NCBI GenBank assembly: GCA_951406725.2
Contig: OX597840.1
Span: 2,418,001 to 2,482,000 of the forward strand
DNA from: Octopus vulgaris
Lineage: Eukaryota
Direction: 5' to 3'
DNA: 64,000 nucleotides
Shown: piece after piece, positions 1-64,000 of the stretch
How the letters are laid out: every line of letters starts with the position of its first letter
Position numbering within the stretch: the first letter of the stretch is position 1
The notes under the pieces: generated by a model
Database searches by the model: none
Seen by the model: only the letters and a program-made list of their open reading frames with translations
What the model was told of the DNA's origin: nothing
Program-made: the position numbers and the translations under genes

Positions 1-98
1 TTTTGCTCAAGAACACAACGTGTCGCCCGGTCCAGGAATCGAAACCACAATCTTACGATCATGATGCTGACACCCTAACCACTAAAACACGCGCTTCT
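1..98 (-). mobile_element. tRNA-derived SINE head (family C), cut by window edge
   Basis: Reverse strand has A-box-like TAGTGGTTAGG and B-box GGTTTCGATTCC, followed by CTTGAGCAA as in the copies at 6552 and 60857. Confidence 0.7.
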
Positions 99-221
99 AC
101 ATATATATGTATACATACATACATACACACATACATACATACATAAACACACTCACAAACAAACACACACACACACACTTCTATTATATATACATTTGTA
201 CGAAATCTAGTATTTACCTCA

Positions 222-293
222 TTGCAGGGAGTGGTTTCGATCTTCGGACTTTAAGGTTATAAGCCGAGCACCCACCCTCCCACCGCTTCGCTG
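222..293 (-). pseudogene. degenerate initiator tRNA-Met-like sequence
   Basis: Minus strand GTGCTCGGCTTATAACCTTAAAGTCCGAAGATCGAAACCACTCCCTGCAA resembles eukaryotic tRNA-iMet, including the initiator-type T loop GATCGAAACC; anticodon reads TAT and stems are imperfect. Confidence 0.6.
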
Positions 294-932
294 TATTCCA
301 CGAGGAATTTACACAAATACATAAAGTAAGTATTATTCCTTACATTGTCCGTTCTCGGTTACATCACTTCCATTACATCATCTATCATATGCTATTTATT
401 TATTTATTTATTAGTTATGTACTTCTTTGCGTTGAACTGTTTCAAATGTACAAAACATGGTAACTACGCAATCCCTGTTGCGGCACTGAGACGTTAATTT
501 ACTTATTGAACGGCGACATTTCACTTTAACCGATATTCCGAGAGTCACATTTGATAAAGCACATGCATAAATCATCTAAGCGTTGCAAAGTCTTCTGGGT
601 GTCTCTTCATTTACCGTTTGCAGATCAGCCAGAAAGAAATCAATTCTACTAATACTTCTCTAGCGCAGCATAGCAAACGAGCTAGACGAGATTCCTAACG
701 GCACAACTGTCGCGAAATGCTACAGTCATTAGATATGTTGCATAGAATCTCTCCCGATTGTTATGAATTACTATGCTCTGATTTCAAACCCTACCGTGGC
801 CAACACTACTTTTTTATTTTTATCTATTAAGATCCCACCCGTTCACAATTTTTCAAATTTGCATATTCAGTCTTTAATTTTCATTTTCTCAATTTTACGT
901 TTTTGCTTAGCTTCCCCTGATTTATTCACATA

Positions 933-1099
933 GGAGCAGGAGTGGATGTGTGGTAAGTAGCTTGCTTACCAACCACATGGTTTCGGGTTCAGTCCCACTG
1001 CGTGGCACCTTGGGCAAGTGTCTTCTACTATAGCCTCGGGCAGACCAAAGCCTTGTGAGTGGGTTTTGTAGAAGGTAACTGAAAGAAGCCCGTCCTTTA

Positions 1100-1140
<41 letters not shown>

Positions 1141-1375
1141 ATGTGTGCGTGTATGTTTGTGTGTCTGTGTTTGTCCCCCTAGCATTGCTTGACAACCGAA
1201 GCTGGTGGGTTTATGTCCCCGTCACTTAGCGGTTCGGCAAAAGAGACCGATAGAATAAGTACTAGGCTTACAAAGAATAAGTCCTGGGGTCGAGTTGCTC
1301 GACTAAAGACGGTGCTCCAGCATGGCCGCAGTCAACTGACTGAAACAAGTAAAAGAGTAAAAGAGTGAAAGAGTA
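933..1375 (+). mobile_element. tRNA-derived SINE family A (internal TA/TG microsatellite, AAAAGAGT tail)
   Basis: A/B boxes GTGTGGTAAG...GGTTCAGTCCC; more than 10 near-identical copies in the window. Confidence 0.9.
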
Positions 1376-2309
1376 TACAGTAATGCCTCACTATACGAGT
1401 TCATTTCCTACTGGAGACCTCTCGTAAAGCGAAAACTCGTAAAATAGAGCAATATTTTTCCATTGTAGCAGTGTTATAAATCGTAATTCGTTCCCAGAAT
1501 AACATTTTGCCTATAAGTTTTATAATACTCGTAAATAAATGGCAATAATAGAATGTAAGGAAAACATGAGTAGAATGTAAAGGATATTTAATGTAAAGTA
1601 AAAAGAATATATATAATAAAAAATATTATTATTATTATTATCGTTTTCTGAATCACTTTCTCTTACACTAGACTCACGCACACCATCACTTGTAGACGAG
1701 ATCGCCGATTCACAAGCACTCGTAGACGGACTTGAAGATTTCTTTTTAAAAAACAAATCAAGCTTTTGCTTAGAAGAAGCGTTCATTCCGTCGCTATATG
1801 CAGTTGTGTAGAATTCGTCAGAACCAATGTTTCCACATGTTGTGACGTTGCCACGCACACAACATGGCTTTATATCCTTTTTATATTTATTATAAAATAA
1901 AATTCGTATACCCGGGGTATCGTAAATCGGGTTCTTGGAAAGTGATGTATTACTGTACAGTACTTTACTCTCTTCTTTCACCTTCCCAAACGCTTCTACT
2001 AACGGAGTTACCCCCTTTTGTTTCTCTATACAGGTCCATAACTACGTTACCTGAAACACACCAGCAAATCATCCTTTCAGGTTCGCTAAAAATATAAGCT
2101 AATTCCGAGTGATGAACTGACGAAATTATCCAGGATGTCAAACTCGATGCCTTTACGTACAAAATTCCCCTCGGGATCGAAAAGAAAAAGCCCAATGCTA
2201 GGTGATAGGTTGAGGGAACACAAAAGACGTTGAAATGGGCGCCTTTTCATTTGGAATTCAAATTCTGCCATGACTTACTGGTGTGTTAGCTTTAATCTGT
2301 TGGTCAATT

Positions 2310-2778
2310 TAACACCACCAGCTGGTACGGTGTGCCGAAGAGTTCCTGGCTTAGGGTAAAAGAAAATACAGGAGGATTAGTTAACTGTGATATTATTCAA
2401 TATATTCCCCTCTCAGATTCATACACTCAGTGCAGCAGTCCTTCAGTTTTTCTAAGTCCTGTGAAAGAACACGGAATGCTGGGCCTCCAACCAGGTTTTT
2501 ATGTTCCCCTTAAAGCCAGGAGCGGTTCCACACTCTCTCGTACGCATCGTTAGTACGCTCCCTTTTGTTATAACAGTCCTGGCCAGATCACTGGCATACA
2601 GATCACTTCTCTTTACACCCACTCTTCTCAAAAGTCTTTAAAGGATCAAGGAACACACCATTTATGTTCCTGACAAAACTATCTCACCCCACCTCAGATA
2701 AAACATCCAGCGTTCTGATAAACATATTTTGAGATAAAAATAACAATGGAAACCTACGCTATACACACCCCGCCACTA
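2310..2778 (-). mobile_element. probable solo LTR
   Basis: 469-bp non-coding, higher-GC unit flanked by AATT at 2306-2309 and 2779-2782; TATA-like CATAAAAA and AATAAT on the minus strand; termini are not TG..CA. Confidence 0.45.
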
Positions 2779-3385
2779 AATTTTCAAATTGTTTGGATAA
2801 GATCACTCAGGTACTCTTATAAAATTTTACTTGTCTTCGAAAAAAAAATGGCAACGTGAAAACACTATGGAAGTTTAGCAGACAGAGAGAGAAAAAGCAC
2901 CAGATAGCAGAGAATAAGACAGACACAAGGCTTCCATAACAATACTGAACTAATTAACGACAAAGTGGTACCAACTGATTACAATGTTTTGCAAAAGTTA
3001 GCTGGAAAGCTAAAGAATTTACATCGAACTGTCTGTAATGCTAAAAATATTTTGGCAGTTAAAGAATTTGTCCATCATAGCATTTGTAATTGACACAAAT
3101 GGAATCGTTAGAATGGTTCGTACACAACCGTTTATGTGTAAACACGTTAATGGAGAGATTAGTTACTGGAGACGCCATGCCGTCTTTATAGAGGAAACAA
3201 CGGATTAGTGAGTGTGTGGTCATAGTTTAGATAACAATTAACTTATGGGATGGTCATGTTTGGAATTCGCTTTCCTAGAGAGGTACTGGATCGGGGTTGA
3301 TATGATGCTAAATAATAAAGAATACGTTCCAGAAAACAAAAATGGTAATGTGATTTGTTTATATTTTTATGGTATTCTGATGTGG

Positions 3386-3822
3386 AGTGCTGGTAGAATT
3401 GTTAGCGCGCCGAATAAAATGTTTAGTAGTATATCTTCCAGACTTACGTTATCAGTTCAAATCCTGCCACGGTCAACTTGATATTTCATTCTCTTAGGGT
3501 CGGTGAAATAAATACCATATGAGCATTGGGATCTATATAGCCGACTGCACCCCTTCCCAAAATTTTCAGGCCTGGTACCCATAATAGAAAGGGCTGTTAA
3601 TATTATCCTTAAGGTGGCAAAGTCGTTAGCACGGTGCAGGAAATGTATATCGGTACATCTTACAGTTTCGCTTCCTGAGTTCAAATTCCAACGGGTCAAC
3701 TTTGCCTTCCGTCTTTTAAAGGACGATGAACTAAATACCGGTTGAATGAGTACTGGAATCGAGATAACAGACTGAAGCCTTCCCCAACATTTCAAGCCCT
3801 GGGCCTATGATATAAAGGGTTA
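3386..3822 (+). mobile_element. two old copies of SINE family B
   Basis: Degenerate GTTCAAATTCC...GTCAACTTTGCCTT...TAAATACC motifs. Confidence 0.65.
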
Positions 3823-4050
3823 TTACCTCCGCCAAGGAAGGAGGTTATGTTTTCATCAGTGTTGGTTTGTACGTCTGTCTGTGTGCAAAATAACTGAAAA
3901 AGTCTTAAATGTTATTTGATGAAACTTTCAGGAAAAGTTGATAATGACACAAGGAAGAGTTGATTAAATTTTGGTAGTGATCCAGGAATTTTTATGGATT
4001 CTTGAAGGATTTTTCATTTGTTATATTTACTTTACATGAAGTATTTCATT
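3821..4050 (+). mobile_element. Helentron/HINE-like non-autonomous element fragment
   Basis: Starts TTATTACCTCCGCCAAGGAAGGAGGTTATGTTTTC (short inverted repeat), followed by a GTCT microsatellite, as in DINE/HINE-like elements. Confidence 0.55.
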
Positions 4051-4054
4051 GTTA

Positions 4055-4705
4055 CGTTCTTTGATTATCACCCTGGTGAGTGGTGGTGGTAGTAGTAGTG
4101 GTGGTGATGGTTGTAATGATGCCGTTGGTAGTCGTAATGATGGTAGTGGTGGATGGGTGGTGGTTGTGGCGATGGTTATGGTTGTGGTCGTGGAGGTGGT
4201 GGTGGTGAGGTTTGGTGACTGTTGGCGGTAGAGGTGGCGTTGCTGGTGATGGTGATGGTTGCGGTGCGAATGTTGTGGTGGTGTTGCCGCTTGCTACTGT
4301 ATTCTTAATGGTGACGGTGATGGTGGTGGTGGCGGCAGTGGTCTTGTTTGTGGTGGTAGTAATGACGGCGGCGGTGGCCGTATTTGTGGTGGTGGTGGTG
4401 GTGGTGGTGGTTCCGATGATCGTAATGGTGGGTGATGATAATGATAATGATGATTGTGGTAGTGGTGGTAGTGACGATGATGGTGCAGCCGCAGCAGCAG
4501 CAGCGGCGGGGGCGGGAGCAGTAGCGGCGCCAAGCGATGTGGGTATTGGTGGTTTGTAATAACGAATGTATTAACACCGATACCACCACCATTTTAATAA
4601 TGGTGGTGGCATCGGTGCTAGTAATAATGGCAACGGTAGCAAGTGTCACGATAAAGATGGTGATGGAGATACAAGGTTTATAATTAAGTGGTTGTAGTGG
4701 TTGTT
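4055..4705. repeat. GGT/GAT/GCA trinucleotide mosaic
   Basis: Direct inspection. Confidence 0.9.
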
Positions 4706-5028
4706 TTGGCAGACGCACAAACGATAATTTTGCTGATTTGGTGTTAAAATACAAAACACTATGGTAATTGCCGTGAGGGGAAGACCACTCATATGGAACT
4801 ATGGTGCACAACAGCACTCGTGTTCTCATCACTGGCGGGCTTGAGCCGTCCGCTACAGTCACCGAAACTTTGAGACTCCCAGATTTTCGCCTTCCCTGGC
4901 CTTCTCAATGGCAGACGTCCGGCTAGACATATCAGACGATTACACCCGCAGCGATATAAAGAATCTATGTATCTGTTCAAGCACTGGTGTTACAAATAGC
5001 CAGTAGGCTTATTTAAAAGTATCCAGTT

Positions 5029-5175
5029 GCGCAGGAGTGGTTTGCTTACCAACCACATGGTTCCGAGTTCAATCCCAACTGCGTGGCACCTTGGGCAAGT
5101 GTCTTCTGCTATAGCCTCGAGCCGACCAATGCTTCTTGAGTAGATTTGGTAGAAGGAAACTGAAAGAAACCTGTC

Positions 5176-5223
<48 letters not shown>

Positions 5224-5465
5224 GTGTGTATATGTTTGAATGTCTGTGTTTGTCCGTTTGTCCCCTCTAGCATTGCTTGACAACCGATGCTGGTGTGTTT
5301 ACGTCCCCATCACTTAGCGGTTCGGCAAAAGAGACCGATAGAATAAGTACTAGGCTTACAAAGAATAAGTCCCGGGGTCGATTTGCTCGACTAAAGGCGA
5401 TGCTCCAGCATGGCCGCAGTCAAATGACTCAAACAAGTAAAAGAGTAAAAGAGAGTAAAAGAGTA
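5029..5465 (+). mobile_element. SINE family A
   Basis: Near-identical to 933-1375. Confidence 0.9.
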
Positions 5466-5497
5466 ATTGCGCCAGAAACAGTATTAATATAAAAAGG

Positions 5498-5917
5498 AAA
5501 TAGCGGTGGTGTGATTCCCTTCATGGGACTCTTATATTAAGTTGACAGTATACAACTGCTCTATCGTACCACCACTGCTTATATCTCTCTGAGATATTTA
5601 GAAATGTAATATTTCTATTTTTGTAATCAGTGGATTTATTTCACTGGAATTATTATATGTTTACGAGGCCTAGACAAGCATCTGCAGCTAGTAAGCCATG
5701 CAACTCCAGACTGATGACGAGAAAGAATCAGAAACTAGTCTCTGGGTGCAGGCTTAGCTGGGTGGGGGTGCTTGTCTCCCCTTGTAAACAGAAGTACACA
5801 GGAAATGTGTCAAGGCCGACGGGAAGCGTTGATGCTTCCTAGGGCTAAATAGCGGTGGTGTGATTCCCTTCATGGGACTGTCACATTAAGTTGACAGTAT
5901 ACAACTGCTCTATAGTA
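5498..5917 (+). mobile_element. retrozyme-like element: 349-nt unit plus ~67-bp terminal redundancy, carrying a type I hammerhead ribozyme
   Basis: Direct repeat 5498-5564 / 5847-5913 (3 mismatches), offset 349; non-coding; many hairpins; HHR at 5698-5750. Confidence 0.8.
5698..5750 (+). ncRNA. type I hammerhead ribozyme (minimal, palindromic stem III)
   Basis: Stem I CCAGA(5706-10)/TCTGG(5741-45); CTGATGA 5711-17; stem II CGA..TCA (C-A mismatch at its base); GAAA 5731-34; ACTAGT stem III; GTC triplet with predicted cleavage after 5740. Confidence 0.8.
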
Positions 5918-6551
5918 TTTGTGTCCCGCTTAAAATGGATGTTGTGTTAGAACACAGACGACTGGTGTCATTGACCTGAGAGCGCCTCTCCTATGGAATT
6001 ATGGTGCATAGAAGCACTCGTGTTCACATCCCTGGCGGGCGAGAACCGTCCGCTACGACCTTCGGGAAGCCATATGAAGTTATTTCAAATTTTCTTTTCC
6101 TTGTCAGTGGTAGACTTTCCGCAAGACATAGCCACCGATTACACCGTCAGAGATGCATAGAATCTCCGTGTTCATTCATACACTGGTGTCTCAGATACAG
6201 CCAGAAGCAGTATTTATGCAAAAGGATTATGTGTATGTCAGACTCAAAGTGGCTGTTTTTTTAGAACACAAAATACAACGTTTATTTATGATGTCTGGAA
6301 ATTTATATGGACTTGTGGTACATATAAATCGCCCCTGTTTACATCGCTGGCCAGCAAGAACCGTCCGCTACGGCCGCCGGAACAAGCAGATCACATGATT
6401 TCGACATTCATTGGCCTCGTCAGTGGCAGACGTCTGATTGGTATTACTGTCATGGGCGCTAGTAACAGTGCTGAATGTCGTGTGTCAACGGAGATTAAGA
6501 AGACAATGTGACGTAGTTGGAGGTTATGATAATAGTTTCAGTAGCAGAAGT

Positions 6552-6885
6552 AGGCAAATGGCTCAGTGGTTATAGCGTCGAGCTCACAATCATGTGGTAG
6601 TGAGTTGGATTCCTGGACCAGAGTTTGTGGTGTGTTCTTGAGCAAGATACTTTATTTCACGTTGCTCCAGTTCCCTCAGCCGTAGAAATGAATTGCAATG
6701 TCACTGGTGCCAAGCTGTATCGGCCCCTTTGCCTTTCTCTTGGATAACATCGGTGCTGTGGAGTGTGGAGACTGGTATGAATGGGTGACTGTTAGCCTTC
6801 CACAAACAATCTTGCCCTGACTTGTGCTTCGATGGGGAATTTTCTAGGTACAATCCTATGGTCATTCGTGATCGAAGGAGGTCTT
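6552..6885 (+). mobile_element. tRNA-derived SINE family C
   Basis: TGGCTCAGTGGTT A-box and B-box-like GTTGGATTCC; body matches 60857-61180. Confidence 0.8.
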
Positions 6886-6889
6886 TACT

Positions 6890-10330
<3,441 letters not shown>

Positions 10331-10924
10331 CGTTGCTATTCTGTCACTATCGCATGGTCAAAATCTGATGACCAAAAACAGTAAAGGATAAACGATGAAA
10401 TATTAGCCCAATACTCAAACACCCACCACCACTAATCACCCACCACTCAACTTATTGACCAATCAAAGACCCCAGGCTCACTCAACCACTACAATCGATT
10501 CCCGTTGCCAATGAATCTCCACTCTAACACAATACCTACCACCACACTACAGACCGAGTTACCTCTCAGACACTGCATCGCCACCAGCAATCCATTCAAC
10601 GTATTTACTACTCAACCACTAGAGTCTAACGTCAACTCTAATAATAACACCACTCAGCCCCCACTCTCACTCAGTCACCACTTCCTCTCACCATCAGTCT
10701 CAGTCAACCATTGCTCCTATTCAAACATCACTCCCACTCAACCATTACTCGCACTCAACCACCATTACCCTCACTGAAACATTATTATCACTCAAACATC
10801 ACCACTCTCTCTCAAACACCACTTCCATTCAACCACCATTCCCACTCAACATCCACTTTTATTCAACCACCACTTCCACTCAACCTCCACTTATACTCAA
10901 CTACCACCTCCATTCGACCACCAC

Positions 10925-11223
10925 TTCGGCGGAATTTGATGTCAAAACCTAAAGACAGACGAAATACCGCTAAACATTTCGCCCGGCATGCTAACGTTTC
11001 TTATTTCTTTACTACCCACAAGGGACTAAACATAGAGAGGACAAACAAGGACACACAAACAGATTAAGTCGATTACATCGACCCCAGTGCATAACAAGTA
11101 CTTAATTTATCGACCCCGAAAGTATGAAAGGCAAAGTCGACCTCAGCGGAATTCGATCTCAGAACGCAGCGGCAGACGAAATACCACAAAGCATTTCGTC
11201 CGGCTTGCTAACGTTTCTGCCAG
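10925..11223 (-). mobile_element. SINE family B, tandem copies
   Basis: Core GACCCCGAAAG.ATGAAAGGCAAAGTCGACC (Meta/MESC-like central domain, by recollection) plus a tRNA head. Confidence 0.85.
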
Positions 11224-11480
11224 TTGCATCATTGCCATATATTTTATGTTGCCCGAGGCTAGCCTGAAACTTGTACTAAAAAATACACGTCTGTGGAAAG
11301 TAGACGAACTTCTGTGTAAATTTTTAAAATTACAAAGTTATAACTTGATGTGTCTGAGGTTCGGATACTTATCTATCCTTGAAATACTGAATAACACACA
11401 GAATATTAAATTGGACGTGTAATCCAAAGTTGTGCCATTGTCATACTCTCTGTGTTGCACCGATTCTAGCGTGAATCTTG

Positions 11481-11630
11481 CTTCTGAGTTCAAATTCTGC
11501 CGAGGTCAACTTCGCCTTCCATCCTTTCGGGATCGATTAAGTAAGTACCAGTTACGCACTGGAGTCGATATAATCGACTTAAACCCTTTGTCTGTCTTTG
11601 TTTGTCCCCTTATGGGCAATAAAGAAATAA
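11481..11630 (+). mobile_element. SINE family B fragment
   Basis: GAGTTCAAATTCTGCCGAGGTC...AAAGAAATA. Confidence 0.8.
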
Positions 11631-12029
11631 GATTCTATCGAGGAACTGCTGCTGCTGCTGCTGCTGCAGTTCGTACTGTTCCTGTATGCATTCTTGATAT
11701 ACTGAGTAACACACAATTTAAAGAGATGTACGTTTAAGTCTAAAGTTGCATATTTGTGATACACTTTGTATTGCACTGATTCTAAGAATTGCATTCAAAG
11801 CTACACGTGTCTGCGGAAGGTTGGAAGCTCCGTGTAACTTGAAAAACGTACCACTTATCATACAACACGATACGTTCAAGATCTTGCCTAAGAATAATAT
11901 CAAGGATAGCACGGATAGATGTTTGTGTAATAAGCAACCACGTGCAGGTGAATTCAATGAACGGGTAATTCCTTTGATCAGGCTCGTCGAATCCGACGGA
12001 GAACCATCCATTATTGCTATTGTTCTTTT

Positions 12030-15950
<3,921 letters not shown>

Positions 15951-16199
15951 TACCGTTAGCTCTCCATCTTTGTTTCAATCAAGGCAGACAGAAATCAATT
16001 ATTTTCTACGTAATTTTTTTTTAATAAGAATAAGAATATTTAAAAACCAAACCGAGAACATTCTCACCTTTTCGTTCATCATCTTCTCTCTCTCGTCCTA
16101 CCAGCTTCCTTTACACTTACCCACTTCTCCGCTTCTTTTTTTCCCTCTCTCTTCCTATCTCTTTTCCTCTTCTCTCCCTGTCTCTTTCTATTTTACTCT

Positions 16200-16540
16200 A
16201 CCCCTGATAGAATAACCACAATGAATATTGTATATCCGGTACCCCCCATTAAAATGAGGAATATGTGACCCTACGCAAAACCCAACTTTTATTTTGGTTT
16301 GCGGGAGCAACTATTTTCTCGAAGGGGCATATTATCGTGAATTGCTCGAAATGAGGAGTAGATAAACAGCCGACAACTGATGAAGGGTCGTTCTTCATGT
16401 TACTTGTCTTGTTTTCCATTTCTTTCTTTCGTTGTTTGCAAAAAAGTTTGCCTTCTTATTTCATGTTCTTTTTTGTATTTTCGATTTCAGGTTTTCGTAT
16501 TTCATGTTGTTCACGTTTTGTGACGTCCCGTACCCATATA
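16200..16540 (+). mobile_element. Penelope-like terminal (pLTR) fragment with HHR-like fold
   Basis: CTCGAAG-GGGCA..TGCTC-GAAA at 16318-16351, then CGACAACTGATGAAGGG and a T-rich tail shared with the minus-strand element at 42385-42760. Confidence 0.5.
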
Positions 16541-16790
16541 CGCATATATATATGTGTGTGTGGGTGGGTGTGTGAGTGCGTGGGTGTGTGTAAATATTCC
16601 TATATTTATTTTATCTCTTATTATATGATTGAACGCCACGCATCTATTTCGAAGTATATATATATATATATATATACATATGAGCGGCTTCGATGCAAAG
16701 ATTTTTCACTTCGTAGGGAACTATAGCATAAAATACCAAAAAGAATTGGCAAAGAATACAACATACAAAAAACATACATACATACACACA

Positions 16791-16859
<69 letters not shown>

Positions 16860-17020
16860 GCATACATACACATACATATTAAAAAAATATACGTATATAT
16901 ATACTTTATTTATTCATTCATTTATTAGATTTTGCTAATCATGACTGAGAAATTAGAGATAATATTACAATTTCACGTTATCATAATATATTACCCAGGA
17001 GGAAAATTAATTTCAAAATA

Positions 17021-17092
<72 letters not shown>

Positions 17093-17370
17093 GTGTGTGT
17101 ATATATATATACACACAAATATATGTATGTATGTCATTATTTATGTGTGTATATACTACAATCAGTCTTTCTGAGGATTAGTCTATCAGCAACCTTTTCA
17201 ACACGCTTGTATATATAGGTATACCCACGCATATATAGTTATTTGTATATGTATTCATATGTTATATGAGTGTTAATGAAGGTGCAATATTTATTACACA
17301 ACTGATAAGATTATGAACAGTTTTTAAACGAATGGAATAAAGGTCTACTCTCTCAATACATATAGAAACA

Positions 17371-17420
<50 letters not shown>

Positions 17421-18046
17421 CACATACACAGATTGTGTGAGAAAGAGAAAGGTTAAATTATATTTTATGAGCAAGTACAAGCTGTATAATTAAAATCAAA
17501 ATGAGACTTGGGCAAAAATATCAGTTTCCAATGCTTTGAATTCAGAAACCATAGAAGCAATGAGGATATGTTAATACTACATACTTACCATACTAGTGGA
17601 ACGCATCAACTTCACTAGAATTTCATATTAAAAGACTATTAAGAGATTCATACTATAAACATATATTACAAGAAGGAATAATCTTGTACTTTGAGGGGAT
17701 TATTAATTATAAGCCGAATAACGTTATATTACTTTCGGAATAGGATTTTATTAGAAAAAATGCAATTAGGAAATGCTTTTAATAAAACATAACGAAACCT
17801 TATTAAGTATGTTAATATCATGCTGATAGAGACTCGAAATAGAAGACATAATTAAACTAGAAGTGCAAATGAACTGTAGTCCCTTAGTTGAAATTATAGT
17901 AGCATAGAAGACCTTCACGTCGAAAGGTCAAACTACAGGCTTACTGTGGCAACCCAAGACCAATGTTTGAACAAAGATATGTTAGACTTATGCTCAGATT
18001 ATAGTGACACTCTCAAAGGCGTCCAGACAGAATCTGACAACTTTTA

Positions 18047-18445
18047 TACTCTCTTTTACTTGTTTCAGTCATTTGACTGCGGCCATGCTGGAGCACCGCC
18101 TTTAATCGAGCAACTCGACCCCGGGACTTATTCTTTTGTAAGCCCAGTACTTATCCTATCGGTTCTTTTGCCGAACCGCTAAGTAACGGGGACACAAACA
18201 CACCAGCATCGGTTGTCAAGCAATGCTAGGGGGACAAACACAGATACACAAACACACACACCCGTATATATATACATATATACGACGGGCTTCTTTCAGT
18301 TTCCATCTACCAAATCCACTCACAAGGCTTTGGTCAGCCCTAGGCTATAGCAGAAGACACTTGCCCAAGGTGCCACGCAGTGGGACTGAACCCGGAACCA
18401 TGTGGTTGGTAAACAGGCTACTTATCACACAGCCACTCCTGCGCC
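18047..18445 (-). mobile_element. SINE family A
   Basis: Reverse complement of the 933-1375 consensus. Confidence 0.9.
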
Positions 18446-18514
18446 TTATATGTTTTTATTCATTTTTTTTCAGAAACAGCCTAATGTATTGGTGAACAGT
18501 CAACCGTGCTGGAG

Positions 18515-18863
18515 AGACTTTGCCTTTCATCCTTTCAGGGTAGATAAATTAAATACCAGTTGCTTACTGGGCTCCATATAATCGATTGGACCCCTCCCAA
18601 AAATCTGAGGACTTGTGCCTAGTGTAGAAAAGAATATTTATTTCTTTACTACCCACAAAGGGCTAAACACAGAGAGGACAATCAAGGGCAGACAAACAGA
18701 TGAAGTTTGTTATATCAACCCCAGCGCGTAACTGGTACTTATTTAATCTACCTCGAAAGGATGAAAGGCAAAGTTGACCTCGGCGGAATTTGAACTCAGA
18801 ACGTACGGCAGACGAAATACGGCTACGCATTCTGCCCCGGCGTGCTAATGTTTCTGCCAGCTC
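18515..18863. mobile_element. two SINE family B copies, tail-to-tail
   Basis: Old plus-strand copy at 18515-18637 and minus-strand copy at 18638-18863. Confidence 0.8.
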
Positions 18864-19202
18864 GAATATTGAGCCAGGATCTGCAGTTTTATTCTCTAAC
18901 TCAGCCCCTTGCTTTCTATTACTCGGAAACACGGGTCCGAGTCCCTTAAACCCTAGCACGTGACTTAGTGTTGTTCGACTATCATGCAGGGAGCCTTGCA
19001 ACATTCGGCAGGGAACCTATTCAGTGCATGCTGGAGAACACCTTCTGACAGTCAGAAGTAACTCAATTCCAGAAATGATTTCCCAGGGCAGCACAGAAAA
19101 CGGGCTTGCTACTTAATCTTCTCTGCCAAAGATCAAATTAATAATTACTCTTCATCTATACACATTAGTGAAAACAACAGTTTCTCAAAGAATCTTTGAT
19201 AT

Positions 19203-19647
19203 TGGCGCAGACGTGGTCATGTGCTAGTAAGCTTCTTTCCCAACCACATGGTTCCGAGTTCAGTCCCAATCCATTGCACTTTGGGTAAGTGTCTTCTACT
19301 TTAGCTTCAGGCAGACCAAAACCTTATGAGTGGATTTGGTGGACGGAAACTGAAAGAATCCCGTAGTATATATATATATGTGTGTGTGAGTGTGTGCATG
19401 GCGTGTTTGTGTGTGTATTTATGCGTATGTTTGTGCTTTTCCCCCCGCCATCGTTTGACAACCGATGCTGGTGTGTTTATGTCTCCGTAACACAGCTTTT
19501 CGGCAAAAGTGATCGATAAAATAAGTACTAGGCTTATAAAGAATAAGTCGTAATGTCGTTGTTTTCCGATTAAAAACCCTTTTAAGGTGATACTCCAGCA
19601 TGGCCGCAGTCAAATGACTGAAAGAAGTAAAATAATGAAAGAATAAA
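19203..19647 (+). mobile_element. SINE family A (older)
   Basis: Diverged match to family A. Confidence 0.85.
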
Positions 19648-19689
19648 GCTTAAAATTTGCAGATATATAAAACAATCACAGAAAACTGC

Positions 19690-20075
19690 ACATTATTGAC
19701 ATTCGAAGGGTATTTGTCCTCACCTTGTTTGTTGTTAACACAACGTTTCGGCTGATATACCCTCCAGCCTTCTTCCTGTGTCTTGGGGAAATTTTGAACC
19801 TGGGTTCTCCTTCCTAAGGTATTTTTCGATGCTTTTGTTATTATTATTATCCTCATCATCATTATCATCATCATCCTCATCATCATCCTCATCATCATCA
19901 TCATCATCATTATTATTATTATCATTATTATTATTATTACTAGTAAAAAGGCTGGAGGGTATATCAGCCGAAACGTTGTGTTAACAACAAACAAGATGAG
20001 GACAAATATCCGTCGAAGGTAAATAATGTAAATAATGGAAATAATGGAAATAATGTACATAATTCCTCATCTCTT
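19690..20075. mobile_element. Penelope-like pLTR in inverted arrangement with minimal HHR remnant
   Basis: 19690-19771 is the inverse of 19948-20030; motif A-GGCTG..CAGCC-GAAA-CG-TT-GTGT with a mutated CTGANGA box. Confidence 0.7.
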
Positions 20076-20210
20076 ATAGGACACAAAAATGCATAAAGAC
20101 ATAGGAATGCAACTAAACTTTTCCCAATAGCAATTTGTATATTTCCTAAGCGCATGCTCAACCAGAACACACGCTTACGGAATGAAAGCAAACAGGTGAT
20201 AGACATTATA

Positions 20211-20855
20211 TTGGGTTGTCCGGAAAGTTCGTGTCAATTTTTAAAGGGAAAAAAAGGTCAATAAATACTTGCCATTACATTTTTAATCAACCAAATATGA
20301 AGCACTAGCAGTATCGCCCGGCGTTGCTCGGGTTTGTAAGGGAAATAACTATAAAGCATTTTTAGAGAGTTATAGCCAAAAAATGGGAAAAAATTGATGG
20401 TAAATTTTTTTTTTAGTTAAAAAGGTCGAGTTGCGTCCCCTAGACAGTCTGTGGTTTGTGTTTCTAATTCTCGACCCCATGTCGAATTTATCGATTTTTT
20501 TCAGAACTGGGGGAACTTTTCAAAATTTTCTCTGCGTTAGTTTTGAATTATGACATTGGGCTATGTGTGTGTCAAGTTTCATCAGAATCGGTTGAAAGCC
20601 GTGGTCAGGGTGAGGGTACAACCTAACAGACACACAGAAACACACACAGACAAACTGCCGTTTATATATAGAGAGATTTTGTTACACAATGCATCTCCAT
20701 CTTTCCTTTAACTTGAAAATACCCTCTTCCCAGAAAGATGGAGATGCGTTGTGCAACAAAATGGTCCATATTTGGTTGAATAAAAATGTAATGGCAATTA
20801 TTTATTGACCTTTTACTTTCCTTTAAAAATCGGCACGAACCTTCCTGATAACCCG

Positions 20856-20856
<1 letters not shown>
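20211..20856. mobile_element. mariner-type MITE with long TIRs, split by a Helitron
   Basis: TA-flanked TTGGGTTGTCCGGAAAGTTCGTG... / ...CACGAACCTTCCTGATAACCCGA; ~90-bp inverted arms. Confidence 0.8.
20305..20676 (-). mobile_element. non-autonomous Helitron
   Basis: Minus strand begins A|TC and ends with hairpin CCCGAGC-AAC-GCCGGG then CTAG|T; inserted in an AT dinucleotide with no TSD. Confidence 0.85.
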
Positions 20857-20896
<40 letters not shown>

Positions 20897-21099
20897 CGTG
20901 TGTGTGTACACACATATATGTGTGAATAACGGCACACACACAGACTCCGTTTGCGTGTTATGTGACAACTTCTATACTGCCGTATCTACTAGGTCGCCAA
21001 AGCAGCGTCAGTATTTTAACATTATAAGCATGTGTTGTTATGTCTTCCCTTATTGTTCATATGTATTCAAATAAATGGTAACATTCATGGTTATGTTAC

Positions 21100-21228
21100 C
21101 GTTCAAAGCAAACACGAAGAATTCAGCGAGATGAAAGTATTGCAAGTCCTTTTCGAAGAAAATTTCAGTCAGTACAAGAGGTTCATAAAACGGACCACGG
21201 GGGATTTCTTCGACATCGGAAAAAGGAG
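21100..21228 (-). CDS. internal coding exon of an unidentified gene (129 bp, phase 1-1): APFSDVEEIPRGPFYEPLVLTEIFFEKDLQYFHLAEFFVFALN
   Basis: Acceptor T10-CGGTCAATTTGCAG, donor ACG|GTAACA; only one frame is open; splices in frame to the exon at 21489-21536. Confidence 0.65.
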
Positions 21229-21488
21229 CTGCAAATTGACCGAAAAAAAAAACAATTAATATAATTTGGAATAAATAAGAGAAACAGGTACAACACAAAC
21301 ATGGAATAATTAAATGTAATTGTGTGTATGTATATGTGTGTGTGTGCGTGTGTGCACGCGCATGTACAGTATATGTCGGTTTTGGTGAGTGTGTATATAT
21401 GTATCAGTGAGGTAATCAGATGAGATGCAACGCTATAAATGATGAGCGTTTTAATTAAACATTCCAAAATTTATTAGTTACAACTCAC

Positions 21489-21536
21489 CATCAAGATATG
21501 CTTGGCCAGGTCCGTCTGAGCAATCGTCAGAACGGT
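21489..21536 (-). CDS. internal coding exon (48 bp, phase 1-1): xRSDDCSDGPGQAYLD
   Basis: Acceptor TCTCTTTACTTCTCAG, donor ATG|GTGAGT; frame-compatible with 21100-21228. Confidence 0.65.
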
Positions 21537-21951
21537 CTGAGAAGTAAAGAGAACAAATAAATAATCGCGATGCTTTGCACACTCTTGAGTATATAGATAT
21601 ACACCGATCCACGCGCACACAGATACACATACCACGCACATAAGCACGTACATAGGAATTTACACGCACGCACACATAGAGATCATTGTAGCAAAGATAA
21701 ATAAAATATGAGTACTATTTGTGTGTGCGTTTGTGTATGAACATATGTATGTACATATATATATATATATATATATAGTTATCGCCATACTAATATGGTA
21801 GTCTATAAATATAAGACTAAAGATGTCGCTGATTATCTCCAAGAGGCCATCGCCTCTAGCTAGCTATTTGACACACGAACCTGCGTCCATTACAATATCC
21901 AGTAACGCTGCGGTAATCTCCTTTAGAGAGACTTAGTAATTTTAATATTTC

Positions 21952-21987
<36 letters not shown>

Positions 21988-21990
<3 letters not shown>

Positions 21991-22185
21991 TCCCGGGTTG
22001 ATTCGGGGTTAACCACAGTAAATAAGGTACTCAATACATAGCAGAGTAAAATTAATTTATTATATAGAAGGAGCTTCTACAGGACTAGAACTGTTTCATT
22101 CAAGAGAAATCTTCAGGAAGCTTCCTGAAGATTTCTCTTGAATGAAACAGTTCTAGTCCTGTAGAAGCTCCTTCTATATAATAAA

Positions 22186-22190
<5 letters not shown>
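21988..22190. mobile_element. Penelope-like terminal fragment with a perfect 140-bp palindrome
   Basis: 22051-22120 is the exact reverse complement of 22121-22190; contains CTGAAGA..GAAAC; embedded in (TA)n. Confidence 0.65.
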
Positions 22191-22243
<53 letters not shown>

Positions 22244-22469
22244 TGAAGGTTTGAAAATGCATTTTTAAAAGATGTTTATTTACTTTACCGGTTTCACTTT
22301 TTAGAAAAAGATTGTCAAAATTAACATGTAAAAGTTTGGTTGTGCTAATTATTGGTTGTCACAAAATGCTACAATACATATATACATTCTTTGGTAACAA
22401 GAACATGTTAAGAACATAAAAAAGATTAACAAGTTCATTAAAATATTGGGCACAAAAGATTACAACATA

Positions 22470-22845
22470 TTCTTTTATTCTTTTACTTGTTTCAGTCATT
22501 TGACTGTGGCCATGCTGGAGCACCGCCTTTAGTCGAGCAAATCAAACCTGGGACTTATTCTTTGTAAGCCCAGTACTTATTCTATCGGTCTCTTTTGCCG
22601 AACCGCTAAGTGACGGGGACGTAAACACACCAGCATCGCGGTTGTCAAGCAATGCTAGAGGGACAAACACAGACACACAAACATATACACACACATACAT
22701 ATATATACATATATACGACAGGCTTCTTTCAGTTTCCGTCTACCAAATCGAATCACAAGGCATTGGTCGGCCCGAGGCTATAGCAGAAGACACTTGCCCA
22801 AGATGCCACGCAGTGGGACTGGACCCACACAGCTAGTCCTGCGCC
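22470..22845 (-). mobile_element. SINE family A
   Basis: Match to family A. Confidence 0.9.
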
Positions 22846-22859
22846 TATATATACATTCT

Positions 22860-24510
22860 CAAGAAAATATTAAAGATAATTTCCAGAAGGAATTATTAAA
22901 AAGTTCAGTGGAATATTGGTATCTCAAGAAGCCATAAGAATCAAGCTATTGAGAATGTATGTACAGAATCAAATTCAAGCTGCAGAAACATGTAATATAC
23001 CACCGACCCTATATTTAGACCAATCGTAGCAGGCCCGAACTCTGAAACACGCAGACTCAAAAACAATTTAGATATATTAATGAAAGCTATTTTAAAATAC
23101 AAACCAATTTGTGTAAGAGACAATCTGGACCTGCTGAACCACCTCCCAAATCCATAAATAATAATGCCAATATTGTATCATTCGATGTGGTAAATCTCTA
23201 TGCCACAATTCCATACCAATACGGACTAGAGGAAATAAATTTTTGGCTTCAGAAATTCCATCATGAGATTTCAGACAATTAAAATGAGTTTCTTCATTGA
23301 AGTTTTTGATTTCGATCGCAATATTTCAAACAAATATGTGGAACCAGGACGGGGACAAAAGTTGCTGCGACTTACGTCAATATAGTCAAGGCATATTTGG
23401 AGGTCTCACCATATGAATCGAATCTAAATTAAAATATAGCTTGACCTTCCACAAATATTTACTAGAAAATTGGAAACGTTACATAGATGACTTCCTAATC
23501 CTACGGTCGCACACATTTGAGCATCGTAGATTTCAGAAACCTAATGAACAGCATAAACAAAATCAAGTTTACCATGATAAACGGTAAAATTCAAATAACA
23601 ATTCATGGATATACTAAACATGGAAAGAGAGAAAACATTGTAAAAACAATCACTACAAACACACAGATTCTAAACAATACCTATTTTTCTCTTCATACTA
23701 TCCTAAACACATGAAGAATAATATTCCCTCTAATCTAGCAAGAAGAATCTGCACAAATGCCTCAAACCCTGAAATTCGCAATAAAAGACTCTAGGAACTA
23801 AAACAAATAATACTTAAAAGACAATATCCATTAATCTTAATAGACAACTGAATAGAACGTACCGGAGCAATAAATATCAAAGATCTACGAAAAACGAAAA
23901 CCGCTCCAGGTATATCCAATACTTTAGTCTTTATTACAACACAGAACCAAAGAAACACAGAGGTTTACAATATTATCCACCAAAATATCTCACTACTAAA
24001 ACAAGACCCAATAATAAAACAAGCATTCGAAACACTAAATAATAAAAAAGTAAATGACAATCAAAGTCCCTCAAAAAATTACTCACGGGTGCTACATTCC
24101 CTTCCCCTATTCCTACACTAAGAGTTAAAATGTGTGGACGCCCCAATTGCAGGACTCGCATCAATCTTATTGAAGACACAACATACAAATTCAAATCAGG
24201 ACAGATTTTTACCGTAAAAAATCACATTATACGTTCTTCAAATTTAATACATGCTATCAAATGTCAAGGGTGTAATGAAGATTACATAGGTCAAACAAAG
24301 CTTACTCTAAAAAATAGACTGTCCATTCACCAACAACAAATACGTGATCCCCGAACTAGACAGATTCCAGTAAGTGGACACATAGATATATGTGCCAAAA
24401 TCAAGTCCCCCAAATTCCAGGTAATGAATAACACAGATGAAGCACAGATAGACAAAGAAAATATTTATATACAAAAGTACAAAACAAGACTTAACAAACT
24501 TTAATAGAAC
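22860..24510 (+). mobile_element. decayed Penelope-like retroelement (RT + Cys-rich linker + GIY-YIG endonuclease; Neptune-like)
   Basis: Frameshifted motifs FRPIVAGP, IVSFDVVNLYATIP, GTRTGTKVAATYVN, WKRYIDDF; ORF 24130-24504 CGRPNC...IHAIKCQGCNEDYIGQT...RLSIH. Confidence 0.9.
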
Positions 24511-24895
24511 CATTGCTTCTCTTATGTTATATTATATTATATATTCTCTAGCTAGTTTTGTTTACAGTTAATGCAACGCTACTTATTATGTTTCCTATTT
24601 GGAAATAGATAAAATTATTTGGCTTTTAAAGTAAGGATGTATATAATGATTAAACCGTCACTTATAACTTACTGAAGTGTTACCATTTTACGCAAATCCG
24701 AACTACAGTATATAAACGCCACAGAGAAATATACTTTATGGAACGCTGACGAATAATAGCGTCATGTATGTATAACATTATTTTCGTGTTCATTTCACCG
24801 CTATGCGAAAATACAATTTAATAATTACAGAATTACATATTTATACATAGTTGAAGAACGTGAAGAAATAGAAAAACTTTTCTTAATTAATTTTC

Positions 24896-25200
24896 ATGGA
24901 GGTCTCGCACTGTGGTATGGAATTATACTAATTAACTAGAGTGTCGTCTGAGATCATTAAGACAAACTAAGAAAAAGCTGCGCCAGTACATATCTATGTG
25001 TGTATATATATATATATGTGTGTGTGTGTGTCTGTGTGTGTGTGTGTATGTGTTTGTGTCTGTTTTTGTATACATATATACACAGACACAGACAGATGTG
25101 TATATGTACACACACACGTATATATTTATATATACACAAATATAAATATACATACATGTGTGTGTGTATATGTCCGTGAGTGTGTGTTCGCTTATGTATA
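24896..25200 (+). repeat. local duplication, copy 1 (copy 2 at 27758-28112)
   Basis: ~95 bp of unique sequence plus the adjoining microsatellite pattern is shared. Confidence 0.85.
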
Positions 25201-25692
25201 TAACATTTTATATTATATACAGGTGAAAGAAAGATAATTTTCGTCGTATAGAATTACGACTATATATTTTACTATCTAATTCATAAATCTAACTAATATT
25301 GAATCACAACAATTCTCATAAGACTTGTTGGATTTTCCTTGAACATGGCATGAAAAATCACCAATGTCTCAAAGGAGTGAGTGTCGTGGAGTTTAGTTAC
25401 AACCAACAAACACTAAAGTTTTCCCCCCAAATCCAGGGTTTATATAACTGCTCAATTTGACTTAAAAGAATCGAAATCCCATACAAAATTCTTTAAGTAG
25501 CTTTTAGAATCCTTATACGACAGTTATATTAACCACTGGAAAAACGATAATAATATTTTTCGGCAATACAACATTACGTCATATTGCCAGCTACCACATA
25601 TTGGCGCTACTATTTGAAAATGGCTATTGCAACACATACAAACATACATACATACATACATATATACATACATATATACATACATACATACA

Positions 25693-25727
<35 letters not shown>

Positions 25728-25866
25728 GACTATACCTGGATATTTGCAATCTCAAAGTAGACGTACTGCACTTAGTTTCATAAAATAAATAGATATCTGT
25801 CCACTCTACTCAGCGTATGAGAAGTAAAACGGTAAACTAAAATATACTTTGATATATTTTACCATT

Positions 25867-26010
25867 TGTTGTGTGAACGACCCCAGGCGATGAAAAGGCT
25901 AGCCCAATACGTAGATATAGAGGGAGAAGTCTAGACGTAGAGGGAGAATAGAACAGCTTTGTAGACTAGAGTCGAGTTGAGTAGAAGGCAACCGAACGTG
26001 CGGCATAACG
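25867..26010. mobile_element. short solo-LTR-like element
   Basis: TGTTGTGT...GCATAACG termini; near-TSD CCATT/CTATT; homologous to 29433-30138. Confidence 0.65.
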
Positions 26011-26359
26011 CTATTATTACATAGCTACATGTAAGGTGTTCTCTCTTGACCTAAGAAGACCATCAGCAGTCATTGCCCATGCAAAATTTCAACAATGTAT
26101 GTGCGTGGTGTTACTGAATCTGCGGTCGGCTTCATCTGGCTTCGATCTCGCATCTTCCGCTTTCGCGTGATACCATGCTGCTTGACCGCAAAGTCGCCAC
26201 GCCTGCGATCGCACAATCTAAAATTTTAGGTCTTCAACAACACTTCGCAGTCCATCTCCACCCAATTTACGTAATTCTCAAAAAGGCAACGAGAAGATAT
26301 CCAATGCCAAAATTGGTTGCCGGCTCAGAAATGTGTGCCATTATCAAATTTATATTATA

Positions 26360-26661
26360 GGCGCAGGAGTGGCACTGTGGTAAGTAGCTTGCTTACCAAC
26401 CACGTGGTTCTGGGTTCAGTCCCACTGCGTGGCACCTTCGGCAAGTGTCTTCCACTATAGCCTCGGGCCGACCAAAGCCTAATAAGTGGATTTGGTAGAT
26501 GGAAACTGAAAGAAGCCCGTCGTGAATATGTATTTATATATATGTGTATGTCTGTATATGTTTGTGTGTCTGTGTTTGTACCCCCAACATAGCTTGACAA
26601 CTGATGCTGGTGTGTTTACGTCCACGTAACTTAGCGGATCGGCAAAAGAGACCAATAGAAT
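26360..26661 (+). mobile_element. SINE family A, 3'-truncated
   Basis: Match to family A. Confidence 0.85.
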
Positions 26662-26730
26662 ATATATATACATATGAATATTAATATATATGTATATATA
26701 TGCACATATATATATGTTATGTATATACAT

Positions 26731-26766
<36 letters not shown>

Positions 26767-26952
26767 AATATATATACATATGTATATATATATGTGTGTG
26801 TGTGTGTGTATGTATATATATATATATATATATATATTAATCAATGAAATTGCAAATAAGTCTGATTTTCCACGTTTTATTATTTGCAATCTTTACAATT
26901 TTACAATATTGAGATAACTATTACTTCCATGCGTTACGCAATCACCATGTTT

Positions 26953-26989
<37 letters not shown>

Positions 26990-27331
26990 TGTGTGTAGAC
27001 ATATATACAAACATGCGCCTATATAGTTAAGCACTCTGCGTCAGACATACGTCTGTCTACACCCTTTGACAACAAATACTAAAACAAACCAAAGATTTAA
27101 CTTGAAATTGCTATATCTAGTTTATTAATGACTCCAATATTTACACCCATACATATACCTACATATATACATATGTATATATATATGTGTGTGTGTGTGT
27201 GTCTGTGGTTGTCCGTGTGGTCCGTGTGTCTGTGTGCGTAGGAAAAACATGCAGAGCCGACCAAGCTTGGAATGGTATCGGTATAGGCCGAACAGGCTTG
27301 AAGGAAGGCGAAATAGAGACACCAAGAGAGA

Positions 27332-27400
<69 letters not shown>

Positions 27401-27460
27401 TTATACATACATATATATATACATATATATATATACACACATATATATATATATATGTAT

Positions 27461-27495
<35 letters not shown>

Positions 27496-27551
27496 TATAT
27501 ACACATATGTATATACATACATACATATATATATATACATATATATATATT

Positions 27552-27593
<42 letters not shown>

Positions 27594-27757
27594 CATACAT
27601 ACATATATATATATACATACATACACACACACGTATATATATATATATATACACACAGATAGGGAAAGAGGGAGTGTGTGTGTGTGAGGGGGTGTCAGCC
27701 AGGCAGTAAGCTAACGAGGTGTTAAGTAACGTCGACATACTTAATACGTGGGATTGT

Positions 27758-27847
27758 ATGGAGGTCTCGCATTGTGGTATGGAATTATACTAATTAACTA
27801 GAGTGTCGTCTGAGATCATTATGACAAACTAAGAAAAAGCTGCGCCA

Positions 27848-27911
<64 letters not shown>

Positions 27912-28048
27912 ATGTTTGTGCATGTGTTTTTGTATATATATATATACATAGACACAGACAGATGTGTATATGTACACACACACATATATATATATGCAGA
28001 AATATAAATATACATACATGTGTGTGTGTATCTGTGTGTGTGTGTGTT

Positions 28049-28086
<38 letters not shown>

Positions 28087-28112
28087 TGTGAGTGTGTGTT
28101 CGCTTATGTTTA
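27758..28112 (+). repeat. local duplication, copy 2
   Basis: Matches 24896-25200. Confidence 0.85.
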
Positions 28113-28236
28113 CAAACGAAATAGAAGGCCTATGAATTTTTGTTCTGGTATTATGTTCAGTATTTCCTAATATCTATAGCTATGGCACACCCACGTACAC
28201 ACAAAATCGCGCACTCGCACGCGCACTCACACGCTG

Positions 28237-28308
<72 letters not shown>

Positions 28309-28400
28309 GCTCGCATATATACAAGCACACTAAATTATATAAACATATGTATATGCATGTATCCATACACACCTACTCACATACATACATGCATAAACAA

Positions 28401-28444
<44 letters not shown>

Positions 28445-29489
28445 GAGTTAATATATTTATAAATTCTCGATATATACAAGCACACTAAGTTATATAAACA
28501 TATGTATATGCATGTATCCCTACCCACCTACTAACATACATACATACATTCATAAATACACACATATATATATACAAATATATATATATATATATGTATA
28601 TATATTAAGCGAATACTTTCAGTCATAATTACATGCATGTATACATACCGGCATACAAGATGGAAACTTACTTTCGTACTTACATACATGAATACGTACG
28701 CATACATTCATGTACAAATATACACATAGATTATGAAACACATTTTCATTAATAATATATACACGCTCGCATCATCACAGCAACTATATACACACGTGTG
28801 TGAATTATTGAACATGCAATTACCAATTTCTGGCAGTTTCACCAACTTCAATGGAATCTCCGTTGTGTGAAGAGAATATTTCTACCAATTCGAAACTTTA
28901 ATAAGATATTGGAAACACTTCTAGACTTGAGTAAAATATTATGGAATATTTGCTCCTCCATGTCATTGTTTAGCGCCAATTCCGTCATATTGGGGAAGAC
29001 AGATCTTAGAGCAATGTGTTTTAGCTACAGAGGTTTTGTCTGTTAAATTTTCAGATTGCTATTTGCCTCTGTATAAAACTCCAGAACGTTCTGTCACGAC
29101 AGCAAACGTTTGTTTAACATGACTATGGATTAAATTGCGTGATCCGTGACAGATTTAGAGCTGCAAAGCATAGCTATCTTTTTCAAGCGTGTTTTGCTGA
29201 TAGATTTAAGCGTGATTGAATTGTTGGATTATAACCCACACTGGTTGAGTAGACAGGCCGCAGGATCTTGATTATTGAGAGGACCAAAACCGATGGTAAT
29301 GCAATGAGGCATCACTGATCATGTGCCAATGTTCACCGGAAGTTGATGTATGAAATCACAAAAATAAATATTGCTTTCGAATTTTAGCACAAGTCCAGTG
29401 AGCTTGCAATGATAGGGGTATAAGTTGATTACTGCTGTGTGGACGCCTCCAAGCGATGAAGTAGGCTAGCCCAATACGTAGGTATATAG

Positions 29490-29795
29490 AATTCTGCAAC
29501 GGCACTTGCGGTGGTTTGGCCATGCATGTAGACGCCCGGTGGGTGAACTGAGCCGTGATGTCCTTCTCCCAACTCCACTTCCCAACTGGCGGAAACGCGA
29601 GGGAGGGCAGCTGAAGACCTGGGTTACGACGATCAAGGCGGACCTCTCCGTGCTCACGGGACCGCAGGTGGTCGGCCTGCGCCGACGGAACCGTGACTGG
29701 CGCAGGACCGTCATGCCTCGAGGGTGGTAGAAGAAGCCGACTCAACCCGCCCAGGGTGAATGTCACCACAAGTACAAGTATAAGTACAAGTAAGT
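29490..29795 (+). mobile_element. RTE-clade LINE 3' end
   Basis: LRWFGHACRR...WRKREGGQLKTW C-terminal motif; (CAAGTA)n tail. Confidence 0.85.
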
Positions 29796-29802
29796 AGATA
29801 TA

Positions 29803-30018
29803 TATTTCTTTATTGCCCACAAGGGGCTAAACACAGAGAGGACAAACAAAGACAGACAAACGGATTAAGTCGAATATATCGACCCCAGTGCGTAACTGGT
29901 ACTTATTTAATCGACCCCGAAAGGATGAAAGGCGGAATTTGAACTCAGAACGTGGCGGCAGACGAAATACTACAAAGCATTTTGCCTGGCGTGCTAACGC
30001 TTCTGCCAGCTCACCGCC
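29803..30018 (-). mobile_element. SINE family B
   Basis: Match to family B. Confidence 0.85.
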
Positions 30019-30507
30019 CTGGAGAAGCCTAGACGTCAGGAGCACAGCTGTGAAGAGAACATTTGAATAGCAGTAGAGTAGCAGAGTAGCGGTGAGAGTC
30101 GAGTTGAGGAGTAAGGCATCCGAACGCGCGACATAACAATTACACTGACTGCAGTGTTCAAATGGTACTTACTTTATCAACCCCGAAAGGATGAAGGGCA
30201 AAGTCTTTACGTTTTCTTCTGTATATAATCTTCCGATAGACACAAGCTCTTCATCAGTGACGTGTCGTAAGCTCATTGGGCTTTCTGTTCTTTAGTAATC
30301 AAACTCCCTCTTCCCGGCGATCCTTCGAGACGTTCATGATGCCCCAGCTTTTCAATCACGCTTAAATCTAATAGCGAACGTAAGGTGACAGTTACCAATT
30401 CATACATGACAGCTTTGCTCTGTAGCATTATCAGGGATTAAACATGTTGATTCGAAGAAATGTTGATTCGATCGTTGCTGACTCCATAGATAACGTAATG
30501 GAATAGT

Positions 30508-30769
30508 ACACTCTTTTACTCTTTACTCTTTTACTTGTTTCAGTCATTTGACTGCGGCCATGCTGGAGCACCGCCTTTAGTCGATCAAATCGACCCCGGG
30601 ACTTATTCTTTGTAAGCCCAGTACTTATTCTATCGGTCACTTTTGCCGAACCGCTAAGTTACGGGGACATGCCCGGGGCTATAGCAGAAGACACTTGCCC
30701 AAGATGCCACGCAGTGGGACTGAACCCGGAACCATCTGGTTGGTTAGCAAGCTACTTACCACACAGCCA
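30508..30769 (-). mobile_element. SINE family A with internal deletion
   Basis: Head and tail match; central microsatellite block is missing. Confidence 0.85.
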
Positions 30770-31261
30770 ATAAATTCCATTTCAACCGATTAAATATCTT
30801 TGGAAGTAATAACATTGCCCCAAAACCTATCTACTTGGGCTATAAACATACTTAGATATTAACTCTGAAGTGTTCTTTTCATACATAATCCTCCAATGCA
30901 AGAAAGCACATTGTTGGTACTGTTTCTAAGTGCATCAGAAAATGCTAATAAATAATCATAAATATTTCCAAAATTAATTTCTGTGTATTTTTTTTATCCA
31001 CAGAAGAAAGAACTTTGCATAATATTATTCCATCCACGATCATTTCATTAGTTGATGCATAATTTGTCTCAGAATTTACAATTGCAACCGTTTGGCTATC
31101 AGAGCGACCGATGTTTGTTTCAATGTGTCGGCAGAAGAGGAGCTGTGATTTCTGGAACGAGTAATGATACACGAGGTTGTGCTAATAGGAATCAAGCATA
31201 ATTTTGATCAACCCTAACAGTGTCGTTTCAGGACCGTCGTGCGAGGGTAGTAGAAGAAGCC

Positions 31262-31839
31262 GACGAGCTGGCAGAAACGTTAGCACGCCGGGCGAAATGC
31301 TTTGTCGTATTTCGTCCGCCGCTGCGTACTAAGTTCAAATCCCCCCGAGGTCGACTTTGCCTTTCATCCTTTCGGGGTCGATAAATTAAGTACCAATTAC
31401 ACACTGGGGTCGGTGTAATCGACATAATCCATTGTCTGTCCTTGTTTGTCCTCTCTGTGTTTAGCCCCTTGTGGGTAGTAAAGAAATAGGTATTTCGCCT
31501 GCCGCTACGTTCTGAGTTCAAATTCCACCGAGGCCGACTTTGCTTTTCATCCTTTCGGGGTCGATAAATTAAGTACCAGTTACGCACAGGGATCGATGTA
31601 ATCGACTTAATCCGCTTGTCTGTCCTTGTTTGTCCCCTCTGTGTTTAGCCTCTTGTGGGTAGTAAATAAATAGGTATTTTGTCTGTCGTTACGTTCTGAT
31701 TTCAAATTCCGCAGAGGTCAACTTTGCCTTTCATCCTTTCCGGGTCGGTAAATTAAGTACCAGTTAACAACTTAATCTGTTTGTCTGTCCTTGTTTTTCC
31801 CTTCTATGTTTAGCCCCATGTTGACGGTAAAGAAATAAG
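31262..31839 (+). mobile_element. SINE family B trimer
   Basis: One headed copy plus two headless units, period ~184 bp. Confidence 0.9.
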
Positions 31840-32933
31840 AATAACAAAAGGAAATATCGCCAAATATGTATCAACATGTATTGAAATATGTTGTATCAAC
31901 AAAAACATAAATATTCCCAGAATATACCCGTGTATTCTTTACACCCGGCAGATACATCTTGGAGTAATATTATTCTAGCTATGGCCCTTTCGTCGATTCT
32001 AGTGTAATTTGTTACCGACTATAGAATTTTACGACGTTATCTATAGGAGCCTCAATGATTTCCTTAAACATGGCCTGTGCATCAGGAGGCATCATTCCTG
32101 GCAGAGGTAGTGCTAATATAATATGAGCTGGCTTTTGATCAAACCTTACTGGATTGCCTGGGCGGAGAATATATTGCTTGAAAAACTCCAAATCCCCTAA
32201 TAAGCTTATGAAATATTTTTATGCATCAAAATAAAATGTATGAGAAAACAGAGTAATACTCTAATAATAGGTAATATTTGCCAATGTATTTTGCCACAGC
32301 AGAGAGGCGGACAGAACTTAGAACAATATTATTCCATCCATGGCCATTTCATTATTGCAAGTATAATATGCCTCTGACTTTACAATTTTGAAATATTGTC
32401 TACGGAGAGAGCAAATAGAGCTTCAACACACTGATGGATCCGGATGTGTGAATCCTGAGAGGTGTAAAGCTACACGTGATAATAACACCTGGACACAAGT
32501 TGGTGTTGAATCAACCGCGACTGACACGCTTGGCTGAGAAAATCAAATTGAAAACAAGAAATCCCAAATAATACAAGGACGCTTCACAGATGATGTGCCA
32601 ACATGCATCGGAAATTGATGAATTTTTAAATTAGAGTTGTTTGCATCTATTTGGAACGGTAACTTTTAAGCAAAGTCAAGCAATTTTATTACACACTATA
32701 CCAAGTTTTAGTTCGGAATACTTCTTGTATATCTTAAGAATGGTAGAATGGCAAACGTTTGAAATCAAAGTTAATGCCTCTGGCGACAGACCATCTACAG
32801 CACACATGTAGAGCGTTAGACAAATTCTGGCATCCATATCTTTACAAGCCAATGCTTGGATTTCTGATGAATTAAAACCGAAGTTTGGTGAGAAGCAGAT
32901 TATTCACTTACTATAAGTTTCAGGGCATTCATG

Positions 32934-32985
<52 letters not shown>

Positions 32986-33289
32986 TGTATGTATGTATGT
33001 ATGTATGTATGTATGTATGTATGTATGTATGTATAAATGTATATCGGTCGGTAAGTAAGCACATATCTCTATATTTACATATGTATGTATGCATGTGTAT
33101 GAATGTAATGTGTGTATGTCTTATGTAATTAGAGACGAATGTTTCTGAAAGTATAGTTAAGTTACTCGTCAGTCATTTCAACTTTCGATTTTGCAAATAC
33201 ATTGAAATATTATTATAAGTTATATCTCGAACCCACCCTCTCCTATTTCTCTCTCTCTCCCACTCTATCGCGCCTCCTCTCACTATATA

Positions 33290-33321
<32 letters not shown>

Positions 33322-33380
33322 CTTATATAAACATATACTTAGATAGATTGATACATAGATAGGCCGACAGACAGGCAGAC

Positions 33381-33413
<33 letters not shown>

Positions 33414-33892
33414 TGCATATATATATATTTATACATATATGTGTGTGTGTGCATATATGTGTATGTGTTTGTTTGTTTGTGTATTTGCGTATGCGTGTGT
33501 GTTTGTTTGTGTATGTTTGTGTGTGTCTTTCTCTCCGTGTATGTATGTATGTGAGTGTGAGTGTGTGTGTGTGCGTGTGTATGTGTGCGTACGTGTATGT
33601 ATATTTACAAAATTGTCATTGATATTTTTGCGAATAACTCATAAATACTTTTACATCCGCTTTGATAAATTTTGGTCCGTCACACTGAGAGAAATTTTCC
33701 CCAGACATGACTAATCAAGTATGGAATTTTGGAGATTCATGCATAAAATTTATATCGGAAAACAAAATACAACAGAATAGAGGAACACAAGAATATGAGA
33801 AGGATGAAGACAAATACGAATAAAGAAATATATTATATTACAATTGAAGACACAGAATAACTATGATATACATATATACATATATATATATG

Positions 33893-33964
<72 letters not shown>

Positions 33965-34215
33965 ATTATATATATTTATATATATATTTATATATATATA
34001 TATATATATATATAGATAAGTATACATAATTTATTCATATATACATATGTGTGTATATCTATATATGTATATATATATGTGTATATATGTGTATTTATGA
34101 CTATATATAGTCAAAACGCAGAGGTTATCCAAAAGAAATTTAAAAAGCAAAGCGTAGTGTGAAAAATATGAATCGTTGTCTAAATTAAAATTTTGTGAAA
34201 AGATTTGTTATAAAT

Positions 34216-34216
<1 letters not shown>

Positions 34217-34259
<43 letters not shown>

Positions 34260-34264
34260 TGATG

Positions 34265-34316
<52 letters not shown>

Positions 34317-34935
34317 GAAATAATAATAATAATAATAATAATATTAATAATAATAAAAATATTTATAATAATAATAAGAAGAAGAAGAAGAAATAATATT
34401 AATAATAATAAAAATGATAATAATAATAATAATAATGACAAAAACAATAATATTATAACAATGTAAAATAAAATGTATTTTCTTTAATTCAGACATTATG
34501 TTAATTCATTTTCCTTTTGTGCATTGGTAGTTATAACCATAACAAAAATGATAATAATAACAGTAATAATAATAATAATAATAATATTAATAATAATAAT
34601 GATAATAACAAAAATAATAATAATAATAATAATGATGATAATAATATTAATAATAATAATAATAATAATAACAACAACAATAACGATGAAGACGAGGAGG
34701 GGGAGGATAGGGGAGGAGGAGGAAATAATAACAAAAATAATGATAATAGTATATAACAATAACGGCGGTGATGACGTTGTCAATGTGGAATGCTATGATG
34801 CTGACGACGTCGTTGATGACGGCCAAGACCGTGATGATGATAGTGGGGATGATGAGAGAGACGACGACGACGACGACGCCGACGATGACGACGTTGATGA
34901 TCCTGATGATGGTGATGGTGATGATGATGATAATA
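34217..34935. repeat. AAT/GAT/GAC trinucleotide mosaic
   Basis: Direct inspection. Confidence 0.95.
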
Positions 34936-35113
34936 TTGAATTTTGAATAAATAAACAATATATAGACAAATAAGTCGAAGAATAAAAAATAATTCCGAAA
35001 CGGGTCTAATGAGTGATTGTTGACTTGTTGGTGTTTGTGCGTATATAAGTACGTGTATATAAATATATATATGGCCGCAGCTCTGAGCTGAAACTAGAAA
35101 AAAATATATATAT

Positions 35114-35145
<32 letters not shown>

Positions 35146-35158
35146 GTGTTTATATATG

Positions 35159-35206
<48 letters not shown>

Positions 35207-35321
35207 AATTTATACGTGTTTAACGTGTTTATATATGTGTATAAGTGCGTATGCGCGTATATGTATAGGTATAGGTATATATATATATATTTATATATAT
35301 ATATATGTATATATATATATC

Positions 35322-35393
<72 letters not shown>

Positions 35394-35854
35394 TGCATGT
35401 ATGTGCGTCTGAATTCGTATGTGTGTAGCTTTGTGACTTCTTACAAAGGAAAACTTTGAAGAATGGAAGACCGATTAAACATACATACTTAGACACATAC
35501 ATAGAGATGTGTATGACTGTATACTCACATACATGAACATAGATATATTCACTCATAAACATACTCACACATACATATATATATACACACATATATATAT
35601 ATATATGCACACACATATATGTATATATATATACACATACATATATATACATATACATACACATGTACATATATATTTCTATGTGTGAGTGTGTGTGTGC
35701 GAGTATTATATGTTAGTGCGCGTATACATTTTTCTGCTATTAATAAATTTGGTGTATTGTATGACGATTATTTATTTATAATACCGTACAGAGTGCCATA
35801 CACAGATAGCCATACCCAAGTACAAGTATATATATATATATACATATACATATA

Positions 35855-36019
35855 TACGACGGGCTTCTTTCAGTTTCTATCTACCAAATCCACTCACAAG
35901 GCATTGGTCGGCCCGAAGCTATAGTAGAAGACACTTGCCCAAGGTGTCACGCTGTGTGACTGAACCCGGAACCATGTGGTTGGTAAGCAAGCTACTTATC
36001 ACACAGCCACTCCTGCGCC
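35855..36019 (-). mobile_element. SINE family A, 5' half
   Basis: Match to family A. Confidence 0.85.
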
Positions 36020-36074
<55 letters not shown>

Positions 36075-36237
36075 TACATATATATAAGAATGATGACCAC
36101 TAAGTGGACATCCAATATGCTAGATGTAGACCCAGTATGGTCTGACCACTAAGAAAAAGAGTGTTCTCAAGAAAATTCAGCAAACGCCAGAACGTAAGCG
36201 AGTAAGACAAATGAAAAGATACAAAATATAATGATTA

Positions 36238-36309
36238 GTCACATACCAGATTTCATTGTTACAACCTACATAACTATATACGTAAATGTCCGTAATTCTT
36301 CAGTGTGAC
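36238..36309 (-). ncRNA. type I hammerhead-like motif with long stem II
   Basis: Minus strand GTCACA-CTGAAGA-ATT..AAT-GAAA-TCTGG-TA-TGTGAC; perfect 6-bp stem I; GTA triplet. Confidence 0.65.
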
Positions 36310-36494
36310 CGCCATAGCGAAATATAATTTGCAGAACTAAACATGAGACGTCCAAACGAGAATGAACATGCATAGAGTTTTGCCAATTACATTCGGGGGT
36401 AAATTTCAAATGTCATCGTTTTGGCGCACCAAAAACCGGAAATAACTCTAAAGAAAATAATTTAAATATTCAAATTTATATATGTATTTATTTA

Positions 36495-36760
36495 TTTATT
36501 TAAAGCAGCAGAAAATTCAACACAACCTGTTACTCTGAGTTTCAAGTTGCCATTCATCACACAGTTTTTGCTAGAATAGAACCGATATGTCAATATCGGT
36601 TCTATTCTAGCAAAAACTGTGTGATGAATGGCAACTTGAAACTCAGAGTAACAGGTTGTGTTGAATTTTCTGCTGCTTTAAATAAAGCATATTACTCTAC
36701 CACTGGTATTTGAGTACTCTTTTTTCCACCTTGTATCACATTTATGTGTTTACTCCGGTA
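36495..36760. mobile_element. Penelope-like pLTR with 94-bp perfect fold-back and HHR remnant
   Basis: 36495-36686 inverted arms with a 4-nt loop; CTGT-GTGATGA..GAAA-CTCAGAG-TA-ACAG; same family as 59943-60090. Confidence 0.75.
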
Positions 36761-37428
36761 TATATATATTTATAAAGGTGTTCACTGCTTAAATTTGTGG
36801 AAACAAACCCCACAAAAAACGAGTAACACGAGAATACGTAGTCCGATTTACGGGAAACTTGTTTTATTCCGTTTGTATTCACAATTTAGGGGTACCTTAT
36901 TTTCAGAGTATTTTTCCATTATGCGTTGGTTTGGTTGTATTAAATTATATACAAGAACGCAAGTAAACAAGCAATCATAGAATTTTGGTAGTATATAGAT
37001 AGTGTAGCAGTCGCATCAGATTAGTCCGTTGTTTTAACATAAGATTGTCACCCAGAGATGGAGGTATTAAATCCATAGGTCTTATATATGTTTTCAGGAG
37101 TTGATTTGTGATGTTTATGTTCCGTTCGTATCGTACTGTGCAGAGGTGTGACTTTTTTGCGTACATGCAGCTAGTTAATCTCTCCGAAAATCGATAAAAG
37201 ACCTTATCGTTCATTAAGAATATTATTATCTCAACTAACACTGCGGAATACCTGAAGCAGGTCCAGCGGAAATATACCCCAGCTGTGTATGACAACGGGC
37301 GGCCTAAACTGTGAACGGGCCTTGCACAACACACTAATTGGCATGTACACATTACACACACACACATGCACAAACACACACTCTCACACTCTCGTACAGA
37401 CACGCACTTACGCACGTACATACATATA

Positions 37429-37466
<38 letters not shown>

Positions 37467-37618
37467 TGTATAATAATGTAATACAAATGTCTTACTTTCC
37501 AGTAAAAGATAGTAAAAGACAGTATATACGCAGTGAAGCTATACTATAGCGTCGTATTTATATGGGTTGCTATTTTCCAGTAAATATTGGTATCTTGTAC
37601 CATTTATCTACTTTTATA

Positions 37619-37697
<79 letters not shown>

Positions 37698-37700
<3 letters not shown>

Positions 37701-37861
37701 GCAGGAGTGGCTGTGTGGTAAGTAGCTTGCTAACCAACCACATGGTTCCGGGTTCAGTCCACTGCGTGGCATCCTGGGCAAGTGTCTTCTGCTATAGCCC
37801 CGGGCCGACCAATGCCTTGTGAGTGGATTTGGTAGACGGAAACTGAAAGAAGCCTGTCGTA

Positions 37862-37903
<42 letters not shown>

Positions 37904-38127
37904 GTGTGTGTATGTGTGTCTGTGTTTGTCCCCCTAGCATTGCTTGACAACCGATGCTGGTGTGTTTACGTCCCCGTCACTTAGCGGTTCGGCAAAAATG
38001 AGACCGATAGAATAAGTACTGGGCTTACAAAGAATAAGTCCCGGGGTCGATTTGCTCGACTAAAGGCGGTGCTCCACATGGCCGCAGTCAAATGACTGAA
38101 ACAAGTAAAAGAGAAAAGAGTAAAAGA

Positions 38128-38130
<3 letters not shown>
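37698..38130 (+). mobile_element. SINE family A
   Basis: Match to family A. Confidence 0.9.
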
Positions 38131-38190
<60 letters not shown>

Positions 38191-38277
38191 CACACATACA
38201 CGTACATATAATGCACATACACGAATACGTACATGTGCACATACATATATACGTAAATATACATTGAAGCACAAATA

Positions 38278-39174
38278 CAGGCTGCGATGAATATATTGTC
38301 GTCTAAAATAAGCAAAAATGAAAATAACACTGACATCTCATTTTAAGAGATATATTTACCAAAATTACACAAAAATATCTTGAAATACTGAAGAGTAAAT
38401 TTATTCCATAAAATCACAATTGGCTTCAACCACGGCCTCTACGCGACTTCAGAATCTCTTGCAATTCTCTGCACGGTTTCCTTGTTTAATTTTGTTAATG
38501 CTGCCATACTCATTACCTTCAGTTAATCTTTGAACATACAAGGTGTTTTGTTAGTCTCTCGCTCAACTGCGCCCCACACATAATAATCAAAGGGGTTGTA
38601 GTCTGGGGAGTTAGCTGGCTAGATGTTAGGGGTGGTATGATTGCAAATGTGATTAAGAGTGATGTGGTCTGACAGCCATGACTGGGTTCTCCTGCTTGTG
38701 TGGCATGTTGCAGAGTCCTGTTGCCAGACATAGGGTCTTCCAGCAGCCACCTTCTTCACACAGGGCAGCACTACTTCCTCTAGGCACTTGATGTAGGCTT
38801 CCGTGTTGAGTCTGAGTCCCTGTGGGAAGATGAATGGAGGTATAACGTCGCCATCACTAGTAATCACACGAAACACCATGATGTTGACTAGATGTTTGAT
38901 TTTTATCACTCTCGGTACATGCTTTGCGGACACGGCAAGCTAACGATTGTCCTGCTTCACAATCTGTTCGCAGTGGAGCTTACGACGTGAATGCCAAAAA
39001 CTAGAACGTGGTTTCCAAGTTTCTGGCAGAGTGAATTGCATCATTTAACACTTTCTTCACAGACGGTGCCCAACTGACCCTACTGGTCTGTGTAGTTGAT
39101 GAAATCAAAAACAAACAATGCGCATGCACCAAGTTAAAATTGTAAAATGGTCACAATTTATCCATCGCACACTC
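38278..39174 (-). mobile_element. internally deleted maT/DD37D-like Tc1-mariner transposon
   Basis: YVWQQDSATCHT...PANSPDYNPFDYYVWG motifs; degenerate TIRs CAGGCTGCGATGAATATATTGT / ACAATTTATCCATCGCACACTC. Confidence 0.8.
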
Positions 39175-39408
39175 TACGTATATGTACACAAGCATGCATA
39201 CATCTGCACATAGAGATATGCGTAAATACTCATATATATATAGACACGTATCCATACATATACATACAACAGCTATATATATTCACAGGCCTTTGACTTG
39301 TGACCAGTTTGATAAATAATCTACAGATGTGGTCCAATTTGTTTTTTGATCAAAAGTTTTCTCCATTTTCTGATTATTTAAAGACACACAGACAAAGACA
39401 CATTTATA

Positions 39409-40578
39409 CGAGGGACGTTCAATAAGTAATGCCCCTGACCCACTTGCAGTTGTTTGATCTAGCTAAAATTTTGCATGTGCAATTATTTCTATCTCTATAG
39501 ATTAAGTGGCAAATTACAGCTCTGAACTAATTGTGATGTTTGATTTACAGGTGTTTGAACTGAATCAAGTGTGATATGGAGCCTGTTGAGTGTCGAGCAG
39601 TGATCCGGTTTTGTATTTGAAAGGACGCACACCACGGGAGACTTTTGATGAAATGAAAGTAACTTATGGTGATGATGCCCCATCATATGACCTTGTAAAA
39701 CGCTGGTATCGGGAATTCAAACATGGTCGGAACTCTGTGGAAACAGCTCCCAGATCTCGTCGCCCCCCTTCTGCCATTGATGAGGCATCTGTCCGTCAAG
39801 TTGAGGCTGCCATTTTGGAAGATCGACGCATAACTATTTGCCAAAAAGCCCATGAGGTCAAGATTAGTACCGGGTCTGTGGAAACTATCATTCATGACCA
39901 TTTGCATACGCAAAAGGTCTCTGCCAGATGGATTCCCAGGTTGTTCACACCTTTCCAGAACCAAGAACGCGTCGAGTGCTCGAGGATGAATTTGGAGATG
40001 TGCCAAGAAGATGAGTCAAAATCTTTCAAAAGACTGATTACACAGGATGAAACCTAGGTCCATCACTATGATCTAGAGACCAAATCCCAGTCAATGCAGT
40101 GGAAGCACCGTGACTCACCTCCTCCAAAGAAGGCAAGGGCGCAGCCCACCGCTGGTAAGGTCATGCTCACAGTCTTCTGGGACCAGGACGGAGTACTGAT
40201 GACAGATTTCCTGGCAGAGGGTACCACAATTACAGGAGCCTATTATGCTTCACTCTTGAGGAAATTAAGAGAAGCTATCAAAATCAAGAGGCGGGGCAAG
40301 ATCAGCAAAGGCATCCTCCTCCTGCAGGACCACGCTCCGGTCCACAACTCGCGTGTTGCGAGATCAGAAGCACAGGTGTGCGGCTATGAAATCCTCCCCC
40401 ATCCCCCAACTCTCCTGACCTTGCACTCTGATTTACACTTCTTCCCAGGCATGAGGTTGTTTTTGAAAGGAAAGCGTTTCCCAGATAATACAGCCTTGAG
40501 TCACGTCGTGGTTGGAGGACCAAGCTGGGGTCTTCTACAAAAACGGTCTCCTGAGCTGCATCAAACAACGGGAGAAAT
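39409..40578 (+). mobile_element. mariner transposon pseudogene (DD34D), 3' end lost
   Basis: TA-CGAGGG left end; ATG at 39576; motifs WIPRL, ITQDET*, LLQDHAPVH, HPP..SPDL; frameshifts and a stop. Confidence 0.92.
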
Positions 40579-40660
40579 GATTTTCGTCACATATACTCCG
40601 TCTCCCACTTCCTCTCTCCCTCTCTCTTTCTCTCTCACATACACACTTACATATATACAC

Positions 40661-40713
<53 letters not shown>

Positions 40714-41531
40714 GAGAGAGAGAGAGATTAAGAAATGGAGTGAAACGCAGGTGTTATTCAAATATTTATGCTTACGACATATGTTTCGAAGAAAACATTG
40801 ATATTATTCCGGAGGGAATAAAATGTAAAACAATGCAATCAGTTCGTCGGCGAAAAAAAGAGAAACAAACACACCAATAAGCCATTTTAACCGAACGTGA
40901 TTACCGCGTATATGATGAAGGGGGACGCTGGCAAGTTATTTTTAAAAAAAAAAACCGTTAATAGATTTAACGTCAAATGCAATTTAGTGAAAGAAAAGGG
41001 GGAGAAAAAAGAAACTAACGGAAAATATATAGTGGAGAAATATAATGCGATAGATGAATGGGAATAGATATATGTAGTGGCACTTATGTGAATTCTTGCT
41101 ACCTTTGTAACTATTTATTTCTTTTTTCCGTGTTATTTGTACACATTGAAAAAATACACACATACACACACACACACACAAATATATATATGGTGTGACA
41201 CGAAGTCGCTGAATGTTTAGGGGTATTATTTATACTTCATTACACTTGTTCCATTTGCTAATAGGAATTACAAAATTGAACATGTCGGATACATGTGTTA
41301 GAAATTTCTAATTACAAATTCTCTTGACACGAGAAAAGTAATAGATTATTTTTATACCTTTTGGTATACATTATTATATTAACACATTATTAATTAATCC
41401 AATATTATCTGATTCACTGTCTCAAAAATTGCTAATAATATACTTCATACATGTTCACATGACATGTACAGTTTTGTAATTGCTCTTAACAAATGAAACA
41501 TGTACAAAAGTAAATATATAGTAAAAATATA

Positions 41532-41919
41532 GGCGTAGGAGTGTCTGTGTGGTAAGTAGCTTGCTAACCAACCACATGGTTCCGGGTTCAGTCCGACTAC
41601 GTGGCATCTTGGGCAAGTGTCTTCTGCTATAGCCCCGGGCTGACCAATGCCTTGTGAGTGGATTTGGTAGACAGAAACTTAAAGAAGCCTGTCGTATATA
41701 TGTATATATATATATTTGTGTGTATATGTGTTTGTGTGTCTGTGTTTGTCCCACTAGCATTGCTTGACAACCGTCACTTAGCGGTTCGGCAAAAGAACCG
41801 ATAGAATAAGTACTGGGCTTACAAAGAATAAGTCCCGGGGTCGATTTGCTCCACTAAAGGCGGTGCTCCAGCATGGCCGCAATCAAATGACTGAAACAAG
41901 TAAAAAAGTAAAAGAGTAT
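41532..41919 (+). mobile_element. SINE family A
   Basis: Match to family A. Confidence 0.9.
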
Positions 41920-42226
41920 ATAAAGCCCCCAAAACTTATCCATGTTCGTCTTTTGAAATATAATAATTCTGCAAGCAATATGTCCAGAATATTTTACCCT
42001 TATAAACTGACGAGCATTAATCAAATGCAAAATCATTGGTGTTCTAGGTGTGCACCGGTTTTGTAGGGAGCATGCCTCCTTTGTCAGTCATACAATAAGT
42101 GCGTTCTCGTGACTAAGGGTTGTTTGACGCGTATTTCTGGCAATGTTAGTGCTAACTGGTAACCTTAGTCACTTTAGGGATGTCTATAGTTTTGCCTTTC
42201 GCTTACAAACTGCGAAGAACATTTAT

Positions 42227-42297
<71 letters not shown>

Positions 42298-42384
42298 TAA
42301 ATAAAAATATATGCATACATACAAACATATATGTACGTACCTGCATCTACATGTATATATACATGCATATATAAATAATTATAC

Positions 42385-42944
42385 GTGAGTACAGGACACC
42401 ACAATAAGACGTAGAAACGGAAAAAAATCAAAAAAACAAAAAACAAGAAAACGAAAAAAAACAGTTACAGGACGTGCTACACAAGGAAAAAACTCCCGTC
42501 ATCAGCTGTCGCTAGTAGAGTCAAGCATGTTTCGAAGGCAGAGACAGAACACTAATCCACTAGGCCTTCCTGCGAGTGAATTAAAATAAAATTCCAAGCA
42601 GCGGGGCAAAATGAGTACGAACACGAACAGGACGTAACAATAAAACTGCAAAAATAACAATACATGTACAAAAAATACAAATAAATACAAAACGAGAAAA
42701 TGAAAAGGGAATACGATACAGGAAATCAAACACACAAGAGCACGAACGAAAAAGCCTTTTTTTCTGGCATAGACGAAGGATACTGTGGCAGCGGGTGGAA
42801 GGCAGTCTTTTCAGTGGTAAGAGCAACGTATAAAAGAAAATTTTATAGGCTGGCAGTTAGGAAGAAGGAAGGAGGAGGGGGACACGTTGCTCTTACTACT
42901 GAAAAGACTGCCTTCCACGCGCTGCCACAGTATCCTTCGTCTAT
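42385..42944 (-). mobile_element. Penelope-like terminal fragment ending in a 61-bp inverted repeat
   Basis: Minus strand GCGACAGCTGATGACGGG resembles 16370-16388; arms at 42769-42829 and 42884-42944. Confidence 0.55.
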
Positions 42945-43141
42945 ACATACAATCTTACATAATACACATACACGACCAAACCCTTGAGAGGGTTTTGGTA
43001 GACAGAAACTGAAAGAAGCCTGTCGTATGTCTGTGTATATACATGTGTATATATATATGTTTCTGTGTATATGTGTGTGTGAGTGTGTGTGTGTATGTGT
43101 GTGTGTGTGTGTGTGTGTTTGTGTGTGTGTGTTTGTCTGTA

Positions 43142-43890
43142 CAGCCTTTGCCAAAATTATTAGGCCACCCCAATGTTTTGGGCTTCTGCTATCTTAATGT
43201 TAACGAAACACGTGCACATGGTAGATTATGGTGTATTTCACAATGCACATTCATTTTGATATCTGGTTGACCCTCCTTTAGCATCAATTACCGCTTTTAT
43301 ACTGTACTGTACATATGCAACCAATTATGAGTAAGACCATCGTCCATAATAAACCTCTGTTTCCTTGATTATTTCAGAATTTTATGCTAAAAGACATTGT
43401 AAGTACAGTTACTAAACAGTAAAATGCCTAAAACAAGCAAGTTGAGTGAGTGTGAGCGAGGTCAAATCGTAGATTATCATGTAGATGGAATGTCTTAAAG
43501 ATGAAATCTTCTCGATGTGCAGTGCAAACGACTCTGAAGCACTTCAGAGAGACAGAAGATGTGAAGACAATACAAAGAACAGGTATAAAAAAGGTTACAT
43601 CACCTCGTGATGACAGATCCCTCATCCGCCAGTCGCTGAGAAAGAGGAGAAAAACATCGTCGGAGCTCTGTGCAGACTTCAGTGTGGCAAATACTTCACG
43701 AATACCAACCAGAACTGTTAGAAGAAGGCTTGTAGAGTACGGTCTGAAAGGCTGAAATGCCATGAAGAAGCCGTGAGTTTCTGCAGCGATTGTGGAAAAG
43801 CGTCTTTAGTGGGCCAAAAACCACTTAAATTGGACCAGTGAGCAATGGTCAAAAGTCATATGATCTGATGAAAGTAAGTATGAGGTAAGA
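43142..43890 (+). mobile_element. Tc1-like transposon 5' half (pseudogene)
   Basis: TA-CAG..GCCAAAATTATTAGGCCAC TIR; ATG at 43424; TSPRDDRSLIR, RTVRRRL, W..EQWSKVI.SDESKY motifs. Confidence 0.88.
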
Positions 43891-44094
43891 TAGTACATGT
43901 ATTCAATCAACATATAAAATTATATCTCCATATGTTTATATATATATATATGAATATATAATATATGTATATATACATACATATATATGTCTATATATAT
44001 GTATAACACACACACACACACTCACATATATGTATATTTATATATGTATATATGTGTGTATGTATGTATGTATGTATGTATGTATGTATGTATG

Positions 44095-44125
<31 letters not shown>

Positions 44126-44699
44126 GCTGAACACATTTAAACTTAATATATCTAGATATGAGTCAGTGTGGCTGTATATGCATTCGGGGAAGTGACGGTA
44201 TGCATATGTGGTTGCGAATATATTTCTGTCTCAAGTTATTGCATCATACCTCTCCTAAAATCATATTGGAGAGGCAATCCACAAACTGCACTCTCAAGAA
44301 ATTTCGCCTACAAGCTTTCCCATTTTACCTCAAGAGCTCCTATATACATTTCAGTAGGTTTTCCGTCTTATGAAATTACATTTCACTTAACACAAATTTG
44401 TAGATATATAGTAATGCGTTTATATGTGTTTCTTCCTAAACCTAATCTATTTTTTCTGTTTCGTGTCCAAACAACAACTGCATATATCTATCAACAAGAA
44501 GCAATGCATGTATATGATATGAATGTTGGCATGCTTGCATGTATGCATGTATGCATTGATATAAGTCTGCATTTACATGCACATGTAAATTGTAAAAGTA
44601 TGCAGTAACTGTAACTGTAAAAGTATGCAGGCATGTAAATATGGCTGCAGGTATATTGTCATTATAGCGCGCGTAAACAGTATTCATGTTAATTTTTTG

Positions 44700-44922
44700 C
44701 ACGGGACCCGCTATTTCGGGGAGGAGGTAAGTTCAACTTGTACTTATCGAGCCCTAAAGGAATTCAACTATTACTTATCGAGCCTAAAAGGAGTTCAACT
44801 AGTACTTATCGAGCCCTACAGGATAAAACATGGAGTCGACCTCGGCGGAATCTGTACTCAGAAGGTAAAAGACGGCGAAATACCGCTGAGCGTTTGGGCT
44901 AAGATTTCTGCCAGCTCACCGT
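44700..44922 (-). mobile_element. old SINE family B with internal ~30-bp triplication
   Basis: TTCAACT.GTACTTATCGAGCC repeated three times. Confidence 0.7.
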
Positions 44923-45389
44923 CTTGCCTGCGTATATATTATAACAACGCACGAAATAGTTTCGTTTCTTTTTTTAAAAAAAAAAAGGAAAAATGAACAC
45001 ATGTATATGTACACATTGAATACATATACATGACATAAGCAGTCATGTATTCATATATACGTATAACAATCTATCTAACTCACAATCTACGTACCTCTCT
45101 ATTTATCAACGAAACTATGTATCTATATATTTACATCTCTCTATCTGTCTATCTACCTCTCTCTCTCTCTCTCTCTCTATCTTTATATATATATATATAT
45201 ATATATATGCATCTGTGTATACATACATATATTGTACATACATACATACAAACACACACACACATACATTAGCTCGCAGGTGTTTTTGAGATTTGAAGAA
45301 GTTGCTATATTAATAAATATTATAATAAATATTAGTATAATTTAGTCTGGTAAGGTGTAAATGTATGCCTATGTGCTGTCTCATACGTC

Positions 45390-47230
<1,841 letters not shown>

Positions 47231-47363
47231 GGAGACTACAACAAAAGAACTACAAGCTAGACCTTTCTTTAATAAACATAAAAAATTTCGTTTCGCTCCA
47301 GAAAGTAAATAAATTGGGTACATCAGACGGGTGTTTGTTTTCTATCTCTGTGTACCGAAATAG

Positions 47364-47438
47364 GTGATGGTTCAACCTCACTAATGTCTGCTCTTGTCAG
47401 ATCGTTCAAAGAAAGGGTTGACGTCTGTCAACAGAGAG
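47364..47438 (+). CDS. candidate exon (75 bp, phase 1-1): xDGSTSLMSALVRSFKERVDVCQQR
   Basis: Pyrimidine tract then AATAG|, donor GAG|GTTAGT; only one frame is open. Confidence 0.4.
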
Positions 47439-47801
47439 GTTAGTAAATCATACCTATTCTTAACTTATATGTTTATCATAAATATTTATTTGTATCACGG
47501 GATAATTCAGGATACTTCCCAGTTGTCTATTATGTACATATGTTTGTGCGTGAACGCGTCTATGCAGGTATTTGTATACAGATTTCAATATATATATATA
47601 TGTGTGTATGCATGTATGCTTATATGAAATATACAATATTTAATGCCGGAACTCCAATTCGGTAAAGTTTCGACTAACATGTAGAATGTTGAGTAAACCC
47701 CCCCCCACCTTGTATGGAAAGAAGTGAAAAACTGCCCGTGGAAGCCTAATGCTTGGGGATATGTGGGAATATTTACATACGCACACACACAGACACATAC
47801 A

Positions 47802-47872
<71 letters not shown>

Positions 47873-48055
47873 GTGTGCATATATATATATGCATCTATCT
47901 ATACTCGCATTCTGAAAAGATTTACTTACTCCAGTAAATCGAAACGATCGTAAATGCTACCCTCACCTCTGCTTCTTCCTTCTTTGTTACCTATTTAATT
48001 AAAGACATAGCAGGGGAAAACCACGAATTTCCCATTGATATACCAATTTTTCTCT

Positions 48056-48108
<53 letters not shown>

Positions 48109-48910
48109 GTATATATATATTTAGTTGCTATATCAAAGAAGCTGAACATTGGCAGCAGAAGTGCACTTAGGATCTTGGAGTGGATGCTGCCCGCCCTATT
48201 AGAGTTTAAGTGCCAAAACACTTGTCTCAGGGGAATTGCTTCTCTGAAGATTTTCTGCTGTTCATCTTTCTTGAAAGTTTCGTATCACTGTGTGTACATA
48301 GTTGTGTGTGTGTGTGTTTGTATGTATGTATGCGTCCGTGTGTGTGTGTGTGTGTACGTGTTTGCCTAGTTTCTCTCTTGCTGCCTTTACATCCATATGT
48401 ACCGTAACTAAATTCAGGTCTACGTTATAATATGCAGAGATGAAAATTATGAAAATTTTGTGTGTATGTGTGAGAGAAAAAGAGTGACAAAAAAGGAAGA
48501 AAGAAACAAAAAGCAAATGGAGAGTGAATGGCATATTGAATAGTAAAAACAAATACTCTCTTCGGGAATGAAACACCGTAGGTTTTGGTTATATCGAGAA
48601 CATTATTCCATAATTACATATAATGCAACGAAAATAAATACATTATACACTACAGAAAAGATTTACGTACGTTCACTCAAGAGGCGAGTAATAGCACCCA
48701 CGTTTTTCCTTCAAACATATTACATAAATTTTCGCAGATCATGCTCCTTCGACTCTACACTCTAATACAGTATGTAACAAGTTATTAGATTAGCCTTTCT
48801 GTAACCGATCGGCAAGGTAATCCAGTGGATTTTATAACAAATGGATAATAAATGGATGTAATAACAATGGGAAACTCGTGGTTTACGCTGATATGTCTTT
48901 AATTAAATAG

Positions 48911-48971
48911 GTAATAAAGAAGGAAGAAGCAGAGATAAGGGTGGCATCTACGATCGTTTCGATTCACTGGA
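48911..48971 (+). CDS. candidate exon (61 bp): xNKEGRSRDKGGIYDRFDSL
   Basis: AATAG| acceptor, GA|GTAAGT donor; phase-compatible with 47364-47438; inverted paralogous copy at 47930-47990. Confidence 0.35.
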
Positions 48972-49010
48972 GTAAGTAGATCTCATCAAAATACGAGTCT
49001 TGATAGATGC

Positions 49011-49065
<55 letters not shown>

Positions 49066-49287
49066 TATATATATGTATGTGTGTGTGTGTGTGTGTAAAT
49101 ATTCTTTGCGTCAGTCCTGATATGTATCGTTATTTTAGTCTTTCCTTTTGTCACCAACTTTTCAAGACTTTATTTTCTCATCGAATTTCGAAAAAAGTTG
49201 TTTGTTCCTTATCCTTATCTTCAGGTATATTCTGGTTATTACTGCTGGTTGACCGACTTCAAAGTTTGTTATGTTCTCTGTATATTA

Positions 49288-49519
49288 TATTTCTTTACTG
49301 CACACAAGGGGCTAAACATAGAGGGAACAAACAAGGGCAGACAAAGGGATTACGTCGATTACATCGACCTCAGTGCGAAACTGGTACTTAATTTATCGAC
49401 CCCGAAAGGATGAAAGGCAAAGTCGACTTCGGCGGAATTTGAACTCAGAACGTAACGACAGACGAAATACCGCTAAGCGTTTCGCCCGGCGTGCTAACGA
49501 TTCTGCCAGCTCGCCGCCT
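49288..49519 (-). mobile_element. SINE family B, full length
   Basis: Match to family B. Confidence 0.9.
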
Positions 49520-50109
49520 TCGTGTTCTCTGTATATCAAAACACATTTGTGGCATAAAAAATGCTTTTCACATACCTCTTGATGTCGCAGGTTACAATGC
49601 TATATCTTAACAAAAAAGAAACGAATGCATTTAACTTCTCTTGAATAACGGAAACTCACACTCAGTAATATAGATTTGATTTCTACTACGTTGTAAGATG
49701 CGATATTTAGAGCAGAAACAACATTGGTCATAAATCTACTCGGCAAAACCTTACCAGGAAATAAACACCAACAAAATTATTATAAAATTCACCAATTCAT
49801 TAGAACATTCGATGTAATGCCTTATGGAGTGAGTACAGCTTTTTAGTCCAGATCCAACATTTCACATCTGCGTTTCGTCCTTTTGTGGTTAATATATTAA
49901 TTACCCAGCCAATACAGGGTCCAATACACCTTTCTTTTATCCCTTCTTTCTTCATTTTCTCTCATTCTTCCTCAATTTCGTAATAATTGTTTCGGTCTGC
50001 ATAACTTGGCTACCTTCAAAATTTGCAAAGGTGGGCTTCCATAATGAAAGGCCCTCTGCATGCATGTCCTTCCATATTGTGCTAGACTGTGATATTTATT
50101 TCCGATTTC

Positions 50110-51005
50110 TTATTTCTTTACTGCCCATAAGTGGCTACACACAGAGGGGACAAACAAGGACAGACAAACGGATTAAGTCGATTACATCGACCTCAGTGTG
50201 CAACTGGTACTTAATTTATCGATCCCGAAAGGATGAAAGCCAAAGTCGACTTCGGTTGAATTTGAACTCAGAACGCAACGGGAGACGAAATATCTATTTC
50301 TTTACTACCCACAAGGGGCAAAACACAGAGAGGACAAACAAGGACAGACAAAGGGACTAAGTCGATTACATCGACCCCAGTGCGTAAATGGTACTTAATT
50401 TATCGACCCCGAAAGGATGAAAGGCATAGTCGACCTCAGTGGAATTTGAACGCAGAACGTAACGACAGACGGAATACCGCTAAGCATTTCGCCCGGCGTG
50501 CTAACGTTTCTGCCAGCTCACCGCCTTGGTTCTGTCATATCTTTACCTCAACCACAACACCGACAACAAGAACAAGAACAAGGACGACAGCAACAAAAAC
50601 AATGATTCTTCCAACTATAGGCAGAACTCCTGATATAGAAAAGCTAGTCGATTACACCAACCCCTATTTTTAACTGGTATGTACTTTATCGTTCTCGAAC
50701 GGGATGAGGGCAAAGTCTATCTCGGCAAAATTTGAACTCAGATCGTAAAGACGGGCCAAATGTCGCTAAACATTTTGTCCAGCGTGCTATAACGATTCTG
50801 CTTGCTCGCTGCCTTAAAACCAACAATAATAGTTTCATATTTTGACAAAAGGCCAGAAATTTCCATTTAGGGGCTAAATCAATTTCATTGACCCCAGAGT
50901 TCGATTGGTACTTATTTTATCGGTCCCGAACGGATGAACAACAAAGTCGACCGGCAAAGAACCGCTAAGCTTTTTGTCCAACGTGTGAAGGATTCACGCC
51001 CCCTT
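50110..51005 (-). mobile_element. SINE family B dimer plus two older copies
   Basis: Match to family B. Confidence 0.85.
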
Positions 51006-51293
51006 AAAAACAATAATGATAAACCTTTCTCTTATTGGCCATATGGCCCCTAGACATTGAGGGCATTATCAAACGACTAATTTACACATACTCCTCAACA
51101 GTCCCTGTGCTACCATTCATCGATCAAAACAATACACTATAAATATATAGTTATGACAATAGGATATTAAACTAGAATTGAGAAAATTAATTAATAAATA
51201 GAATAATCAGTAATAGGGGGCGAGCCATTTAGGTTAATTCAGACAAAACTCAGTCAAGAAATCCTTGGTTATTCTTCTGATTACAAGGCAATA

Positions 51294-51516
51294 TACTCTT
51301 TTACTCTCTTTTACTCTTTTACTTATTGCAGTCATTTGACTGCGGCCAAGCTGGAGCACCGCCTTTTGTCGAGCAAATCGACCCCAGAACTTATTCTTTG
51401 TATGCCTAGCACTTGTGCTATCGGTCTCCTTTACCGAACCGCTAAGTTACGGGGACGTAAACACACCAGCATCAGTTGTCAAGCGATGTTGGGGGACAAA
51501 CACAGACTCACAAACT

Positions 51517-51588
<72 letters not shown>

Positions 51589-51729
51589 TATATACGATGG
51601 GCCTCTTTCAGTTTCCGTCTACCAAATCCACTCACAAGGCTTTTATCGGCCCGAGGCTAGAGTAGAAGACACTTGCCCAAGGTGCCACGCAATGGGACTG
51701 AACCCAGAACCATGTGGTTGGTAAGCAAG
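51294..51729 (-). mobile_element. SINE family A, 5'-truncated
   Basis: Match to family A. Confidence 0.88.
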
Positions 51730-52481
51730 ATGTACCATCTTCCAGTTTCTTTCCTTCTACTTTGAAAAGCACACTCAGTCTGGGTCCTTCCAAACTCACT
51801 GGACTTGCCACTCTCATCGACTTCATTTTCAACTAAAAGGCTGTATTTCCCACCCAACAATTTCCTTGAAGAAGACGAAGCTGAAGTAGGAGGAGGGGAG
51901 AAGTAGAAGGAGGAGAAAGAAGAGAGAGAGAAGGAAAAGAACTACAGCAACAACAACAACAGACATGACAACAATAACAGCTACAACAATACAAAGACAA
52001 TTCTTCCTTTCTTCGGTTGCGGAATTGGAAACAGTTTTAAGGTTTTGGACCTGTATAACCCTTGTCAAGAAAAAAACGAAAAATAAATAAATGAGTAAAA
52101 ATAAGACTCACTCTCCACAAAAAAACTGTATTTTTTGTTCTTTTGCTTTGCTTTATTTTAAAATTTATTATTTTTTATTTATTTCTTGTTGTTACTACTA
52201 TCCACTGACGACTGTAAAATCAATAAGAAAAAACACATCGATTAAAATTAATATTGGGAAATAAATCAGTTTCGCTTCTATGATTACAGTCTGTAGTGTT
52301 TGAATATCATTTTTCACTAGTGTTTTTTTGTTGTTTGTTTTTTTTTGTTTTTTTTTGTTTCATCTTTTTTTTTTGTTTTTAATTTTTTCTCAACGGTCTT
52401 GGTCGCCTTCACTGTAATAATGTGTTGTGTAATGATTTAGAAGACGTGTAAATCTGTGTATAGCTGTCTAAAATGTGTGTG

Positions 52482-52525
<44 letters not shown>

Positions 52526-52547
52526 TGAATATCTGTGTATGGCTGCG

Positions 52548-52682
52548 TATGACTATGCATTGCTCTGCTTAGCTCTGTATTGCGGTGTGTATACATATAC
52601 ACACATATATATATTTATATATATATGTCTGTGTGTATATGTATACACACTGCAATACAGAGCTAAGCAGAGCAATGCATAG

Positions 52683-52687
<5 letters not shown>
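52548..52687. repeat. 58-bp-arm inverted repeat
   Basis: 52548-52605 versus 52630-52687, one mismatch (a G-U pair in RNA). Confidence 0.85.
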
Positions 52688-52726
<39 letters not shown>

Positions 52727-53075
52727 TTATATATATATGTAATATATATATATATATATATGTGTGTGTGTATAAATGTGTGCGCACGGTGTTTTGATGA
52801 ATATGGCTGGGTATCTCTGTAAAGAGCTGTGTCTGGAAGTGTGTAGCTGTATTAAGTATGGGTGCATCTGTGTGTAGAAGTGTATGACTACGTATGACTA
52901 TGTATAGTTGTGTGTAGAGGAATGTTAGCACGGAGTGTTGAGGAGTATGGCTGTGTATACTTGTGTACAATTAGTCTAGCTGCGTATAGCTGCATATATA
53001 TATATAGCTCTGTATTGCTGTGTAAATGTGTGTACATTTGCGTGTAGATATGTATGAGTGTGTATGGCTTTGTTA

Positions 53076-53353
53076 AGGCGGCGAGCTGGCAGAAACGTTT
53101 GCACGCCGGGCGAATTGCGTAGCCGTATTTCGTCTGCCGCTACGTTCTAAGTTCAAATTCCGCCGAGGTCGACTTTGCCTTTCATCCATTCGGGGTCGAT
53201 TAAATGAGTACCAGTTACGCACTGGGGTCGATGTAATTGACTTAATCCGTTTGTCTATCCTTGTTTGTCCCTTCTTTATTTAACCCCTTGTGGATAGTAA
53301 AGAGATAGGTATTTCGTCTCCCGTTACGTTCTGAGTTCAAATTCCGCCGAGGT
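53076..53353 (+). mobile_element. SINE family B plus partial second unit
   Basis: Match to family B. Confidence 0.9.
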
Positions 53354-53354
53354 C

Positions 53355-54551
53355 TGTAACCAGGAAACTACCTGCAACCATTTCCGTGCGATCGTATGAA
53401 TGAATGAAAATCAGAAACGCATTTTCGCCTTAATCAGACCGATCCATTTCATGACCATACTGTAACTTGCTATGAAAAGTGGATTATGTACAATAATAAC
53501 AAACGTTCTTCATATTGGTTGGACCAAAATGGGGAACTGAAAACCTTCCCTTAACAAGAGCACTTCAAAAAAAAATGTTATGGTGATAATTTGGTGGTTT
53601 ACTTCTGGACTCATCCACTATATATTATTTTATTTTATCTAGTTTCAGCTCACGAGCTGTGGTCATGCTGAGGCACCGCCATTTGGTGTTGCTACATGAT
53701 TTTTCTTCACGAATGCTTTTTAGCAATTGCCATTTGGTGCATGAGAGAGTTCGATGCAACTGCCTTCTTCTGCACCTCCTGCCGTGAAGTTGCATCCACC
53801 CCATGCAGGTCTCTCGGGTTCTTCGGGAGGATATTGAAGAGGTGTGGACCTTTGAAGCCGAGGCTATCACAGTATCTTTTCCTACATCTTGATGGCAAAT
53901 TTGGAGTCTTTGGCACTATGCAGTGGCGCCCATACAGTTCTATATTTAAGAGATGAGGAATTCTGTACATTATTTACGTTATTTACATTCGACGGATACA
54001 AGATGAGGACAAATATCCGTCGAATGTAAATAATGTAAATAATGTCAACCACTATAACTTCTTAAAACCCGGAAAAACTAATACTGCAGAAACTTAATAC
54101 CATGAAATTGCAAAAATGAATGTAAATCTCAAACTCCTCCGTCCCAGACTGGTCAACAGAAGACGGCCAATCACTCTTCATAACAATGTTCGACCATACG
54201 TTTCACTAATGATGATCCAGAATTTGAGGGAACTTGGCTACGAAGTTCTTCCCCACCCAGCATATTTTCCAGACCTTTCTGTTAACGTCTACCACTTTTT
54301 CAAGCACCTTGATGGTTACCTGGGAGAGAAGGATTAGAAAATTCAAACCGATGCTGAAAGTGCATTCGAGGAGTTCTTCGGCTCCAGAATTCCAGATTCT
54401 TATGTCATTAGAATAAACAAACTCGTAACTCATTGGCAAATATGTTTTAATTGTAAAGGTACTTACATTGATGAATAAAATTTCTGCATTGTTGAAATAT
54501 ATTGTGATGAATTTCATGTTTCAAAACGTTGCTTACCTTTTACTCAGCCTG
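53355..54551 (+). mobile_element. decayed mariner transposon, split by a LINE/PLE insertion
   Basis: VTCYEKWIMYNN, LHNNVRPY and LPHPAYFPDLSVNVYHFFKHL motifs; right TIR ..TTTTACTCAGCCTGA-TA. Confidence 0.88.
53623..54048 (-). mobile_element. LINE 3' end joined to a folded Penelope-like fragment
   Basis: TSD CCACTATA at 53615-22 and 54049-56; GRHCIVP...SLGFKGPHLFNILP C-terminal motif; (TAAAA)n tail; 53935-54046 matches 19990-20075. Confidence 0.8.
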
Positions 54552-54589
54552 ATATATATATATCTTTGCCTTTCACAGCCATACTCCGT

Positions 54590-54760
54590 GCTAACTCAGA
54601 ACGTAACGGGAGACGAAATACCTATCTCTTTACTACCCACAAGGGGTTAAATACAGAGGGGACAAACAAGGATAGACAAACGAATTAAGTCAATTACATC
54701 TACCCCAGTGCGTAACTAGTACTCATTTAATCGACCCCGAAAGGATGAAAGGCAAAGTCG
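54590..54760 (-). mobile_element. SINE family B multimer fragment
   Basis: Contains the tail-to-internal junction. Confidence 0.8.
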
Positions 54761-54979
54761 GTGAGAGGGTGAGTGCATGTGCATGTGTGTGTACTTGTGT
54801 GTTTCTGTGCGTGTGCGTATGTATATATGAAAGCATAAAATTATATTTTCAGTAACTACTTAACCATAATTGGTATATGTGAAACCGGTCGACTACGTAA
54901 ATATTTTATTTCATAAAATTATATATATATATATATATCTTTATTTTGCCAACACCAAGTATCTTTGTATTTAGCTATT

Positions 54980-58810
<3,831 letters not shown>

Positions 58811-59002
58811 TTGCGCGTTTTGTTAGCTCTTTTGATTAAGTAAAACTAATAATTTTCTAAACGATCGCGTATTACGTTTACATTCATATCTTTCATTTTT
58901 CCCCCCGATTTTTCTGCCTCAAATTCTTTTTTTCTCTCTCTTCCCATCACTCATACTCTTATTTTTCTCTTAATTTTACCCTCAATGACTTGCTGTAGCT
59001 GT

Positions 59003-59368
59003 GTTGCTGTTGCTGTTGAGCGTAGCGGTCTTCGTCCTAGTGGCAGAAATCCAAAACGTGGTCCTTTGCTATTCGTAAGACTCGCAGAAGAGAAAGCAGG
59101 TCAACCCCCGACACCGAGAGCATCGACGGATGGATGAATACGCATCCAGGCTCCGCGATTGCGTAGGAAGTCGGGGACAAGAAACAGGAAGAAAAAGTGA
59201 GAGAAAGTTGGAGCGAAAGAGTACAACAGGGGTCGCCACCACCCCCTGCCGGAGCCTCGGGAAGCTTTCGGTGTTTTCGTCCAATAAACACACAACGCCC
59301 GGTTTGGGAATCGAAACCGCGATCCTCCGACCGTACGTCCGCTGCCCTAACCATTGGGCCATTGAGCC
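59003..59368 (-). mobile_element. tRNA-derived SINE family D with (CAACAG)n tail
   Basis: A-box TGGCCCAATGGTTAGGG, B-box GGTTTCGATTCC; CpG-rich. Confidence 0.75.
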
Positions 59369-59613
59369 TCTATGCTGTAGCTCTTCTGATCTCTATCATT
59401 CACTCCGTGTTTTAAATGCCTACGTTGACGTATCAACGTTTTGTTTTTACTTGTGTATGTGTAAGTTACGTTCAGATTTTGACACAAGACCTGCAAATTA
59501 CGGGACGGGGCTTTGCGCATTACATCGACCCCACTGCTCAAGTGCTACTTATTTTATCGACCCTGAAGGGATGAAGGCCAATGTTAACCACGTCGGAATT
59601 TAACTTGAATGAG

Positions 59614-59657
<44 letters not shown>

Positions 59658-59668
<11 letters not shown>

Positions 59669-59905
59669 GAGGGCATTATTACACATAAATGCCTCACACT
59701 AAGAGGGACATAAGTCATTACTACCAAAATTTTGTGCCTCTTAGTGTGAGGCATTTATGTGTAATAATGCCCTCTATATAATATAAATTAATATGTTCAA
59801 AAGAAAAAATTATTTTCGAATTTTTCTCTTATGAGGTTTTCACGCTAACTACCTGATAATTTCTTGTTAAGATTCCTTATTAAGAAGTTATCCTTAATTG
59901 TTATA
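59658..59905. mobile_element. fold-back element in (TA)n, probably a Penelope-like terminus
   Basis: 49-bp perfect arms at 59658-59706 and 59737-59785. Confidence 0.55.
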
Positions 59906-59942
59906 TATATATACAGTATATATATACATATATATATATATA

Positions 59943-60090
59943 TACCGGAGTAAACACATAAATGTGAAAAAAAGAGTACTCAAATACAAGTGGTAGTGTA
60001 ATATGCTTTATTTGAAGCAGCAGAAAATTCAACAAAAACTGTTACTCTGAGTTTCAAGTTGCCGTTCGTCGGACAGTTTTTGCTAGAATA
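59943..60090 (-). mobile_element. Penelope-like pLTR with hammerhead motif
   Basis: Minus strand AAAACTGT-CCGACGA-ACGGCAACTT-GAAA-CTCAGAG-TA-ACAGTTTT; 8-bp stem I; U4C change in the core. Confidence 0.72.
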
Positions 60091-60156
60091 TATATATATT
60101 GGTGCTTGCATGCACGTATATATACACATACAGTAGCACACTCACACAGAAATACA

Positions 60157-60192
<36 letters not shown>

Positions 60193-60194
<2 letters not shown>

Positions 60195-60693
60195 GTAAAT
60201 CGTCCACCCTTTAGTATAATACGCAGGGGCTTTTTAGGGGGCTGTACGTCTGAAAAACCTAAACCTTGTGTATAATATGCACCCCTTCTCTAACTTGAGT
60301 CAAAGAGGTCTATATAACGTCCTTGGTTTGTAAAAATGTATACGGTAACATCCTGTATTATTATTGTATATATAACATAATGCAAACGTGTAGCTTTTTT
60401 GTGCATTTTGTTTGCAGAAAATAAAGAAATAACAGTAATAACGTTTAATAAATGTTGCTAACTGCAAGTTATGGATGATTCTTTTATGACTTCATTGCTT
60501 TCAGGCTTAGCTTAAGGTATTTTCGCGCCCGACATCACATAATACGTGTGAATAAACATTACCGGACATCAAATAGAGACTCGGACATTGCTTAGAAAAT
60601 AATTTTCATTTTTAACCTCGTATATAGTACGCACTAGGGATTTTGACCTTTAAATTTTGGGAAAGAATGCGGATTATACTGGAGGATTTACGG
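60193..60693. mobile_element. pogo/Tigger-like MITE
   Basis: TIRs CCGTAAATC..AGTATAATACGCA / TGCGGATTATACT..GATTTACGG-TA. Confidence 0.7.
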
Positions 60694-60856
60694 TATATAT
60701 ATTTCGTCGTCGTCGTAGCCCTCGGCTTTATCTCATATCCGAGAATTTAGATTCTTCTTTGCTGAACGCTTTCTTGCTTGTAATGGCGTTCATGACTCTG
60801 TATACAAATTATTGCATAAAGATTCGATGGCATTTAGTGCATGGTAATGTTGGTTG

Positions 60857-61180
60857 AGGCTCATGGTTCAGTGGTTAGAGCGTCGAGCGAGGTTGTGATA
60901 TCGAATGCCGGACCAGGCTGCGTGTTGTGTTCTTCAGCAAGACACTTTATTTCACGTTGCTCCCGTTCACACAGCTGTAGAAATGAGTTGCGACGTCAGA
61001 GGTGCCAAGCTGTATCGGCGCCTTTGCCTTACGTTTGGATAACACTGGCGGCGTGGAGAGGGGAGGCCGGTATGCATGGGTGACTGCTGGTCTTTCATAA
61101 ACAACCTTGCCCGGACTTGTGCCTGGGAGGGTAACTGTCTAGGTGCAATCCCACGGTCAGTCATGACCAAAGGGAGTCCC
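60857..61180 (+). mobile_element. SINE family C
   Basis: Matches 6552-6885. Confidence 0.8.
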
Positions 61181-61194
61181 AGCAGCAGCAATGT

Positions 61195-61560
61195 TGGTAG
61201 AAGTTGAGGTTGATTTTGTTTAGCCTTTCTGATCTTCGGAGATCTTTGATCAAATCCAGTGAATTTCAGTATTGATTTGAGTTCGTCTTTTTACCTTCAA
61301 AGAGGGCATCCCTGTGGTCTTTTCCTCTGAAATGAATTCACTGAATAAAATTTGACATGGCACCGTTGACATTTCCATTGTTGCTACACGCTCTGAACAT
61401 CGAAGATGGTCTTTCAGAGTCAGCGATTCGATGCTTTGACTGTTGGCTCTGTCCAATATATTTTTGTTGGTCACATTGTGTTTCTATTTGATGCTGAAGA
61501 TAGAACGAGACTTTTGTTGGTGAATGCATTCTAACTTTTGGAAGTTGCGACTATATAGAG
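61195..61560 (-). mobile_element. decayed RTE LINE C-terminal fragment
   Basis: TNKNILDRANSQSIE...HLRCSERVATM...PCQILFSE resembles the RTE post-RT region. Confidence 0.75.
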
Positions 61561-61661
61561 CCCACTTGTATATATATATATTAGCATGCATGTTCTTTAT
61601 ACAAACACACGCATGGATACATATCCATGTGTGCGTAAATATATGTACATACACGTAGGTT

Positions 61662-61715
<54 letters not shown>

Positions 61716-61762
61716 CAGTGAGACAGACAGACAGGCAGATGAATAGACAGACACACAGATTG

Positions 61763-61835
<73 letters not shown>

Positions 61836-61839
<4 letters not shown>

Positions 61840-62356
61840 GGTATGTAGAAAAATACAACATGGACAAGAACGTATAACTCTTAGAAGACGATACAATAAA
61901 CACGGACAGGACATTCGAAACCCTCAGTCTTCAGACAAGAACCGGATCATCGTAGTAATTTCGGCTGATTAATCTTGAGATTACTAGATCACGGCCAGCC
62001 CTCCAAGAAAAACTAAGCAACGAGCATTAGAAAAACTAAGCTGCAAGCGTAGATTTCCTGGAAGAAGGATCGAATGCATACGAACACCAGGACAGCAAAA
62101 GGGACAGATATAAAAAAACAAAAACAATAATGGAATACAGAAACATGAAATACAGAAGCATTAACGGTGAAAACAACAAGTGTCTTACGACTGATAACAA
62201 GCAAACAAATTTTTTCTCTGGCGCATTGGAAGGAGCCTTTATAGCGGCGGACGAAAAACAACGATGTTAACGTGACGATGGTCAGAAGCTGAAAGGCAGA
62301 TTTCAGCCAGCAGTCACGTGACAGAGAAGAGAGAAAAGAAAAGAAAGAGAAGCAAA

Positions 62357-62390
<34 letters not shown>

Positions 62391-62821
62391 CAAACGCAAC
62401 AAAGAGAGAGAAGAGAGAGAAAGAAGGAATCAGAGAGGAGAAGGGATGGGTGTCGAAGATTGACCTGTGAGTGCAGAGCGAGACAAAGAAATAGGAGGGT
62501 AGTGGAAGATTAGACCAAAGAATCAGAGGAAAGAGAAGAGAAAAAGAGGATGAGTAGAGAGAAAAGAGAGGAGAGAGAAGAGAGAGAGAAGGGGACAGAT
62601 CAAGTAAAAATGAGAGAGAGAGAGAGACAAACAGAGAGTCGTACCAATTATTAAGAATATGTGCTCACATTAATGTTAAGAGGGTACGGGGCGCCTGGAA
62701 TATATGTTAAGGTATGTAGAAAAATACAACATGGACAAGAACGTATAACTCTTAGAAGACGATACAATAAACACGGACAGGACATTCGAAACCCTCAGTC
62801 TTCAGACAAGAACCGGATCAT
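61836..62821 (-). mobile_element. element bounded by identical 115-bp direct repeats (Penelope-like tandem pLTR)
   Basis: 61836-61950 equals 62707-62821; sits in (TA)n; strong purine bias inside. Confidence 0.65.
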
Positions 62822-62833
62822 ATATATATATAT

Positions 62834-62926
<93 letters not shown>

Positions 62927-63352
62927 CAGACAGATAGACAGATAGAGTGACTGACAGACAGATGCTTACACACATACATACATATATGTATATGTATTCA
63001 TATTTCTAAATTTATTAAGATTTTTATGAAACCTACTGAGATATTCAATGGAGAAAAAAATCAGTTCTTTGAAGAAATCTTTGCTGCCATTGTAACTCCG
63101 AGAAACACCAGAATCCATTCTTGAACTTTTAACTTTTGTACAAGGTTCTCCTAATTATGCCATTGCAATATTTCAATGATCTTTGAAATTGTATAGCGTC
63201 ACTGCAAAATTAATTACTGTAGCTTTTCTTCTTTTACATTTAATGGTTACTTTGGTTTAAATTGTATTTGCTCTGCGCATGTGATATATGATTTTAAGAT
63301 GGTGAACTAGTTGAAGCGTTACCGCGTCGGACAAAATGCTGAGCAACATATC

Positions 63353-63602
63353 TATTTCGTTACTACCCACAAGGGGCTAAACACAAAAAGGACAAACAAG
63401 GACAGACAAATGGATTAAGTCGATTATATCGACCCCAGTGCGCAACTGGTACTTATTTAATCGACCCCGAAAGGATGAAAGGCAAAGTCGACCTCGGCGG
63501 AATTTGAAGGTCGACTTTGCCTTTCATCCTTTCGGGGTCGATTAAATAAGTACCAGTTGCGCACTGGGGTCGATATAATCGACTTAATCCGTTTGTCTGT
63601 CC
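63353..63602. mobile_element. SINE family B fold-back pair
   Basis: 63399-63494 is the inverse of 63508-63602. Confidence 0.85.
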
Positions 63603-63797
63603 GTATCATCTGTGCGTACATTTTGACTTGAAATGACGCCGATGTCGACTTTGTATGTAAGACTATATGTATTTTTGTCCCTACCATTACTTGACAACTG
63701 GTGTTGGCGTGTTTACGTCATTGTAATATAGCGATTCTGCGAAAGAGTGATATAGATACGAAGTGATATCAAAAACTTCCGGGGCTAGTTATGTTTA

Positions 63798-64000
63798 AAC
63801 AGGTCGCGGTCTCAAAGCGACGAAAATATTTTGACAAATTAAATTTAAGTGTTCAAGTGAATCTAACGGTTTTGTGTGTTTCTTAAATGGCTTATAAACA
63901 CCTTCCACGCTGCAAAAAAAAAAAGTTATTTGCCTAAGTTTTAACATCATCTCCTTCGAAATAGTAACCTTGCACAGCAATACACCGGTCCCTGTGTTCC
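63798..64000 (-). mobile_element. mariner 3' end, cut by window edge
   Basis: Minus strand DRCIAVQGYYFEG, typical of a mariner C-terminus. Confidence 0.55.

Follow-up and report, generated by a model that had tools for sequence, protein, structure and literature searches.

Decayed copies of an old 348-bp hammerhead repeat family, very probably a non-LTR retrozyme, in the genome of Octopus vulgaris

The closest described relatives of the repeat family reported here are the metazoan non-LTR retrozymes, with repeats of 350-390 bp in mussel and 330/350 bp in the axolotl (Cervera and de la Pena 2020, PMC7229834). As far as the sections of that study considered here describe them, these elements and the Octopus vulgaris family have in common a non-coding monomer of about 350 bp, a GC content of 43%, one type I hammerhead each, dispersed copies, short tandems, and several families per genome. 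The octopus family differs in its apparently old and decayed state, in consisting mostly of 1-1.3-mers known here from DNA copies, and in having many copies with a U3-A8 core pair and a longer, 10-nt stem III palindrome. The same exchange of the C3-G8 pair is found in the Cercyon Penelope elements (PLEs) of Schistosoma (PMC4209133) and in natural U3-A8 hammerheads, which the relevant part of PMC3088659 describes as active in vitro. The minimal hammerheads of Cercyon further resemble those of the octopus family in having a palindromic stem III for dimers and an association with PLEs; unlike in Cercyon, the octopus exchange is found in a canonical, full-size hammerhead within an ORF-less repeat, and both states of the pair occur in one family. 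The octopus motif follows the canonical type I layout for metazoans given in PMC4209133, where, in the portion of the paper used here, a palindromic stem III is said to permit dimers. Finally, GIY-YIG PLEs (PMC8557442; bioRxiv 10.64898/2026.07.22.740005), to the extent covered by the excerpts at hand, share with the octopus family the 5′ truncation, partial tandems, inverted arm, and AT-rich targets, whereas the octopus family is ORF-less and dissimilar to the terminal repeat of the single PLE family compared. Publications already describe the element class, the U3-A8 core variant, and the Penelope link. A literature search found no paper on cephalopod retrozymes, and supplements or repeat libraries may list the family; the main text of PMC13282606 mentions neither ribozymes nor retrozymes, and PMC7229834 does not mention cephalopods.

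The window is a stretch of 64,000 nucleotides of the O. vulgaris genome (contig OX597840.1), of which the interval 4710-6438 contains three related units (Table 1). In itself, this is ordinary repeat DNA that has decayed. We consider it very probable that its units are decayed copies of an old, non-coding 348-bp family with a type I hammerhead, that is, a non-LTR retrozyme that is predicted to have self-cleaved and was likely inserted by Penelope machinery. The original prediction had described the units as three repeats of about 315 bp with a common anchor at 4846, 6046, and 6361. This anchor has no other occurrence in the window, the units are pairwise 65-72% identical, and their alignment scores (241, 137, and 146) exceed the maxima of 200 mononucleotide shuffles each (71, 55, and 50). 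The units themselves were thus borne out, but not their length, as iterative profile building from the retrieved loci yielded a monomer period of 348 bp, and the 315-bp spacing results from the absence of monomer positions 14-46 at the junction of units 3 and 2.

Table 1. Features of the old-family locus (positions in the window; monomer positions refer to the 348-bp period)
Feature	Position	Strand	Description
Unit 3	6199..6438	-	5′-truncated old 348-bp monomer, positions about 126-348 + 1-13
Unit 3 hammerhead	6378..6436	-	intact core (C3-G8); cleavage predicted between 6389 and 6388
Unit 2	5913..6198	-	monomer 47-336; broken at about 336 by the young element
Unit 2 hammerhead	6064..6120	-	decayed: CUGACAA, C3/A8 mismatch, stem II lost
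Young 349-nt-monomer element	5498..5912	+	1.2 monomers; inside unit 2 at an AT-rich site
Unit 2 remainder and unit 1 start	5464..5497	-	monomer about 337-348 + 1-22; displaced
SINE-like repeat	5036..5465	+	repeated many times in the window; interrupts the old array
Unit 1	4710..5035	-	monomer about 12-311, clear to 4735
Unit 1 hammerhead	4863..4921	-	decayed: UUGAGAA, U3-A8 type, G12 lost, stem I 3/6

The spacing of 1,200 bp between units 1 and 2 corresponds to one monomer plus two insertions, which are those expected from the original prediction, a SINE and a 349-nt element. The first, which we take to be a SINE, is bordered by about 12 bp of degenerate duplicated sequence (5025-5036 and 5465-5477), and the second, referred to below as the young element, has no clear target duplication. 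Between them lies the displaced remnant with the end of unit 2 and the start of unit 1, indicating that these two units were once continuous. Beyond 4735, unit 1 extends as a weakly aligned tail toward the usual 3′ end of the family, and a displaced host remnant was not detected to the right of unit 3 (6440-6620). The array was absent among the 150 of 169 Tandem Repeats Finder matches listed. Elsewhere in the window, 184-bp SINE-like tandem repeats are present at 31307-31766 and 50111-50476 (2.5 and 2.0 copies), as is a degenerate 17-bp minisatellite at 10672-10928.

The idea of one homogeneous tandem array had to be given up. Units 1 and 2 have 5-6 rare variants in common (other copies about 1 on average, maximum 4-6), whereas unit 3 lacks all four of the unit 1-2 rare variants that fall in its overlap and is no closer to these two units than to the remaining copies. 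Since these variants join units 1 and 2 but are absent from unit 3, the array is, judged by its sequence, probably composed of a dimer (units 2 and 1) and a third copy derived from another template. A plain deletion within a trimer is less likely.

Each unit has a minus-strand hammerhead-like motif at equal register, as predicted, although none of the three is intact (the model used to locate them was built from rows including the window units themselves). The type I core is present in unit 3 only; the cores of units 1 and 2 are broken. Unit 3 had been singled out as the best preserved, which is correct for the CUGANGA core, kept nowhere else in the array, but its stems are incomplete (stem I 4/6, stem II 3/4, stem III 4/4 pairs), and the hammerhead is probably inactive. 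Its stem I had been drawn from the CGGCGGCCGT block, which misplaces the helix: the 6 bases before the core pair with the 6 bases directly after AUC. None of the window motifs folded better than shuffles (z +1.8, +0.7, and +0.4), and an Rfam search over window positions 1-12000 at E<=10 found no hammerhead, including in the young element, which has its own hammerhead-like motif at about 5706-5745.

Evidence for the nature of the units comes from the family to which they belong. With units 2-3 as query, at least 43 matches were found on many of the 227 contigs of the 2.8 Gb genome (40 of 155 candidates scored). Four old-family loci, including a weak one, were found in forty unselected 10-kb stretches taken at round coordinates; scaled to the genome, this corresponds to about 28,000 loci (95% range 7,600-72,000). 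The family displays several features of non-LTR retrozymes, namely a 348-bp non-coding monomer (within the range of 170-400 bp), one hammerhead, a tandem dimer, and dispersed copies. Additional tandem neighbours occur at two loci (L003 and L127), and multimers longer than 600 bp are rare (3/154 main matches), a number partly limited by locus size. Long multimers are typical of retrozymes. Non-CpG divergence from the majority has a family median of about 0.20 (85 pattern-selected copies) and reaches 0.29-0.31 in the window units, compared with 0.04 in the young insert, and the family is probably extinct. The best BLAST match between the old and the young family covers 26 nt (E 0.066). Together with the divergences of 0.20 and 0.04, this agrees with the original view of a second, older hammerhead family unrelated to the 349-nt element.

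Folded as a circle, the majority monomer is branched and 60% paired (z -3.9, 60 shuffles), although the majority restores CpG and may overstate the pairing; the young-family majority reaches z -9.0 (60 shuffles), and one of four well-preserved old-family copies folds clearly better than its own shuffles. In contigs of four same-label runs, which we guess to be RNA, the old units are covered at 80% likeness only in short pieces near 6370-6439. A contig piece near 6370-6439 was considered as a living descendant and rejected, as it traces to a decayed old copy (L281). The young element is densely covered by contigs of 4/4 of the same-label runs, a depth that cannot rank expression. Open frames matching BTB/POZ and carboxylesterase lie less than 1.5 kb from old copies (L255:553-996 and L069:2427-2858), suggesting that some copies are probably intronic. 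Members at L020:490-756 and L165:9545-9876 are more diverged and have C3-G8 together with still different stem II sequences, which suggests further subfamilies.

After duplicate loci and overlapping antisense matches had been dropped, 264 profile matches remained, 175 of which span the motif. In the family motif, stem I has 6 bp and is extended, past an internal loop, by 4 additional pairs; stem II has 4 bp and is closed by a purine-rich loop of 6 nt; GAAA follows, then stem III, a palindrome of 10 nt, and the cleavage triplet AUC. The core letters are each kept in 69-78 of 77-79 rows, so that the type I hammerhead core is present in the family, with C3U4G5A6NG8A9 or its U3-A8 variant, G12A13A14, the A15.1-U16.1 pair, and H17. 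Both core and stems are kept in 28 of the 175 copies. In 76 of the 175 rows, 85.5% of the cells are paired, compared with 80.2% in shuffles (0/500 reach this value) and 22-43% in slid controls. Covariation in these rows also lies above 500/500 shuffles and all slid controls, supporting three helices with an open-ended stem I. Among 50,021 column pairs ranked by corrected mutual information, the stem II pair takes 8th place and the outer pair of stem I takes 30th. Two subfamilies whose majorities are 80% identical show differences at 7 of the 19 pairs, comprising five two-sided compensatory changes and two G-U wobbles, with no broken pair; the case for a hammerhead rests on this preservation of the pair in every subfamily change at paired positions. 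The covariation represents few subfamily-level events, and many unpaired column pairs also covary via the subfamily structure. The RNAalifold structure contained no more than 3 pairs, all in stem II, and a tree-based test found just 1-3 independent pairs on supported branches. In Rfam, Hammerhead_HH9 matches one of four sources, the copy at L069 (E 5e-4), with 29.9 bits against a gathering threshold of 52; neither this copy nor anything in window positions 1-12000 reached the curated hammerhead threshold. The near-identical tandem motifs of locus L159 (see below) were also missed, indicating that the Rfam models are insensitive here. A consensus devoid of the hammerhead core, named in the original prediction as the outcome that would count against it, was not what we found, as the core and covarying stems are both present.

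Variability is also found at the catalytic pair 3-8. Among the 175 copies, this pair is U-A in 89, C-G in 41, C-A in 24, and U-G in 7 (Fisher p 2e-14), with U-A or C-G in 130 copies, and the association is also present in the 79 rows not chosen by pattern (p 1.6e-8). CUGANGA, previously taken as the family core, is the core of one subfamily only. A pattern with the seven core letters left free gave 111 matches, and U3-A8 was found in 73 of the 100 listed (hand count), while a C3-G8 copy used as query retrieved a subfamily with C3-G8 in 30/35 copies and a different stem II. Eight unselected rows have U-A (n = 3), C-G (n = 2), C-A (n = 1), or a gap (n = 2) at this pair. As the other samples are biased by their queries, the proportions of core types do not represent genome frequencies.

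The C3/A8 mismatch is found in 24 copies, compared with about 15 expected from background rates according to a rough estimate. An exact pattern gave 17 matches (12 C3/A8, 5 C3-G8), none of which has the mirror form of CpG decay, and the C3/A8 copies are scattered on the tree. A form with C7 changed to T is present at L282. It is possible that the C3/A8 form was a propagating intermediate. A more elaborate scenario, to which we give little credence, has a C3-G8 lineage passing into U3-A8 via self-propagating C3/A8 copies, possibly aided by dimer partners with an intact core, and a last wave being driven by a PLE with its own U3-A8 minimal hammerhead that switched templates once. The core of four further copies (L009, L017, L043, and L096) reads U3-C4 (UCGACAA), and these copies may form a small subfamily whose core has undergone a second change.

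The position of the young element inside unit 2 raises the question of whether the two families are specifically associated. The young family is large (3,098 candidates), and many of its loci carry inverted 5′ arms. Not one of the 27 young loci lies inside an old copy, and a query spanning the junction had no other match across it (0/42; 40 of 1,270 candidates scored). Nested cases amount to 2 of 122 old-bearing loci, one of which is the window, and 0 of 28 further loci. The second case (L009:847-1480) is a two-armed, older relative of the young family (72% alike) inside an old copy, flanked by a target duplication of 13 bp, and its insertion point lies no more than 2 bases from the window's site on the old monomer. 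In addition, an old copy is found within 1.5 kb of 3/27 young loci, compared with 0.78 expected (P 0.045). These two observations would fit a true host-parasite relation of ribozyme elements in which the young family specifically targets one old-family site. Such a relation is nevertheless unlikely given the rarity of nested and chimeric loci, and because the other 3′ flanks of the young family are simply AT-rich, like the window site, and the old family is common. The original prediction had left the choice between a shared preference and chance; we favour chance combined with a preference for AT-rich targets, and a weak insertion hotspot in the old monomer is possible. A third hammerhead family forms an array at L159:2167-4777 (G000:C1, about 20.002-20.005 Mb), with seven near-identical, intact-looking C3-G8 motifs in a two-armed tandem of 353-359-bp units that is distantly like the young family and looks young. 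A diverged young-family relative at L164:7386-8340 has a hammerhead-like motif with a U3-A8 core, and the same stretch also contains a PLE 3′ repeat fragment at 4933-5111.

The ends of the old copies resemble those left by PLEs. The 3′ ends fall within monomer positions 21-40 in 52/154 copies, with more just upstream, the 5′ ends are spread, and 35/157 loci have an adjacent inverted arm, every one joined 5′ to 5′. A preferred 3′ end, 5′ truncation, and an inverted 5′-truncated arm are described for PLE insertions in the pertinent part of PMC8557442, and this footprint of Penelope mobilisation, including variable 5′ truncation, is present in the old family. Moreover, one old copy (L081) is joined head-to-head at its 5′ end with 514 bp from the 3′ end of a GIY-YIG element, with 7 bases between them, and the missing part of neither partner was found on the far side. 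The ages of the partners agree, as the PLE fragment shares 90.5% identity with the majority of its family (9.5% diverged) and the old copy, which is among the youngest of its family, is 0.10 diverged. The simplest reading is a single insertion with a template switch, and a deletion joining two neighbours is possible. This chimera is one case among 157 loci, and L081 is the sole old-family locus matched by pieces of the PLE family. This PLE family, of at least 150 copies, carries a minimal hammerhead-like motif of its own, whose core is U3-A8 in 15/25 copies. Its members (L081:814-1320 and L257-L280), with a C-terminal GIY-YIG, carry this motif in the 3′ repeat, followed by a splice-donor-like GTAAGT.

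The same geometry would be expected if the unit were the solo pseudo-LTR of an old autonomous PLE left after heavy 5′ truncation and not an independent retrozyme. PLE terminal repeats bear type I hammerheads, U3-A8 included, in the sections of PMC4209133 that treat them, and vertebrate retrozymes are related to pLTRs according to the available part of bioRxiv 10.64898/2026.07.22.740005. We consider this explanation very unlikely because the copies longer than one monomer (57/154) continue into the previous monomer and never into an ORF, and because the helices of the motif (6 bp, and 4 bp with the internal loop) are canonical, unlike those of the minimal PLE type. An ORF with RT and GIY-YIG between repeats, as an autonomous PLE would have, was not found in the old family in a scan of 71 of the 154 flanking ORFs, a single one of which has a PLE domain (GIY-YIG, Pfam E 3.7e-4), in inverted orientation. 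The old monomer also has no similarity at E<1 to the terminal repeat of the PLE family at L081.

We retain the reading of the units as copies of a retrozyme that was likely mobilised by Penelope machinery, a route backed in print by co-occurrence and homology in the parts of PMC7229834, bioRxiv 10.64898/2026.07.22.740005, and PMC4209133 consulted. Transcripts longer than one unit would have been cut after AUC at two successive hammerheads, which probably paired as a dimer via the palindromic stem III, and the resulting 348-nt monomer may have been circularised, in line with the known retrozyme model. A Penelope reverse transcriptase with a GIY-YIG endonuclease could then have primed at a DNA break in an AT-rich site and copied round the circle, which would produce 5′-truncated, often two-armed insertions of about 1-1.3 monomers. 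Selection would have acted on cleavage at the source copies, with neutral decay after insertion. The locus in the window would have originated as the dimer of units 2 and 1 and the third copy, and later received the SINE and the much younger, unrelated retrozyme.

That the hammerhead likeness arose by chance in an ordinary old or decayed protein-coding repeat is extremely improbable: although the window motifs by themselves, damaged, no better than shuffles, and missed by Rfam, could be taken this way, and 315 is divisible by three, the core letters are kept across the family, all subfamily changes at paired positions keep the pair, stops occur in every frame, deletions shift the frame, and the true period is 348. 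A protein-coding repeat of 105 codons is ruled out by this period, the stops (8-19 in each of the six frames of the dimer), and the lack of a codon signal. There are 239 deletions of one base, 85 of two, and 51 of three, and a 116-aa open frame across units 2-3 has no Pfam match. The codon-position bias that the original prediction had named as adverse evidence was likewise not observed, with substitution rates of 0.17, 0.21, and 0.20.

This analysis adds an old, high-copy retrozyme family to the genome of Octopus vulgaris. The fusion at L081 is a physical trace that ties a retrozyme to a particular Penelope family. Searches requiring CUGANGA would miss a large share of the old family. In its preserved subfamilies, the stepwise compensatory evolution of a hammerhead can be followed, also at the catalytic 3-8 pair, and can be tested with natural copies.
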